The notes under the pieces: generated by a model | Seen by the model: only the letters and a program-made list of their open reading frames with translations | What the model was told of the DNA's origin: nothing | Databases searched by the model: none | Made by a program: the position numbers and the translations under genes | Part shown: piece by piece, positions 1 through 64,000 of the stretch | How the letters are laid out: each line of letters opens with the position of its first letter | Numbering within the stretch: the stretch's first letter is position 1 | DNA from: Escherichia coli | GTDB taxonomy: Bacteria > Pseudomonadota > Gammaproteobacteria > Enterobacterales > Enterobacteriaceae | Length of the DNA: 64,000 bases | NCBI RefSeq assembly: GCF_013122565.1 | Contig: NZ_CP053258.1 | Strand: one strand, 5' to 3'

Positions 1-682
1 CAGTAGCCTGTTTGCGGTCGTGACTACAGCGGCATCCTGTGGCGCGGTGATTGCGATGCATGATTCGTTTACCGCTCTCGGTGGCATGGTGCCGATGTGG
101 CTGATGCAAATTGGTGAAGTGGTATTCGGCGGTGTCGGTTCTGGTCTTTACGGCATGATGCTGTTTGTCCTGCTGGCGGTGTTTATTGCCGGGCTGATGA
201 TTGGTCGTACACCGGAATATCTGGGTAAAAAAATCGACGTACGTGAGATGAAACTGACTGCACTGGCGATTCTGGTCACCCCGACGCTGGTGCTGATGGG
301 CGCGGCGCTGGCAATGATGACCGACGCCGGACGTAGCGCCATGCTCAACCCTGGCCCGCATGGTTTTAGCGAAGTGCTGTACGCCGTGTCATCCGCCGCT
401 AACAACAACGGCAGCGCCTTTGCCGGATTAAGCGCCAACTCTCCGTTCTGGAACTGTTTACTGGCGTTCTGCATGTTTGTCGGTCGCTTCGGGGTGATTA
501 TCCCGGTGATGGCAATTGCCGGTTCGCTGGTGAGTAAAAAGAGCCAACCCGCCAGCTCCGGCACGCTGCCAACGCACGGCCCGCTGTTTGTTGGCCTGTT
601 AATCGGCACCGTGTTGCTGGTTGGCGCACTGACCTTTATCCCTGCCCTGGCGCTTGGTCCGGTGGTGGAATATCTCTCCTGA
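1..682 (+). CDS. kdpA: Potassium-transporting ATPase subunit KdpA, 5' end truncated by window edge
   Basis: Reading frame open from window start to TGA at 680-682; hydrophobic polytopic C-terminus; followed by kdpB/C/D/E in canonical operon order. Confidence 0.9.
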
Positions 683-704
683 TGATATTGAGTGAGCACT
701 GAAT

Positions 705-2753
705 ATGAGTCGTAAACAACTGGCGCTATTCGAACCAACACTTGTCGTTCAGGCGCTGAAAGAAGCGGTGAAAAAATTAAACCCGCAGGCGCAATGGCGC
801 AATCCGGTGATGTTTATCGTCTGGATCGGCAGTCTGCTGACCACCTGTATTAGCATCGCGATGGCAAGCGGCGCGATGCCTGGCAATGCGCTGTTTAGCG
901 CGGCAATTAGCGGCTGGCTGTGGGTCACCGTACTGTTCGCTAATTTCGCCGAGGCGCTGGCAGAAGGCCGCAGTAAAGCGCAGGCCAATAGTCTGAAAGG
1001 GGTGAAAAAAACTGCCTTTGCCCGCAAGCTGCGTGAGCCGAAATATGGCGCTGCGGCGGACAAAGTTCCTGCCGATCAACTGCGTAAAGGCGATATCGTA
1101 CTGGTAGAAGCTGGCGATATTATCCCCTGCGATGGTGAAGTTATTGAAGGGGGCGCATCGGTCGATGAAAGCGCCATCACCGGGGAATCGGCACCGGTTA
1201 TCCGTGAATCCGGCGGCGATTTTGCCTCCGTCACTGGCGGCACGCGTATTCTTTCTGACTGGCTGGTAATTGAGTGCAGCGTTAATCCCGGCGAGACATT
1301 TCTGGATCGGATGATCGCGATGGTGGAAGGCGCACAGCGACGCAAAACGCCGAACGAGATTGCCCTGACCATTCTCCTGATTGCCCTGACTATCGTCTTT
1401 TTACTGGCAACCGCCACGCTGTGGCCGTTTTCCGCGTGGGGCGGTAATGCAGTCAGCGTAACGGTACTGGTGGCGCTGCTGGTCTGTCTGATCCCAACCA
1501 CTATTGGCGGCCTGTTGTCAGCGATCGGCGTCGCCGGGATGAGTCGGATGCTGGGCGCGAATGTGATTGCCACCAGCGGACGTGCAGTTGAAGCGGCGGG
1601 TGACGTTGACGTCCTGCTGCTGGATAAAACCGGCACCATCACACTCGGTAACCGTCAGGCGTCGGAGTTTATCCCTGCGCAGGGCGTGGATGAAAAAACG
1701 CTGGCTAATGCCGCACAACTGGCTTCGCTGGCTGATGAAACGCCGGAAGGCCGCAGTATTGTGATCCTCGCCAAGCAGCGTTTTAATCTGCGCGAGCGCG
1801 ATGTGCAGTCGCTTCACGCCACCTTTGTACCGTTTACTGCGCAAAGCCGGATGAGCGGGATCAACATCGACAACCGCATGATCCGTAAAGGTTCTGTCGA
1901 TGCCATTCGCCGCCATGTTGAGGCTAACGGTGGTCACTTCCCTGCCGATGTTGATCAAAAAGTCGATCAGGTTGCGCGTCAGGGAGCCACGCCGCTGGTG
2001 GTGGTGGAAGGTTCTCGTGTGCTGGGCGTTATTGCGCTGAAAGATATCGTCAAAGGCGGTATTAAAGAGCGCTTCGCCCAGCTGCGTAAAATGGGCATTA
2101 AAACGGTGATGATTACCGGCGATAACCGTCTGACTGCCGCCGCCATTGCTGCGGAAGCGGGCGTCGATGATTTCCTCGCTGAAGCGACACCGGAGGCCAA
2201 GCTGGCATTGATTCGTCAGTATCAGGCGGAAGGCCGTTTGGTGGCGATGACCGGCGACGGCACCAACGATGCTCCGGCGCTGGCGCAGGCAGATGTCGCG
2301 GTGGCGATGAACTCTGGTACTCAGGCGGCGAAAGAAGCGGGCAATATGGTGGATCTCGACTCTAACCCGACCAAGTTGATCGAGGTGGTACATATTGGCA
2401 AACAGATGCTGATGACCCGTGGCTCGCTGACCACCTTCAGCATTGCCAACGATGTGGCGAAATACTTCGCCATTATTCCGGCGGCGTTCGCGGCAACGTA
2501 TCCGCAGTTAAATGCGCTGAACATCATGCGCCTGCATTCGCCCGACTCCGCCATTCTCAGTGCGGTCATTTTCAACGCCTTGATTATCGTCTTTTTGATT
2601 CCCCTGGCGTTAAAAGGCGTGAGTTATAAACCGCTTACCGCTTCTGCCATGTTGCGCCGTAACTTATGGATTTACGGTCTGGGTGGGCTGCTGGTGCCGT
2701 TTATTGGTATCAAAGTCATTGATTTACTGCTGACCGTTTGCGGTCTGGTGTGA
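705..2753 (+). CDS. kdpB: Potassium-transporting P-type ATPase subunit KdpB
   Basis: 682-aa ORF with P-type ATPase motifs (DKTGT, TGDN, GDGTND); ATG 705 shortly after kdpA stop. Confidence 0.95.
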
Positions 2754-2761
2754 GGTTTACC

Positions 2762-3334
2762 ATGAGTGGATTACGTCCGGCATTATCGACATTTATCTTT
2801 CTGTTATTGATTACTGGCGGCGTTTACCCGCTGCTGACCACCGTGCTGGGGCAATGGTGGTTTCCCTGGCAGGCCAACGGTTCGTTGATCCGTGAAGGTG
2901 ATACAGTGCGGGGTTCGGCATTAATCGGGCAGAATTTTACTGGCAACGGCTATTTTCATGGTCGCCCGTCGGCAACGGCAGAAATGCCCTATAATCCACA
3001 GGCTTCTGGCGGGAGCAATCTGGCGGTCAGTAACCCTGAGCTGGATAAACTAATAGCCGCACGCATTGCGGCATTACGGGCCGCTAACCCGGATGCCAGC
3101 GCGAGCGTTCCGGTTGAACTGGTGACGGCGTCGGCAAGCGGGCTGGACAATAACATAACCCCGCAAGCGGCGGCCTGGCAAATCCCACGCGTGGCGAAAG
3201 CGCGTAATCTCAGCGTTGAACAGCTCACGCAACTGATCGCAAAATACAGCCAACAACCGCTGGTGAAATATATCGGCCAGCCGGTCGTCAACATTGTTGA
3301 ACTCAATCTGGCGCTGGATAAGCTTGATGAATAA
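2762..3334 (+). CDS. kdpC: Potassium-transporting ATPase subunit KdpC
   Basis: 190 aa from ATG 2762 ([16 protein letters not shown]...); start overlaps kdpB 3' end; the track ORF starts upstream at 2738. Confidence 0.9.
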
Positions 3335-6011
3335 CGAACCCTTACGTCCCGACCCCGACCGTCTGCTGGAACAAACTGCCGCGCCGCATCGGGGGAAGCT
3401 GAAAGTTTTCTTCGGTGCCTGTGCAGGCGTCGGGAAGACCTGGGCGATGCTGGCAGAAGCCCAGCGACTGCGGGCGCAAGGGCTGGATATTGTGGTTGGC
3501 GTGGTAGAAACCCACGGGCGAAAAGATACCGCCGCCATGCTGGAAGGGCTGGCTGTTCTGCCGTTAAAACGCCAGGCGTACCGTGGGCGGCATATCAGCG
3601 AGTTTGATCTCGATGCCGCCCTCGCCCGCCGCCCGGCGCTGATCTTAATGGACGAACTGGCGCACAGTAATGCGCCAGGTTCTCGTCATCCTAAACGCTG
3701 GCAGGATATCGAAGAACTGCTGGAAGCTGGCATTGATGTTTTCACAACCGTCAACGTTCAGCATCTGGAAAGTCTGAATGATGTGGTCAGCGGCGTCACC
3801 GGAATTCAGGTACGGGAAACCGTGCCCGATCCTTTTTTCGATGCCGCCGACGACGTGGTTCTGGTGGACTTGCCCCCGGACGATCTGCGCCAGCGGCTGA
3901 AAGAAGGCAAAGTCTATATTGCCGGGCAGGCGGAGCGCGCCATTGAACATTTTTTCCGCAAAGGCAATCTGATCGCCCTGCGCGAACTGGCACTGCGCCG
4001 TACTGCTGATCGCGTTGATGAGCAAATGCGCGCCTGGCGGGGGCATCCTGGCGAAGAGAAAGTGTGGCACACGCGCGACGCGATCCTTTTATGCATCGGC
4101 CATAACACCGGCAGCGAAAAACTGGTCCGCGCAGCGGCGCGGCTGGCGTCACGGCTGGGTAGCGTCTGGCACGCGGTGTATGTTGAAACCCCTGCCCTGC
4201 ATCGCTTACCGGAGAAAAAACGTCGGGCAATTCTCAGCGCCTTACGTCTGGCGCAGGAGCTGGGCGCGGAGACGGCAACACTTTCTGATCCAGCGGAAGA
4301 GAAAGCGGTAGTGCGTTATGCCCGTGAACATAATCTCGGCAAGATTATTCTCGGTCGCCCAGCCTCGCGCCGCTGGTGGCGTCGGGAAACGTTTGCTGAC
4401 CGACTGGCGCGCATCGCTCCCGATCTCGATCAGGTGCTGGTCGCGCTTGATGAACCACCCGTCCGCACGATTAACAACGCGCCGGATAGCCGCTCTTTTA
4501 AAGACAAGTGGCGGGTACAGATTCAGGGATGCGTGGTTGCCGCCGCGTTATGCGCCGTTATCACCTTAATTGCTATGCAGTGGCTGATGGCGTTTGATGC
4601 CGCCAACCTGGTGATGCTGTATCTGCTTGGCGTGGTGGTGGTCGCGCTATTTTATGGACGCTGGCCTTCGGTGGTTGCTACCGTCATTAATGTGGTGAGT
4701 TTCGATCTCTTTTTTATCGCCCCACGCGGCACGCTCGCCGTCTCTGATGTGCAATATCTGCTGACCTTCGCGGTGATGTTAACCGTCGGGCTGGTGATCG
4801 GGAACCTTACTGCGGGTGTGCGTTATCAGGCGCGGGTAGCCCGTTACCGCGAGCAACGCACACGGCACTTATATGAAATGTCGAAAGCTCTGGCGGTGGG
4901 CCGCAGTTCGCAGGACATCGCCGCCACCAGCGAACAATTTATTGCCTCCACGTTTCATGCCCGCAGTCAGGTGTTGTTGCCCGATGACAACGGTAAATTG
5001 CAGCCGTTAACACATCCGCAAGGAATGACGCCGTGGGACGATGCCATCGCGCAGTGGAGTTTTGATAAAGGCCTGCCTGCGGGTGCGGGCACCGACACGT
5101 TACCCGGCGTGCCGTACCAGATTTTGCCGTTAAAAAGCGGTGAGAAAACCTACGGGCTGGTGGTGGTGGAACCGGGGAATCTGCGTCAGTTGATGATCCC
5201 GGAACAGCAGCGCCTGCTGGAGACGTTTACGCTGTTAGTCGCCAATGCGCTTGAGCGGCTGACGCTGACCGCCAGCGAAGAACAGGCGCGGATGGCAAGC
5301 GAACGGGAACAGATCCGCAACGCCCTGCTGGCGGCGCTTTCGCATGATTTACGCACTCCGCTTACGGTGCTGTTCGGTCAGGCAGAAATCTTAACGCTCG
5401 ATCTGGCAAGCGAAGGATCGCCCCACGCCCGCCAGGCCAGCGAGATCCGTCAGCACGTGCTGAACACTACCCGACTGGTGAATAATCTACTGGATATGGC
5501 GCGAATTCAGTCCGGCGGCTTTAATTTGAAGAAAGAGTGGTTAACGCTGGAAGAAGTAGTCGGCAGCGCGCTGCAAATGCTGGAACCGGGTTTATCGTCG
5601 CCCATCAATCTTTCTCTGCCAGAACCGCTGACCTTAATCCACGTTGACGGGCCACTCTTTGAACGGGTGCTGATTAATCTGCTGGAGAACGCGGTGAAAT
5701 ACGCGGGTGCGCAGGCCGAAATTGGGATCGATGCCCACGTTGAGGGCGAAAATCTACAACTGGATGTCTGGGATAACGGCCCCGGTCTTCCGCCAGGCCA
5801 GGAGCAGACGATATTTGATAAGTTTGCTCGCGGGAATAAAGAGTCGGCAGTACCGGGGGTAGGGCTTGGGCTGGCAATTTGTCGGGCGATAGTGGATGTA
5901 CACGGGGGCACTATTACCGCGTTCAACCGACCGGAAGGTGGTGCCTGTTTTCGTGTTACACTTCCCCAGCAAACCGCTCCTGAACTTGAAGACTTTCATG
6001 AGGATATGTGA
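3327..6011 (+). CDS. kdpD: Sensor histidine kinase KdpD
   Basis: 894 aa from ATG 3327 ([16 protein letters not shown]...); N-terminal KdpD domain with P-loop GACAGVGKT, four TM helices, C-terminal HisKA/HATPase; overlaps kdpC end. Confidence 0.93.
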
Positions 6012-6685
6012 CAAACGTTCTGATTGTTGAAGATGAACAGGCTATTCGTCGCTTTCTGCGCACGGCGCTGGAGGGCGACGGTATGCGCGTCTTTGAGGCC
6101 GAAACGCTGCAACGCGGCTTGCTGGAAGCGGCAACCCGTAAGCCAGATTTGATTATTCTCGATCTCGGCCTGCCCGACGGTGATGGGATTGAGTTTATCC
6201 GCGACCTGCGCCAGTGGAGCGCGGTGCCGGTGATTGTGCTTTCCGCACGCAGCGAAGAGAGCGACAAAATCGCCGCGCTGGATGCCGGAGCGGATGATTA
6301 TCTGAGTAAGCCGTTTGGCATTGGCGAATTGCAGGCCCGTCTGCGCGTCGCATTACGCCGCCACTCTGCCACCACCGCGCCCGATCCGCTGGTGAAATTT
6401 TCCGATGTTACCGTCGATTTAGCCGCCCGCGTGATCCATCGCGGTGAGGAAGAGGTGCATCTCACCCCGATTGAGTTTCGCCTGCTGGCAGTGCTGCTCA
6501 ACAACGCCGGAAAAGTACTCACCCAGCGCCAGTTACTCAATCAGGTGTGGGGGCCAAACGCGGTCGAACACAGTCACTATTTGCGTATTTATATGGGACA
6601 TCTGCGACAAAAACTGGAACAGGATCCCACTCGCCCCCGCCATTTCATTACTGAAACCGGTATTGGGTATCGGTTTATGCTTTGA
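6008..6685 (+). CDS. kdpE: Response regulator KdpE (OmpR family)
   Basis: 225 aa, receiver domain plus winged-helix; GTG start overlapping kdpD stop (ATGTGA). Confidence 0.93.
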   Translation: MTNVLIVEDEQAIRRFLRTALEGDGMRVFEAETLQRGLLEAATRKPDLIILDLGLPDGDGIEFIRDLRQWSAVPVIVLSARSEESDKIAALDAGADDYLSKPFGIGELQARLRVALRRHSATTAPDPLVKFSDVTVDLAARVIHRGEEEVHLTPIEFRLLAVLLNNAGKVLTQRQLLNQVWGPNAVEHSHYLRIYMGHLRQKLEQDPTRPRHFITETGIGYRFML

Positions 6686-6808
6686 AAAAAGTGGCAATGT
6701 ATGGATAAAGTCATTTTTTATTCAAATATAAGGAACTTAATATTTAAAAAATGTTCCATACAATTCCTCATCATAAATGACACCGTAGCACACAAGGAGC
6801 AAGTAGCG

Positions 6809-7459
6809 ATGCGTGAAATAAATCAGTTAGTAAATACTGAAGATTCAGCCTGGCCAATAATCCAGAACTGGTTAAAAGACGCCACAAACCATACCGAACT
6901 CTTACCGGTTAATAAAGATTTAGCCGAAACCGCACTTTATCAATTACAGGTGACAACAAAATCACCGATGGGTGCGCTTGTCTATGGCTCCGGAGGTCTA
7001 CTGATTGATAATGGTTGGTTACGCATAGCAGGCTCTGGTCACCCCCGGTTGCCACGAGATCCAGTAAGTTGGACACAACGCCCTGAATTCGCAGGCGTGC
7101 GGGCTTTACCCATCGCTGACGATGTCGCAGGGGGAATTTTTGCTCTTAATGGTGGCGATCTTGGGGAAGATACTGGCTGCGTTTATTATTTTGCGCCAGA
7201 TACGCTGAATTGGGAAAGTCTGGAAGTTGGATATTCTGAGTTTCTTCAGTGGGCATTATCCGGTGATTTAGATACCTTCTATGAAAATGTACGATGGCAG
7301 CAATGGCGAGAAGACGTAATAAAATTATCGGCAACGGAAGCCTTCACGTTCTACCCTTTCTTATGGGTACAAAGTGAAGAAGCAAGAACAAGAAAAGTTA
7401 TTTCGCTTACTGAACTCTGGGAAATGCAGTATCAAATGAAAGAAACATTCACTCAATAA
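6809..7459 (+). CDS. ybfG: Hypothetical protein, YbfG-like (DUF2625-type); apparently intact
   Basis: 216 aa from ATG 6809 preceded by AGGAG; the track ORF extends upstream to 6701 through AT-rich sequence with no RBS; position between kdpE and ybfP. Confidence 0.6.
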   Translation: MREINQLVNTEDSAWPIIQNWLKDATNHTELLPVNKDLAETALYQLQVTTKSPMGALVYGSGGLLIDNGWLRIAGSGHPRLPRDPVSWTQRPEFAGVRALPIADDVAGGIFALNGGDLGEDTGCVYYFAPDTLNWESLEVGYSEFLQWALSGDLDTFYENVRWQQWREDVIKLSATEAFTFYPFLWVQSEEARTRKVISLTELWEMQYQMKETFTQ

Positions 7460-7499
7460 GACATGTTCAGGTCCGGGTTTCATTCCCGGACTCACTATT

Positions 7500-7994
7500 T
7501 TAATGTGTGTTTATCGCTTTCAATTCTTGCTGGCATTTTTCTGACTGGCAGCGTCGCAACTCAATAATCCCGACATGCATCATCGAGCCAAAAAATCCGC
7601 TTTCGCTGACATAATCCTCATTGACTATCGGTCGAGTGCCGGGCTTGCCCTGGCAAACCCGCATAAAAAATGAGGTGTAGCATTGCCAACCGGGATTTAA
7701 ACCGACCTTTTCTTGTGCTGACATATCGTGAAGATAAGTAAGTTCTTTTTCGTTCCCGCCTGACAACTGCCAGCTGCGGGTATTATCAGGTAAGTTATCG
7801 CCACGGCAATTTGTCTTACACCGGGAAGGTGCAATATTTACCGCAATGCTACCCGTTAATCCTCTGGTTTTATCTTTAGGGGTCAGTAACCAGTCGCCAG
7901 CTAATGATGATTGTTCAGGTTGGGCGCATGCAGTCAGCAGTAATGTGGCGGTAATTAGTGACACTATGACGACCAGACTCCTGTTGGTCTTCAT
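7500..7994 (-). CDS. ybfP: Putative lipoprotein YbfP
   Basis: 164 aa; N-terminal signal peptide with lipobox LLLTAC. Confidence 0.8.
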   Translation of the reverse strand: MKTNRSLVVIVSLITATLLLTACAQPEQSSLAGDWLLTPKDKTRGLTGSIAVNIAPSRCKTNCRGDNLPDNTRSWQLSGGNEKELTYLHDMSAQEKVGLNPGWQCYTSFFMRVCQGKPGTRPIVNEDYVSESGFFGSMMHVGIIELRRCQSEKCQQELKAINTH

Positions 7995-8044
7995 TGGGAT
8001 TTCCTTGAGCTACTCAGTTTGTTGACAAAGTGTTCGTTGTTTTT

Positions 8045-8078
8045 GCCGGATGCGGCGTGAACGCCTTATCCGGCCTAC
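8045..8078. repeat. REP element (gccggatgcggcgtgaacgccttatccggcctac)
   Basis: Matches REP consensus; forms a BIME with the inverted copy at 8114-8142. Confidence 0.85.
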
Positions 8079-8113
8079 AAAATCGCGTAAATTCAATATA
8101 TTGCACCATCCTC

Positions 8114-8142
8114 GTAGGCCTGATAAGCGTAGCGCATCAGGC
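8114..8142. repeat. REP element, inverted copy (gtaggcctgataagcgtagcgcatcaggc)
   Basis: Reverse complement contains ATCAGGCCTAC; REP consensus. Confidence 0.85.
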
Positions 8143-8163
8143 AATTCTGTGTTTGTCATACGT

Positions 8164-8199
8164 AAAAAAGGGCGATCTTCTGACCGCCCTTTTTCTTAT
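8164..8199. terminator. Bidirectional rho-independent terminator between pgm and ybfP
   Basis: GC stem gggcg/cgccc flanked by an A-run on one side and a T-run on the other (aaaaaagggcgatcttctgaccgccctttttctt). Confidence 0.7.
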
Positions 8200-8208
8200 T
8201 TAATGTGT

Positions 8209-9849
8209 TTACGCGTTTTTCAGAACTTCACTAACAATCTCAACCGCTTCTTTCTCGATCTGCTTGCGATGTTCTTCACCGAGGAAGCTTTCGCAATAAA
8301 TCTTGTACGCGTCTTCCGTGCCTGACGGACGCGCGGCGAACCAGCCGTTGTCAGTCATCACTTTCAGACCGCCGATAGAAGCACCGTTGCCCGGTGCCGC
8401 CGTCAGGCGCGCGGTGATCGGGTCGCCTGCCAGGGTGCTGGCGCTCACCATTTCCGGAGACAGCTTAGACAGCGCCGCTTTTTGTGCGGAAGTCGCAGCT
8501 GCCTGCAAACGGTTGTAGCTCGGCGCACCAAAGCGTTTTGCCAGTTCGTTGTAGTGTTCCTGCGGATTCTTACCGGTGACAGCGGTGATTTCCGCCGCCA
8601 GCAGACACATGATGATGCCGTCTTTGTCGGTGGACCATGGCGTGCCGTCGAAACGCAGGAAGGAAGCCCCTGCGCTCTCTTCGCCGCCAAAGCCGAAGCT
8701 GCCGTCGAACAGACCATCAACAAACCATTTGAAACCTACCGGGACTTCTACCAGCTTACGGCCCAAGTCATTGACCACACGGTCGATCATCGCAGAAGAA
8801 ACCAGCGTTTTACCGACAGCAACATCTTTGCCCCACTGCGGACGATGCTGGAACAGGTAGTTGATCGCCACCGCCAGGTAGTGGTTCGGATTCATCAAAC
8901 CTGCCGGAGTGACGATACCGTGACGGTCATAATCCGGGTCGTTAGCAAACGCCAGATCGAACTTATCACGCAGTGCCAGCAGGCCCGCCATCGCACACTC
9001 GGAGGAGCAGTCCATACGGATCGCGCCGTCTTTATCAAGGTGCATAAAGCGGAACGTTTGATCGACCTGATCGTTAACGATAGTCAGGTTGAGGTTGTAA
9101 TACTCGCCAATACGCTTCCAGTATTCGATACCGGAACCGCCCAGCGGATCAACGCCAAGCGTCAGGCCCGCCTTCTGAATCGCCGCCATATCAACGATAT
9201 CGGCCAGCCCTTCCACGAACGGCTGCACCAGATCCTGCTCTTTCACATGACCGGATGCCATCGCTTCGTCGAGGGAGATACGCTTCACGCCTTTCAGGCC
9301 ATCGGCCAGCAGTGCGTTGGCACGATCTTCCACCACTTTAGTGACGTTGGTATCAGCCGGGCCACCATTTGGCGGATTGTACTTGATACCACCATCTTCC
9401 GGCGGGTTATGGGACGGTGTAATCACGATACCGTCTGCCAGCGGGCCACCTTTTTTATTGTGAACCAGGATGGCATTGGAAACGGCAGGCGTCGGGGTGA
9501 AGCCATTGTTTTCCTGCACAATAACATCTACGCCGTTCGCTGCCAGCACTTCCAGAACGGAAATAAATGCAGGTTCGGACAGGGCGTGAGTATCTTTACC
9601 CACATAGCAAGGGCCAGTGATGCCGTTTTTCGCACGTTCTTCAGCAATTGCCTGAGCGATCGCCAGAATGTGCGGCTCGTTAAAGCTGTGGCGCGCTGCA
9701 CTGCCACGGTGACCGGAAGTACCGAATTTCACCGCGTGCTCCGCATTCCCTGCTTCTGGTTTCAGTACATAATATTGCGCCGTCAGTTGGGCGACGTTAA
9801 TCAAATCACTCTGTTGTGCAGGTTGGCCTGCACGATTGTGGATTGCCAT
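8209..9849 (-). CDS. pgm: Phosphoglucomutase
   Basis: 546 aa from ATG ([16 protein letters not shown]...); phosphohexomutase active-site motif TPSHNP; the track ORF is extended 17 codons upstream. Confidence 0.95.
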
Positions 9850-9874
9850 TGCTTTGTCCTTTGTCTGCAACGTG

Positions 9875-10420
9875 TTAGATAGTTCCGCAAACCTTCTCAA
9901 TCAATTCCGCCGGGAATTGCATCGACTGCATGATGTGTTCGATCATGCTGCATTTACGGCCGGTGTTGGTGTTGGTGATCACCCAATACGGCGTGCCTGG
10001 CACATGTTTCGGCTTGGTCTGATTACCATTTTTCAGCAGCGTTTGTTCATCTGCCGCAAAGTAAACGCGCGTACGACCGTGCAACGATTCCGTTGCTTCG
10101 GCAAACGCCTGGGCGTCAAGAGAATATAGTGTAGACAACAGCAGCATAAAGCGATTGACCGCTCGCTTTTGCTCTGCGTATTCATCCGAAAGCAGAAGTT
10201 CACGCATTGCGCGAACCTTGTCTTTAATCGTTTTGACCGGCTTCGCTTCGACGATAGCAGGTGACGCAACGCGAACCTCTTTCGTCACCGGAGCAGCAGG
10301 CTGTGATGCGGCGGAAAATTTCAACATACGCCGTAAAATGTCGGATGCGCTCTCGCCGATATGCTTAGTGTGGCTGGCAATATAGCTGTAGAGTTCATCA
10401 TCAACTTCAATCGTTTTCAT
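9875..10420 (-). CDS. seqA: Negative modulator of replication initiation SeqA
   Basis: 181 aa from ATG ([19 protein letters not shown]...); upstream of pgm in the same orientation. Confidence 0.93.
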
Positions 10421-10604
10421 CTTAATCCAGTGCAGTGTCTTAGCTGAATACAAGTCGCCAGGAGTATATGAATAAATCCCGGCAGCGGATAGCGTCAAGC
10501 CTGGCTTGCAGAAAAACTCGGAATAAACCTTATTTGTTGCAGCCCTGTGGCACAATGGTCAACATAATACCCTAACCCGACAACGCGAAAAAAAGAACTT
10601 TGCC

Positions 10605-11369
10605 ATGAAATTGAATATCCGCGCGCAAACTGCACAAAACCAGCACAATAATTCTCCCATCGTTCTTGTCCACGGTCTGTTTGGCAGCCTCGACAACCTT
10701 GGCGTACTGGCTCGCGATCTGGTAAACGATCACAATATCATCCAGGTTGATATGCGTAACCACGGTCTTTCACCGAGAGATCCGGTAATGAATTACCCGG
10801 CGATGGCGCAGGATCTTGTTGATACTCTGGATGCACAGCAGATCGACAAAGCAACATTTATCGGTCACTCCATGGGCGGTAAAGCGGTAATGGCACTTAC
10901 TGCACTGGCCCCCGATCGCATCGATAAACTGGTGGCGATCGATATCGCGCCGGTCGACTATCACGTACGCCGTCATGATGAGATTTTCGCGGCTATCAAC
11001 GCGGTCAGTGAATCGGACGCACAAACTCGCCAGCAAGCAGCAGCAATAATGCGCCAGCATCTTAATGAAGAAGGGGTGATTCAGTTTCTGTTGAAATCTT
11101 TTGTTGACGGGGAGTGGCGCTTTAACGTGCCGGTATTGTGGGATCAGTATCCGCATATTGTGGGTTGGGAGAAAATCCCGGCATGGGATCACCCTGCCCT
11201 GTTTATCCCTGGCGGCAATTCTCCGTATGTTAGCGAGCAGTACCGTGATGATTTACTGGCACAATTTCCACAGGCACGGGCGCATGTGATTGCAGGCGCG
11301 GGTCACTGGGTCCATGCTGAAAAACCGGATGCGGTATTACGCGCTATCCGTCGCTATCTCAATGATTAA
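10605..11369 (+). CDS. ybfF: Alpha/beta-hydrolase esterase YbfF
   Basis: 254 aa; GHSMGG nucleophile elbow motif. Confidence 0.9.
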   Translation: MKLNIRAQTAQNQHNNSPIVLVHGLFGSLDNLGVLARDLVNDHNIIQVDMRNHGLSPRDPVMNYPAMAQDLVDTLDAQQIDKATFIGHSMGGKAVMALTALAPDRIDKLVAIDIAPVDYHVRRHDEIFAAINAVSESDAQTRQQAAAIMRQHLNEEGVIQFLLKSFVDGEWRFNVPVLWDQYPHIVGWEKIPAWDHPALFIPGGNSPYVSEQYRDDLLAQFPQARAHVIAGAGHWVHAEKPDAVLRAIRRYLND

Positions 11370-11508
11370 CGCAACTGATTAAAAACCCAGCGTCCGCGTC
11401 GCTTTCCGCGCGTGGGCGTTGGCGTGACTCATCGCGCTGATGTATTATGGCGCGCTATCCATCCGGGCAGAGGCCTGGCTGATTGTTTCCCCCGAAGTCA
11501 CCAAGATC

Positions 11509-11802
11509 ATGGCCAAAGAACAAACGGACCGTACGACATTAGATCTGTTCGCGCACGAGCGTCGACCGGGACGACCGAAAACTAATCCGCTTTCGCGCGA
11601 TGAACAGCTGCGTATTAATAAACGCAACCAGCTAAAACGCGACAAAGTACGTGGCCTTAAGCGTGTCGAACTGAAGCTGAACGCGGAAGCTGTCGAGGCG
11701 CTGAACGAGCTGGCGGAATCGCGCAATATGAGCCGTAGCGAACTGATCGAAGAGATGTTAATGCAGCAACTGGCGGCGCTGCGTAGTCAGGGCATCGTTT
11801 AA
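11509..11802 (+). CDS. ybfE: Small DNA-damage-inducible protein YbfE
   Basis: 97 aa from ATG 11509 ([14 protein letters not shown]...); the track ORF starts upstream at 11440. Confidence 0.8.
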
Positions 11803-11941
11803 ATTTCCACTTTCATGTAGCACAGTGTGCAGTCCTGCTCGTTTGCTGATTCCGCAAGACTGCCTGTTCTGCTATGATTGCCTTTATCCGTGGGCAATTT
11901 TCCACCCCCATTTCAATAAGTTTCAAGAGGTTATTTCACTC

Positions 11942-12472
11942 ATGGCTATCACTGGCATCTTTTTCGGCAGCGACACCGGTAATACCGAAAATATCGCAAA
12001 AATGATTCAAAAACAGCTTGGTAAAGACGTTGCCGATGTCCATGACATTGCAAAAAGCAGCAAAGAAGATCTGGAAGCTTATGACATTCTGCTGCTGGGC
12101 ATCCCAACCTGGTATTACGGCGAAGCGCAGTGTGACTGGGATGACTTCTTCCCGACTCTCGAAGAGATTGATTTCAACGGCAAACTGGTTGCGCTGTTTG
12201 GTTGTGGTGACCAGGAAGATTACGCCGAATATTTCTGCGACGCATTGGGCACCATCCGCGACATCATTGAACCGCGCGGTGCAACCATCGTTGGTCACTG
12301 GCCAACTGCGGGCTATCATTTCGAAGCATCAAAAGGTCTGGCTGATGACGACCACTTTGTCGGTCTGGCTATCGACGAAGACCGTCAGCCGGAACTGACC
12401 GCTGAACGTGTAGAAAAATGGGTTAAACAGATTTCTGAAGAGTTGCATCTCGACGAAATTCTCAATGCCTGA
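11942..12472 (+). CDS. fldA: Flavodoxin 1
   Basis: 176 aa from ATG 11942 ([20 protein letters not shown]...); flavodoxin FMN-binding signature. Confidence 0.95.
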
Positions 12473-12677
12473 TGTGATGCGGCGTAGACTCATGTCTACG
12501 CCGTATTAATAGATAATGCCAATCAAAATAATTGCTACAAATTTGTAACTTTTGCTGTTGTACCTGTACAATGTCCCGGTGTTCAAGTGGCCTTGCCGTT
12601 GTAAATGTAAGCTGTGCCACGTTTTTATTAACAATATTTGCCAGGGACTTGTGGTTTTCATTTAGGCGTGGCAATTC

Positions 12678-12696
12678 TATAATGATACGCATTATC
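12678..12696. promoter_or_regulatory. Fur box (tataatgatacgcattatc) overlapping the uof start codon
   Basis: 16 of 19 matches to GATAATGATAATCATTATC; sits at the uof/fur translation start, consistent with fur autoregulation. Confidence 0.7.
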
Positions 12697-12768
12697 TCAA
12701 GAGCAAATTCTGTCACTTCTTCTAATGAAGTGAACCGCTTAGTAACAGGACAGATTCCGCATGACTGA
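12682..12768 (+). CDS. uof: Fur leader peptide Uof (28 aa)
   Basis: MIRIISRANSVTSSNEVNRLVTGQIPHD; stop overlaps fur start in ATGACTGA, giving translational coupling. Confidence 0.8.
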   Translation: MIRIISRANSVTSSNEVNRLVTGQIPHD

Positions 12769-13207
12769 TAACAATACCGCCCTAAAGAAAGCTGGCCTGA
12801 AAGTAACGCTTCCTCGTTTAAAAATCCTGGAAGTTCTTCAGGAGCCGGACAACCATCACGTCAGTGCGGAAGATTTATACAAACGTCTGATCGATATGGG
12901 TGAAGAAATTGGTCTGGCTACGGTATATCGCGTACTGAACCAGTTTGACGATGCTGGTATCGTCACCCGCCACAATTTTGAAGGCGGTAAATCCGTATTT
13001 GAACTGACACAGCAACATCACCACGATCACCTGATCTGCCTCGACTGCGGCAAGGTTATCGAATTTAGTGATGATTCCATCGAAGCGCGTCAGCGTGAAA
13101 TTGCCGCAAAACATGGCATTCGCCTGACTAACCACAGTCTCTATCTTTACGGTCACTGTGCCGAAGGCGATTGCCGCGAAGATGAGCACGCGCACGAAGG
13201 CAAATAA
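12761..13207 (+). CDS. fur: Ferric uptake regulator Fur
   Basis: 148 aa; HHHDHLIC...CxxC metal-binding motifs. Confidence 0.97.
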   Translation: MTDNNTALKKAGLKVTLPRLKILEVLQEPDNHHVSAEDLYKRLIDMGEEIGLATVYRVLNQFDDAGIVTRHNFEGGKSVFELTQQHHHDHLICLDCGKVIEFSDDSIEARQREIAAKHGIRLTNHSLYLYGHCAEGDCREDEHAHEGK

Positions 13208-13223
13208 GCCAGCCTGAATGAGA

Positions 13224-13252
13224 AAAAGCCAACCTGCAGGTTGGCTTTTTTA
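13224..13252. terminator. Bidirectional rho-independent terminator between fur and chiQ
   Basis: Perfect hairpin agccaacc-tgca-ggttggct flanked by an A-run and a T-run. Confidence 0.85.
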
Positions 13253-13291
13253 TGCAAGGAAAATAAGAAAAGCGAGAGTTACAGCTCTCTC

Positions 13292-13618
13292 TTATTTGTT
13301 ATTACTGCGAATTTCCTGCCAAACTTTATCACAATCGGCTTTCACCGCCTGATCATTTCCGGTTTGCGTTGCACGCAGACACTGCTGATAATCCAGTACG
13401 CGTACACTTTCCTGGTCGGCAAACTGCTGATGTTGTTTCTCTTTCTTCAGCACGTTTAACACGCTCTGGCAGGCTTCAATTTTTTCCGGCGAACCTTGCG
13501 CGGTGTTGATACAGGCGCTGTATGCCTCTTTCAGACGGCTGTCTTCCTGTGGCGCGGTTGATTGCGCACAAGCCACCAGCCCCGATGCCATCATGGCGAT
13601 GAGAATCAGTTTTTTCAT
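13292..13618 (-). CDS. chiQ: Lipoprotein ChiQ (YbfN)
   Basis: 108 aa; signal peptide with lipobox LVAC; immediately downstream of chiP on the same strand. Confidence 0.85.
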   Translation of the reverse strand: MKKLILIAMMASGLVACAQSTAPQEDSRLKEAYSACINTAQGSPEKIEACQSVLNVLKKEKQHQQFADQESVRVLDYQQCLRATQTGNDQAVKADCDKVWQEIRSNNK

Positions 13619-13667
13619 AGCGAATTCCTCAAATGTGCGGCAGGCACAAAACCTGCCGCGTCGGGCA

Positions 13668-15074
13668 TCAGAAGATGGTGAATGGTGCGATTACCATAAA
13701 TTTCACGTCACGCTCATCCTGGAAGATGTTACCGTAACCGCCGCCCCAGCTTGGGATGTCAGAGTGGTTGTCGTATTCGGTGAAATGCAGTTTGAACATC
13801 GTGCCTTTGGCGCGGCCGTCCTGAATGGTGTAGACCGCATCCAGGCTGTATGCAGACTCTTCAATAGTCCGGTTTTTGTCGTAGTACGCATCCGGATTGC
13901 TCTGCCAGGTCGCAGGTTTTGCATCCCATGCGTAAACGTAGGAAGCGCCGATGGCGAAGCCTGGAAGATTCCAGTTTTTCAGGTCATACATCGCACCGAA
14001 GAAGACCGCTTTTTCGCCGTTGGCGTTGAAGTCAGAACGGTTATCCCACCAGATATCCAGGCGACCATTCGAGGAAGCGTAGGTTGGGGTCATACGTTGC
14101 AGGAAGTATCCCTGCTGACCGTCAGCCTTAACCCAGGTGCCTTCGAGGCGCAAATCCACTACGTCAGCCGCCCGGTAACCAAAGGTCAACGCTTGCAGCC
14201 AGGCGGTGCCGTCATAAAGATCGTTGACGCTGCGATCGTCAACTTTATCGCGCGTACCATAGAACTGATAGCTGGTGGTTAACGGGCTACCGGCGATATC
14301 AAATTTGTAGCTGGCTTTGGCAAAATATTGATCGATATACCCTTCCGCCTGACCAAACGCCGCTTCCAGTACGAAGTTATTTTTGAAGTCGTATTTCGCC
14401 CCAAGGGAGTGCAGATAATCAACTTTGGTGGTTTTATCGTTCTGATAAAACTCATCCATTTCCAGGTGCCACGGCGCTTTGTATTCGTTGGTCCACATGT
14501 AGGAGAAACTCAAGGCACCAGCATCGCCGTAATCAAAATTCGCTCCGGCTTCCGCACCCTGATAAGTACCTGGCATAAAGCTCCAGTGCGGCGCTAACAG
14601 CGTCTGACCGGTTGGCTGAATATAACCTGCCCTCGCCCAAACCGGACCGTATTTAAATTTGGCCGCAGCTTTATACAGGCTTATACCGCTTTTGTCGCCG
14701 GACCAGTCTTCGTCATAGGCTTTATTACTTTTTGAAAACGCGATTTCGTTCGGGTGAGAGCTGTCGCCGTTTTCCGCCATTTCAATCGCCGTAAACGCAG
14801 CAATATCAAGGCCGAACATATCAGCAGCATAACCGGACTGAAAATCGAGGTTGGCATTCCAGGTGGAGTGAGAAAGGTTGGTTTTGTATTTGTCGCCGTC
14901 GGTAACATCTTTACGGTCGCGTTCACGCTGCCAGTAATAGATACCGCCGGTTAAGGTTGAATCGTCGATGAATCCTTCGGCGCGAGCCTCCGGCATTGCC
15001 ATAAAGCCCGACATTGCTGTAACACCGGCGATAGCCAGCGCCAGCGTACTACGTTTGCCACTAAACGTACGCAT
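13668..15074 (-). CDS. chiP: Chitoporin ChiP (YbfM), OprD-family outer-membrane porin
   Basis: 468 aa with signal peptide and C-terminal aromatic residue typical of beta-barrels; long upstream leader. Confidence 0.9.
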
Positions 15075-15425
15075 GGGTTAATCCTCTTTGACGTATAAAT
15101 TGCTGCACCAAAGGTGAACAGCGAAAAAATAAAAATTAAAAAAGTAGCGTTGAGAAAAGTCTCGCTGACTACAGGAACAGACTATTTTTCGCGACGCGAA
15201 TTATCAATCTCTTTCTGTAACCAGAATGTAAGAACATGAGCAACCGCACATATTTTGATGATTTTTGTTACAAGGCTTAAGTTTGCGGTTGAAAGGCTTG
15301 CAGAAGAATAAAAGCGTGAAATTCCAGCAAGATGAAAGCGGTTACATTTTATTTAATTATGTTTTGTGATTTTAAATTTATTTTATGGATAAATTGCGAA
15401 GCGGAATTAATTCGCGAAGAAAAGC

Positions 15426-15454
15426 AGAAAAAAACGCCGCAGAGCGCGGCGTTT
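15426..15454 (-). terminator. glnS rho-independent terminator
   Basis: On the minus strand: GC-rich hairpin (cgccgc/gcggcg) followed by a U-run. Confidence 0.8.
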
Positions 15455-15521
15455 GGGATTGTTTGCATATTTCTTGCCGGATGTGGCGTAAATGCCTCAC
15501 CCGGCCTGGTAGAACTTAAAA

Positions 15522-17186
15522 TTACTCGCCTACTTTCGCCCAGGTATCACGCAGCCCAACGGTGCGGTTAAATACCGGTTTTTCCGCCGTAGAATGGCGG
15601 CTGTCGAGGCAGAAGTAACCTTCACGCTCAAACTGGAATGCTTTACCCGCTACCGCGTCTTTCAGCGACGGTTCAGCAAAGCCCTGTTTGATCACCAGCG
15701 ATTCCGGGTTAATCACCGACAGGAAATCATCCGCAGCGCCTGGGTTAGGCACGCTGAACAGACGATCATACAAACGGATTTCAACCGGCAGCGCATGTGC
15801 CGCGCTCACCCAGTGAATAACGCCTTTCACTTTACGACCATCTGCCGGATCTTTGCTTAAGGTATCGGCGTCATAAGTACAGAAGATGGTGGTGATATTA
15901 CCTTCGGCATCTTTCTCGACGCGTTCTGCCTTAATCACGTAAGCATTACGCAGACGCACTTCTTTACCCAGCACCAGACGTTTGTACTGCTTGTTAGCTT
16001 CTTCGCGGAAATCGGCGCGATCGATCCAAATTTCACCGCTAAACGGCACCTGACGGCTCCCCATTTCCGGTTTGTTCGGATGGTTCGGCATGGTGACCAT
16101 TTCGCCTTCGCCCTGATAGTTTTCGATAACCAGTTTCACCGGATCGATAACCGCCATTGCGCGCGGCGCATTTTCGTTGAGATCTTCACGGATGCAGGAT
16201 TCCAGCGACGCCATCTCAATGGTGTTGTCCTGCTTGGTCACGCCAATGCGTTTGCAGAACTCACGAATAGAAGCCGCAGTGTAACCACGACGACGCAGAC
16301 CAGAAATGGTCGGCATACGCGGGTCATCCCAGCCTTCAACGTGCTTGTCGGTCACCAGCAGGTTCAGCTTACGCTTGGACATCACAGTGTATTCCAGATT
16401 CAGGCGCGAGAATTCGTACTGGCGCGGGTGAACAGGAATGGTGATGTTGTCCAGCACCCAGTCGTACAGGCGACGGTTGTCCTGGAATTCAAGCGTACAC
16501 AATGAGTGCGTAATACCTTCCAGCGCATCGCTGATGCAGTGGGTGAAGTCGTACATCGGGTAGATGCACCACTTGTTGCCAGTCTGGTGGTGTTCAGCAA
16601 ATTTAATGCGGTACAGCACCGGATCGCGCATTACGATAAATGGCGACGCCATGTCGATTTTCGCACGCAGGCAGGCTTTACCTTCTTCAAAACCACCGGC
16701 ACGCATTTTTTCGAACAGCGCCAGGTTCTCTTCAACGCTGCGGTCGCGGTACGGGCTGTTTTTACCCGGCTGCGTCAGGGTGCCGCGGTATTCGCGGATC
16801 TGTTCCGGTGTCAGTTCATCAACATACGCCAGGCCTTTATTGATCAGTTCGATCGCATAGGCGTGGAGCTGATCAAAATAATCGGAGGAGTAACGGACGT
16901 TACCAGACCAGTGAAAACCTAACCACTCTACGTCGTTTTTGATCGAATCGACATACTCGATATCTTCTTTTACCGGGTTAGTGTCGTCGAAACGCAGGTT
17001 GCACTGGCCTTTATAGTCCTGGGCGATCCCGAAGTTCAGGCAGATAGATTTCGCATGCCCAATATGCAGATAGCCATTCGGCTCCGGCGGGAAACGGGTG
17101 TGTACTGTGGTGTGCTTACCACTGGCCAGATCTTCATCGATGATCTGACGGATAAAGTTAGTCGGGCGGGCTTCTGCCTCACTCAT
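15522..17186 (-). CDS. glnS: Glutaminyl-tRNA synthetase
   Basis: 554 aa; class I HIGH (HIGH) and KMSKS-like (VMSKR) motifs. Confidence 0.97.
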
Positions 17187-17349
17187 CGTGGATTCCTCAA
17201 AGCGTAAACAACGTATAACGGCGTATGATCTTATAAGCGGGACAGGCTGACAACTGTTAGTTAGTGAAAATCGAAAATCTCACTGAGATTATGGGGATGA
17301 TTGATGAAAAAAAAAGCGGCAGAGAAGATCTCCACCGCTTGTCATTGTT

Positions 17350-17378
17350 GGATGCGACGCTCAAGCGTCGCATCAGGC
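17350..17378. repeat. REP-like palindrome downstream of nagE (ggatgcgacgctcaagcgtcgcatcaggc)
   Basis: 10-bp inverted arms gatgcgacgc/gcgtcgcatc, REP-type sequence. Confidence 0.6.
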
Positions 17379-17388
17379 ATAAAGCAGA

Positions 17389-19335
17389 TTACTTTTTGAT
17401 TTCATACAGCGGTGTTTGACCCGCCACAACATGGCCCTGAGCTTTAATGATCAAACCACTGAAATCGTCGATATTGCTGCAAACCACCGGACTAATCATC
17501 GAGCTGGCGTTAGCGTTCAGGTAATCCAGATCCATTTCCAGAATCGGTTGCCCTGCGCTTACCTGCGCGCCCTCTTCCACCAGACGTTTAAAGCCTTTAC
17601 CTTCCAGCGCTACGGTGTCGATACCCATATGGACGACGATCTCCGCGCCTTTTTCGGTTTCCAGGCAGAACGCGTGGTTGGTGTTGAAGATTTTCACGAT
17701 TGTTCCTGCGGCTGGTGATACGACGATTTTATCTGTCGGTTTTACCGCCACACCGTCACCCACCGCTTTGCTGGCGAATGCTTCGTCAGGAACCTGATCC
17801 AGTGCCACAACATCACCGGTAATCGGCGATACCAGCTCCGCGACAGACACCGCGTTTGGTACAGCCTGCGGTTTTGCTACAGGAGCGGCAGTTGCCGGAG
17901 TTGCTTCAGCTGACGCAGCTGCTACCGGGCCACGGGCAACGACTTTCTTCATCGCATCGCCGATGGATTCTGCTTTCGCGCCAACAATCACCTGAATAGT
18001 CTGTTTGTTCAGTTTTACTACCCCAGAAGCCCCCAGACGTTTACACATCGTATCGTTAACGCGGGCAGAGTCAGCCACGGTAAGGCGCAGACGAGTGATA
18101 CAGGCGTCAATCGCTTTCAGGTTGTCAGTGCCGCCAACCGCAGCAATATAGTTGGTTGCCAGTTGATTGAGGCCTTCTTCAGTGTTGCTGTTGGCTTCTT
18201 CAGTAACGATCTCGTCTTCTTTATCTTCACGACCCGGCGTTTTCAGGTTGAACATGCGGATAACCAAACTGAACACCACGAAGTAGATAGCGAAGAAGAC
18301 AACACCCATAACCAGCAGCATCCAGACGTTCTGGCTGGCGGCCGGCAGGTTATACATCAACGCGTAGTCGATAGCCCCCGCAGAGAAAGAGAAGCCGGCA
18401 TGGATACCCAGCAGCGTTGCCACAAACAGGCTGATACCGGTCAGCAGTGCGTGCAGGAGGTACAGCAGCGGTGCAAGGAACATGAACAGGAATTCCAGCG
18501 GCTCAGTCACACCGGTCAGGAACGCAGTAACAGCAACAGAAAGCAGCATCCCGCCAACCATCGGACGACGCTCTTTCGGTGCTGCGAAGTACATCGCCAG
18601 CGCCGCACCCGGCAGACCGAACATCATGATCGGGAAGAAGCCGGACATGAACATCCCCGCGGTGCCGTCACCAGCGTAGAAACGGTTGATGTCGCCGTGG
18701 AAAACCGTACCCGCCGCGTTGGTGAATTCACCAATCTGGAACCAGGCGATGGTGTTCAGCACCTGATGCAGACCGGTTGGGATCAGCAGACGGTTGATGA
18801 AACCAAAGATACCGGAACCCAGCGCGTCCGCAGAAACGATCCACTCGCCGCCTGCATGGATAGCGTGCTGTACCGGCGGCCAGACGTAACCAAAAATGGC
18901 CGCCAGCACCAGACAGAAGAAGCCGGTGGCGATCGGCACAAAGCGTTTGCCGCCGAAGAAGCTCAGGAAGTCCGGCAGTTTAATATCGGACCAACGGTTA
19001 TAGGCTGCGCCACCAACCAGACCGGTAATGATACCCGCCAGTACACCCATGTTTATTTCTGGGTTGATGGTCACCATCGCTTTGGTTAACACAAAGTAAC
19101 CTACCGCACCCGCCAGCGCCGCCGCACCAGCGCTGTCTTTCGACCAGCTGGATGCCACACCGATGGCGAAGATTAATGCGAGGTTATCAAAAATCGCACC
19201 GCCCGCCTGGGCAATAAACGCAACGTTAAGTAAATCTGGCTGACCGAATCGCAGCAACAGCGCCGCCACCGGCAGCACCGCGATAGGGAGCTGTAACGCC
19301 CTACCGAGTCGCTGGAAAAAACCTAAAATATTCAT
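17389..19335 (-). CDS. nagE: PTS N-acetylglucosamine-specific EIICBA component
   Basis: 648 aa; N-terminal EIIC membrane domain, EIIB, C-terminal EIIA. Confidence 0.95.
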   Translation of the reverse strand: MNILGFFQRLGRALQLPIAVLPVAALLLRFGQPDLLNVAFIAQAGGAIFDNLALIFAIGVASSWSKDSAGAAALAGAVGYFVLTKAMVTINPEINMGVLAGIITGLVGGAAYNRWSDIKLPDFLSFFGGKRFVPIATGFFCLVLAAIFGYVWPPVQHAIHAGGEWIVSADALGSGIFGFINRLLIPTGLHQVLNTIAWFQIGEFTNAAGTVFHGDINRFYAGDGTAGMFMSGFFPIMMFGLPGAALAMYFAAPKERRPMVGGMLLSVAVTAFLTGVTEPLEFLFMFLAPLLYLLHALLTGISLFVATLLGIHAGFSFSAGAIDYALMYNLPAASQNVWMLLVMGVVFFAIYFVVFSLVIRMFNLKTPGREDKEDEIVTEEANSNTEEGLNQLATNYIAAVGGTDNLKAIDACITRLRLTVADSARVNDTMCKRLGASGVVKLNKQTIQVIVGAKAESIGDAMKKVVARGPVAAASAEATPATAAPVAKPQAVPNAVSVAELVSPITGDVVALDQVPDEAFASKAVGDGVAVKPTDKIVVSPAAGTIVKIFNTNHAFCLETEKGAEIVVHMGIDTVALEGKGFKRLVEEGAQVSAGQPILEMDLDYLNANASSMISPVVCSNIDDFSGLIIKAQGHVVAGQTPLYEIKK

Positions 19336-19489
19336 CTTATTCCCCCTACGAGAACCCTAATTGGCTCGTTTAAAGCCGTATTTTTATTTTGCTGCAAATT
19401 GTACTGCCGATGTTCTGTAATCAGATTGTTAGATCATCTGCTACAGAGTGTGTGAAAATTTAATTCGTATCGCAAATTAAACGCGTGTC

Positions 19490-19511
19490 TTTTGTGAGTT
19501 TTGTCACCAAA
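19490..19511. promoter_or_regulatory. CRP binding site in the divergent nagE-nagB control region
   Basis: tTGTGAgttttgTCACca matches TGTGA-N6-TCACA. Confidence 0.75.
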
Positions 19512-19667
19512 TATCGTTATCATCACTCCCTTTTACTGGCTAAACCAGAAAACTTATTTTATCATTCAAAAAATCAGGTCGGATTGACGCCTGTCTGCGC
19601 AAATCCAGGTTACGCTTAAAGATGCCTAATCCGCCAACGGCTTACATTTTACTTATTGAGGTGAATA

Positions 19668-21676
<2,009 letters not shown>

Positions 21677-21684
21677 GAGAAAGT

Positions 21685-22905
21685 ATGACACCAGGCGGAC
21701 AAGCTCAGATAGGTAATGTTGATCTCGTAAAACAGCTTAACAGCGCGGCGGTTTATCGCCTGATTGACCAGTACGGGCCAATCTCGCGGATTCAGATTGC
21801 CGAGCAAAGCCAGCTTGCCCCCGCCAGCGTAACCAAAATTACGCGTCAGCTTATCGAACGCGGGCTGATCAAAGAAGTTGATCAGCAGGCCTCCACTGGG
21901 GGCCGCCGCGCTATCTCCATCGTCACCGAAACCCGCAATTTCCACGCAATCGGTGTACGGCTTGGTCGTCACGACGCCACCATCACCCTGTTTGATCTCA
22001 GCAGCAAAGTGCTGGCAGAAGAACATTACCCGCTGCCGGAACGTACCCAGCAAACGCTGGAACATGCCCTGTTGAATGCCATTGCTCAGTTTATTGATAG
22101 CTACCAGCGCAAACTGCGCGAGCTGATCGCGATTTCGGTGATCCTGCCAGGGCTTGTTGACCCGGACAGCGGCAAAATTCATTACATGCCGCATATTCAG
22201 GTAGAAAACTGGGGGCTGGTAGAAGCACTGGAAGAACGTTTTAAAGTGACCTGTTTCGTCGGTCACGATATCCGTAGTCTGGCGCTGGCAGAGCACTACT
22301 TCGGTGCAAGTCAGGATTGCGAAGACTCCATTCTGGTGCGTGTCCATCGCGGAACCGGGGCCGGGATTATCTCTAACGGGCGCATTTTTATTGGCCGCAA
22401 CGGCAACGTCGGTGAAATTGGCCATATTCAGGTCGAACCGCTGGGTGAACGCTGCCACTGCGGCAACTTTGGCTGCCTGGAAACTATCGCCGCCAACGCT
22501 GCCATTGAACAACGGGTGTTGAATCTGTTAAAGCAGGGCTACCAGAGCCGCGTGCCGCTGGACGACTGCACCATCAAAACTATCTGTAAAGCCGCGAACA
22601 AAGGCGATAGCCTGGCGTCGGAAGTGATTGAGTATGTCGGTCGTCATCTGGGCAAAACCATCGCCATTGCTATCAACTTATTTAATCCGCAAAAAATTGT
22701 TATTGCCGGTGAAATCACCGAAGCCGATAAAGTGCTGCTCCCTGCTATTGAAAGCTGCATTAATACCCAGGCGCTGAAGGCGTTTCGTACTAATCTGCCG
22801 GTGGTACGTTCTGAGCTGGATCACCGCTCGGCAATCGGCGCTTTTGCGCTGGTAAAACGCGCCATGCTCAACGGTATTTTGCTCCAGCATTTGCTGGAAA
22901 ATTAA
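21685..22905 (+). CDS. nagC: Transcriptional regulator NagC (ROK family)
   Basis: 406 aa; N-terminal HTH and ROK sugar-kinase-like domain with zinc motif CHCGNFGC. Confidence 0.96.
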   Translation: MTPGGQAQIGNVDLVKQLNSAAVYRLIDQYGPISRIQIAEQSQLAPASVTKITRQLIERGLIKEVDQQASTGGRRAISIVTETRNFHAIGVRLGRHDATITLFDLSSKVLAEEHYPLPERTQQTLEHALLNAIAQFIDSYQRKLRELIAISVILPGLVDPDSGKIHYMPHIQVENWGLVEALEERFKVTCFVGHDIRSLALAEHYFGASQDCEDSILVRVHRGTGAGIISNGRIFIGRNGNVGEIGHIQVEPLGERCHCGNFGCLETIAANAAIEQRVLNLLKQGYQSRVPLDDCTIKTICKAANKGDSLASEVIEYVGRHLGKTIAIAINLFNPQKIVIAGEITEADKVLLPAIESCINTQALKAFRTNLPVVRSELDHRSAIGAFALVKRAMLNGILLQHLLEN

Positions 22906-22952
22906 TGTGCTTTTATAGTGGCGCTTATTGTTGTCAATATTCTGGGTAGTCC

Positions 22953-23705
22953 ATGACCATTAAAAATGTAATTTGCGATATCGACGGCGTGCTGATGCAC
23001 GATAACGTCGCCGTACCGGGTGCAGCGGAATTTTTGCACGGGATTATGGATAAAGGCCTGCCGCTGGTGTTGCTGACCAACTATCCTTCGCAGACCGGGC
23101 AAGATCTGGCGAACCGCTTTGCCACTGCCGGTGTCGATGTACCTGACAGCGTGTTTTATACCTCTGCGATGGCGACCGCCGATTTCCTGCGTCGCCAGGA
23201 AGGCAAGAAAGCGTATGTGGTGGGCGAAGGCGCACTGATTCATGAACTGTACAAAGCCGGTTTCACTATTACCGATGTGAACCCTGATTTTGTGATTGTT
23301 GGCGAAACGCGTTCCTACAACTGGGACATGATGCATAAAGCGGCCTATTTCGTCGCTAATGGTGCACGCTTTATCGCCACCAACCCGGATACCCACGGGC
23401 GCGGTTTTTATCCGGCCTGTGGCGCGTTGTGTGCAGGGATTGAGAAAATCTCCGGGCGCAAACCGTTCTATGTTGGTAAGCCGAGTCCGTGGATTATCCG
23501 CGCGGCATTAAACAAAATGCAGGCACATTCGGAAGAAACGGTGATTGTCGGCGATAACCTGCGTACCGATATTCTGGCCGGCTTCCAGGCAGGTCTGGAG
23601 ACGATTCTGGTGCTTTCTGGTGTTTCGTCGCTCGACGATATCGACAGTATGCCTTTCCGCCCCAGCTGGATTTACCCGTCGGTCGCTGAAATCGACGTTA
23701 TCTGA
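22953..23705 (+). CDS. nagD: UMP phosphatase NagD/UmpH (HAD superfamily)
   Basis: 250 aa; HAD motif DIDGV at the N-terminus. Confidence 0.93.
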   Translation: MTIKNVICDIDGVLMHDNVAVPGAAEFLHGIMDKGLPLVLLTNYPSQTGQDLANRFATAGVDVPDSVFYTSAMATADFLRRQEGKKAYVVGEGALIHELYKAGFTITDVNPDFVIVGETRSYNWDMMHKAAYFVANGARFIATNPDTHGRGFYPACGALCAGIEKISGRKPFYVGKPSPWIIRAALNKMQAHSEETVIVGDNLRTDILAGFQAGLETILVLSGVSSLDDIDSMPFRPSWIYPSVAEIDVI

Positions 23706-23709
23706 ATAG

Positions 23710-23731
23710 CAACCACGTCTGCGGACGTGGT
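23710..23731 (+). terminator. Hairpin immediately 3' of nagD (possible terminator; no U-run)
   Basis: Stem aaccacgtc / gacgtggtt with loop tgcg. Confidence 0.4.
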
Positions 23732-23755
23732 TGATACTGATGACAAATGCCAAAC

Positions 23756-23785
23756 TGCCTGATGCGCTACGCTTATCAGGCCTAC
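23756..23785. repeat. REP element (gcctgatgcgctacgcttatcaggcctac)
   Basis: REP consensus ending ATCAGGCCTAC. Confidence 0.85.
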
Positions 23786-23820
23786 GCAGCTCCTGCAATA
23801 TATTGAATTTTCATGCTTTT

Positions 23821-23854
23821 GTAGGCCGGATAAGGCGTTCACGCCGCATCCGGC
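23821..23854. repeat. REP element, inverted (gtaggccggataaggcgttcacgccgcatccggc)
   Basis: REP consensus; forms a BIME with 23756-23785. Confidence 0.85.
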
Positions 23855-24101
23855 ATGAACAAATCGCACTTTGTCAGTAATTTGGCCCCCGTAAAATATA
23901 ACCATTCAATAAAACCCGCTAAAAATTATCGATTCATCAATAAATACATCCTTACACCAGACCTTTTTTCACCAATCGACAATCACCATTACGTTTTTTA
24001 TTTTTTCACCGCCAAATCGCTTGCGCACAGTGCTGCTTTGCGGCATTTTTTTAAACAAGCAAACACAACAAGCAACAAATACCAGGTTAACGGAGAAGGT
24101 T

Positions 24102-25766
24102 ATGTGTTCAATTTTTGGCGTATTCGATATCAAAACAGACGCAGTTGAGCTGCGTAAGAAAGCACTCGAGCTGTCACGCCTGATGCGTCATCGTGGCCCG
24201 GACTGGTCCGGTATTTATGCCAGCGATAACGCCATTCTCGCTCACGAACGTCTGTCAATTGTTGACGTTAACGCGGGGGCGCAACCTCTCTACAACCAAC
24301 AAAAAACCCACGTACTGGCGGTAAACGGTGAAATCTACAACCACCAGGCATTGCGCGCTGAATATGGCGATCGTTATCAGTTCCAGACAGGGTCTGACTG
24401 TGAAGTGATCCTCGCGCTGTATCAGGAAAAAGGGCCGGAATTTCTCGACGACTTGCAGGGCATGTTTGCCTTTGCCCTGTACGACAGCGAAAAAGATGCC
24501 TACCTGATTGGTCGCGACCATCTGGGGATCATCCCACTGTATATGGGGTATGACGAACACGGTCAGCTGTATGTGGCCTCAGAAATGAAATCGCTGGTGC
24601 CAGTTTGCCGCACGATTAAAGAGTTCCCGGCGGGGAGCTATTTGTGGAGCCAGGACGGCGAAATCCGTTCTTACTATCATCGCGACTGGTTCGACTACGA
24701 TGCGGTGAAAGATAACGTGACCGACAAAAACGAGCTGCGTCAGGCACTGGAAGATTCAGTTAAAAGCCATCTGATGTCTGATGTGCCTTACGGTGTGCTG
24801 CTTTCTGGTGGTCTGGATTCCTCAATTATTTCCGCGATCACCAAGAAATACGCCGCCCGTCGCGTGGAAGATCAGGAACGTTCTGAAGCCTGGTGGCCGC
24901 AGTTACACTCCTTTGCTGTAGGCCTGCCGGGTTCACCGGATCTGAAAGCAGCCCAGGAAGTGGCAAACCATCTGGGCACGGTGCATCACGAAATTCACTT
25001 CACTGTACAGGAAGGTCTGGATGCCATCCGCGACGTGATTTACCACATCGAAACTTATGATGTGACCACTATTCGCGCTTCAACACCGATGTATTTAATG
25101 TCGCGTAAGATCAAGGCGATGGGCATTAAAATGGTGCTGTCCGGTGAAGGTTCTGATGAAGTGTTTGGCGGTTATCTTTACTTCCACAAAGCGCCGAACG
25201 CTAAAGAACTGCATGAAGAGACGGTGCGTAAACTGCTGGCCCTGCATATGTATGACTGCGCGCGTGCCAACAAAGCGATGTCAGCCTGGGGCGTGGAAGC
25301 ACGCGTTCCGTTCCTCGACAAAAAATTCCTTGATGTGGCGATGCGCATTAACCCGCAGGATAAAATGTGCGGTAACGGCAAAATGGAAAAACACATCCTG
25401 CGTGAATGTTTTGAGTCGTATCTGCCCGCAAGCGTGGCCTGGCGGCAGAAAGAGCAGTTCTCCGATGGCGTCGGTTACAGTTGGATCGACACCCTGAAAG
25501 AAGTGGCGGCGCAGCAGGTTTCTGATCAGCAACTGGAAACTGCCCGCTTCCGCTTCCCGTACAACACGCCGACCTCAAAAGAAGCGTATCTGTACCGGGA
25601 GATCTTTGAAGAACTGTTCCCGCTTCCGAGTGCCGCTGAGTGCGTGCCGGGCGGTCCTTCCGTCGCGTGTTCTTCCGCTAAAGCAATCGAATGGGATGAA
25701 GCGTTCAAGAAAATGGACGATCCATCTGGTCGTGCGGTTGGTGTTCACCAGTCGGCGTATAAGTAA
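24102..25766 (+). CDS. asnB: Asparagine synthetase B (glutamine-hydrolysing)
   Basis: 554 aa from ATG 24102 (MCSIFGVF..., Ntn-type Cys2); the track ORF is extended upstream to 24021. Confidence 0.95.
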   Translation: MCSIFGVFDIKTDAVELRKKALELSRLMRHRGPDWSGIYASDNAILAHERLSIVDVNAGAQPLYNQQKTHVLAVNGEIYNHQALRAEYGDRYQFQTGSDCEVILALYQEKGPEFLDDLQGMFAFALYDSEKDAYLIGRDHLGIIPLYMGYDEHGQLYVASEMKSLVPVCRTIKEFPAGSYLWSQDGEIRSYYHRDWFDYDAVKDNVTDKNELRQALEDSVKSHLMSDVPYGVLLSGGLDSSIISAITKKYAARRVEDQERSEAWWPQLHSFAVGLPGSPDLKAAQEVANHLGTVHHEIHFTVQEGLDAIRDVIYHIETYDVTTIRASTPMYLMSRKIKAMGIKMVLSGEGSDEVFGGYLYFHKAPNAKELHEETVRKLLALHMYDCARANKAMSAWGVEARVPFLDKKFLDVAMRINPQDKMCGNGKMEKHILRECFESYLPASVAWRQKEQFSDGVGYSWIDTLKEVAAQQVSDQQLETARFRFPYNTPTSKEAYLYREIFEELFPLPSAAECVPGGPSVACSSAKAIEWDEAFKKMDDPSGRAVGVHQSAYK

Positions 25767-25777
25767 GAAATGCGGTA

Positions 25778-25808
25778 TTGCCCCGGAGAAATCCGGGGCA
25801 ATTTCAGT
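25778..25808 (+). terminator. asnB rho-independent terminator
   Basis: 9-bp stem ttgccccgg / ccggggcaa followed by a T-rich tract. Confidence 0.8.
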
Positions 25809-26075
25809 TACTGGGGCGCTTGTTGATTCTGATATGCAGTGAGGAAATGTTCCGGATTTGCTACATCGCTGTTTGGCAACTCATCACTGTAGGCCAGTAT
25901 TTCATAGATTAATTTCCCACCACTATTGTTGAATTCCGAATTTCATCCTGTACGACAAAAGAATGGCTAGGGTGGGGAAAAAACACAAAGTAAACAATAA
26001 TTGACGAATATAGCGCCACGCTGTTCGCAACCTAACCAAACAGTCACTTTCGAGCAATTTTCCTTGAAAAAGAGG

Positions 26076-26104
26076 TTGACGCTGCAAGGCTCTATACGCA
26101 TAAT
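26076..26104 (+). promoter_or_regulatory. tRNA operon promoter (-35 ttgacg, 17-bp spacer, -10 cataat) with GC-rich discriminator
   Basis: Near-consensus sigma70 hexamers, followed by gcgccccgc typical of stringently controlled stable-RNA promoters; about 40 bp upstream of the first tRNA. Confidence 0.7.
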
Positions 26105-26144
26105 GCGCCCCGCAACGCCGATAAGGTATCGCGAAAAAAAAGAT

Positions 26145-26221
26145 GGCTACGTAGCTCAGTTGGTTAGAGCACATCACTCATAATGATGGGGTCACAGGTT
26201 CGAATCCCGTCGTAGCCACCA
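26145..26221 (+). tRNA. metT: tRNA-Met (CAU), elongator
   Basis: 77-nt cloverleaf sequence ending CCA; anticodon loop ctCATaa. Confidence 0.95.
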
Positions 26222-26230
26222 TCTTTTTTT

Positions 26231-26315
26231 GCGGGAGTGGCGAAATTGGTAGACGCACCAGATTTAGGTTCTGGCGCCGCAAGGTGTGCGAGTTCAAGTC
26301 TCGCCTCCCGCACCA
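26231..26315 (+). tRNA. leuW: tRNA-Leu (UAG)
   Basis: 85-nt type II tRNA with long variable arm; anticodon loop ttTAGgt. Confidence 0.95.
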
Positions 26316-26338
26316 TTCACCAGAAAGCGTTGTACGGA

Positions 26339-26413
26339 TGGGGTATCGCCAAGCGGTAAGGCACCGGTTTTTGATACCGGCATTCCCTGGTTCGAATCCA
26401 GGTACCCCAGCCA
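26339..26413 (+). tRNA. glnU: tRNA-Gln (UUG)
   Basis: 75 nt; anticodon loop ttTTGat. Confidence 0.95.
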
Positions 26414-26447
26414 TCTTCTTCGAGTAAGCGGTTCACCGCCCGGTTAT

Positions 26448-26522
26448 TGGGGTATCGCCAAGCGGTAAGGCACCGGTTTTTGATACCGGCATTCCCTGGT
26501 TCGAATCCAGGTACCCCAGCCA
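26448..26522 (+). tRNA. glnW: tRNA-Gln (UUG)
   Basis: Identical copy of the 26339-26413 tRNA. Confidence 0.95.
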
Positions 26523-26537
26523 TCGAAGAAACAATCT

Positions 26538-26614
26538 GGCTACGTAGCTCAGTTGGTTAGAGCACATCACTCATAATGATGGGGTCACAGGTTCGAATCC
26601 CGTCGTAGCCACCA
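26538..26614 (+). tRNA. metU: tRNA-Met (CAU), elongator
   Basis: Identical copy of the 26145-26221 tRNA. Confidence 0.95.
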
Positions 26615-26662
26615 AATTCTGAATGTGTCGAATACGTTCGGCAAATTCAAAAACCAATTTGT

Positions 26663-26737
26663 TGGGGTATCGCCAAGCGGTAAGGCACCGGATTCTGATT
26701 CCGGCATTCCGAGGTTCGAATCCTCGTACCCCAGCCA
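26663..26737 (+). tRNA. glnV: tRNA-Gln (CUG)
   Basis: 75 nt; anticodon loop ttCTGat. Confidence 0.95.
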
Positions 26738-26774
26738 ATTTATTCAAGACGCTTACCTTGTAAGTGCACCCAGT

Positions 26775-26849
26775 TGGGGTATCGCCAAGCGGTAAGGCAC
26801 CGGATTCTGATTCCGGCATTCCGAGGTTCGAATCCTCGTACCCCAGCCA
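26775..26849 (+). tRNA. glnX: tRNA-Gln (CUG)
   Basis: Identical copy of the 26663-26737 tRNA. Confidence 0.95.
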
Positions 26850-26855
26850 CATTAG

Positions 26856-26888
26856 AAAAGCTCGCTTCGGCGGGCTTTTTGCTTTTTT
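26856..26888 (+). terminator. tRNA operon rho-independent terminator
   Basis: Hairpin gctcgc-ttcg-gcgggc (UUCG tetraloop) followed by tttttgcttttttg. Confidence 0.85.
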
Positions 26889-26936
26889 GCGTATATTCAA
26901 TGTCGAATGCGATGTTGACTCGTCTTATCCTTCAAA

Positions 26937-28191
<1,255 letters not shown>

Positions 28192-28192
28192 C

Positions 28193-28252
<60 letters not shown>

Positions 28253-28281
28253 GTTGGCATGCATCCAGCAATGTTGTGAGG

Positions 28282-29457
28282 CTACACCCCTAACGCATAT
28301 TTCAGCGCCTGACGTTTCAACACGCCAGCACGCTCCGCCGCCATCAAACCAAGATTACGCACAAAACGCAGCGGCGGCAGATTATTACTGAATCCGGCAT
28401 AAAACAGATCCATACCACTTTGCATAATGAAGTTATCCGCCATGCGCCGCATCTGGTAACGCTTGAGGACAGGATAACTGGCCCACGCTTCGCCATAGCT
28501 ACGGGCGTTGACCAGAACATCAATCAGGGCATCGACATCACGATAACCAAGATTCACCCCCTGCCCCGCCAGCGGATGGATGGTATGCGCGGCATCGCCC
28601 ACCAGCGCAAGCCCTGGTTGCACATACTGCAACGCATGGCGACGTGTCAGCGGAAACGCACCAGCGGCAAGCGGTGTAACGTAACCCAGACGCGACGGGA
28701 AATGCTTCGCGATTTCCGCCTGGAGCTGCGCCATATTCATATTCTGCAACTGGCGAATGCGCGCCGGAGAGTCATACCACACCAGCGATGCCCAGTTATC
28801 AAACAACGGCAGAAACGCACGCGGTCCGTCCGGGGTAAATTGCTGCCAGGTGCTATCGCCGGGATCGTTCTCGCACTGGATGCTAATCAACATGCACGAC
28901 TGCGCATACTGCCAGGCATGAACGCCAATTCCCGCCATCTGCCGCACCTGCGAATTTGCGCCGTCGGCACCAATCACCAGCTTCGCGCGGATCGTTTCTC
29001 CACCCTTCAGTTCCAGCTCCTGAAGATCATCATGGCGATGCAGCGCAATCAGTGAGCCTGGCACACGTAACGTTACTTTCGGATGCGCTTCCAGCGCCTG
29101 CCACAGCGCCTGTTGCAGGACGGTGTTTTCCACCATATAGCCAAGCAACGGTAGCTTAAGTTCAGCAGCATCAAACACCACATGCGCCGTTTCCCACTCC
29201 CACGTTTCCAGTCTGTGGTAAGGATGGCAACGCATAGCCTGTACTGCATCCCAGACCCCTAACCCTTTAAGCAATGATACCGAAGCCGCGCTGATCGCCG
29301 AGATCCGCACGTCCGGTTGGCTATCAGCGACAAACGGCGCTGGTTCTGCGTGCTCGATCACCGTTACCGAAAATCCGTGCTGTGCCAGCCCCAGCGCCAG
29401 TGCGCCGCCGACCATTCCTCCGCCGACAATGGCAATTTCCGTTGGTTGATTTGTCAT
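28282..29457 (-). CDS. ubiF: 2-octaprenyl-3-methyl-6-methoxy-1,4-benzoquinol hydroxylase UbiF (FAD-dependent monooxygenase)
   Basis: 391 aa from the second Met (MTNQPTEIAIVGGGMVGG..., FAD-binding GxGxxG); stop codon lies 32 bp from the IS right end. Confidence 0.92.
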   Translation of the reverse strand: MTNQPTEIAIVGGGMVGGALALGLAQHGFSVTVIEHAEPAPFVADSQPDVRISAISAASVSLLKGLGVWDAVQAMRCHPYHRLETWEWETAHVVFDAAELKLPLLGYMVENTVLQQALWQALEAHPKVTLRVPGSLIALHRHDDLQELELKGGETIRAKLVIGADGANSQVRQMAGIGVHAWQYAQSCMLISIQCENDPGDSTWQQFTPDGPRAFLPLFDNWASLVWYDSPARIRQLQNMNMAQLQAEIAKHFPSRLGYVTPLAAGAFPLTRRHALQYVQPGLALVGDAAHTIHPLAGQGVNLGYRDVDALIDVLVNARSYGEAWASYPVLKRYQMRRMADNFIMQSGMDLFYAGFSNNLPPLRFVRNLGLMAAERAGVLKRQALKYALGV

Positions 29458-29602
29458 GGTCAATCATCCTGTTAGCAATATGCTTTAAGTTTACAGGATT
29501 TTTACCCCTAAGGGCTGATAACGCTCATACTGGTCACAACGGCAGCAAAGCATTACACTATGCGCCCTGCATTCCTGGCTACTATTTCGCAAGAGCAAGT
29601 CG

Positions 29603-31027
29603 ATGACCAAAAAACTCCATATTAAAACCTGGGGCTGTCAGATGAACGAGTACGATTCATCGAAGATGGCCGATCTGCTGGATGCCACCCACGGCTATCA
29701 ACTGACCGACGTGGCGGAAGAAGCGGATGTGCTGCTGCTGAACACCTGCTCAATCCGCGAGAAGGCTCAGGAAAAGGTCTTCCATCAGTTGGGTCGCTGG
29801 AAACTGTTAAAAGAGAAGAATCCAGACCTGATTATCGGCGTCGGTGGCTGCGTGGCATCGCAAGAAGGCGAGCACATTCGCCAGCGCGCCCACTATGTCG
29901 ATATTATTTTTGGGCCGCAAACGCTGCACCGTCTGCCGGAGATGATCAACTCCGTGCGCGGCGACCGCAGCCCGGTTGTAGATATCAGCTTCCCGGAAAT
30001 CGAGAAGTTTGACCGTCTACCGGAACCGCGCGCCGAAGGGCCGACCGCGTTTGTCTCCATCATGGAAGGCTGCAATAAATATTGCACCTACTGCGTGGTG
30101 CCTTACACCCGTGGTGAAGAGGTAAGCCGTCCGTCTGACGATATTCTGTTTGAGATTGCCCAGCTTGCGGCTCAGGGCGTGCGTGAAGTCAACCTGCTCG
30201 GTCAGAACGTGAATGCCTGGCGTGGTGAAAACTACGACGGCACCACCGGATCGTTTGCCGATCTGCTGCGTCTGGTTGCAGCGATCGACGGGATCGATCG
30301 TATTCGCTTTACCACCAGTCATCCGATCGAATTCACCGACGATATCATCGAAGTGTACCGCGACACGCCGGAGCTGGTGAGCTTCCTGCATCTGCCGGTA
30401 CAGAGCGGTTCCGATCGCATTCTGAACCTGATGGGCCGTACCCATACGGCGCTGGAGTACAAAGCGATCATCCGTAAACTGCGTGCGGCGCGTCCGGATA
30501 TTCAGATCAGTTCTGATTTCATTGTTGGCTTCCCTGGCGAAACCACCGAAGACTTCGAGAAAACGATGAAGCTGATTGCCGACGTCAATTTCGACATGAG
30601 CTACAGCTTTATCTTCTCTGCACGTCCGGGTACACCAGCCGCCGATATGGTTGATGATGTTCCGGAAGAAGAGAAGAAGCAGCGTCTGTATATTCTGCAA
30701 GAGCGCATTAATCAGCAAGCGATGGCGTGGAGCCGTCGGATGCTCGGCACCACCCAGCGTATTCTGGTAGAAGGGACTTCACGTAAGAGCATCATGGAGC
30801 TTTCCGGGCGTACGGAAAATAACCGCGTGGTCAACTTCGAAGGCACGCCGGATATGATCGGTAAATTCGTCGATGTAGAAATTACCGACGTCTACCCGAA
30901 CTCTCTGCGCGGTAAAGTGGTGCGAACTGAAGATGAAATGGGTCTGCGCGTGGCAGAAACACCAGAATCGGTGATTGCCCGTACTCGCAAAGAAAACGAC
31001 CTTGGTGTGGGTTATTATCAGCCGTAA
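29603..31027 (+). CDS. miaB: tRNA-i6A37 methylthiotransferase MiaB (radical SAM)
   Basis: 474 aa; N-terminal MTTase cysteines, radical-SAM CxxxCxxC (CNKYCTYC), TRAM domain. Confidence 0.95.
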
Positions 31028-31179
31028 TTCTCAGGCCCGCCGTTCCGGTGGGCCTTGTTTTTTCTCTCTTTATCCCCATCTTTATCGCAATGCTTGCGCC
31101 TTTTTCCTGTGGCGTGAATAATTTCCTTATAGGCCGGTGAATGTTCAGCTTCCGGCGGCATACAGATAAGAGGAACGGT

Positions 31180-32220
31180 TTGAACATAGACACTCGCGAA
31201 ATCACCCTGGAGCCAGCAGACAACGCGCGTCTGTTGAGCCTGTGCGGCCCGTTTGATGACAACATCAAGCAGCTCGAACGCCGTCTCGGCATCGAGATCA
31301 ATCGCCGCGATAACCACTTTAAACTGACCGGCCGTCCGATTTGCGTCACCGCTGCGGCAGACATTCTGCGTAGCCTGTATGTCGATACTGCCCCGATGCG
31401 CGGTCAGATTCAGGATATTGAACCGGAACAGATCCACCTTGCGATTAAAGAAGCGCGGGTACTGGAGCAAAGCGCGGAGAGCGTGCCGGAGTACGGCAAA
31501 GCGGTCAATATCAAAACTAAACGCGGCGTAATTAAGCCGCGCACGCCAAACCAGGCGCAGTACATCGCCAATATTCTCGACCATGACATTACCTTCGGCG
31601 TTGGCCCGGCGGGTACGGGTAAAACCTACCTGGCAGTGGCTGCAGCAGTTGATGCCCTGGAGCGTCAGGAAATTCGCCGTATTCTGCTGACTCGTCCGGC
31701 GGTCGAAGCCGGTGAGAAACTGGGGTTCCTGCCTGGCGATTTAAGCCAGAAAGTAGACCCGTATCTGCGCCCACTGTACGACGCGCTGTTTGAAATGCTG
31801 GGCTTTGAGAAAGTCGAGAAACTGATTGAGCGCAACGTTATTGAAGTCGCGCCGCTGGCCTATATGCGTGGTCGTACGCTGAATGACGCCTTTATCATTC
31901 TCGATGAGAGCCAGAACACCACCATCGAACAGATGAAGATGTTCCTGACCCGTATCGGTTTTAACTCAAAAGCGGTTATCACCGGCGACGTCACGCAGAT
32001 CGACCTGCCGCGTAATACCAAGTCAGGCTTGCGTCACGCCATCGAAGTGCTGGCCGATGTCGAAGAGATCAGCTTTAACTTCTTCCACAGCGAAGACGTG
32101 GTTCGTCACCCGGTGGTGGCGCGTATCGTTAACGCTTATGAAGCCTGGGAAGAAGCAGAACAAAAACGTAAAGCGGCGCTGGCAGCAGAACGCAAGCGCG
32201 AAGAACAGGAACAAAAATGA
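31180..32220 (+). CDS. ybeZ: PhoH-like ATPase YbeZ
   Basis: Walker A GPAGTGKT; probable TTG start at 31180 preceded by AAGAGG (346 aa); alternative ATG at 31141 gives 359 aa. Confidence 0.85.
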
Positions 32221-32684
32221 GTCAGGTGATCCTCGATTTACAACTGGCATGTGAAGATAATTCCGGGTTACCGGAAGAGAGCCAGTTTCAGAAATGGCTG
32301 AATGCGGTGATCCCGCAGTTTCAGGAAGAGTCGGAAGTGACGATTCGCGTGGTCGATACCGCCGAAAGCCACAGTCTGAATCTGACCTATCGCGGTAAGG
32401 ATAAGCCGACCAACGTGCTCTCCTTCCCGTTTGAAGTGCCGCCTGGCATGGAGATGTCGCTACTGGGCGATCTGGTTATCTGCCGTCAGGTGGTTGAGAA
32501 GGAAGCACAGGAGCAAGGCAAACCACTGGAGGCGCACTGGGCGCATATGGTGGTGCACGGCAGTCTGCATTTGTTAGGTTACGATCACATCGAAGATGAC
32601 GAAGCAGAAGAAATGGAAGCCCTCGAAACAGAGATTATGCTTGCTCTGGGCTATGAGGATCCGTACATTGCCGAGAAAGAATAA
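32217..32684 (+). CDS. ybeY: Endoribonuclease YbeY (16S rRNA maturation)
   Basis: 155 aa; metal-binding HxxxHxxGYDH motif; overlaps ybeZ stop. Confidence 0.93.
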
Positions 32685-32773
32685 TTTGCCAGGCATTTGA
32701 CTGGCAGACGTCCCCGCCGTTGGTGATTAACGACGGCGTTTTGATTAACTAACATGAGAACCCATACGACGCC

Positions 32774-33652
32774 ATGAGCGACGACAATTCACACAGTAGT
32801 GACACGATAAGCAACAAGAAGGGATTTTTCTCCCTGTTACTCAGCCAACTTTTCCACGGTGAACCGAAAAACCGTGACGAACTGCTGGCGCTGATCCGTG
32901 ATTCCGGGCAGAACGACCTTATCGACGAAGATACGCGCGATATGCTCGAAGGGGTGATGGACATCGCAGACCAACGCGTCCGCGACATCATGATCCCCCG
33001 CTCCCAGATGATTACCCTGAAACGCAACCAGACGCTGGACGAATGCCTTGATGTCATCATCGAGTCCGCCCACTCACGTTTCCCGGTGATTAGCGAAGAC
33101 AAAGATCACATTGAAGGGATTCTGATGGCGAAAGACTTGCTGCCGTTTATGCGCAGCGATGCTGAAGCCTTCAGCATGGACAAAGTGTTACGTCAGGCGG
33201 TTGTCGTTCCTGAAAGTAAGCGCGTAGACCGGATGCTGAAAGAGTTTCGCTCTCAGCGTTACCACATGGCGATCGTTATTGACGAATTCGGTGGGGTTTC
33301 CGGTCTGGTGACCATTGAAGACATCCTGGAACTGATTGTTGGTGAGATTGAAGACGAATATGACGAAGAAGATGATATCGACTTCCGTCAGCTGAGTCGT
33401 CATACCTGGACCGTGCGCGCACTGGCTTCCATTGAAGACTTCAACGAAGCGTTCGGCACCCACTTTAGCGATGAAGAAGTCGACACCATCGGTGGTCTGG
33501 TGATGCAGGCATTTGGGCATCTTCCGGCGCGTGGCGAAACCATCGACATCGACGGTTACCAGTTCAAAGTGGCGATGGCCGATAGTCGGCGTATTATTCA
33601 GGTTCATGTCAAAATCCCGGATGACTCACCCCAGCCGAAGCTGGATGAATAA
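32774..33652 (+). CDS. corC: Magnesium/cobalt efflux-associated protein CorC (CBS pair and CorC_HlyC domains)
   Basis: 292 aa, full-length. Confidence 0.92.
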
Positions 33653-33676
33653 AACCGAAACTGGATAGATAACTAC

Positions 33677-35215
33677 ATGGCTTTTGCCTCATTAATTGAA
33701 CGCCAGCGCATTCGCCTGCTGCTGGCGTTATTATTCGGTGCCTGCGGAACGCTGGCCTTCTCTCCTTACGATGTCTGGCCTGCGGCGATTATTTCGCTGA
33801 TGGGGCTTCAGGCGTTGACCTTTAACCGTCGTCCACTCCAGTCTGCCGCTATTGGCTTTTGCTGGGGATTTGGCCTCTTTGGCAGCGGTATTAACTGGGT
33901 CTATGTCAGCATCGCGACCTTTGGCGGAATGCCTGGCCCGGTTAACATCTTCCTGGTGGTGCTGCTGGCGGCGTATTTGTCGCTGTATACCGGACTGTTT
34001 GCTGGCGTGCTGTCGCGCCTGTGGCCGAAAACCACCTGGCTGCGCGTGGCGATTGCCGCCCCTGCTCTCTGGCAAGTGACCGAGTTTCTGCGCGGTTGGG
34101 TACTGACCGGCTTCCCGTGGTTACAGTTCGGCTATAGCCAGATTGATGGCCCGTTAAAAGGGCTGGCACCGATAATGGGCGTGGAAGCCATTAACTTCCT
34201 GCTGATGATGGTTAGTGGCCTGCTGGCACTGGCGTTGGTCAAACGCAACTGGCGTCCGCTGGTGGTGGCCGTCGTGCTGTTTGCCCTACCCTTCCCGCTG
34301 CGTTACATCCAATGGTTTACCCCGCAACCGGAGAAAACCATTCAGGTTTCGATGGTTCAGGGCGATATTCCGCAATCGCTGAAATGGGACGAAGGCCAGC
34401 TTCTTAATACGCTGAAGATTTACTACAACGCAACGGCACCGCTGATGGGCAAATCATCGTTGATTATCTGGCCGGAGTCGGCGATAACCGATCTGGAAAT
34501 TAATCAGCAACCGTTCCTCAAAGCACTGGACGGTGAGTTGCGCGAGAAAGGGAGCTCGCTGGTAACCGGGATTGTTGACGCGCGTCTCAATAAGCAGAAC
34601 CGCTACGATACCTACAACACCATCATCACGCTGGGTAAAGGTGCACCGTACAGCTACGAATCAGCCGATCGCTATAACAAAAACCATCTGGTGCCGTTTG
34701 GCGAGTTTGTCCCGCTCGAGTCGATTCTGCGTCCGTTAGCACCGTTCTTTGATCTGCCGATGTCGTCGTTCAGCCGTGGGCCATATATCCAGCCGCCGCT
34801 GTCGGCAAATGGTATTGAGCTTACTGCGGCTATTTGCTATGAGATCATTCTTGGCGAGCAAGTGCGTGATAACTTCCGCCCGGATACCGACTACCTGCTG
34901 ACTATCTCCAATGATGCATGGTTTGGTAAGTCTATTGGTCCATGGCAGCACTTCCAGATGGCGCGTATGCGTGCGTTGGAGCTGGCGCGCCCATTGCTGC
35001 GTAGTACCAACAACGGCATTACGGCGGTGATTGGCCCGCAGGGTGAGATTCAGGCGATGATCCCGCAGTTCACCCGCGAGGTGCTAACCACTAATGTGAC
35101 ACCGACCACCGGACTCACACCGTATGCACGTACCGGCAACTGGCCGCTGTGGGTGCTGACGGTGCTATTTGGTTTTGCCGCTGTGTTGATGAGTCTGCGT
35201 CAACGACGTAAATAA
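33677..35215 (+). CDS. lnt: Apolipoprotein N-acyltransferase
   Basis: 512 aa; N-terminal TM helices and C-terminal nitrilase-like domain. Confidence 0.95.
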
Positions 35216-35611
35216 TCCCTTCTTATCGTGCCGGAATACATCCCGTATTTCGGCACGCTCACCGGATGCGGCATCAGTGCATTATCCGGATAACAATATT
35301 CTCCTATCCAACTTTGGCACATCTATTGCTTTGTTATACAAGGCAAAGCTTGAACCAGCATCAGTACAACCCGGTTGCACCACAGCAATCCACCGGTAGC
35401 ACCAAAAGAGTGCATTTTAAGAATTTTGCTTCGGAATGGTGCGGCGCACCTCGCAAAAACAAACAATAAAACATCAATATCTTTACATTTAGCCAAACTA
35501 AATGTTACCTAACAGGCACAACACTGCACAATAAAGTTGCAGACGATAACAACACAAACACTCACAACGGGTATCCATGCGTTCTTAACGCAGAAGATAA
35601 AGGAGTTGGAT

Positions 35612-36520
35612 ATGCAATTACGTAAACCTGCCACAGCAATCCTGGCCCTGGCGCTTTCCGCAGGACTGGCACAGGCAGATGACGCCGCCCCGGTAGCGGG
35701 CAGTACGCTGGACAAAATCGCCAAAAACGGCGTGATTGTCGTCGGTCACCGTGAATCTTCAGTACCTTTCTCTTATTACGACAATCAGCAAAAAGTGGTG
35801 GGTTACTCGCAGGATTACTCCAACGCCATTGTTGAAGCAGTGAAAAAGAAACTCAACAAACCGGACTTGCAGGTAAAACTGATTCCGATTACCTCACAAA
35901 ACCGTATTCCGCTGCTGCAAAACGGCACTTTTGATTTTGAATGTGGTTCTACCACCAACAACGTCGAACGCCAAAAACAGGCGGCTTTCTCTGACACTAT
36001 TTTCGTGGTCGGTACGCGCCTGTTGACCAAAAAGGGTGGTGATATCAAAGATTTTGCCGATCTGAAAGGCAAAGCCGTAGTCGTTACTTCCGGCACTACC
36101 TCTGAAGTTTTGCTCAACAAACTGAATGAAGAGCAAAAAATGAATATGCGCATCATCAGCGCCAAAGATCACGGAGACTCTTTCCGTACCCTGGAAAGTG
36201 GTCGTGCTGTTGCCTTTATGATGGATGACGCTCTGCTGGCTGGTGAACGTGCGAAAGCGAAGAAACCAGACAACTGGGATATCGTCGGCAAGCCGCAGTC
36301 TCAGGAAGCCTACGGTTGTATGTTGCGTAAAGACGATCCGCAGTTCAAAAAGCTGATGGATGACACCATCGCGCAGGTGCAGACCTCCGGTGAAGCGGAA
36401 AAATGGTTTGATAAATGGTTCAAAAATCCAATTCCGCCGAAAAACCTGAACATGAATTTCGAACTGTCAGACGAAATGAAAGCACTGTTCAAAGAACCGA
36501 ATGACAAGGCACTGAACTAA
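35612..36520 (+). CDS. gltI: Glutamate/aspartate ABC transporter periplasmic binding protein
   Basis: 302 aa from ATG 35612 with AGGAG RBS; signal peptide; the track ORF is extended upstream to 35537. Confidence 0.93.
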   Translation: MQLRKPATAILALALSAGLAQADDAAPVAGSTLDKIAKNGVIVVGHRESSVPFSYYDNQQKVVGYSQDYSNAIVEAVKKKLNKPDLQVKLIPITSQNRIPLLQNGTFDFECGSTTNNVERQKQAAFSDTIFVVGTRLLTKKGGDIKDFADLKGKAVVVTSGTTSEVLLNKLNEEQKMNMRIISAKDHGDSFRTLESGRAVAFMMDDALLAGERAKAKKPDNWDIVGKPQSQEAYGCMLRKDDPQFKKLMDDTIAQVQTSGEAEKWFDKWFKNPIPPKNLNMNFELSDEMKALFKEPNDKALN

Positions 36521-36678
36521 TTACAAGAACCAGGGGCGGAAATTCCAGCCCTCTCAATTGTTACGTAGCACGGACAGACTATACGCCTGATGGTCGTTCC
36601 CCATCGGGCCTGAAAACCGCAATACGCTGGGTAACAATCTTCGAGGGTAGCAGTTAACGCTGCTACCCTCTTTTTTCT
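36516..36678 (+). ncRNA. sroC: SroC sRNA, 3'-derived from the gltI-gltJ intercistronic region
   Basis: 169-bp gltI-gltJ spacer ending in an intrinsic terminator (36643-36678); boundaries placed from my recollection of the K-12 annotation, so approximate. Confidence 0.65.
36643..36678 (+). terminator. Intra-operon rho-independent terminator between gltI and gltJ
   Basis: 11-bp perfect stem gagggtagcag / ctgctaccctc followed by ttttttct. Confidence 0.88.
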
Positions 36679-36689
36679 GGAGTAGATTT

Positions 36690-37430
36690 ATGTCTATAGA
36701 CTGGAACTGGGGTATTTTTTTACAACAAGCCCCGTTCGGCAACACCACCTATCTTGGTTGGATCTGGAGTGGTTTTCAGGTGACGATCGCTTTGTCGATC
36801 TGCGCCTGGATTATCGCTTTCCTCGTCGGTTCATTTTTCGGCATTTTACGTACCGTTCCAAACCGTTTTCTCTCCGGTCTGGGTACGTTGTATGTCGAAC
36901 TGTTCCGCAACGTGCCGTTGATTGTGCAATTCTTTACCTGGTATCTGGTGATCCCGGAGCTGCTGCCGGAGAAAATCGGCATGTGGTTTAAGGCCGAGCT
37001 GGATCCCAATATTCAGTTTTTCCTTTCATCCATGCTCTGCCTTGGGCTGTTTACCGCCGCCCGTGTTTGCGAACAGGTACGCGCCGCTATTCAGTCGCTG
37101 CCGCGTGGGCAGAAGAATGCCGCGCTGGCGATGGGTCTGACGCTACCGCAGGCTTACCGCTACGTACTGCTGCCTAATGCTTATCGCGTTATCGTCCCGC
37201 CGATGACCTCAGAGATGATGAACCTGGTGAAAAACTCCGCCATCGCCTCGACCATCGGTCTGGTAGATATGGCAGCGCAGGCAGGTAAATTGCTCGACTA
37301 CTCGGCTCACGCTTGGGAGTCGTTTACCGCCATTACGCTGGCGTATGTATTGATTAACGCTTTTATCATGCTGGTGATGACGCTGGTTGAACGTAAAGTT
37401 CGCCTGCCCGGCAACATGGGGGGCAAATAA
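36690..37430 (+). CDS. gltJ: Glutamate/aspartate ABC transporter permease
   Basis: 246 aa polytopic membrane protein with ABC permease EAA-like loop. Confidence 0.93.
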
Positions 37431-38104
37431 TGTACGAGTTTGACTGGAGTTCCATTGTTCCTTCCCTGCCATATCTGCTCGACGGGCTGGTGATCACCCT
37501 GAAAATCACCGTCACGGCAGTCGTGATTGGTATTTTGTGGGGCACCATGCTGGCGGTGATGCGCTTGTCCAGCTTTGCGCCCGTAGCATGGTTTGCCAAA
37601 GCCTACGTTAACGTATTCCGCTCGATTCCTTTAGTTATGGTTTTGCTGTGGTTTTACCTGATCGTGCCGGGTTTTCTGCAAAACGTGCTGGGATTATCAC
37701 CAAAAAATGATATCCGTTTAATTTCGGCGATGGTGGCGTTTTCGATGTTTGAAGCGGCCTACTATTCAGAGATTATCCGTGCCGGTATTCAAAGTATTTC
37801 TCGTGGTCAATCGAGCGCCGCGCTGGCGTTGGGGATGACTCACTGGCAGTCGATGAAACTGATTATTCTGCCGCAGGCGTTCCGCGCGATGGTGCCGCTG
37901 CTGCTCACTCAGGGCATCGTACTGTTCCAGGATACCTCACTGGTGTATGTGTTATCTCTGGCCGATTTCTTCCGTACCGCCTCAACCATTGGTGAGCGTG
38001 ATGGTACGCAGGTTGAGATGATCCTGTTTGCCGGATTTGTTTATTTCGTTATTAGCCTTAGCGCGTCGTTGTTGGTCAGCTACTTGAAAAGAAGGACAGC
38101 ATAA
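37430..38104 (+). CDS. gltK: Glutamate/aspartate ABC transporter permease
   Basis: 224 aa; start overlaps gltJ stop. Confidence 0.93.
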
Positions 38105-38829
38105 TGATTACCCTGAAAAATGTTTCAAAATGGTATGGTCACTTTCAGGTGCTGACCGACTGCTCAACCGAAGTGAAAAAAGGCGAAGTGGTGGTGGTTT
38201 GTGGCCCGTCTGGTTCCGGCAAATCAACGCTGATTAAAACCGTCAACGGCCTCGAACCGGTGCAGCAAGGTGAAATCACCGTCGATGGTATCGTGGTTAA
38301 CGACAAGAAAACCGATCTGGCAAAGCTGCGTTCCCGCGTCGGGATGGTGTTCCAGCATTTTGAGTTGTTCCCCCATTTGTCGATTATTGAAAACCTGACT
38401 CTGGCGCAGGTTAAAGTGCTTAAACGCGATAAAGCACCCGCTCGTGAAAAAGCATTGAAATTGCTGGAGCGCGTGGGACTTTCCGCACATGCCAATAAAT
38501 TTCCGGCACAGCTTTCCGGCGGTCAGCAGCAGCGTGTGGCGATCGCTCGCGCATTATGTATGGATCCTATTGCCATGCTGTTCGACGAACCGACATCGGC
38601 GCTGGATCCGGAGATGATCAACGAAGTGCTGGACGTAATGGTCGAACTGGCGAATGAAGGAATGACCATGATGGTGGTGACCCACGAAATGGGCTTTGCC
38701 CGTAAAGTGGCGAATCGGGTGATCTTTATGGATGAGGGTAAAATTGTCGAAGACTCGCCGAAAGATGCGTTCTTCGATGATCCGAAATCGGACCGCGCAA
38801 AAGACTTCCTCGCGAAAATCCTGCATTAA
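38104..38829 (+). CDS. gltL: Glutamate/aspartate ABC transporter ATP-binding protein
   Basis: 241 aa; Walker [13 protein letters not shown] signature LSGGQQQR, Walker B. Confidence 0.95.
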
Positions 38830-38946
38830 TCATTCTGGCGCGCATACCCAAGTGCGCGCCATCTCACGCTTTATCGTTTCGCTCCTCGTATCTGTTATAT
38901 CCTGGCGTTACCCTTGTCGCAAAGAAGCACACAACAAGGAGCAACA

Positions 38947-39882
38947 ATGGCACTGCCAATTCTGTTAGATTGCGACCCAGGTCATGACGATGCTATCGCA
39001 ATAGTTCTCGCCCTCGCCTCACCAGAGCTTGATGTCAAAGCAATTACGTCTTCCGCCGGAAACCAGACACCAGAAAAAACCTTACGCAATGTTCTGCGTA
39101 TGCTGACCTTGCTTAATCGCACCGATATTCCGGTAGCCGGCGGCGCGGTAAAACCGTTAATGCGTGAGTTGATTATCGCGGACAATGTGCACGGCGAAAG
39201 CGGTCTGGATGGCCCGGCATTACCGGAACCGACGTTTGCACCGCAAAACTGTACGGCGGTGGAGCTGATGGCGAAAACGCTACGTGAAAGTGCGGAACCT
39301 GTCACAATTGTGTCTACCGGACCGCAAACTAACGTTGCCTTGCTGCTCAATAGCCTCCCGGAACTGCATAGCAAAATTGCCCGTATCGTGATTATGGGCG
39401 GCGCAATGGGGCTTGGTAACTGGACGCCTGCGGCTGAATTTAATATTTACGTTGACCCGGAAGCGGCAGAAATTGTCTTCCAGTCAGGGATCCCGGTGGT
39501 GATGGCCGGTCTGGATGTTACTCACAAAGCACAAATCCACGTTGAAGACACCGAGCGTTTCCGCGCGATTGGCAACCCTGTTTCAACCATTGTTGCCGAA
39601 CTGCTGGATTTCTTCCTCGAATATCATAAAGACGAAAAATGGGGTTTTGTCGGCGCACCGCTGCATGACCCATGCACCATCGCCTGGTTGTTGAAACCGG
39701 AGTTGTTTACCACTGTTGAGCGCTGGGTTGGCGTGGAAACACAGGGGAAATATACCCAGGGTATGACGGTTGTTGATTATTATTATCTGACTGGCAATAA
39801 ACCGAATGCCACCGTAATGGTCGATGTTGATCGTCAGGGCTTTGTTGATTTACTGGCTGATCGTCTGAAATTTTACGCTTAA
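38947..39882 (+). CDS. rihA: Pyrimidine-specific ribonucleoside hydrolase RihA
   Basis: 311 aa from ATG 38947 ([16 protein letters not shown]..., nucleoside hydrolase DxDxxxDD motif); the track ORF starts upstream at 38914. Confidence 0.92.
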
Positions 39883-39965
39883 CACACGTCATTGATTAAG
39901 ATCACCACGCGTTACCTGGGTGGTCTTAATCTGTTTATCTCTTTTTCTTTCAAGATATAAATGCA

Positions 39966-41636
39966 ATGGATAATGCAGAACTCGCCATTGGTATCGATCT
40001 CGGTACTACCAATAGTTTAATTGCCGTCTGGAAAGACGGTGCCGCGCAATTAATTCCAAATAAGTTCGGTGAATATTTAACACCATCCATAATTAGCATG
40101 GATGAAAATAATCATATTTTAGTCGGAAAACCGGCTGTATCACGGCGTACTTCGCATCCGGATAAAACGGCAGCGTTATTTAAACGTGCAATGGGCAGTA
40201 ATACCAACTGGCGGTTAGGCAGCGACACATTTAACGCGCCAGAACTGTCCTCTTTGGTATTACGCTCATTAAAAGAAGATGCCGAAGAATTTCTGCAACG
40301 TCCAATTAAAGATGTGGTGATCTCCGTTCCGGCTTATTTCAGCGATGAACAACGCAAGCATACCCGTTTAGCAGCGGAGTTAGCCGGGTTAAATGCGGTA
40401 CGCTTAATTAATGAACCCACAGCAGCTGCAATGGCGTATGGCCTGCATACCCAACAAAATACCCGTTCGCTGGTGTTTGATCTCGGTGGCGGCACGTTTG
40501 ACGTTACGGTGCTTGAGTACGCCACGCCGGTGATTGAAGTTCACGCCTCCGCTGGCGACAACTTTCTTGGTGGCGAAGATTTTACCCATATGCTGGTCGA
40601 TGACGTTTTAAAGCGCGCGGATGTCGCCAGGAACACGCTTAACGAGAGTGAACTGGCAGCCTTGTACGCCTGCGTAGAAGCGGCAAAATGTAGTAATCAA
40701 TCGCCAATGCACATTCGCTGGCAGTACCAGGATGAAACGCGGGAGTGCGAATTTTACGAGAACGAACTGGAAGATTTGTGGTTGCCGCTGCTCAATCGCT
40801 TGCGAGTGCCGATTGAACAGGCGTTGCGCGATGCGCGTCTGAAGCCGAGTCAAATCGACAGTCTGGTGCTGGTTGGCGGCGCGTCACAAATGCCGCTGGT
40901 GCAGCGAATCGCCGTGCGTCTGTTTGGCAAATTACCGTATCAAAGTTACGATCCGAGCACCATTGTCGCGCTGGGCGCAGCAATCCAGGCCGCCTGCCGC
41001 TTACGCAGTGAAGATATTGAAGAAGTGATCCTCACTGATATTTGCCCTTACTCGTTGGGTGTTGAAGTTAACCGTCAGGGCGTATCCGGCATTTTCTCGC
41101 CGATTATTGAACGAAACACCACAGTACCGGTGTCGCGTGTAGAAACGTACTCGACCATGCACCCGGAGCAGGATTCAATTACGGTTAACGTCTATCAGGG
41201 AGAAAACCACAAAGTTAAAAATAACATTCTGGTGGAATCCTTCGATGTGCCGTTGAAGAAAACCGGGGCTTATCAGTCGATTGATATTCGTTTTAGTTAT
41301 GATATCAACGGCTTGCTTGAAGTTGACGTACTTCTGGAAGACGGCAGCGTTAAGTCCAGAGTCATTAATCATAGCCCGGTAACATTGAGCGCGCAGCAGA
41401 TCGAAGAGAGTCGGACGCGGTTATCCGCATTGAAAATTTATCCGCGCGATATGCTCATCAATCGCACCTTTAAAGCCAAACTGGAAGAGTTGTGGGCGCG
41501 AGCGCTGGGTGACGAGCGAGAAGAGATTGGCCGGGTGATCACCGATTTTGATGCGGCGTTGCAGTCAAACGATATGGCCCGCGTCGATGAGGTCAGGCGG
41601 CGGGCGAGCGATTATTTAGCCATTGAGATCCCATAA
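39966..41636 (+). CDS. hscC: Hsp70-family chaperone HscC
   Basis: 556 aa; Hsp70 signatures IDLGTTNS and DLGGGTFD. Confidence 0.95.
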   Translation: MDNAELAIGIDLGTTNSLIAVWKDGAAQLIPNKFGEYLTPSIISMDENNHILVGKPAVSRRTSHPDKTAALFKRAMGSNTNWRLGSDTFNAPELSSLVLRSLKEDAEEFLQRPIKDVVISVPAYFSDEQRKHTRLAAELAGLNAVRLINEPTAAAMAYGLHTQQNTRSLVFDLGGGTFDVTVLEYATPVIEVHASAGDNFLGGEDFTHMLVDDVLKRADVARNTLNESELAALYACVEAAKCSNQSPMHIRWQYQDETRECEFYENELEDLWLPLLNRLRVPIEQALRDARLKPSQIDSLVLVGGASQMPLVQRIAVRLFGKLPYQSYDPSTIVALGAAIQAACRLRSEDIEEVILTDICPYSLGVEVNRQGVSGIFSPIIERNTTVPVSRVETYSTMHPEQDSITVNVYQGENHKVKNNILVESFDVPLKKTGAYQSIDIRFSYDINGLLEVDVLLEDGSVKSRVINHSPVTLSAQQIEESRTRLSALKIYPRDMLINRTFKAKLEELWARALGDEREEIGRVITDFDAALQSNDMARVDEVRRRASDYLAIEIP

Positions 41637-41643
41637 ACACGGC

Positions 41644-41673
41644 TGCCGGATGCGGCGTAAACGCTGCATCCGG
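41644..41673. repeat. REP-like palindrome between convergent hscC and djlC
   Basis: gccggatgcggcgtaaacgctgcatccggc. Confidence 0.7.
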
Positions 41674-41694
41674 CATCGGCGCCAAAACACATCG

Positions 41695-43146
41695 TCAACT
41701 AAACAACATCGCGATTTTGCCGAGAGCATAACCTATCACCAGCACCGTTAAACTGATTTTGATAATGCCGGTAATGCTCTGTGGTTTTTCATCCTCATCA
41801 TTTTTTTCTTCATGGTTTTCAGGTGTTGGCTCATCGACATCTTCATCCTCCGGCTCGAGTTTCACTTTCGTCAACAGCATCCGGGTGATGATGGCCTCTA
41901 ATGGATGAGCATCTCCACCTTCCAGCCTTGTATTAAGACGGGCCAGCATCTCTTGTTTCGGAAACGCTTCAAGTACTACCTGTTCCGCTACCCGATACAA
42001 ATCCAGTAACGGTGAATCTTGCTCTGTCTCGCTACCGACTCTCGATTTCCACCACGCCCATGCTTTGCGCTTGAAAAATAACGATTCAATAAACGATTGA
42101 CCTAACGGCGATAATTTTCCGCTATGTAAAATTTCCGCCCATAACAGCCGCGTCCGGGCGCTCTCACCAGGAACATATTTCAACGGTTTACCTTGCACAT
42201 CAACCATGCTCTGCGCTTCGATAACCATCACTAACAGCGCGAAATAATCCGGGCAATGTTGTGCGCTCCACTGCAACAACAAATTATCGGCTTGTGTAGA
42301 TGGGTAACTCTCCCGGTATGCGCAGAGATCGGCAAGCAGGCTTTCCCCCTCGCCGCAGTACAAACGTTGTGCACACTGGTAATACCGGGCATCTTCGCTT
42401 TCTGGTTCTTCCATTTGCCACTGTTGGGCAACAGGAATGAGTTCCGCCATACCTGTTTGCACCGAGCTGTACCAGCGCAACAGTTTGCGATGTAACTTTG
42501 CATCATCAGGAATGAACCACGGACCTTCCATCGCCAAAAACGCAGTGACATAGTCAGGATGGTAACGGCAGCAACGTTCCAGCGCGAAGTAATACTCAAC
42601 AGTCTGGTTCTGCAACGCAACAGGATATTCCAGAAGGCTAAGGAAATCGAAACAATCACCAGCCTGAATGGCCTCAAGAAAAGCCTCCCTTTCTTCCTCA
42701 TCCATTCCTTCGCTGTCATTAAACGAATGCCAGTTCAAACGCTCTGCCAGCAAAGAAGCACAATTTAATGAAAGATATCGCGCTTCTATAGCGATTGCAC
42801 ACAGCGGCCAGCGTAATTGATCGACATCCTCCATGTTCCAGGTATTTAATTGCTGAATAAATTTCTGCCAGGCGGAGGGCTGAAAACGATCACTTTCTGA
42901 ATCCAGTAATGCCCTGAATGCACATAGTATTTCATGTTCAGCGGCAGCATCTTTTTCTTCATCATCTGCTTCCTCGACAGGATTTACCGCCAATCGCAAG
43001 GCCTCTTCATAGGCCTGGCGTAATGCTTTAAACCCCTGCGGATCGGTTTCGGGATGACACAACGGTAAGCGAGCAAGATAAGCCTGGCGGATAATGTCTA
43101 TTTGCGTCGTGCTTTCAATTTCGAGGATTTGCCAACATGTTTTCAT
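41695..43146 (-). CDS. djlC: J-domain-like co-chaperone DjlC (YbeV), C-terminal membrane anchor
   Basis: 483 aa; acidic linker and C-terminal hydrophobic helix; paralogous along its length to the 44516-45943 ORF. Confidence 0.88.
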
Positions 43147-43850
43147 AGGTCGCTCACATCCTTAAGCGTTACCGGGCATTCAGGCTGGACAGTCAATGGC
43201 TGCCAGGGAAGCGTGGCATAGAAACGATCGCTTCCCGCTGCCAGCTCTTCGAACATCCGACTCCCGGCGCTATCGTATTTGTACAGGGTTAGCGCCTCGC
43301 GTAACGAAGCGTTGTCTTCGCATTGAGAAGATTGCCAGTAGAGACGCCCTAGTGAATAGGCAGAAAAATAGTGCATCCAGCTGTGATAGTAATGGTGTGC
43401 TCGGACGTAGACGCGCGATTGCAGCCATAAACTCTCGTCTTCCGTCAGCCACTTGTTGAGCACACCGACCCGTGACAGAAACCCCATTCGAACATAATCC
43501 CAGGCTTTGATTCCACCTTCTCCACAGCACATAGCGGTTTGGGCAACGAATTGGGTATAAATCAACCCTCTCTCCGAGCCACCAGCAATTAATGCTTTCC
43601 ACTCTTCAGGGGAAGAGCGATGCCATGTCAGATATAAGCCAGCTAAATCATTAGCATGACCATCATCAGTCATCTGATAAATAGTCTGAATTAAATCATC
43701 ACGATTATTTATTCCCCAGGATGATGAGAGATCGAATTCTTTTATCCCAGTATACATTTTCGGCGAGTCATGCGCGGGTTTGCAACCCTGATTAAGTATT
43801 TCCATTGGCGCAGAAAGCGCAAAAAGAAGATATTGTTCTTCCTTATTCAT
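43143..43850 (-). CDS. ybeU: DUF1266-family protein YbeU
   Basis: 235 aa; 4-bp overlap with djlC start; paralog of the 45940-46647 ORF. Confidence 0.88.
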
Positions 43851-43951
43851 TTGTTAATAATCCCTTAAGTGCATTAACTGACTACTTTTTTATTATTGAT
43901 GAGTATAAACTTGACGCTTTCAAAATAAAAAGAAAATCGAATCATTCACAG

Positions 43952-44506
43952 ATGAATAAAAAATTAATGTATATATTCGCAATATTTATAGTTGCAGCAA
44001 TTACCTGTATTAGCCAACCCAAGAAAACGACGTTGCGTGATAAAGCCATGGCGAATTATGCCTTTGATTATTTAAGCTCACCAGGCAGTCTTCCATTCAC
44101 CACGGCAGCCACGGAGCTTTCCGCGATTCATGGTCACTCAACGTCGCAATATCGCCTTGGCGAATTTTATCTTCATGGTAGCGACGGGAAACCACTGGAT
44201 TATACACAGGCGAGATACTGGTATGAGCAATCAGCAGAACAGGAAAATCCACGCGCGCAAAGTAAACTGGGGTGGATCTACCTCAAAGGTCTGGGGGTCA
44301 AACCCGACACCCGTAAAGCAATTCTCTGGTATAAGGAAGCAGCTGAACAAGGGTATGCTCATGCTCAATATACTTTAGGTTTGATCTACAGAAATGGCTC
44401 AGGTATTAATGTTAACCATTATGAATCTCAAAAATGGTTAAAACTGGCCGCCAAACAACATTACAAAAATGCGGAAAGATTACTTGCCGGGCTTCCCGCA
44501 CATTAA
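43952..44506 (+). CDS. ybeT: Sel1-repeat protein YbeT
   Basis: 184 aa from ATG 43952 (N-terminal hydrophobic segment, then Sel1/TPR-like repeats); the track ORF starts upstream at 43805. Confidence 0.8.
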
Positions 44507-44515
44507 CGTCGACGG

Positions 44516-45943
44516 TCACCCGAACAGATGGAGTATTTTCCCTATCAAACCAGCAAAGATAAAAATATAGAAAATAATTTTGATGACGCCCAGACAGCCC
44601 GGCCCACCATCATCAACGGGCATTGGTTGCGGTTGCGGCTCCGGTTCGACGGTTTGCTTCTCGGCAAAATTCGCCGACTGAATTAATAACCGTCGAATAA
44701 TTAATGCCTCCAGAGGACAACGATCTTCTGCATCAAGGCGGCTCACAATCGGCATTAATGATTCTTCTGTAGGTTGGCTGGCCTGCACTAATTGTTTGGC
44801 AACTAGATATAATGGCCATAAGGTATGTTCTGTATCACGCGTGAGTGAGATCCGCGGCTTACGTCCTTTGTGCAAAACCATCTCGACCAGTGAACGCCCC
44901 AGAGCAGAGAGTTTTTCATCGCTGAGTATTTCGTATAAATGAAAACGCGTACGGGCGCTGTCGCCGGGGACATAAAGTAGCGGTTTTCCCTGGTCGTTAA
45001 CCAGTTCACGAGCTTCAATCATCATCACCACTAACGGGTAATAATCGACCCGATGCTGACGACACCATTGCAACATTAAAGCATCCGCCTGGGTGGAGGG
45101 ATACTCGCGCCAGTAGTCACAAAGTTCTGCCAGCAGGCTTTCGCCTTCTCCACAATAGACGCGTTGCGCGTATTCATAATAACGCGCATCTTCATTATCA
45201 GGTTCAGCTTCCCGCCACGACCGGGCGTAATCCAGGAGTTCGGGGATATCCAGGCGACCTGCGCTATACCAGCGGAGTAAATTTCTGTGCAGTTTTGCAT
45301 CATCGGGGATAATCACTGCGCGATGTTGCGATAAATACAATGTCAGCCATTCTGGATGCGATGACCAAATCCGGGCGAACATTTGGTAAAAATCGATGGT
45401 GTCATTTTGCACGGCAACGGGCAGATGCAGAATGGTCTGGAAGTTAAAAACATTTCCCTTCGCAATGGCATATAAAAAGGATTCCAGTTCTTCTTCGTCT
45501 ATTTCCCCGGTGTTTTCCTCCTGCAACCACCGCAATCTTTCTGCTAATAACACCACACACTCGAAGGATAAATGGGCAGTGTTCATGGCGATTGTGCACA
45601 GCGACCAGCGTAATTCATCAATCTCTTCCATTGAGCAATAATTTAATTGCTGAATGAATCGCTGCCAGGCGGAAGGCAGAAAACGTTCGCTATCAGAAGC
45701 AAGTAAAGCACGAAAGGCGAGCAGAATTTCATGTTCTGCTACCTCATATTCTTCTGGTTGCCAAACAGATTTAGCAGGCGACTGCGCAATCCGTAGCGCC
45801 TCCTCATACGCCTGACGAAGTTGTTTAAAACCCTGCGGATCGGTTTCTGGATGAAAGGACGGTAACAGCGCCAGATAAGCGCGGCGGATAATATCGACGT
45901 CAGTCGTTTCCTCTATGTTGAGGATCTTCCAGCAATTTTTCAT
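44516..45943 (-). CDS. djlB: J-domain-like co-chaperone DjlB (YbeS), C-terminal membrane anchor
   Basis: 475 aa; paralog of djlC. Confidence 0.88.
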
Positions 45944-46647
45944 AGGTCGCTCATATCCTTAAGCGTTTCAGGGCATGCAGAATAGTAAGCCAATGGTTGC
46001 CAGGACAAGGTAGGGTAATACGCATCATCACTGGCAAATAATTGATAAAACATATCATTGCCGGAATCGTCGTATTCTTTACGCGCTAAGAATTCACGTA
46101 ATAACTGAAGATTATCATCTTCGGGAGACTGCCAATATTGCCGACCAAAGGTATAACCGGCAAAGTATTGCTGCCAGTTACTATAATAACGTAGCGCCCG
46201 TAGATGAATGCGCGACTGGATCCATAGACTTTCTTCTTCGCTCAACCAGTTATTAAGTACGCCCATTCGGCTTAAAAAACCCATCCGGACATAATCCCAG
46301 GCTTTGATTCCCCCTTCGCCACAGCATTCGGCGGTGCTGGCGACAAATTGCGCATAAGCCTGACCTTGCTCATTTAGTTCAGCAAGATAGTCACGCCATT
46401 CACACGGAGAATAACGAAACCAGCGGTGATAAAACCCTGCCAACCGAGCGGCATGACCGTTATCGATCATTCGGTGAATTGTGCGCAGCAGGTCATCACG
46501 GTCATCAATTCCCCATGAGGAAGAAAGGTCAAAAAAGCATGTACCTAAATACATTTTGGGAGATGAATGCGAAGGTAAACAGCATTCATTGCGTATTTCC
46601 ATCGGAGTGGAAAGTGCAAACAATATTTTTTGCGACCCCATGTCCAT
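45940..46647 (-). CDS. ybeR: DUF1266-family protein YbeR
   Basis: 235 aa; 4-bp overlap with djlB start; paralog of ybeU. Confidence 0.88.
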
Positions 46648-46662
46648 ATAATTTATCCTTAA

Positions 46663-46681
46663 ACATTCATTTAATGAATGT
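46663..46681. promoter_or_regulatory. 19-bp perfect palindrome (acattcatt-t-aatgaatgt) just upstream of the ybeR RBS; candidate operator
   Basis: 9-bp inverted arms with 1-bp spacer, 16 bp upstream of the ybeR start codon in the divergent ybeR/ybeQ control region. Confidence 0.5.
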
Positions 46682-46810
46682 AAACTACATTTCGAGACTC
46701 AGTTATTTATACTTTTCTGACGCAACATAATACGCATAAAATAAGGCTTACGCAAAAATGGAACACATAAAAATATAATATGTTTTATCTACAACCATAA
46801 GGAAATGATA

Positions 46811-47788
46811 ATGATTTTTACGTCAAGTTGCTGCGATAATTTATCAATAGATGAGATTATCGAACGTGCTGAAAAAGGCGATTGCGAGGCTCAATATATT
46901 GTTGGGTTTTATTATAATCGCGATAGCGCAATTGACTCTCCGGACGACGAAAAGGCCTTTTACTGGCTGAAGCTGGCCGCTGAGCAAGGTCATTGTGAAG
47001 CACAATATTCCTTAGGGCAAAAGTATACCGAGGATAAAAGCCGTCATAAAGATAATGAGCAAGCCATCTTTTGGCTGAAAAAAGCTGCCCTACAAGGCCA
47101 TACTTTCGCTTCCAACGCCCTTGGCTGGATACTGGATCGTGGAGAAGACCCCAACTATAAAGAAGCGGTTGCCTGGTATCAGATAGCCGCGGAGAGCGGA
47201 ATGTCTTATGCGCAAAATAATCTTGGGTGGATGTACAGAAATGGCAACGGAGTCGCACAAGACTATACGCTGGCATTTTTCTGGTACAAACAAGCTGCAT
47301 TACAAGGCCATAGTGACGCGCAAAACAATCTGGCCGATCTTTATGAAGACGGAAAAGGCGTTGCTCAAAACGAGACACTCGCCGCATTCTGGTATTTGAA
47401 AAGCGCACAGCAGGGTAATCGGCATGCTCAGTTTCAAATTGCATGGGATTATAACGCTGGCGAAGGGGTGGACCAGGACTATAAGCAAGCGATGTACTGG
47501 TATCTGAAGGCTGCCGCTCAGGGGAGCGTCGGCGCTTACGTCAACATCGGTTATATGTATAAACACGGACAAGGCGTTGAGAAAGATTATCAGGCCGCCT
47601 TTGAATGGTTTACGAAAGCCGCTGAATGCAATGACGCCACAGCCTGGTATAACCTGGCCATTATGTATCACTACGGAGAAGGAAGACCTGTCGATCTCCG
47701 ACAGGCTCTCGACCTGTATCGTAAAGTTCAGTCATCCGGAACCAGAGATGTCAGTCAAGAAATTCGTGAGATTGAAGATTTACTGTAG
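46811..47788 (+). CDS. ybeQ: Sel1-repeat protein YbeQ
   Basis: 325 aa from ATG 46811 (better RBS spacing than 46805); tandem Sel1 repeats. Confidence 0.85.
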   Translation: MIFTSSCCDNLSIDEIIERAEKGDCEAQYIVGFYYNRDSAIDSPDDEKAFYWLKLAAEQGHCEAQYSLGQKYTEDKSRHKDNEQAIFWLKKAALQGHTFASNALGWILDRGEDPNYKEAVAWYQIAAESGMSYAQNNLGWMYRNGNGVAQDYTLAFFWYKQAALQGHSDAQNNLADLYEDGKGVAQNETLAAFWYLKSAQQGNRHAQFQIAWDYNAGEGVDQDYKQAMYWYLKAAAQGSVGAYVNIGYMYKHGQGVEKDYQAAFEWFTKAAECNDATAWYNLAIMYHYGEGRPVDLRQALDLYRKVQSSGTRDVSQEIREIEDLL

Positions 47789-47799
47789 AGATAAAAACA

Positions 47800-47831
47800 A
47801 GGGCCGGGGAATTTCATTCGGCCCATATTCT
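47800..47831. terminator. Hairpin between convergent ybeQ and ybeL (possible bidirectional terminator)
   Basis: Stem gggccg / cggccc with A-rich 5' and T-rich 3' flanks. Confidence 0.5.
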
Positions 47832-47857
47832 ATTTATTACTCTGCGTAATCAGACTA

Positions 47858-48340
47858 TTACGGCTCAAACGGGCGTCTCTGGAACTGATCATGACCACAT
47901 TTCGGGCATAGCGTCAGCACTTCCGGTGTGTAGATCGGGAGATGGAAGTGACATTTCTCGCAGACCAGATTCCCCAGCCCTACCACTTCTCCGCTGTGAT
48001 AAACCCCATGATGATTGAGGTCCTGGAAAACTTCGCGCCATTCAAGCTGCGTTTTATCGGTGATGTCTGCCAGCTCCTGCCATAAGCTTTCTTTAATCAC
48101 CCGCATAAAGACGCTGTCAGATTCTTCTTTCAGGCTCTCTTCATAGCTCATGGCGAACTCTTCCAGGTCACGTCTGACAGCTCGCGTCAGCTCATCGACC
48201 TCGGTTCGCGTTAACTCCCCTGTTTTTATTACGCGCTCGCGCGCCTGTTCCACCAGTGCGTCGATATCACGTTCGCCATTGCGCAGACGTTCGCTCAGTG
48301 ACGCGACCAGTTCACGGTAATATTGAGCAACCTTGTTCAT
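47858..48340 (-). CDS. ybeL: Zinc-ribbon protein YbeL (DUF1451)
   Basis: 160 aa; C-terminal CxxC...CxxC. Confidence 0.88.
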   Translation of the reverse strand: MNKVAQYYRELVASLSERLRNGERDIDALVEQARERVIKTGELTRTEVDELTRAVRRDLEEFAMSYEESLKEESDSVFMRVIKESLWQELADITDKTQLEWREVFQDLNHHGVYHSGEVVGLGNLVCEKCHFHLPIYTPEVLTLCPKCGHDQFQRRPFEP

Positions 48341-48574
48341 CGTTTCATCTCCCGGGTCGTTAACTGACTATAATAATAGACGTTCTTTGTTCCTTGCTTT
48401 GCTAATACGCCCACAAACTCTGTAAATTAATGTATGAATAATCCGGGCATCATTTCAACGTCGAGTGCGCGAAAGGCTGTTTTGACGCGGACGTTTGGGC
48501 TATGCTATGCGGATCTGAAAAACCACCTCAACGCTACATTTGTAGCCGTATTGAAAACAGGACCACTGGCTGCC

Positions 48575-51157
48575 ATGCAAGAGCAATACCGCCCGGAAGA
48601 GATAGAATCCAAAGTACAGCTTCATTGGGATGAGAAGCGCACATTTGAAGTAACCGAAGACGAGAGCAAAGAGAAGTATTACTGCCTGTCTATGCTTCCC
48701 TATCCTTCTGGTCGACTACACATGGGCCACGTACGTAACTACACCATCGGTGACGTGATCGCCCGCTACCAGCGTATGCTGGGCAAAAACGTCCTGCAGC
48801 CGATCGGCTGGGACGCGTTTGGTCTGCCTGCGGAAGGCGCGGCGGTGAAAAACAACACTGCACCGGCACCGTGGACGTACGACAACATCGCGTATATGAA
48901 AAACCAGCTCAAAATGCTGGGCTTTGGTTATGACTGGAGCCGCGAGCTGGCAACCTGTACGCCGGAATACTACCGTTGGGAACAAAAATTCTTCACCGAG
49001 CTGTATAAAAAAGGCCTGGTATATAAAAAGACTTCTGCGGTCAACTGGTGCCCGAACGACCAGACCGTACTGGCGAACGAACAAGTTATCGACGGCTGCT
49101 GCTGGCGCTGCGATACCAAAGTTGAACGTAAAGAGATCCCGCAGTGGTTTATCAAAATCACCGCTTACGCTGACGAGCTACTCAACGATCTGGATAAACT
49201 GGATCACTGGCCAGACACCGTTAAAACCATGCAGCGTAACTGGATCGGTCGTTCCGAAGGCGTGGAAATCACCTTCAACGTTAACGACTATGACAACACG
49301 CTGACCGTTTACACTACCCGCCCGGACACCTTTATGGGTTGCACCTACCTGGCGGTAGCTGCGGGTCATCCGCTGGCGCAGAAAGCGGCGGAAAATAATC
49401 CTGAACTGGCGGCCTTTATTGACGAATGCCGTAACACCAAAGTTGCTGAAGCTGAAATGGCGACGATGGAGAAAAAAGGCGTCGATACTGGCTTTAAAGC
49501 TGTTCACCCATTAACGGGCGAAGAAATTCCCGTTTGGGCAGCAAACTTCGTATTGATGGAGTACGGCACGGGCGCAGTAATGGCGGTTCCGGGGCACGAC
49601 CAACGCGACTACGAGTTTGCCTCTAAATACGGCCTGAACATCAAACCGGTTATCCTGACGGCTGACGGCTCTGAGCCAGATCTTTCTCAGCAAGCCCTGA
49701 CTGAAAAAGGCGTGCTGTTCAACTCTGGCGAATTCAACGGTCTTGACCATGAAGCGGCCTTCAACGCCATCGCCGATAAACTGACTGCGATGGGCGTTGG
49801 CGAGCGTAAAGTGAACTACCGCCTGCGCGACTGGGGCGTTTCTCGTCAGCGTTACTGGGGCGCGCCAATTCCGATGGTAACGCTGGAAGACGGCACTGTG
49901 ATGCCGACCCCGGACGACCAGCTGCCTGTGATCCTGCCGGAAGATGTGGTGATGGACGGCATTACCAGCCCGATTAAAGCAGATCCTGAGTGGGCAAAAA
50001 CTACCGTTAACGGTATGCCAGCGCTGCGTGAAACCGACACTTTCGACACCTTTATGGAGTCCTCCTGGTACTATGCGCGCTACACTTGCCCGCAGTACAA
50101 AGAAGGTATGCTGGATTCCGAAGCGGCTAACTACTGGCTGCCGGTGGATATCTACATTGGTGGTATCGAACACGCCATTATGCACCTGCTCTACTTCCGC
50201 TTCTTCCACAAACTGATGCGTGATGCAGGCATGGTGAACTCTGACGAACCAGCGAAACAGTTGCTGTGTCAGGGTATGGTGCTGGCAGATGCCTTCTACT
50301 ATGTTGGCGAAAACGGCGAACGTAACTGGGTTTCCCCGGTTGATGCTATCGTTGAACGTGACGAGAAAGGCCGTATCGTGAAAGCGAAAGATGCGGCAGG
50401 CCATGAACTGGTTTATACCGGCATGAGCAAAATGTCCAAGTCGAAGAACAACGGTATCGACCCGCAGGTGATGGTTGAACGTTACGGCGCGGACACCGTT
50501 CGTCTGTTTATGATGTTTGCTTCTCCGGCTGATATGACTCTCGAATGGCAGGAATCCGGCGTAGAAGGGGCTAACCGCTTCCTGAAACGTGTCTGGAAAC
50601 TGGTGTACGAGCATACAGCAAAAGGAGATGTTGCGGCACTGAACGTTGATGCACTGACTGAAGATCAGAAAGCGCTGCGTCGTGATGTGCATAAAACTAT
50701 CGCTAAAGTGACCGATGATATCGGCCGTCGTCAGACCTTCAACACCGCAATTGCGGCGATTATGGAGCTGATGAACAAACTGGCGAAAGCACCGACCGAT
50801 GGCGAGCAGGATCGCGCTCTGATGCAGGAAGCTCTGCTGGCCGTTGTCCGTATGCTTAACCCGTTCACCCCGCACATCTGCTTCACGCTGTGGCAGGAAC
50901 TGAAAGGCGAAGGAGATATCGACAACGCGCCGTGGCCGGTTGCTGACGAAAAAGCGATGGTGGAAGACTCCACGCTGGTTGTGGTGCAGGTTAACGGTAA
51001 AGTCCGTGCCAAAATCACCGTTCCGGTGGACGCAACGGAAGAACAGGTTCGCGAACGTGCTGGCCAGGAACATCTGGTAGCAAAATATCTTGATGGCGTT
51101 ACCGTGCGTAAAGTGATTTACGTACCAGGTAAACTCCTCAATCTGGTCGTTGGCTAA
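48575..51157 (+). CDS. leuS: Leucyl-tRNA synthetase
   Basis: 860 aa from ATG 48575 ([11 protein letters not shown]...); HIGH-class motif HMGH and KMSKS; the track ORF starts upstream at 48434. Confidence 0.96.
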
Positions 51158-51171
51158 GCGCGGGAGGAAGC

Positions 51172-51753
51172 GTGCGATATCTGGCAACATTGTTGTTATC
51201 TCTGGCGGTGTTAATCACCGCCGGGTGTGGCTGGCATCTGCGTGATACCACGCAGGTTCCTTCCACTATGAAGGTCATGATTCTGGACTCAGGCGATCCG
51301 AACGGGCCATTAAGCCGTGCGGTGCGTAACCAGTTACGTCTGAATGGTGTCGAGTTGCTTGATAAAGAAACCACGCGTAAGGACGTTCCATCCCTGCGTT
51401 TGGGTGCTGTATCAATCTCGCAGGATACCGCGTCGGTTTTCCGTAATGGTCAAACTGCGGAATATCAGATGGTGATGACTGTTAGCGCGTCGGTATTGAT
51501 TCCTGGACGAGATATCTACCCGATTAGCGCCAAAGTCTTCCGTTCGTTCTTCGATAACCCGCAAATGGCGTTAGCGAAAGATAACGAGCAGGAAATGATC
51601 ATTAAAGAGATGTACGACCGTGCTGCCGAACAGCTGATTCGTAAGCTACCAAGCATCCGTGCTGCGGATATTCGTTCCGACGAAGAACAGACGTCGACCA
51701 CAACGGATACTCCGGCAACGCCTGCACGCGTCTCCACCACGCTGGGTAACTGA
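51172..51753 (+). CDS. lptE: LPS assembly lipoprotein LptE
   Basis: 193 aa; GTG start with GGGAGG RBS; lipobox ITAGC. Confidence 0.92.
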
Positions 51754-52784
51754 TGATTCGGTTGTACCCGGAACAACTCCGCGCGCAGCTCAATGAAGGG
51801 CTGCGCGCGGCGTATCTTTTACTTGGTAACGATCCTCTGTTATTGCAGGAAAGCCAGGACGCTATTCGTCAGGTAGCTGCGGCACAAGGATTCGAAGAAC
51901 ACCACACTTTTTCCATTGATCCCAATACTGACTGGAATGCGATCTTTTCGTTATGCCAGGCTATGAGTCTGTTTGCCAGTCGACAAACGCTATTGCTGTT
52001 GTTACCAGAAAACGGACCAAATGCGGCGATCAATGAACACCTCCTCACGCTCACCGGATTGCTGCATGACGACCTGCTGTTGATCGTCCGCGGTAATAAA
52101 TTAAGCAAAGCGCAAGAAAATGCCGCCTGGTTTACTGCTCTTGCGAATCGAAGCGTGCAGGTGACCTGTCAGACACCGGAGCAGGTTCAGCTTCCCCGCT
52201 GGGTTGCTGCGCGCGCAAAACAGCTCAACTTAGAACTGGATGACGCAGCAAATCAGGTGCTCTGCTACTGTTATGAAGGTAACCTGCTGGCGCTGGCCCA
52301 GGCACTGGAGCGTTTATCGCTGCTCTGGCCAGACGGCAAACTGACATTACCGCGCGTTGAACAGGCGGTGAATGATGCCGCGCATTTCACCCCTTTTCAT
52401 TGGGTTGATGCTTTGTTGATGGGAAAAAGTAAGCGCGCGTTGCATATTCTTCAGCAACTGCGTCTGGAAGGCAGCGAGCCGGTTATTTTGTTGCGCACAT
52501 TACAACGTGAACTGTTGTTACTGGTTAACCTGAAACGCCAGTCTGCCCATACGCCACTGCGTGCGTTGTTTGATAAGCATCGGGTATGGCAGAACCGCCG
52601 GGGCATGATGGGCGAGGCGTTAAATCGCTTAAGCCAGCCGCAGTTACGTCAGGCCGTGCAACTCCTGACACGAACGGAACTCACCCTCAAACAAGATTAC
52701 GGTCAGTCAGTGTGGGCAGAGCTGGAAGGGTTATCTCTTCTGTTGTGCCATAAACCCCTGGCGGACGTATTTATCGACGGTTGA
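51753..52784 (+). CDS. holA: DNA polymerase III delta subunit
   Basis: 343 aa; start overlaps lptE stop. Confidence 0.93.
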
Positions 52785-52785
52785 T

Positions 52786-53427
52786 ATGAAATCTTTACAG
52801 GCTCTGTTTGGCGGCACCTTTGATCCGGTGCACTATGGTCATCTTAAACCCGTGGAAACGCTGGCGAATTTGATTGGTCTGACGCGGGTCACAATCATCC
52901 CTAATAATGTTCCTCCGCATCGTCCCCAGCCGGAAGCGAACAGCGTACAGCGTAAACACATGCTTGAACTGGCGATTGCCGACAAGCCATTATTTACTCT
53001 TGATGAACGCGAGCTAAAGCGCAATGCCCCCTCTTACACTGCGCAAACACTGAAAGAGTGGCGGCAGGAACAAGGGCCGGACGTGCCGCTGGCGTTTATT
53101 ATTGGTCAGGATTCATTGCTGACCTTTCCGACCTGGTACGAATACGAAACGATACTCGACAATGCACATTTGATTGTCTGTCGGCGTCCAGGCTACCCAC
53201 TTGAAATGGCGCAACCGCAATACCAACAATGGCTGGAAGATCATTTGACACATAACCCGGAAGATCTTCACCTTCAGCCTGCTGGTAAAATTTATCTGGC
53301 TGAAACGCCGTGGTTTAACATCTCGGCGACCATCATCCGCGAACGTTTGCAAAACGGTGAATCGTGTGAGGATTTATTGCCGGAACCGGTACTCACTTAC
53401 ATTAACCAACAAGGCTTGTATCGCTGA
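52786..53427 (+). CDS. nadD: Nicotinate-nucleotide adenylyltransferase
   Basis: 213 aa; nucleotidyltransferase [11 protein letters not shown] motif. Confidence 0.95.
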
Positions 53428-53450
53428 TACCTGTCGTTACGGAGGGCATC

Positions 53451-54062
53451 ATGCGACTGTGGTTAATTCGTCATGGCGAAACGCAAGCGAATGTCGATGG
53501 TCTGTACAGCGGTCATGCGCCCACTCCCCTGACCGCGCGCGGTATTGAGCAAGCGCAAAATCTGCATACACTGCTACATGATGTTTCCTTTGACCTGGTT
53601 TTATGCAGTGAACTGGAACGGGCACAGCATACCGCGCGACTGGTTCTCAGTGACCGCCAGCTCCCCGTGCAAATCATCCCTGAACTCAACGAAATGTTTT
53701 TTGGCGACTGGGAGATGCGACATCATCGCGACCTCATGCAAGAAGATGCCGAAAACTATAGCGCGTGGTGCAATGACTGGCAGCATGCTATCCCCACGAA
53801 CGGTGAAGGATTTCAGGCATTTTCGCAACGTGTGGAACGCTTTATCGCAAGGCTTAGTGAATATCAGCACTATCAGAATATTTTAATCGTCAGCCATCAG
53901 GGCGTACTGAGTCTGTTAATGGCTCGTTTAATTGGCATGCCTGCCGAGTCTATGTGGCATTTTCGCGTTGACCAGGGGTGTTGGAGCGCCATTGATATCA
54001 ACCAAAAATTCGCGACGCTACGCGTCCTCAATAGCCGTGCCATCGGGGTCGAGAATGCATGA
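53451..54062 (+). CDS. cobC: Alpha-ribazole phosphatase / phosphoglycerate-mutase-family protein CobC (PhpB)
   Basis: 203 aa; RHGE histidine phosphatase motif. Confidence 0.9.
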   Translation: MRLWLIRHGETQANVDGLYSGHAPTPLTARGIEQAQNLHTLLHDVSFDLVLCSELERAQHTARLVLSDRQLPVQIIPELNEMFFGDWEMRHHRDLMQEDAENYSAWCNDWQHAIPTNGEGFQAFSQRVERFIARLSEYQHYQNILIVSHQGVLSLLMARLIGMPAESMWHFRVDQGCWSAIDINQKFATLRVLNSRAIGVENA

Positions 54063-54303
54063 CTTTTCTGTTTTTTTACGGGTAAGCCGCAACGACCATT
54101 GACAGCCCCGGGCAGGCTGATATTCTCCGCAGCCAGACTTTTTCCGCCAGACACGACTTTGTAGAAATTGTTTTACAAAAATGGCGATGCAATCTGCGGC
54201 GCGGGGTGGGATGATAGCCCACTTTCGAAAGCCGATTCGGCGACAATTGTCCCGAAATCGCCTCTGGTTCAGGTATACTGACAGACCATTTTTATCTATT
54301 TGA

Positions 54304-54639
<336 letters not shown>

Positions 54640-54642
54640 TGC

Positions 54643-55110
54643 GTGAAGCTGCAACTTGTCGCCGTGGGAACGAAAATGCCGGACTGGGTACAAACCGGTT
54701 TTACCGAGTACCTGCGTCGTTTTCCGAAAGATATGCCCTTCGAGCTGATTGAAATTCCGGCCGGAAAACGCGGCAAGAATGCGGACATCAAGCGCATACT
54801 CGACAAAGAGGGTGAGCAGATGTTGGCGGCCGCAGGCAAAAACCGCATTGTCACCCTCGATATTCCAGGCAAGCCCTGGGATACGCCGCAGTTAGCCGCT
54901 GAGCTGGAACGCTGGAAGCTGGATGGTCGCGACGTCAGTCTACTGATTGGCGGGCCTGAAGGGTTGTCGCCTGCCTGTAAAGCGGCGGCTGAGCAGAGCT
55001 GGTCGCTGTCGGCGCTTACCCTCCCCCATCCGCTGGTTCGCGTGCTGGTCGCAGAGAGTCTGTACCGGGCGTGGAGCATCACCACCAACCATCCTTATCA
55101 CCGTGAGTGA
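54643..55110 (+). CDS. rlmH: 23S rRNA m3-pseudouridine1915 methyltransferase RlmH
   Basis: 155 aa SPOUT-family protein. Confidence 0.93.
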
Positions 55111-55140
55111 TAAGGGAGCTTTGAGTAGAAAACGCAGCGG

Positions 55141-57042
55141 ATGAAACTACAGAACTCTTTTCGCGACTATACGGCAGAGTCCGCGCTGTTTGTGCGCCGG
55201 GCGCTGGTCGCCTTTTTGGGGATTTTGCTGCTGACCGGCGTGCTTATCGCCAACCTGTATAATCTGCAAATTGTTCGCTTTACCGATTACCAGACCCGCT
55301 CTAATGAAAACCGCATTAAGCTGGTGCCTATCGCGCCCAGCCGCGGCATTATCTATGACCGTAACGGTATCCCTCTGGCCCTCAACCGCACTATCTACCA
55401 GATAGAAATGATGCCGGAGAAAGTCGATAACGTGCAGCAAACGCTGGACGCTTTGCGCAGCGTGGTTGATCTGACCGATGACGATATTGCTGCATTCCGA
55501 AAAGAGCGCGCACGTTCACACCGTTTCACCTCTATTCCGGTGAAAACTAACCTGACCGAAGTACAAGTAGCTCGCTTTGCCGTCAATCAGTACCGTTTTC
55601 CGGGTGTTGAAGTTAAAGGCTATAAACGTCGTTACTATCCTTACGGTTCGGCGTTGACCCACGTCATCGGCTATGTGTCGAAAATCAACGATAAAGACGT
55701 CGAACGCCTGAATAATGACGGCAAACTGGCCAACTATGCGGCAACGCATGATATAGGTAAGCTCGGCATTGAGCGTTACTATGAAGATGTGCTGCACGGT
55801 CAGACTGGTTATGAAGAGGTTGAAGTTAACAACCGTGGGCGTGTTATCCGCCAGTTAAAAGAAGTCCCACCGCAAGCCGGACACGATATTTACCTGACGC
55901 TGGATCTCAAACTCCAGCAATATATTGAAACGCTGCTGGCGGGTAGCCGCGCAGCTGTGGTAGTCACCGATCCGCGTACAGGTGGGGTGCTGGCGCTGGT
56001 TTCCACGCCTAGTTATGACCCAAACCTATTTGTTGACGGTATCTCCAGCAAAGATTATTCCGCCTTGCTGAACGACCCGAATACACCGCTGGTGAACCGC
56101 GCCACACAGGGGGTTTATCCTCCTGCGTCTACAGTTAAACCCTATGTGGCGGTTTCGGCATTGAGCGCCGGGGTGATCACGCGCAATACGACGCTGTTTG
56201 ACCCAGGCTGGTGGCAACTGCCAGGTTCGGAAAAACGTTATCGTGACTGGAAAAAATGGGGCCACGGGCGTCTGAATGTCACAAGATCGCTGGAAGAATC
56301 TGCGGATACCTTCTTCTATCAGGTGGCCTACGATATGGGGATCGATCGCCTCTCCGAATGGATGGGTAAATTCGGTTATGGTCATTATACCGGTATCGAC
56401 CTGGCGGAAGAACGTTCCGGCAACATGCCTACCCGCGAATGGAAACAGAAACGCTTTAAAAAACCGTGGTATCAGGGTGACACCATTCCGGTTGGTATCG
56501 GTCAGGGTTACTGGACAGCGACCCCAATCCAGATGAGTAAGGCACTGATGATCCTGATTAATGACGGTATCGTGAAGGTTCCGCATTTGCTGATGAGCAC
56601 CGCCGAAGACGGCAAACAGGTGCCATGGGTACAGCCGCATGAACCGCCCGTCGGCGATATTCATTCCGGTTACTGGGAGCTGGCGAAAGACGGTATGTAC
56701 GGTGTTGCTAACCGCCCTAACGGTACGGCGCATAAATACTTTGCCAGCGCACCGTACAAAATTGCGGCGAAATCCGGTACCGCTCAGGTCTTCGGTCTGA
56801 AAGCGAACGAAACCTATAATGCGCACAAAATTGCCGAGCGTTTACGTGACCACAAACTGATGACCGCCTTTGCGCCATACAACAATCCGCAAGTGGCTGT
56901 CGCCATGATTCTGGAGAACGGTGGCGCGGGTCCGGCGGTTGGTACGCTGATGCGCCAGATCCTCGACCACATTATGCTGGGTGATAACAACACCGATCTG
57001 CCTGCGGAAAATCCAGCGGTTGCCGCAGCGGAGGACCATTAA
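55141..57042 (+). CDS. mrdA: Peptidoglycan D,D-transpeptidase MrdA (PBP2)
   Basis: 633 aa; N-terminal TM anchor; transpeptidase motifs STVK, SAD, KSG. Confidence 0.96.
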
Positions 57043-57044
57043 TC

Positions 57045-58157
57045 ATGACGGATAATCCGAATAAAAAAACATTCTGGGATAAAGTCCATCTCGATCCCAC
57101 AATGCTGCTGATCTTACTGGCATTGCTGGTTTACAGCGCCCTGGTTATCTGGAGCGCCAGCGGTCAGGATATTGGCATGATGGAGCGTAAAATCGGCCAA
57201 ATCGCGATGGGTCTGGTCATCATGGTGGTGATGGCGCAAATTCCTCCACGCGTTTATGAAGGCTGGGCCCCCTATCTCTATATCATCTGTATTATTTTGC
57301 TGGTGGCGGTAGATGCTTTCGGTGCCATCTCTAAAGGCGCTCAACGCTGGCTGGACCTCGGTATTGTTCGTTTTCAGCCGTCGGAAATTGCCAAAATAGC
57401 CGTACCACTGATGGTTGCGCGCTTTATCAACCGCGACGTTTGCCCGCCATCGTTGAAGAACACTGGCATCGCGCTGGTGCTGATATTTATGCCCACGCTG
57501 CTGGTGGCTGCACAGCCTGACCTGGGAACATCAATCCTCGTTGCGCTTTCCGGTCTGTTTGTACTGTTCCTCTCTGGCCTTAGCTGGCGTCTGATTGGCG
57601 TCGCAGTAGTGCTGGTAGCGGCGTTCATTCCGATTCTGTGGTTCTTCCTGATGCATGATTACCAGCGCCAGCGCGTAATGATGCTCCTGGACCCGGAATC
57701 AGACCCACTCGGCGCGGGCTATCACATTATTCAGTCTAAAATTGCTATTGGCTCCGGCGGATTACGCGGCAAAGGCTGGCTGCATGGCACTCAGTCACAG
57801 CTTGAATTTCTACCCGAACGCCATACCGACTTTATCTTCGCGGTACTGGCGGAAGAGCTGGGATTAGTGGGCATTTTGATTCTGCTCGCTCTCTACATTC
57901 TGCTGATCATGCGCGGGCTGTGGATAGCCGCCAGAGCGCAAACCACCTTTGGTCGCGTCATGGCTGGCGGCTTAATGCTGATATTATTCGTTTATGTCTT
58001 CGTAAATATTGGTATGGTAAGCGGTATTCTGCCGGTTGTAGGGGTTCCGCTCCCACTGGTCAGTTATGGAGGATCGGCGCTAATTGTGCTGATGGCTGGG
58101 TTCGGGATTGTAATGTCAATCCACACCCACAGGAAAATGTTGTCGAAAAGCGTGTAA
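57045..58157 (+). CDS. mrdB: Peptidoglycan glycosyltransferase MrdB (RodA), SEDS family
   Basis: 370 aa polytopic membrane protein. Confidence 0.96.
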
Positions 58158-58167
58158 GAGGTGCGCA

Positions 58168-59256
58168 ATGCGTAAGCAGTGGCTCGGGATCTGCATCGCG
58201 GCAGGAATGCTCGCGGCATGTACAAGCGATGATGGTCAGCAACAGACGGTAAGTGTACCGCAGCCTGCGGTATGTAACGGCCCCATAGTTGAAATTAGCG
58301 GGGCGGACCCGCGTTTCGAACCACTGAACGCGACGGCAAATCAGGATTACCAGCGCGACGGTAAAAGCTACAAAATCGTGCAGGATCCGTCTCGATTTAG
58401 CCAGGCGGGACTGGCGGCAATCTATGATGCCGAACCCGGCAGTAACCTGACGGCCTCTGGCGAAGCTTTCGATCCGACACAGCTGACGGCGGCCCATCCA
58501 ACGCTTCCGATCCCCAGCTACGCCAGAATCACTAACCTGGCTAACGGGCGAATGATCGTGGTGCGCATTAATGATCGCGGTCCTTACGGCAACGACCGCG
58601 TTATTTCGCTTTCTCGCGCAGCAGCTGACCGTCTTAACACATCAAACAACACCAAAGTTCGTATCGATCCGATTATTGTCGCCCAGGATGGTTCGCTTTC
58701 TGGTCCTGGTATGGCTTGTACCACAGTCGCCAAACAGACTTACGCCCTGCCTGCACCTCCCGATTTAAGCGGCGGCGCAGGAACAAGTTCAGTGTCTGGC
58801 CCGCAGGGTGACATTCTTCCGGTCAGTAATTCGACGCTAAAAAGCGAAGATCCGACCGGCGCGCCGGTAACCAGCAGCGGTTTCCTCGGCGCACCAACGA
58901 CCTTAGCGCCTGGTGTTCTGGAAGGCAGCGAACCACCGCCTGCTCCACAGCCCGTTGTTACAGCTCCGTCGACAACGCCTGCAACCTCGCCTGCAATGGT
59001 GACACCGCAAGCCGCCTCGCAAAGCGCCAGCGGCAACTTTATGGTGCAAGTCGGGGCCGTTAGCGATCAGGCTCGTGCGCAACAGTACCAACAGCAACTG
59101 GGACAGAAGTTCGGCGTCCCCGGTCGCGTAACTCAAAATGGCGCGGTCTGGCGGATCCAGCTTGGCCCATTCGCCAGCAAAGCCGAAGCCAGTACCTTGC
59201 AGCAACGTTTGCAAACCGAAGCCCAATTACAGTCATTTATTACCACCGCGCAGTAG
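58168..59256 (+). CDS. rlpA: Septal ring lytic transglycosylase lipoprotein RlpA
   Basis: 362 aa; lipobox LAAC; DPBB domain and C-terminal SPOR domain. Confidence 0.94.
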   Translation: MRKQWLGICIAAGMLAACTSDDGQQQTVSVPQPAVCNGPIVEISGADPRFEPLNATANQDYQRDGKSYKIVQDPSRFSQAGLAAIYDAEPGSNLTASGEAFDPTQLTAAHPTLPIPSYARITNLANGRMIVVRINDRGPYGNDRVISLSRAAADRLNTSNNTKVRIDPIIVAQDGSLSGPGMACTTVAKQTYALPAPPDLSGGAGTSSVSGPQGDILPVSNSTLKSEDPTGAPVTSSGFLGAPTTLAPGVLEGSEPPPAPQPVVTAPSTTPATSPAMVTPQAASQSASGNFMVQVGAVSDQARAQQYQQQLGQKFGVPGRVTQNGAVWRIQLGPFASKAEASTLQQRLQTEAQLQSFITTAQ

Positions 59257-59261
59257 CGTAA

Positions 59262-59367
59262 AGCAGGCATCTGATGTGTCAATTTCTGTAAATGACGTTA
59301 ACAAAGTCACGCGGAAAGTCAGATGCCTGCCGGTAGTGCATTTGCTATAGTAGGGCACTTTTTTTAA
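59262..59367 (+). terminator. Inverted repeat plus hairpin/T-run between rlpA and dacA (probable rlpA terminator region)
   Basis: 12-bp inverted repeat gcaggcatctga (59263-59274) / tcagatgcctgc (59319-59330) with 44-nt spacer, then stem agtgc/gcact followed by ttttttt. Confidence 0.5.
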
Positions 59368-59395
59368 TTCCATCACGGATGTCGTAGTTCAGACC

Positions 59396-60607
59396 ATGAA
59401 TACCATTTTTTCCGCTCGTATCATGAAGCGCCTGGCGCTCACCACGGCTCTTTGCACAGCCTTTATCTCTGCTGCACATGCCGATGACCTGAATATCAAA
59501 ACTATGATCCCGGGTGTACCGCAGATCGACGCGGAGTCCTACATCCTGATTGACTATAACTCCGGCAAAGTGCTCGCCGAACAGAACGCAGATGTCCGCC
59601 GCGATCCTGCCAGCCTGACCAAAATGATGACCAGTTACGTTATCGGCCAGGCAATGAAAGCAGGTAAATTTAAAGAAACTGATTTAGTCACTATCGGCAA
59701 CGACGCATGGGCCACCGGTAACCCGGTGTTTAAAGGTTCTTCGCTGATGTTCCTCAAACCGGGCATGCAGGTTCCGGTTTCTCAGCTGATCCGCGGTATT
59801 AACCTGCAATCGGGTAACGATGCTTGTGTCGCCATGGCCGATTTTGCCGCTGGTAGCCAGGACGCTTTTGTTGGCTTGATGAACAGCTACGTTAACGCCC
59901 TGGGCCTGAAAAACACCCACTTCCAGACGGTACATGGTCTGGATGCTGATGGTCAGTACAGCTCCGCGCGCGATATGGCGCTGATCGGCCAGGCGTTGAT
60001 CCGTGACGTACCGAATGAATACTCGATCTATAAAGAAAAAGAATTTACGTTTAACGGTATTCGCCAGCTGAACCGTAACGGCCTGTTATGGGATAACAGC
60101 CTGAATGTCGACGGCATCAAAACCGGACACACTGACAAAGCAGGTTACAACCTTGTTGCTTCTGCGACTGAAGGCCAGATGCGCTTGATTTCTGCGGTGA
60201 TGGGCGGACGTACTTTTAAAGGCCGTGAAGCCGAAAGTAAAAAACTGTTAACCTGGGGCTTCCGTTTCTTCGAAACCGTTAACCCACTGAAAGTAGGTAA
60301 AGAGTTCGCCTCTGAACCGGTTTGGTTTGGTGATTCTGATCGCGCTTCGTTAGGGGTTGATAAAGACGTGTACCTGACCATTCCGCGTGGCCGCATGAAA
60401 GATCTGAAAGCCAGCTATGTGCTGAACAGCAGTGAATTGCATGCGCCGCTGCAAAAGAATCAGGTCGTCGGTACTATCAACTTCCAGCTTGATGGCAAAA
60501 CGATCGAACAACGCCCGCTGGTTGTACTGCAAGAAATCCCGGAAGGTAACTTCTTCGGCAAAATCATTGATTACATTAAATTAATGTTCCATCACTGGTT
60601 TGGTTAA
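59396..60607 (+). CDS. dacA: D-alanyl-D-alanine carboxypeptidase DacA (PBP5)
   Basis: 403 aa; signal peptide; SLTK, SGN and KTG motifs. Confidence 0.96.
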
Positions 60608-60657
60608 AAATTGAACACTTGAAAGTGTAATTTCCGTCCCCATATACTAAGCATCAG

Positions 60658-60692
60658 TAAAAAACTCCCGCCTTCTGGCGGGAGTTGCTATT
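60658..60692 (+). terminator. dacA terminator hairpin
   Basis: 9-bp stem actcccgcc / ggcgggagt with loop ttct, followed by a T-rich tract. Confidence 0.65.
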
Positions 60693-60716
60693 TAATTACG
60701 TTACGCCGGAGCTGAC

Positions 60717-60980
60717 ATGAAAACCAAACTTAACGAACTGCTTGAATTCCCTACTCCTTTTACTTACAAAGTTATGGGGCAGGCGTTACCTGAGCTGGTT
60801 GATCAGGTGGTTGAAGTGGTACAGCGCCATGCGCCAGGTGACTACACCCCAACGGTAAAACCAAGCAGCAAAGGCAACTACCACTCGGTATCTATCACTA
60901 TCAACGCCACTCATATCGAGCAGGTTGAAACACTGTATGAAGAACTGGGCAAAATCGATATTGTCCGCATGGTTCTGTAA
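60717..60980 (+). CDS. ybeD: UPF0250 protein YbeD
   Basis: 87 aa, full-length. Confidence 0.9.
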
Positions 60981-61080
60981 CTCGCGTCTCCGTTACCCGG
61001 CTCCTGGTCGGGTAACTCCCCTCTCCTCGCTGTGATATACTTTTCCCCCACTTTTACTCATTCTCCACGGAGATGCCGTT

Positions 61081-61722
61081 TTGTATCAGGATAAAATTCT
61101 TGTCCGCCAGCTCGGTCTTCAGCCTTACGAGCCAATCTCCCAGGCTATGCATGAATTCACCGATACCCGCGATGATAGTACCCTTGATGAAATCTGGCTG
61201 GTCGAGCACTATCCTGTATTCACCCAAGGGCAGGCAGGAAAAGCGGAGCACATTTTAATGCCGGGTGATATTCCGGTGATCCAGAGCGATCGCGGTGGGC
61301 AGGTGACTTATCACGGGCCGGGACAACAGGTGATGTATGTGTTGCTTAACCTGAAACGCCGTAAACTCGGTGTGCGTGAACTGGTGACCTTGCTTGAGCA
61401 AACAGTGGTGAATACCCTGGCTGAACTGGGTATAGAAGCGCATCCTCGGGCTGACGCGCCTGGTGTCTATGTCGGGGAAAAGAAAATTTGCTCATTGGGT
61501 TTACGTATTCGACGCGGTTGTTCATTCCACGGTCTGGCATTAAACGTCAATATGGATCTTTCACCATTTTTACGTATTAATCCTTGTGGGTATGCCGGAA
61601 TGGAAATGGCTAAAATATCACAATGGCAACCCGAAGCGACGACTAATAATATTGCACCACGTTTACTGGAAAATATTTTAGCGCTACTAAACAATCCTGA
61701 CTTCGAATATATTACCGCTTAA
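61081..61722 (+). CDS. lipB: Octanoyltransferase LipB
   Basis: 213 aa; TTG start. Confidence 0.92.
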
Positions 61723-61981
61723 TTGCATACATCAATGGCCCAATTTACACTGGGTCATTACTCATAATACCTGCTAATGCTTTACATCTCCTTCGCGTTT
61801 GTATATTTTCTTTATCACTTGCAGAAATGCGGTGCTACGCCTTGCTCCGTAACTCACCCCATTGATTAACCTATTGAAATAGTTGATTATGGTGAGCAAA
61901 AGCGTTCCGTTCCAATTAGACATAAGATTATTGTAATTTTTTTAAATATTATTTTTCCATGAATAAAATTGGAGTAAGTGC

Positions 61982-62935
61982 GTGGATAGTAATAATCAAA
62001 TTGAACCCTGTTTAAGCAGAAAGTCGTCAGAAGGTAAACCACAAATATTTACAACCTTACGAAATATTGATCTTAACCTTCTGACTATTTTTGAAGCTGT
62101 ATATGTACATAAAGGGATCGTTAATGCAGCGAAAGTGCTTAATCTGACCCCCTCGGCAATCAGTCAGTCTATACAGAAACTGCGCGTTATATTCCCTGAC
62201 CCATTGTTTATTCGCAAAGGCCAGGGTGTTACTCCTACCGCATTTGCGATGCATCTACATGAGTATATCAGTCAGGGCCTTGAGTCCATTCTTGGCGCAC
62301 TGGATATCGAAGGAAGCTATGATAAGCAACGAACGATAACTATCGCGACCACCCCCTCGGTCGGAGCCCTGGTCCTTCCTGTCATCTATCGGGCGATTAA
62401 AACTCACTATCCGCAGCTTTTACTGCGCAACCCGCCCATCAGCGACGCGGAAAACCAACTCAGTCAGTTTCAAACTGATCTCATCATCGATAACATGTTT
62501 TGCACCAATCGAACGGTGCAACATCATGTTCTGTTCACCGACAATATGGTGTTAATTTGCCGCGAGGGAAATCCACTACTCTCTTTAGAAGATGACAGAG
62601 GGACTATCGACAACGCTGCGCATGTACTCCTGTTACCGGAAGGGCAAAATTTCAGCGGTCTACGGCAGAGAGTTCAAGAGATGTTTCCGGACCGGCAAAT
62701 CAGTTTCACCAGCTACAACATTTTGACAATCGCTGCACTGGTTGCCAACAGTGACATGTTAGCGATTATTCCCAGCCGTTTTTATAACCTGTTTCGCCGT
62801 TGCTGGCCGCTGGAAAAACTGCCTTTTCCGTCCTTAAATGAGGAGCAAATTGATTTCTCTATCCACTACAACAAATTCAGCCTGCGTGATCCCATCCTGC
62901 ACGGAGTAATAGATGTTATCCGTAATGCATTTTGA
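61982..62935 (+). CDS. ybeF: LysR-family transcriptional regulator YbeF
   Basis: 317 aa; N-terminal HTH and LysR substrate-binding domain; GTG start. Confidence 0.88.
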   Translation: MDSNNQIEPCLSRKSSEGKPQIFTTLRNIDLNLLTIFEAVYVHKGIVNAAKVLNLTPSAISQSIQKLRVIFPDPLFIRKGQGVTPTAFAMHLHEYISQGLESILGALDIEGSYDKQRTITIATTPSVGALVLPVIYRAIKTHYPQLLLRNPPISDAENQLSQFQTDLIIDNMFCTNRTVQHHVLFTDNMVLICREGNPLLSLEDDRGTIDNAAHVLLLPEGQNFSGLRQRVQEMFPDRQISFTSYNILTIAALVANSDMLAIIPSRFYNLFRRCWPLEKLPFPSLNEEQIDFSIHYNKFSLRDPILHGVIDVIRNAF

Positions 62936-63142
62936 AAAAGTATTGTTACAGCCAGATCACAGCGCAGAACGATAAAATGGCACAATCCAACAACAATTTT
63001 ACATTTTCGCGACCGCTTTGGCTGCTTTCAAGTCCGTTTCAATGATATACTGCCAGTCGTTAATTCAAAAATAGTTGATAATTACAACAATCTATTGAAT
63101 TGAAACGCTTTCCTTCGTAATTCGCAACTGGAACACGCACGC

Positions 63143-64000
63143 TATGAGTAAACCCATTGTGATGGAACGCGGTGTAAAATACCGCGATGCCGATAAGATG
63201 GCCCTTATCCCGGTTAAAAACGTGGCAACAGAGCGCGAAGCCCTGCTGCGCAAGCCGGAATGGATGAAAATCAAGCTTCCAGCGGACTCTACACGTATCC
63301 AGGGCATCAAAGCCGCAATGCGCAAAAATGGCCTGCATTCTGTCTGCGAGGAAGCCTCCTGCCCTAACCTGGCGGAATGCTTCAACCACGGCACAGCAAC
63401 GTTTATGATCCTCGGCGCTATTTGTACCCGCCGTTGTCCGTTCTGTGACGTTGCCCATGGTCGCCCGGTAGCTCCTGATGCCAATGAACCAGTGAAACTG
63501 GCGCAGACCATTGCCGATATGGCGCTGCGTTATGTGGTTATCACCTCCGTTGACCGTGATGACCTGCGCGATGGCGGTGCCCAGCACTTTGCGGATTGCA
63601 TTACTGCCATTCGGGAAAAAAGCCCGCAAATCAAAATTGAAACTCTGGTGCCGGATTTCCGTGGTCGTATGGATCGTGCTCTGGATATTCTGACTGCAAC
63701 GCCACCAGATGTGTTCAACCATAACCTGGAAAACGTACCGCGTATTTACCGTCAGGTACGGCCTGGTGCAGATTACAACTGGTCGCTGAAGCTGCTGGAA
63801 CGCTTTAAAGAAGCACATCCGGAAATCCCGACCAAGTCTGGTCTGATGGTGGGACTGGGTGAAACCAATGAAGAAATTATTGAGGTAATGCGCGACCTGC
63901 GCCGCCATGGTGTGACGATGTTAACGCTGGGGCAATATTTGCAGCCAAGCCGCCATCACCTGCCGGTTCAACGTTACGTTAGCCCGGATGAGTTCGACGA
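63143..64000 (+). CDS. lipA: Lipoyl synthase LipA, 3' end truncated by window edge
   Basis: ATG 63143 ([19 protein letters not shown]...); radical-SAM CxxxCxxC (CTRRCPFC); frame open to window end, so absent from the ORF track; the large minus-strand ORF 63060-63908 is its antisense shadow. Confidence 0.93.

Follow-up and report, generated by a model that had tools for sequence, protein, structure and literature searches.

Among the three Hsp70s of E. coli, HscC is the least understood, the only phenotypes reported being sensitivity to Cd2+ and to UV. Its ATPase is stimulated by the J-domain protein DjlC, and the same is assumed for DjlB (Kluck et al. 2002, via PMC8215388). Both proteins are tail-anchored, insertion into the inner membrane has been shown for DjlC, and DjlB shares 50% identity with it along its whole length; hscC mutants as well as djlB djlC mutants are Cd2+-sensitive, the djl phenotype requiring deletion of both djl genes (PMC8215388). 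The J-domain, which carries HPE instead of HPD, is accepted as functional with HscC (PMC13254874, PMC10410713). DjlB/DjlC paralogy and pairing with HscC are already published, and to annotation or literature the duplication adds nothing. In S. Typhimurium LT2, YbeQ, YbeR, DjlB, YbeU and DjlC were described as one gene cassette that is also encoded by E. coli K-12 MG1655 (PMC6935094), and H-NS/SlyA control of the E. coli genes has been reported (PMC5797941, PMC7582179), with ybeT and ybeU-djlC (listed as hscD) among the SlyA-induced transcripts flagged as H-NS regulon (PMC5797941). In the literature on the HscC system we did not find ybeU/ybeR, which encode DUF1266 proteins, or ybeT/ybeQ discussed as system components, and DUF1266 is barely mentioned in the literature searched.

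Two other systems offer comparison. HscA-HscB-IscU likewise has a specialised Hsp70 with a dedicated J-protein and a limited set of clients, without sequence or fold relation to the HscC system; HscB is soluble whereas the Djl proteins are membrane-anchored and have a TPR-like domain. CbpA-CbpM is a J-protein with an operon-encoded modulator, cbpM lying downstream of cbpA whereas ybeU lies upstream of djlC, with no homology noted between the two. J-proteins with TPR repeats are also known, DNAJC7 being an example. Here we explore the HscC locus of an E. coli genome in order to describe which genes form its conserved core, which unit was duplicated and what the DUF1266 proteins may contribute.

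Results

The window analysed is a stretch of 64,000 nucleotides from contig NZ_CP053258.1 (assembly GCF_013122565.1). It contains the hscC-djlC-ybeU-ybeT-djlB-ybeR-ybeQ island already annotated in Escherichia, with the same system, genes and order as described for HscC-DjlB/DjlC, and these seven genes are all annotated by RefSeq in E. coli genomes with 97-98% identity to the window. The whole accessory island runs from the rihA stop to the ybeL stop (39883..47856; 7,974 bp). E. coli CU532-9 aligns to the window through 39882 and again from 47857, and nothing but a 43-bp REP-like hairpin separates the two parts. As had been suspected from its letters, the island is AT-richer than its surroundings (46.9% GC versus 51.3% for the window), and the two divergent intergenic regions, putative control regions of ybeU/ybeT (43851..43951; 26.7% GC) and ybeR/ybeQ (46648..46810; 26% GC), reach 26-27% GC. 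Of the complete E. coli genomes, about 19% have no hscC and a further 12% or so are without most of djlB-ybeR; djlC-ybeU is found in 4268 and djlB-ybeR in 3712 of 5426 such genomes, and in one genome a deletion takes out the equivalent of 44644-47450. Since about 19% of genomes do without the island, any function it has is conditional. The island is an H-NS-silenced, dispensable element in E. coli. Across all seven genes dN/dS is 0.04-0.14.

hscC (39966..41636, plus strand) encodes a specialised Hsp70 of 556 aa, annotated by RefSeq as 'molecular chaperone HscC'. Pfam HSP70 matches HscC orthologues, and the DnaK/HscA NCBIfam models align with residues 7-482 at E-values of about 1e-113 to 1e-115, short of the equivalog cut-offs, which is what a divergent paralogue should give. 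A 58-bp gap separates it from the convergent djlC (41695..43146, minus strand; 483 aa), whose paralogue djlB (44516..45943, minus strand; 475 aa) was identified by ORF, alignment, hydropathy and tree. DjlC is built of a J-domain, a cytosolic helical domain of predicted TPR-like fold and a transmembrane tail anchor at its C-terminus. The Pfam DnaJ match is weak (residues 4-47, E=0.038), and the HPE motif recurs in 79 of 83 Djl homologues. Pfam TPR models gave no match on E. coli DjlC; the predicted structure of its cytosolic domain is a TPR-like solenoid, which resembles eukaryotic TPR co-chaperones and receptors (Sti1/Hop, CHIP, Tom70, PEX5) at the level of the predicted fold only, with 6-12% identity. 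A hydropathy scan detected a single C-terminal segment in each protein (DjlC 457-483, DjlB 446-475), as is characteristic of tail-anchored proteins. The proposal in the earlier note that one Hsp70 has two membrane-anchored co-chaperone sets agrees with the published view, for which the demonstration comes from DjlC, DjlB being included by assumption (PMC8215388).

The DUF1266 proteins YbeU (43143..43850, minus strand) and YbeR (45940..46647, minus strand) both have 235 aa. PF06889 matches YbeU at residues 41-216, covering model positions 2-175 of 175 (E=7.8e-45), which places it in the family. The predicted DUF1266 fold is all-helical, as in the AF2 model of YbeU (pLDDT 92.5), and no solved relative was found. 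Numerous aromatic and charged positions are invariant in the family, and its extreme C-terminus is conserved as either [FYV]DWS or [VM]SDL. DUF1266 is more conserved than Djl, identities to distant enterobacterial orthologues being 38-44% and 27-31% respectively. In many distant relatives the DUF1266 domain is joined to extracytoplasmic modules (Cu_amine_oxidN1, SLH) instead of chaperone parts, from which it follows that the domain has its own role, not necessarily one with an Hsp70.

Pairwise alignment confirmed that both protein pairs are paralogous along their length: an alignment of 427 aa gives DjlC and DjlB 53% identity and 69% positives (E=2e-156), and YbeU and YbeR are 58% identical throughout their 235 aa, gap-free and including a 20-residue block noticed before (E=4e-103). 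The two junctions are alike too, the stop of the DUF1266 gene overlapping the start of the Djl gene by ATGA in both; each junction sequence occurs once (minus strand, 43148 and 45945). Compared as DNA, the pairs match in patches only, at 66-68% identity, which means that the duplication is old, and between paralogues protein identity is about 51-59%, 41-49% of residues being different. In the Djl and DUF1266 trees, which are mutually concordant, the HscC-proximal copies make up one clade and the HscC-distal copies another (bootstrap 97 and 89 for Djl). By these trees Djl and DUF1266 were duplicated together, and the event is placed before the split of Escherichia, Salmonella and Citrobacter. 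In the ancestor of these genera Djl would already have had its short tail-anchored form of about 480 aa, the DUF1266-Djl bicistron would then have been duplicated in tandem, and both copies would have been retained under purifying selection while diverging, so that a single HscC would be served by two DUF1266-Djl pairs.

The Sel1-repeat genes probably have a different history. They had been described as following each pair, which is not their position, and as the third member of a duplicated module, which is not supported. Each lies upstream of a DUF1266 gene and is divergent from it: ybeT (43952..44506, plus strand; 184 aa from the RefSeq start, the longest ORF beginning at 43805) and ybeQ (46811..47788, plus strand, ORF start 46805/46811; about 325 aa). 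The Sel1 assignment follows from tandem repeats in the sequences, from PF08238 recorded for YbeT orthologues and from partial matches of both proteins to Sel1-type NCBIfam models. YbeT has an N-terminal hydrophobic segment in the hydropathy scan (residues 2-23) and is probably exported; YbeQ has none and looks cytosolic.

The original proposal, in which a three-gene unit with Sel1 divergent from DUF1266-Djl was duplicated and ybeT later lost in the Salmonella/Citrobacter lineage, is an unlikely account. The two Escherichia units are indeed arranged alike in order and orientation, both with an AT-rich spacer between the divergent genes, YbeQ-family proteins (123-139 bits) are the best non-orthologous phmmer matches of YbeT among those tested, and TPR repeats recur in Djl-type proteins, which makes a Sel1/TPR partner plausible. 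The scores are however asymmetric and driven by repeat number: with YbeQ as query, unrelated Sel1 proteins (119 bits) rank over YbeT (70 bits). YbeT and YbeQ align repeat against repeat only, at 29-40% identity (mostly 33-37%), they differ in length, and the export/anchor segment is restricted to YbeT. Moreover, in Salmonella and Citrobacter the two pairs stand back to back, with gaps of 11 bp and 72 bp that hold no ybeT or other Sel1 gene, and each has one ybeQ-like gene; ybeQ orthologues there score 357-426 bits, while ybeT orthologues were found solely in Escherichia. No Sel1 gene accompanies the cassette in the loci examined outside these three genera. The duplicated unit is most probably the DUF1266-Djl bicistron and not a three-gene module, and neither ybeT nor ybeQ is shown to be part of it. 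The Sel1 genes would be local additions, ybeQ being common to Salmonella and Citrobacter as well and ybeT confined to Escherichia.

A DUF1266 query gathered 75 loci. In about 65 of these, a single DUF1266 gene adjoins a Djl gene of about 900 aa, and an HscC homologue lies no more than a few kb away, in convergent orientation wherever this was checked; the genera include Pseudomonas, Gilliamella, Erwinia, Pectobacterium, Rahnella and Yersinia. The rest are two-pair Escherichia loci, are incomplete or yielded no HscC. Beyond the triad, the cassette loci have no flanking gene family in common across genera, and the same triad surrounds DUF1266 proteins of only 22-25% identity. In the Gammaproteobacteria examined, the DUF1266 gene is directly 5' of the Djl gene, with overlapping stop and start codons. 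Firmicutes have the association as well: a Bacillus sp. has an Hsp70 gene followed by a gene in which DjlB_C, TPR and DUF1266 are fused, Paenibacillus a J/TPR/DjlB_C gene followed by a DUF1266 gene, with no Hsp70 gene within 6 kb, and in one protein (P0258) a J-domain with HPE, TPR repeats and DUF1266 occur on a single chain. The absence of co-occurrence that could have spoken against a link between DUF1266 and Djl was not seen, given that a Djl-type J-protein gene adjoins DUF1266 in essentially every locus examined. Judged by this genomic association, the HscC-type chaperone system has in DUF1266 a third partner that is conserved in many bacteria, which is the new point here; DUF1266 is not the unexplained companion of the earlier note, but a conserved component of HscC-type systems.

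Discussion

The explanation that we consider likely combines the triad, the bicistron duplication and a role of DUF1266 as client or adaptor. The core would be an HscC-type Hsp70, a membrane-anchored Djl with HPE J-domain, TPR-like domain and C-terminal anchor, and a DUF1266 neighbour. Each DUF1266 protein would be made together with its own Djl and would dock on the TPR-like domain, possibly via the conserved C-terminal tail; as a dedicated client or adaptor it would be presented by Djl to HscC at the membrane, comparable to HscB, IscU and HscA, and two pairs would provide two specificities. By this analogy DUF1266 takes the position of IscU, its client role being inferred. The stop/start overlap suggests translational coupling of both genes. 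A DUF1266-Djl complex is indicated indirectly, by this overlap, the joint duplication, the natural fusions and an AF2 model of a YbeU-linker-DjlC fusion on paired sequences (pTM 0.72), which is only suggestive since the run gave neither PAE nor contacts. Because DUF1266 travels with the Djl gene across distant phyla, mostly with an HscC-type Hsp70 nearby, is sometimes fused to the J-protein and was duplicated with it, YbeU and YbeR are concrete candidates for a client or adaptor. Only tentatively do we extend this to DUF1266 as an obligate, overlooked third subunit of the HscC class in Proteobacteria and Firmicutes, acting as client or specificity factor with its C-terminal tail in the Djl solenoid, in which case the two pairs, and perhaps YbeQ, might be alternative specificity modules of a single Hsp70.

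DUF1266 could instead be a negative modulator that binds Djl and blocks access of HscC, as CbpM does on CbpA. The genetic pattern is that of cbpA-cbpM as described in PMC8215388 and the co-occurrence with Djl is strict, but the conservation of DUF1266 above that of Djl, its invariant aromatic and charged residues and its fusions to unrelated extracellular modules, which separate it from Djl and, unlike that pattern, place it outside chaperone contexts, better fit a ligand or activity of its own than a pure inhibitor, and we regard this role as improbable.

It is less probable still that djlB-ybeR is a redundant copy with the function of djlC-ybeU that is slowly being lost. Its lower frequency among complete E. 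coli genomes, the deletion of 44644-47450, the single pair retained by Klebsiella spallanzanii and the need to delete both djl genes for a phenotype speak for such loss. However, both pairs have persisted since before the Escherichia/Salmonella split, dN/dS of djlB and ybeR is about 0.1, and the sole Klebsiella pair falls in the distal, djlB-ybeR-like clade, which argues that djlB-ybeR is not the disposable copy; the residue differences between the pairs leave room for distinct specificity, as the client or adaptor reading proposes.

That the island arrived by horizontal transfer as a conflict or anti-phage cassette, its duplication reflecting arms-race diversification, is very improbable: it is accessory, AT-rich and H-NS-silenced, its Djl, DUF1266 and Sel1 proteins outpace HscC in rate of evolution 2-4 times, the genomic contexts of the cassette are unrelated between different genera and a phage screen by TraDIS picked up ybeT, but PADLOC gave no significant match for HscC, DjlB/C or YbeU/R and only marginal repeat-type matches for the Sel1 proteins, with no stretch passing alone, no PHROG matched Djl or DUF1266, a link of HscC to defence was not found among the top literature matches, the ybeT knockout behaved as wild type under phage challenge, dN/dS is low and not raised, and Escherichia, Salmonella and Citrobacter carry the island at an identical place in the chromosome, which points to long vertical inheritance.

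Gene organization and paralogy

The accessory island comprises seven genes flanked by rihA and ybeL. These are hscC (39966-41636, plus strand), encoding the specialised Hsp70 HscC; djlC (41695-43146, minus), named co-chaperone DjlC in RefSeq; ybeU (43143-43850, minus; RefSeq DUF1266); ybeT (43952-44506, plus; Sel1/TPR); djlB (44516-45943, minus; J domain-containing protein); ybeR (45940-46647, minus; DUF1266) and ybeQ (46811-47788, plus; Sel1/TPR), all present as ORFs in the window. Megablast of 39900-48400 showed an identical gene arrangement in E. coli chromosomes, at 97-98% identity. At least 99% identity to this segment is reached in only one of 5425 E. coli records; since the majority match at 95-99%, the window lineage seems to be a somewhat unusual Escherichia.

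The two DUF1266-Djl pairs, ybeU-djlC proximal and ybeR-djlB distal to hscC, are paralogous. DjlC and DjlB share 53% identity over 427 residues in pairwise alignment (E=2e-156), YbeU and YbeR 58% from end to end without gaps (E=4e-103), including a common block of 20 residues. Both pairs are joined by an ATGA stop/start overlap. On the minus strand the junction strings quoted in the earlier note have a single occurrence each, at 43148 and 45945. GC content is 46.9% for the island versus 51.3% for the window, and drops to 26-27% in the two divergent spacers. The paralogy of both protein types, the common block, the identical junctions and the AT-richness that the earlier note had read from the sequence are thus all borne out. 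Its placement of a Sel1 gene after each pair was wrong: both lie upstream of their DUF1266 gene and are transcribed divergently. DNA similarity between the pairs is limited to patches with 66-68% identity, hence the duplication is old. A 2021 review had already described DjlB as 50% identical to DjlC over the full length, both being tail-anchored (PMC8215388).

Conservation of the DUF1266-Djl-HscC triad

One genome of each species was scanned with a 12-sequence DUF1266 alignment, and the 75 loci recovered were annotated with the window proteins. In about 65 of these a single DUF1266 gene is followed at once by a Djl-type gene, which in most cases overlaps it, and the gene for an HscC homologue lies no more than a few kb away, convergent wherever orientation was checked. 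The co-occurrence of DUF1266 and Djl genes in other genomes, by which the earlier note proposed to judge its reading, therefore holds. The remaining loci are two-pair Escherichia loci, were cut short or had no HscC detected; in Leminorella the pair is present and HscC was undetected within 10 kb. The triad occurs in Pseudomonas (38 loci), Gilliamella (17), Erwinia, Pectobacterium, Rahnella, Yersinia nurmii, Limnobaculum, Pragia and Brenneria. Within the 10-kb flanks of the 75 loci no Sel1 gene was detected except in Escherichia and Salmonella, and no further flanking gene family was common to more than three genera. Even DUF1266 proteins with only 22-25% identity to YbeU are encoded beside a DnaJ/DjlB_C protein of ~920 aa and a 556-aa Hsp70; one distant locus has Hsp70, J/TPR/DjlB_C and DUF1266 genes in this order on a single strand. 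NCBIfam has no model for either Djl or DUF1266.

Djl proteins of the triad genera measure ~900 aa and carry two to three hydrophobic segments in the C-terminal part, which has a DUF805-like end. Only in the Escherichia/Salmonella/Citrobacter/Klebsiella group is Djl a ~480-aa protein with a single anchor, and the E. coli proteins are a shortened form. HPE replaces the J-domain motif HPD in DjlB and DjlC, as discussed before (PMC10410713, PMC13254874), and is found in 79 of 83 Djl homologues. The membrane end of ~900-aa Djl proteins (L022 3081-5783, L041 10690-13377 and similar loci) has an RRLHD/RRLND motif and a weak Pfam match to DUF805.

The association extends to Firmicutes and includes gene fusions. 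Among 41 multidomain DUF1266 proteins Pfam identified TPR in four to six, Cu_amine_oxidN1 in eight, SLH in three and DnaJ in one. Protein P0258 (L085 233-1726) is a 497-aa chain of a Djl-type J-domain, TPR repeats and DUF1266; its J-domain contains IHHPEDDPEGF and matches that of DjlC with E=3e-14. Used as query, it retrieved a large Firmicute family with DnaJ, DjlB_C_2nd (PF27158) and TPR. In Paenibacillus a gene of this family overlaps a downstream DUF1266 gene, and in Bacillus sp. FJAT-52991 the gene for P0329 (L093 6001-8334), a DjlB_C, TPR and DUF1266 fusion, is overlapped by an upstream gene for a 567-aa Hsp70. Firmicute loci and fusion proteins show that the Hsp70-Djl-DUF1266 association is old, gene fusion being an independent record of it. 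TPR repeats are a recurrent component.

Identity of 95-98% to YbeU of E. coli was also found in a contig labelled Paenibacillus sp. USDA918EY (L012) and in a nematode protein, AFDB entry A0A077ZGN2 of Trichuris trichiura, annotated 'DnaJ like subfamily C member 13'. Contamination with E. coli or mis-fused gene models are the most likely source of both.

Structure and putative role of DUF1266

The YbeU model is all-helical and confident (pLDDT 92.5, pTM 0.90). Residues invariant throughout the family include W45, R50, G113, R121, R127, W158, G168, W172 and W216, whereas H65, W117, D118, E139 and Y161 are nearly invariant. Proteins of the family end in a conserved [FYV]DWS, which in enterics is [VM]SDL. 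An AF2 model of YbeU fused to DjlC by a 30-residue linker, based on 16 paired sequences, reached a pTM of 0.72, which is indirect support for a complex. Only the linker, acidic loops and the residues just ahead of the anchor have low confidence. Since by rough estimate an unplaced YbeU would cap the pTM near 0.55, the model suggests that YbeU and DjlC may form one assembly.

DjlC stimulates the HscC ATPase, which DnaJ, CbpA and HscB do not, and both hscC mutants and djlB djlC mutants are sensitive to Cd2+ (PMC8215388). The two membrane-anchored co-chaperone sets for HscC proposed by the earlier note thus find support in the literature as far as DjlC is concerned, in both anchoring and ATPase stimulation; DjlB-HscC cooperation is assumed there from similarity and proximity (PMC8215388). 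DUF1266 may dock on the TPR-like domain of its partner Djl and could be a client or adaptor passed to HscC, in which case two pairs might provide two specificities. As rival readings, DUF1266 would be a CbpM-like inhibitor, or the two pairs would simply be redundant.

The duplication and the relation of HscC with Djl are already known. YbeQ, YbeR, DjlB, YbeU and DjlC of S. Typhimurium LT2 were described in 2019 as a single gene cassette, E. coli K-12 MG1655 being the only other cassette-encoding organism among those studied (PMC6935094). A DUF1266 gene of E. coli 042 is derepressed ~300-fold in an hns mutant at 25 °C (PMC7582179); a literature search for DUF1266 found no mention beyond that paper. 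The link of DUF1266 with the HscC system is strong and apparently undiscussed so far, and it is this link with Hsp70 that gives the locus modest interest.

The duplicated unit and its age

The DUF1266 and Djl genes of a pair were duplicated together. In Salmonella (L005) ybeL is followed by a ybeQ-like Sel1 gene, two DUF1266-Djl pairs separated by 11 bp without ybeT, and convergent hscC. In Citrobacter enshiensis (L083) the genes are arranged alike, the pairs being 72 bp apart, and an E. fergusonii-like contig (L084) has the arrangement of E. coli, ybeT included. Neighbour-joining gave a proximal clade that unites YbeU/DjlC with the corresponding proteins of Salmonella and Citrobacter and a distal clade of YbeR/DjlB with Citrobacter (bootstrap 97 and 89 for Djl, the DUF1266 tree being concordant); the only pair of Klebsiella spallanzanii falls in the distal clade. 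Because these clades span genera and Salmonella and Citrobacter have both pairs, the bicistron was copied as a unit, at a time before Escherichia, Salmonella and Citrobacter split.

The earlier note had instead proposed a duplicated three-gene module, which would require that ybeT was later lost elsewhere. This is not supported and is the less likely reading: Salmonella and Citrobacter have both pairs without intervening ybeT, and a word-indexed search with YbeT gave orthologues in Escherichia only, besides generic Sel1 proteins. A hydropathy scan found an N-terminal hydrophobic segment in YbeT (residues 2-23) and none in YbeQ. Similarity between YbeT and YbeQ (29-40% identity) is only repeat against repeat. 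The observation in the earlier note was correct, its interpretation partly right.

Comparison with the E. fergusonii-like locus gave dN/dS values of 0.04-0.14 for all seven island genes, indicating purifying selection. Divergence of Djl, DUF1266 and YbeQ from Salmonella is 2-4 times that of HscC and 6-10 times that of RihA.

Some neighbouring genes are worth recording. In Escherichia sp. MOD1-EC7003 (L008 3648-5986) a third Djl-like gene, unaccompanied by DUF1266, lies in two parts between ybeL and ybeQ: an ORF of 93 aa encodes the J-domain with HPE, and another of 344 aa ends in a hydrophobic tail. The gene that comes after it encodes 321 aa, the beginning of which resembles a signal peptide. 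Salmonella (L005 13951-15189) has an extra 412-aa gene between hscC and rihA, without Pfam match and missing from the window. In a TraDIS screen of E. coli K-12 for resistance to phage Arnold, ybeT ranked with the top positive hits, but lysis of the Keio knockout was like that of the wild type (bioRxiv 10.1101/2025.12.01.691526).

Population variation and promoters

With at least 80% of the query covered, hscC was found in 4376 of 5426 complete E. coli genomes, djlC-ybeU in 4268, djlB-ybeR in 3712 and the whole 8.5-kb segment in 3658. A defence cassette, as an alternative explanation of the island, was set aside since PADLOC and PHROG gave no match for HscC partners, Djl or DUF1266. In an island-free strain a 43-bp REP-like hairpin alone (L003 5958-6001) separates rihA from ybeL, and this clean absence sets the island limits at 39883-47856. 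Partial losses also occur: one strain (L002) lacks window positions 44644-47450, from the 3' end of djlB to mid ybeQ, and another (L004) shows IS5-associated loss from lnt through mid ybeQ. The island occupies one and the same site in Salmonella, Citrobacter and E. fergusonii, so E. coli strains without it have lost it.

A scan of 39800-48450 found fewer sigma-70 consensus-like sites than shuffled sequences (5 versus 13.2±3.5) and no strong site in either AT-rich divergent spacer, a scan that is uninformative for H-NS-silenced promoters. SlyA induces ybeT and ybeU-djlC, which have been flagged as H-NS regulon members (PMC5797941).

Follow-up and report, generated by a model that had tools for sequence, protein, structure and literature searches.

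Genetic context of the ybeQ-ybeR spacer

The stretch of Escherichia coli DNA analyzed here (64,000 nucleotides, referred to throughout as the window) contains the divergent genes ybeQ and ybeR, which lie with their neighbors as follows (window coordinates; the sense strand of ybeR is the minus strand).

To 44506, plus strand: ybeT (annotation)
44516-45943, minus strand: djlB (annotation)
45940-46647, minus strand: ybeR coding sequence (DUF1266, 235 aa), first gene of ybeR-djlB, with the A of its ATG at 46647 (annotation)
46811-47788, plus strand: ybeQ coding sequence, a Sel1-repeat protein and the divergent neighbor of ybeR (start as annotated in RefSeq)
47858-48340, minus strand: ybeL (annotation)
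From 48434, plus strand: leuS (annotation)
46717-46745, plus strand: ybeQ promoter hexamers, CTGACG-17-AATAAG (Shimada 2014, PMC3946193)
46727-46755, minus strand: weak candidate ybeR promoter, TTGCGT-17-TATTAT, with 8/12 matches and below the scan threshold (own reading)

The spacer between ybeQ and ybeR (46648-46810) has a G+C content of only 26%. Genomic SELEX placed a peak of RpoD holoenzyme and an H-NS site in it, and no ybeR promoter was listed (PMC3946193). A promoter consensus scan of 46500-46900 returned nothing at threshold, and the supplements of a Cappable-seq study (PMC4782308) and a ROSE study (PMC10301672) list no start site for ybeR or for K-12 coordinates 6757xx-6759xx. Expression of the locus is low: in K-12 RNA-seq data, baseMean was 1.45 for ybeR, 19.5 for ybeQ and 13.7 for djlB, versus 7334 for leuS (supplement of PMC8464067), and HscC, DjlB and DjlC were under the proteomic detection limit (PMC8215388). 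A weak “unconventional” LexA ChIP-chip target has been reported inside the 5′ coding region of ybeR (approximately 46537-46556), where a degenerate LexA-like site reads AAATGTATTTAGGTACATGC in K-12 (PMC3542263). Our literature search turned up no regulator of ybeR or ybeQ, and a ChIP-exo supplement for y-TFs gave expression values only, and no binding site, for b0644/b0645. The ybeQ-ybeR module itself contains no regulator gene.

Several strains carry disrupted copies of these genes. The ybeQ gene is a pseudogene with an internal stop in EC6563, CV261, O157:H7 PV15-279 and OkiPb01679 (L002, L003, L004 and L056); in OkiPb01679 (L003), a lineage with the two-wobble form of the palindrome listed further below, ybeR is a pseudogene as well. 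A metagenome contig (OBRI01000216.1; L025) was also found to carry a 24-bp tandem duplication of GCGTCAGAAAAGTATAAATAAACG in the ybeQ-ybeR spacer, covering a conserved TATAAAT block that is a possible −10 element of ybeR.

A perfect palindrome abuts the ybeR ribosome-binding site

Within the spacer, at 46663-46681, two perfect 9-bp arms flank a single central T (ACATTCATT-T-AATGAATGT; whole sequence ACATTCATTTAATGAATGT). In the window strain the arms stop at 9 bp because the next outer pair is A/A. The first-pass annotation had described a perfect 19-bp palindrome at this position, 16 nt from the ybeR ATG and directly upstream of the ribosome-binding site (RBS), in the divergent control region of ybeQ and ybeR. 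On re-reading, sequence and coordinates proved exact and the distances were correct, the palindrome ending 2 nt from the Shine-Dalgarno sequence (SD). The parts of the element are as follows.

46663-46681, minus strand: palindrome, sense-strand reading ACAUUCAUU-A-AAUGAAUGU (sequence)
46663-46681, minus strand: predicted 8-bp stem, formed by arm positions 1-8 and closed by a 3-nt loop (folding)
46673-46681, minus strand: 5′ (left) arm, ACATTCATT on the sense strand, new in the genus Escherichia (ortholog and paralog comparison)
46663-46671, minus strand: 3′ (right) arm, AATGAATGT on the sense strand, homologous to (A/T)GTGAATAT of distant ybeR orthologs
46672, no strand: center base, the tip of the loop, with all four values among E. 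coli strains (strain comparison)
46656-46660, minus strand: ybeR SD, AAGGA, located between the hairpin (2 nt away) and the ATG (8 nt away) (sequence)

In the direction of ybeR, the hairpin is followed by UU, the SD AAGGA (46656-46660), 8 nt and the AUG (46647). Every candidate ybeR promoter lies upstream of the palindrome, and the center of the palindrome precedes the published start site of ybeQ by ∼80 bp. The palindrome is presumably part of the ybeR mRNA leader; it is placed inside the transcript because it lies 2 nt upstream of the SD.

Several familiar classes of element were considered for this sequence. Scanning 46500-46900 for intrinsic terminators gave no terminator-like site, and the stem of the palindrome has one or two G-C pairs. 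A REP/BIME-type repeat would be expected in many copies per genome, and the palindrome occupied a median of one place per genome. An E-value scan of 46400-46950 against Rfam 15 yielded chance-level matches elsewhere only, and no described RNA family. A −10 element (TTNAAT) inside the palindrome was rejected, since position 2 is T rather than A and position 3 is the hypervariable center. The papers and supplements that were searched made no mention of the palindrome sequence or of a protein binding it.

Abundance of palindromes relative to chance

In dinucleotide shuffles of the whole 64-kb window, 0.28 perfect 9+1+9 palindromes were expected (P of at least one = 0.23) and 2 were observed; the other, at 33159-33177, reads ATGCTGAAGCCTTCAGCAT. 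Shuffles of the 157-bp spacer alone gave P = 0.005 for a distance of 0-1 between the arms and P = 0.02 for a distance of 0-10. Perfect arms of at least 9 bp separated by no more than 10 bp occur at around 16 loci in the window, versus ∼3 expected; most of the others are taken to be G+C-rich terminator-like hairpins (one was inspected closely). A terminator-like perfect palindrome lies at 13223-13250 (AAAAAGCCAACCTGCAGGTTGGCTTTTT). Inverted repeats with 9-10-bp arms are known to be 3.4-8 times over-abundant in K-12 non-coding DNA relative to null models (PMC5941160). As a statistical outlier, then, the palindrome is weak, and its statistics alone are unremarkable; it is considered more than chance because it persists across strains and species, as described in the next section.

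A motif search had been suggested in the first-pass annotation as a way of finding a regulon. Within the 64-kb window, palindrome-like sites were in no excess over chance (5 matches at three or fewer mismatches versus 3.8 expected, none of them below three mismatches), and the exact 30-mer occurred in one place per genome. The 7-mer CATTCAT/ATGAATG is present in five copies in the window, all in ybeR or its leader (46204-46680), and in zero copies in the remaining 63.5 kb, with ∼12 expected across the window. Two of these copies form a second inverted pair.

46563-46590, minus strand: second inverted pair of the same 7-mer, ATGAATGC-N11-GCATTCAT, at ybeR codons ∼20-29 (sequence)

E. coli conserves this second pair, which is broken in E. 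whittamii. It was rejected as a second operator or as an alternative pairing partner on account of its spacing (11 versus 1) and its decay in E. whittamii. A scan of viral contigs for ATTCATTNAATGAAT returned >120 single-copy matches, which by a rough estimate (14 specified bases, a collection of that size) is about chance level and therefore uninformative.

Distribution among Escherichia strains and distant orthologs

The region 46562-46900 of the window is 100% identical to strain G3/10 and 95.6% identical to K-12. Of 5426 complete E. coli genomes, 3845 carried the spacer, the locus being absent from 29%. It is unusually diverged, with a best match of 95-99% identity in 3070 genomes and of 90-95% in 766, and two copies of it were located on plasmids. 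Variants of the palindrome were counted as 30-mers in complete E. coli genomes, with an exact 28-mer seed across the palindrome required. A perfect palindrome was found in 3782 of ∼3817-3845 locus-carrying E. coli genomes (at least 98%). The forms observed were as follows (sense strand for the E. coli forms).

K-12 form, 10-bp arms, AATATTCATT-T-AATGAATATT: 2913 genomes
K-12 arms with center G: 445 genomes
K-12 arms with center C: 343 genomes
K-12 arms with center A: 0 of 5426 complete genomes
Window form, tACATTCATT-A-AATGAATGTt: 81 genomes
Two-wobble form, GATATTTATT-T-AGTGAATATT: 24 genomes
Escherichia L007 form, gATATTCATT-G-AGTGAATGT: other Escherichia species
Escherichia L008 form, aGTATTCACT-T-AGTGAATAT: other Escherichia species
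E. whittamii L009 form, ATATTCATT-T-TGTGAATAT: other Escherichia species

The palindrome persists in four other Escherichia lineages as well. Scanning genome contigs with YbeR recovered three other Escherichia species plus noise, and the distant orthologs described below were obtained through a protein homology search. A metagenome scan with a pattern built on the flanking sequence recovered 40 loci and no haplotypes beyond those already known. It is also worth noting that two strains labeled O157:H7 differ at the locus, TR01 (L055) having a window-type spacer and PV15-279 (L056) the center-C type, which suggests either recombination at the locus or an atypical strain label.

Distant loci with the syntenic order ybeL-ybeQ-ybeR-djlB were found in an enterobacterium (L013; YbeR 67% identity) and in Salmonella enterica (L014; 64%). 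Both retain the right arm only, as (A/T)GTGAATAT beside the SD, and the palindrome is absent from both; in L013 a quasi-palindrome of equal length (4-5/9) occupies its place. Upstream of the paralog ybeU, there is no comparable repeat beyond a 6-bp GTTAAT/ATTAAC pair around the SD, which agrees with the first-pass observation that no equivalent palindrome precedes that gene. Given that the right arm stands alone in L013 and Salmonella, and that nothing comparable is found at ybeU, we conclude that the left arm arose within the genus Escherichia. A cis-regulatory role, and with it different control of the two modules, is plausible because the element is real, lies in a control region and is missing from the ybeU leader.

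Variation in the arms follows base pairing on the sense strand

Relative to K-12, the window strain carries a symmetric double change at L2/R8, from T-A to C-G. The haplotype closest to the window form is that of the E. fergusonii-like L012, which shares its upstream flank and its center base, and the two palindromes differ by exactly the L2/R8 pair; a stepwise route via a T-G intermediate is also seen, in L007. At L8/R2, a T-G pair became C-G in Escherichia sp. MOD1-EC7003 (L008) and T-A in E. coli. Among the four other Escherichia lineages, every one-sided change within the stem produces T-G when read on the ybeR sense strand, equivalent to a U·G wobble in RNA; C-A is never seen.

When nine haplotypes were aligned, 97.5% of cells paired on the sense strand, with 8 G·U and 0 A·C, the sole mispair being U·U at the outermost position 10; two stem pairs showed full double changes. 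If the opposite strand is read, or the element is treated as a DNA dyad, the 8 G·U cells would count as mismatches (A·C on the opposite strand), for a paired fraction of ∼88%. A covariation control in which columns were shuffled reached the observed value in 53 of 500 trials, which is not significant, with few independent events available. In an informal count of events, 5 of 6 informative one-sided events were compatible with pairing (∼1/3 expected), to which 3 of 3 improvements from U·G can be added (P ∼0.005-0.06, depending on the number of independent events).

Parsimony counts over 21 distinct spacer sequences gave 0.5-0.65 changes per site in the arms versus 0.64 in the rest of the spacer. 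The center base changed five times and is among the two most variable sites of the spacer. For the inner core ATTCA/TGAAT, a single change was counted in 10 sites (P ∼0.07 given site heterogeneity); with 63% of spacer sites invariant, this is not significant. The arms drift at the rate of the spacer with pairing retained, and therefore it appears to be the pairing that is preserved, and not the sequence. Judged by their predicted pairing on the sense strand, the changes in the palindrome are shown to be compensatory or wobble-compatible.

Predicted folding of the ybeR leader

The local stem-loop has a predicted free energy of ∼−6 kcal/mol, and the 51-nt local leader is predicted to fold at −5.9 to −9.1 kcal/mol. 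The leaders of the window strain, L007, L008 and L009, and a short K-12 leader, show the hairpin in their minimum-energy or centroid structures. The minimum-energy structure of a 131-nt K-12 leader is built from different pairings and lacks the hairpin, and folding z-scores for whole leaders were not significant. With the left arm shuffled, the predicted probability that the SD is unpaired fell to 0.34-0.58 for the K-12, window and CV261 haplotypes (unshuffled, 0.84-0.95). A smaller drop was predicted for E1V33 and MOD1 (L007 and L008; wild type 0.71-0.86), and the predicted effect on the SD was absent in L012, L003 and L009. A competing hairpin, AUUUA-AGGA-UAAAU, which carries the SD in its loop and shares bases with the right arm, is likely as read by eye from the sequence. 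GGA motifs are present at the SD as well as at ybeR codons 1 and 3. Folding also predicted an additional helix outside the hairpin.

46682-46690, minus strand: arm of the outer helix, AUGUAGUUU, pairing with AAAUUAUAU at 46646-46654 (predicted folding)

In this predicted structure, the SD would be enclosed in an internal loop and the start codon would be partly paired. The outer helix occurs in the window and L012 (fergusonii-like) haplotypes, for which the predicted probability that the AUG is unpaired was 0.05-0.08, versus ∼0.5 for K-12; these values point to haplotype-specific translational repression in silico.

Operator, H-NS site, template-switch product or leader hairpin

Homodimeric repressors such as LexA, Fur and ArgR recognize dyads of ∼17-21 bp. 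The palindrome was originally read as an operator of this kind, and with regard to size (9-bp arms in the window, 10-bp arms in K-12, 1-bp spacer), perfect dyad symmetry over 19-21 bp, a central base that is free as in many operators, and location in a divergent control region, the palindrome resembles such a site. A homodimeric transcription factor would bind ATTCA-N5-TGAAT and would either block initiation or elongation of ybeR or act on the ybeQ promoter from about −81. The single change in the 10 sites of the inner core (against a spacer mean of 0.64 per site) would fit such a site, as would the recurrence of the 7-mer as another inverted pair within ybeR, at a distance of 80-110 bp, together with the confinement of all five window copies to ybeR and its leader. 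Binding of RNA polymerase holoenzyme and H-NS to the spacer in genomic SELEX (PMC3946193) and the weak unconventional LexA ChIP signal nearby (PMC3542263) can be counted on the same side. However, the variation argues otherwise: the outer arm positions, and with them the outer half-site, are not conserved (and invariance of the core has P ∼0.07), and symmetric double changes and strand-specific wobble changes are unexpected for a protein-DNA site. Wobble compatibility on the sense strand only is not predicted by a protein that reads double-stranded DNA. In further contrast to LexA, Fur and ArgR operators, the palindrome lies downstream of all candidate ybeR promoters, and neither a cognate protein (in the searched literature and ChIP-exo supplements) nor regulon copies (in the 64-kb window, where no similar site exceeds chance) were found for it. 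It is also confined to one place per genome, has no regulator gene in its module and is absent from the ybeR leaders of Salmonella and L013, and the second inverted pair differs from it in spacing (11 versus 1) and decays in E. whittamii. In a cursory comparison with the consensus sites of Fur, ArgR, NsrR, ArcA, TorR, CRP, LexA and RcsAB and with the T-N11-A box of LTTRs, none appeared to fit the palindrome in both sequence and spacing. The operator part of the original reading is accordingly not favored, given compensatory, strand-specific changes and a search that found no binder, and we regard an operator as unlikely.

Highly improbable, in our view, is that the symmetry is incidental and that the AATATT ends of the K-12 form, with the adjacent GATAAATT, are AT-rich high-affinity sites forming an H-NS nucleation or bending patch that helps to silence an acquired module. 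A high-affinity H-NS motif, TCGATAAATT, was reportedly described by Lang in 2007, and 8 of 10 positions of that motif are found in GGATAAATT, located beside the SD in the SD-to-ATG spacer (46648-46660, sense strand). The spacer has been flagged as H-NS bound (PMC3946193), its G+C content is 26% and the module is silent. H-NS binding, however, requires neither dyad symmetry nor paired changes, and in the window type AATATT has become AACATT/AATGTT on both sides, so that the AT tracts are weakened and the pairing is retained.

The same AT-rich, H-NS-bound spacer could instead harbor a functionless quasi-palindrome that was made perfect, and is kept so, by replication template switching, a process that copies one arm onto the other, can flip the spacer between them and requires no protein or RNA function. 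Perfect repeats with 9-10-bp arms in K-12 non-coding DNA are over-abundant and more conserved than expected, which has been credited to template-switch correction (Lavi et al. 2018, PMC5941160), and template switching can bring about compensatory changes in one step, with no need of selection, and create hairpins (Monttinen and Loytynoja 2022, PMC8794818). The ybeR palindrome is like the repeats of those two studies in its 9-10-bp perfect arms, its tiny spacer, its location in non-coding DNA, its perfection across strains and relatives, its symmetric arm changes and its highly variable or complemented spacer. Template switching would account for the difference of exactly one symmetric pair between the window type and L012 and for center states that form the complementary pairs T/A and G/C, and the L013 quasi-palindrome (4-5/9) is a plausible precursor. 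Arms evolving at the neutral rate of the spacer, in a module that is nearly silent and often decaying (ybeQ pseudogenes, locus absent from 29% of genomes), are likewise consistent with a lack of function. In contrast to such repeats, the mismatches left over in the ybeR palindrome are wobble-compatible on one strand only, whereas template switching restores Watson-Crick pairs on both strands and does not predict T-G on the sense strand alone and never C-A. These T-G mismatches persist in separate species, and therefore any template-switch correction is not fast. The changes at the center base also exceed complement flips, since T to C and T to G are needed as well. On balance, we consider a functionless repeat somewhat unlikely.

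As the best explanation, we tentatively read the palindrome as the DNA counterpart of a small AU-rich stem-loop that would form in the 5′ leader of ybeR-djlB transcripts. A leader RNA stem-loop is favored because the wobble is strand specific, two pairs are compensatory with T-G intermediates, the loop is free to vary and the spacing to the SD is fixed. Against it count the near silence of ybeR in K-12, the weakness of the hairpin, the non-significant folding z-scores and covariation control, the lack of a predicted SD effect in three haplotypes, the absence of the palindrome from Salmonella, L013 and ybeU, and the lack of an Rfam match. As modeled, the stem-loop would comprise 8-9 bp and a 3-nt loop (∼−6 kcal/mol) and would end two bases before the SD. 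It would lock up the conserved AAUGAAUAU segment, and this segment and the adjoining AU-rich bases would thereby be kept from folding onto the SD/AUG region. The hairpin would in this way set the accessibility of the RBS once the operon, which is normally silenced by H-NS, is transcribed, and it may also provide the leader with a stable 5′ structure. From these properties we infer an influence of the hairpin on translation or stability.

Stem-loops in 5′ leaders, positioned beside the RBS, set its accessibility or the stability of the mRNA, as in the ompA 5′ hairpin and in insulating hairpins upstream of the SD. The ybeR hairpin is like these in that it is small and lies directly upstream of the SD, in that compensatory and G·U changes maintain its pairing, and in its predicted effect on SD accessibility. 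Unlike ompA-type leader hairpins, it is much weaker, more AU-rich and restricted to one genus. The palindrome is a previously undescribed but ordinary kind of feature.

A more elaborate proposal, which we judge decidedly unlikely, is that the hairpin acts as a regulatory switch, peculiar to the genus, on the ybeR-djlB arm of the chaperone module of HscC, the third Hsp70. The hairpin would then compete with the SD-containing AUUUA-AGGA-UAAAU structure, some haplotypes adding the outer helix that buries the AUG, and translation of the co-chaperone operon after H-NS silencing lifts would depend on temperature or on an RNA-binding protein. The paralogous ybeU-djlC arm would be without such control.

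Implications for the HscC chaperone module

The impact of the palindrome would be local and modest whichever reading holds. If it is non-functional, it would be a clean natural case in which mutation bias keeps a palindrome perfect in thousands of genomes, and a caution against taking every perfect dyad for an operator. Should it be functional, the ybeQ-ybeR-djlB/ybeT-ybeU-djlC-hscC module, so far almost unstudied, would have its first described cis-regulatory element, and arm and compensatory mutants would offer a concrete handle on when this silent Hsp70 system is expressed.

Follow-up and report, generated by a model that had tools for sequence, protein, structure and literature searches.

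A conserved RNA hairpin as the probable 3' end of Escherichia coli rlpA transcripts, on DNA shared with the dacA promoter

Introduction

How does the message of one gene end, and that of the next begin, when only 139 bp separate the two? The question is raised by the boundary between rlpA and dacA in a 64,000-nucleotide stretch of Escherichia coli DNA, which is referred to here as the window and in whose coordinates all positions are given. The genes mrdA (encoding MrdA), mrdB (MrdB/RodA), rlpA (RlpA), dacA (DacA, or PBP5), ybeD (YbeD) and lipB (LipB) follow one another in this order on its + strand. The rlpA ORF occupies 58168-59256 (+ strand), according to both the list of open reading frames and the RefSeq annotation of identical E. 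coli sequence, which also agree on its TAG stop codon at 59254..59256; the start codon of dacA lies at 59396. The junction is therefore an ordinary, but tightly packed, E. coli gene boundary, and RefSeq records no feature inside the spacer, including in K-12 MG1655.

An earlier note, based on the sequence alone, had drawn attention to a 12-bp inverted repeat in this spacer, followed by a short hairpin and a run of T, and had suggested either a structured 3' UTR of rlpA or a regulated attenuator of dacA. A literature search found no paper describing this inverted repeat as a hairpin, its overlap with the dacA promoter, or indeed any element of the E. coli rlpA-dacA spacer or any dacA promoter, and the ROSE and Cappable-seq supplements were without an entry when searched for the spacer. 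The Term-seq 3' ends and the dacA start site on which part of this analysis draws are already in public tables. Here these are combined with RNA folding and comparative analysis, locating the end of the rlpA message and the start of that for dacA (PBP5), and leading to the proposal that both signals use common DNA.

Results

The spacer region was found in 5,424 of 5,426 complete E. coli genomes, at a median of one copy and a maximum of two, and in nearly all cases E. coli chromosomes matched it at 99-100% identity. The sole difference between the spacers of K-12 and the window is a T-run of six rather than seven nucleotides, and published K-12 positions were converted to window coordinates through the K-12 annotation and an alignment of the two spacers. 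Comparisons beyond the species used 80 Enterobacterales loci collected through DacA, in all of which (80/80) a long ORF of the size of rlpA lies directly 5' of dacA. The main comparative set consisted of 49 Enterobacteriaceae spacers, and 32 more distant Enterobacterales spacers were considered apart.

The inverted repeat is exactly where the earlier note had placed it, with arms GCAGGCATCTGA (59263-59274) and TCAGATGCCTGC (59319-59330) that are 100% complementary and separated by 44 nt. Folding of the + strand RNA adds the pair U59275·G59318, resulting in a 13-bp outer stem (59263-59275 with 59318-59330) that, together with inner stems, forms a long irregular hairpin of 68 nt (59263..59330), hereafter hairpin 1. 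Within it, the fold contains an inner stem, UUUCUGU (59283-59289) with GCGGAAA (59311-59317), and a distal stem, UGAC (59293-59296) with GUCA (59306-59309); GTCA itself is repeated in the DNA at 59280, 59306 and 59318. Outside it, a weak extension spanning 59256..59339 pairs 59256-59260 with 59334-59335 and 59337-59339, placing the base of the hairpin beside the U-rich AUUUGCUAU in the E. coli fold. The + strand of the spacer, as a 145-nt segment, folds at -44.5 kcal/mol (z = -3.25 relative to shuffles), with the 87-nt hairpin 1 segment reaching -33.3 kcal/mol, whereas the reverse strand folds less well (z = -1.93).

Such a structure is rare in its surroundings, as perfect inverted repeats that are 12 bp or longer and enclose a loop of 3-60 nt number only two in the 64-kb window, against 0.16 expected, and the arm sequence of hairpin 1 occurs in it only once. 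The other perfect 12-bp repeat with a short loop, at 13223-13250 (AAAAAGCCAACC, 4-nt loop), looks like an ordinary terminator hairpin. An Rfam scan of the spacer at a permissive threshold returned nothing relevant, the best overlapping match being to a plant microRNA model (E = 7.6). Similarly, a generic scan neither called a dacA promoter nor classified either hairpin of the spacer as a terminator, because its criteria are too strict for long loops and for an extended -10 promoter with hexamer matches of 3/6 and 5/6.

Comparative analysis indicates that the pairing of hairpin 1 has been retained while its sequence changed. Hairpin 1 was present in the minimum free energy fold of all 49 Enterobacteriaceae spacers, across which the 3' arm is conserved as GTC(A/G)GATGCC and the 5' arm varies by genus. 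The arms of the same spacer pair at -24.5 kcal/mol, compared with -19.65±0.5 kcal/mol for swaps between species, and none of 10,000 permutations reached the value of the spacers' own arms, in a test that is independent of any fitted alignment yet ignores relatedness; shuffled 5' flanks combined with the 3' arms gave -10.9 kcal/mol.

As a plain MAFFT alignment left the 5' arm out of register, individual pairs were assessed in a covariance-model alignment of 44 sequences, assembled with a stricter cut-off that guards against weak reverse-strand self-matches of the palindrome. This alignment is fitted to the structure, and within it 85.5% of outer-stem cells were paired, compared with 28-38% when partners were slid by 1-3 columns, a control that favours a structure derived from the same sequences. 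Changes on both sides were observed in 7 of the 13 hairpin 1 pairs, involving 41 cells, with the clearest covarying pair being U-A in 23 sequences and C-G in 17. Out of 500 column shuffles, which likewise ignore relatedness, none matched the observed value for four of five measures, and two did so for the fifth (further pair types). Comparative support for the inner part (59283..59317) was weak or equivocal, with 68% of cells paired and one slid register almost equal to the true one; it includes the compensatory pair C59286-G59314, which is GC in 11 sequences and CG in 10. Cells with G·U outnumbered those with A·C by 49 to 13, and therefore it is the sense-strand RNA, rather than DNA or an antisense RNA, that is likely to be kept paired. 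Since the compensatory changes that the earlier note had named as its test are present across the Enterobacteriaceae, hairpin 1 is a real RNA hairpin, maintained by selection on base pairing.

The sequence 3' of the core stem also co-evolves with the 5' flank, with a spacer's own combination pairing at -6.19 kcal/mol and swapped combinations at -4.85±0.35 kcal/mol (2 of 10,000 permutations). In approximately half of the genera, as in E. coli, the resulting outer helix, which is genus-specific in sequence, brings the base of the stem to within 0-3 nt of a conserved TTTGC or TTTTGC. Enterobacter-type spacers have no outer extension, leaving 9-12 unpaired nt between the hairpin and UUUGC. A small hairpin in these Enterobacter-type sequences, TATAGC/GCTATA, was considered and dropped, as it did not covary.

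The most invariant block of the spacer lies just beyond hairpin 1, and corresponds to the extended -10 element of a dacA promoter, TGcTATAGT (59343..59351, + strand), identified from its conservation and from the start site. Spacer positions T90, G91 and T93-T98 were invariant in 49/49 spacers, and the pattern TGnTAT..T recurred in 29 of the 32 distant Enterobacterales spacers, in 28 cases with a distance of 43-48 nt to the ATG. The dacA start site maps to 59357 on the + strand (K-12 664001, minus strand), 6 nt past the -10 hexamer, in the SMRT-Cappable-seq data (supplementary files 3 and 4 of Yan et al. 2018, PMC6131387), in which capped 5'-triphosphate long reads assign this start to both dacA and dacA-ybeD-lipB transcripts. 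A prediction made beforehand from the sequence had given 59357-59358. Taken together, the -10 element and the start site put the -35 position at ATGCCT (59323..59328, + strand), across a 17-bp promoter spacer. This hexamer matches the consensus at 3/6 positions only, and the region sits inside the 3' arm of hairpin 1, where GATGCC is invariant or nearly so in the 49 spacers.

Relative to the dacA start, the right arm and loop of hairpin 1 lie at -95..-27. The loop, at about -75 to -40, is highly conserved as TGTAA..TTAACAAAGTCA..AAAGTC, with a wider pattern of TGTCA…TGTAA-N7-TTAACAAAGTCA…AAAGTC over 59280-59321, and this conserved sequence falls at about -77 to -36 of the promoter. The 3' (right) arm, with a summed column entropy of 4.97 bits, is far more constrained than the 5' (left) arm, with 13.05 bits, as would be expected if it had a second job in the promoter. 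From these patterns of variation the free 5' arm appears to adapt to a fixed 3' arm, with G·U pairs as frequent intermediates. For dacA, the 3' arm and loop may serve as a -35 or upstream element, or as the site of an activator. No known factor site could be fitted by eye to the loop, and none of the CRP, CpxR, ArcA, sigma-E, sigma-32 or sigma-54 motifs, again judged by eye, fits either the loop or the 3' arm. A second promoter within the loop, using TTGTCA as its -35 hexamer, was also dropped by eye, there being no usable -10 element.

The start site defines a dacA 5' UTR of 39 nt (59357..59395, + strand; CCATCACGGATGTCGT...) that is nearly invariant across the 49 Enterobacteriaceae spacers and lacks a canonical Shine-Dalgarno sequence at normal spacing to the dacA ATG. 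A tiny ORF in this leader, ATG-TCG-TAG, was rejected because its ATG is ACG in Citrobacter.

In the more distant genera, most spacers have some hairpin after rlpA, and most keep the promoter core. A long hairpin closing over the -35 region is also found in Erwinia, Mixta, Serratia and some Pantoea, whereas in Rahnella, Yersinia, Edwardsiella and one of two Hafnia species rlpA is followed immediately by a compact or canonical GC-rich terminator. Individual loci with a compact GC-rich stem followed by U, such as ACGGGGCTGCGGCCCCGTT, are those numbered L072, L075, L078 (Rahnella), L076, L070, L062, L081 and L083 in our set, and these same loci retain the promoter core TGCTATAGT and the leader. 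Some Pantoea-type spacers (e.g. L064, L067 and L074) have weak folds only. Across genera, these spacers are consistent with a constant requirement for a hairpin that ends rlpA, followed by a dacA promoter.

The second structure described by the earlier note, a short terminator-like hairpin with a T-run, exists in the DNA as described, but it is not supported as a terminator. This hairpin 2 (59335..59359, + strand, from A59335 to U59359) abuts seven T at 59359..59365 (+ strand). However, its core is the invariant TGcTATAGT, and the dacA start at 59357 lies inside it; hence the T-run belongs to the first bases of the dacA mRNA, at positions +3 to +9. Therefore the mRNA of dacA itself cannot form hairpin 2, which can fold in read-through RNA only. 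Hairpin 2 is weak, at -6.2 kcal/mol, and an equivalent abutting the T-run was found in only 6 of 49 species. It displays no covariation, as it was equalled by 206 and 354 of 500 shuffles, and two of its outer pairs are disrupted, in 41 and 33 of the 49 species respectively, such that its high percentage of pairing is attributable to sequence invariance alone. Furthermore, the Term-seq data list no curated 3' end in or after the T-run (K-12 6639xx) in any of three conditions (PMC7815308). Hairpin 2 is thus not supported as a functional structure, and straddles the -10 element and +1.

The T-run itself varies in length, with seven T in the window, six in K-12 and ATCC 8739, and from approximately five up to eight in other genera, where interruptions occur at times; Serratia, Yersinia and Erwinia still keep the run T-rich to differing extents. 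It is tempting to speculate that it acts as a U-rich translation enhancer or through slippage at initiation. The idea of a regulated attenuator finds no support for the transcripts that dacA initiates itself, as these start 3' of hairpin 1, and is loosely possible only in the sense of a leaky stop for rlpA transcripts. The features of an attenuator or structured leader of dacA are correspondingly lacking: hairpin 1 is 5' of the dacA start and is carried only by transcripts from rlpA, no Rfam family matches, and the competing hairpin 2 is unconserved.

Published 3' ends place the end of rlpA RNA next to hairpin 1. In Supplementary file 1 of the Term-seq study of Adams et al. (2021, PMC7815308), 3' ends are listed at K-12 664018 and 664017 on the minus strand, in two conditions, with 664018 being seen in LB at OD600 0.4; both are classed there as 'orphan' only. 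These convert to 59340..59341 on the + strand, 10-11 nt past the core stem and 1-2 nt past the extended stem, and as they are 5' of the dacA start, they must belong to RNA arriving from rlpA. This, with the covariation of the arms across the Enterobacteriaceae, upholds the suggestion of a structured 3' UTR of rlpA. For the opposite strand, the same table has a 3' end at 59257 (- strand; K-12 664101, plus strand), also in two conditions and 6 nt beyond hairpin 1, and therefore an antisense transcript appears to traverse the spacer and stop at hairpin 1. The sense end has counts of 41,794-91,306 and the antisense end of 1,166-1,788, each approximately 1.4-4 times the lowest value listed for its strand in the portion of the table covered, and as these lowest values are approximately 23,469 for the minus strand and 850 for the plus strand, the two strands are not comparable (PMC7815308). 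Supplementary file 2 of the same study lists no Rho-dependent region near K-12 6638-6641xx. A 47-aa reverse ORF at 59233-59376 is probably a spurious annotation.

The core stem of hairpin 1 is followed by CGGUAGUGCA, with no U-tract directly after it, and the U-rich AUUUGCUAU adjoins only the weak outer extension, which is absent in many genera. The SMRT-Cappable-seq data contain no rlpA-only transcript ending at hairpin 1; instead, the sole transcript containing rlpA is rlpA-dacA-ybeD, which starts at K-12 665332, inside mrdB, and runs into ybeD (Yan et al. 2018, PMC6131387). With this read-through transcript on record, any stop at hairpin 1 has to be leaky. The 665332 start corresponds to window position 58026, in the 3' part of mrdB, and TGgTATGGT (58010-58018), 5' of it, resembles an extended -10 element. 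Further downstream, the dacA-ybeD spacer contains a canonical terminator at 60660-60693, CTCCCGCC-TTCT-GGCGGGAG followed by TTGCTATTT, right after which lies a published dacA transcript end (K-12 662669, approximately window position 60690); weak Rfam matches at 60663-60686 are to the terminator portion of unrelated models.

Discussion

With these observations, the 139-bp spacer, which is found in nearly all E. coli genomes without annotated features, can be given a concrete and well-supported annotation. The explanation considered probable is that hairpin 1 is a structure of the sense RNA that defines the 3' end of rlpA transcripts, mostly as a barrier to exonucleases, and that the same DNA forms the dacA promoter. 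RNA polymerase arriving from rlpA would transcribe hairpin 1, with the steady-state RNAs ending 10-11 nt later, at 59340/59341. Most likely, we infer, the main action of hairpin 1 is to block 3'-to-5' exonucleases, such that RNAs terminated or cleaved beyond it would be shortened until the hairpin is reached, while some direct, inefficient termination might occur at the U-rich AUUUGCUAU. Some transcripts pass hairpin 1 and continue into dacA and ybeD. In the DNA, the 3' arm would lie over the -35 region, and the loop over the region 5' of it, of a promoter from which dacA is transcribed starting at 59357. An exonuclease barrier is favoured because a stem without a U-tract, with a 3' end nearby, matches the signature of such ends described by Dar and Sorek (2018).

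The rival explanations differ in which part of the spacer they treat as functional, and in which molecule. Hairpin 1 might instead be an intrinsic terminator, with its base at 59339 and followed by the U-rich AUUUGCUAUAGU, which would double as the extended -10 element of dacA, polymerase being released there and the RNA then nibbled to 59340/41. The hairpin is strong, the outer helix, with its co-evolving tail, comes close to the TTTGC or TTTTGC in approximately half of the genera as well as in E. coli, and no Rho-dependent region is listed at the site in the Term-seq tables (PMC7815308); yet the core stem leads into CGGUAGUGCA rather than a U-tract, the gap before UUUGC in Enterobacter-type spacers is unpaired over 9-12 nt, the mapped end is 1-2 nt past the extended stem and outside any U-tract, and read-through transcripts exist (PMC6131387). 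This reading is regarded as rather unlikely. Assigning the stop to hairpin 2 and the T-run, as an rlpA terminator or a dacA attenuator to which hairpin 1 is accessory, is improbable. The T-run is long and conserved, hairpin 2 abuts it in E. coli, and termination at the T-run could be followed by trimming back to hairpin 1, but the weakness of hairpin 2, its equivalents in just 6 of 49 species, its lack of covariation and its broken outer pairs all argue otherwise, as does its sequence, which is that of an invariant -10 element with a start site inside, and no end at K-12 6639xx appears in the Term-seq listing (PMC7815308).

It is highly improbable that the inverted repeat functions purely as DNA, whether as a protein-binding site in the form of a bipartite palindrome or as part of the architecture of the dacA promoter, with the RNA fold being incidental. 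The right arm and loop are indeed conserved beyond the needs of pairing, and lie at -95..-27 of the dacA start. However, the arms change in concert across lineages, with differing sequences and shifting registers, which fits base pairing rather than the binding of a protein to one constant motif; the predominance of G·U cells over A·C cells (49 to 13) is a property of the RNA strand specifically; and RNA ends adjoin the stem on both strands in the Term-seq data (PMC7815308). Alternatively, hairpin 1 could be the body of a small stable RNA, either a fragment of the rlpA 3' UTR or an antisense RNA of approximately 80 nt running from near the dacA promoter to 59257. This is very doubtful, despite the conserved loop, the discrete 3' ends on both strands in the Term-seq table (PMC7815308), and an opposite-strand ORF in CFT073, c0723, described as 'upstream of dacA' and transcribed in vitro: a 5' end is known for neither strand's species, there is no Rfam match and no mention was found in the literature search, and the Term-seq counts exceed by no more than a few-fold the smallest count given for the respective strand in the portion of the table covered (PMC7815308).

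A regulatory extension of the exonuclease-barrier explanation, in which hairpin 1 is a leaky stop controlled by a protein or sRNA at the conserved loop, or in which the excised hairpin or its antisense partner is a small regulatory RNA, has a slim chance of being correct. Were the stop regulated, the factor involved would set the flow from mrdAB-rlpA, the elongasome operon, into dacA-ybeD, coupling PBP5 levels to the elongation genes. The double use of the 3' arm, which serves as the -35 region of dacA too, would then couple termination and initiation physically.

The sharing of DNA between the two signals has practical consequences. Deletions or insertions in rlpA that remove 59263-59340 also alter the dacA promoter, which affects the interpretation of both rlpA and dacA phenotypes. 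For scans based on sequence only, the locus is a caution that a hairpin and T-run upstream of a gene may be a promoter core and the initial transcribed sequence. It also exemplifies dual coding, in that promoter function holds one side of an RNA helix fixed and the opposite arm follows it by compensatory change. Hence the main value of the locus is as a tidy example of dual-use sequence, and of a promoter mimicking a terminator.

This arrangement shares features with several known systems without being identical to any. Dar and Sorek (2018, Nucleic Acids Research, PMC6061677) describe stem-loops lacking a U-tract, with 3' ends just downstream, as the signature of ends protected from PNPase and RNase II, and hairpin 1 resembles this class in being stable, having no adjacent U-run, and having a precise steady-state 3' end a few nt downstream. 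Members of that class would be expected to have upstream transcripts terminated by Rho, with bicyclomycin-sensitive read-through; no Rho region is listed near hairpin 1 in the Term-seq tables. Hairpin 1 differs in its unusual length (68 nt) and in its 3' arm being the promoter DNA of the next gene.

Similarities to terminators are also apparent. Hairpin 1 contains GC pairs, lies at a gene end, and has RNA 3' ends on both strands, resembling intrinsic terminators, bidirectional ones included; unlike canonical intrinsic terminators, it has no U-tract directly (0-2 nt) after the stem, and is leaky. Its 3' ends, 10-11 nt past the core stem and 1-2 nt past the extended stem, compare with ends inside the U-tract at approximately 7-9 nt in such terminators. 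Bidirectional terminators exist in E. coli. As an intergenic palindrome at the end of an mRNA, hairpin 1 is similar to the mRNA-stabilising REP/BIME and ERIC elements. An origin as one of these repeats was rejected, as hairpin 1 is single-copy, with a median of one and at most two per E. coli genome and a unique arm in the window, and its sequence is presumably unlike the REP or ERIC consensus.

In leaving a leaky stop between co-oriented, functionally related genes, with a promoter nearby, the locus resembles the intercistronic partial terminators and attenuators of operons, of which rplJL-rpoBC is an example, although hairpin 1 has no sign of regulation, alternative structures, a ligand, a leader peptide or an Rfam match. 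The dacA promoter is similar to the extended -10 (TGn) promoters of the sigma-70 type, with its invariant TGcTATAGT, a mapped start 6 nt beyond this element and a -35 hexamer of poor match. A C just before the -10 hexamer favours use of sigma-S, and dacA has a C immediately before its hexamer. As a promoter it is unusual only in being embedded in the structured 3' portion of the transcript from the preceding gene. Overall, hairpin 1 behaves in the manner of a protective 3' stem-loop or of a leaky terminator, with an extended -10 promoter joined to it.
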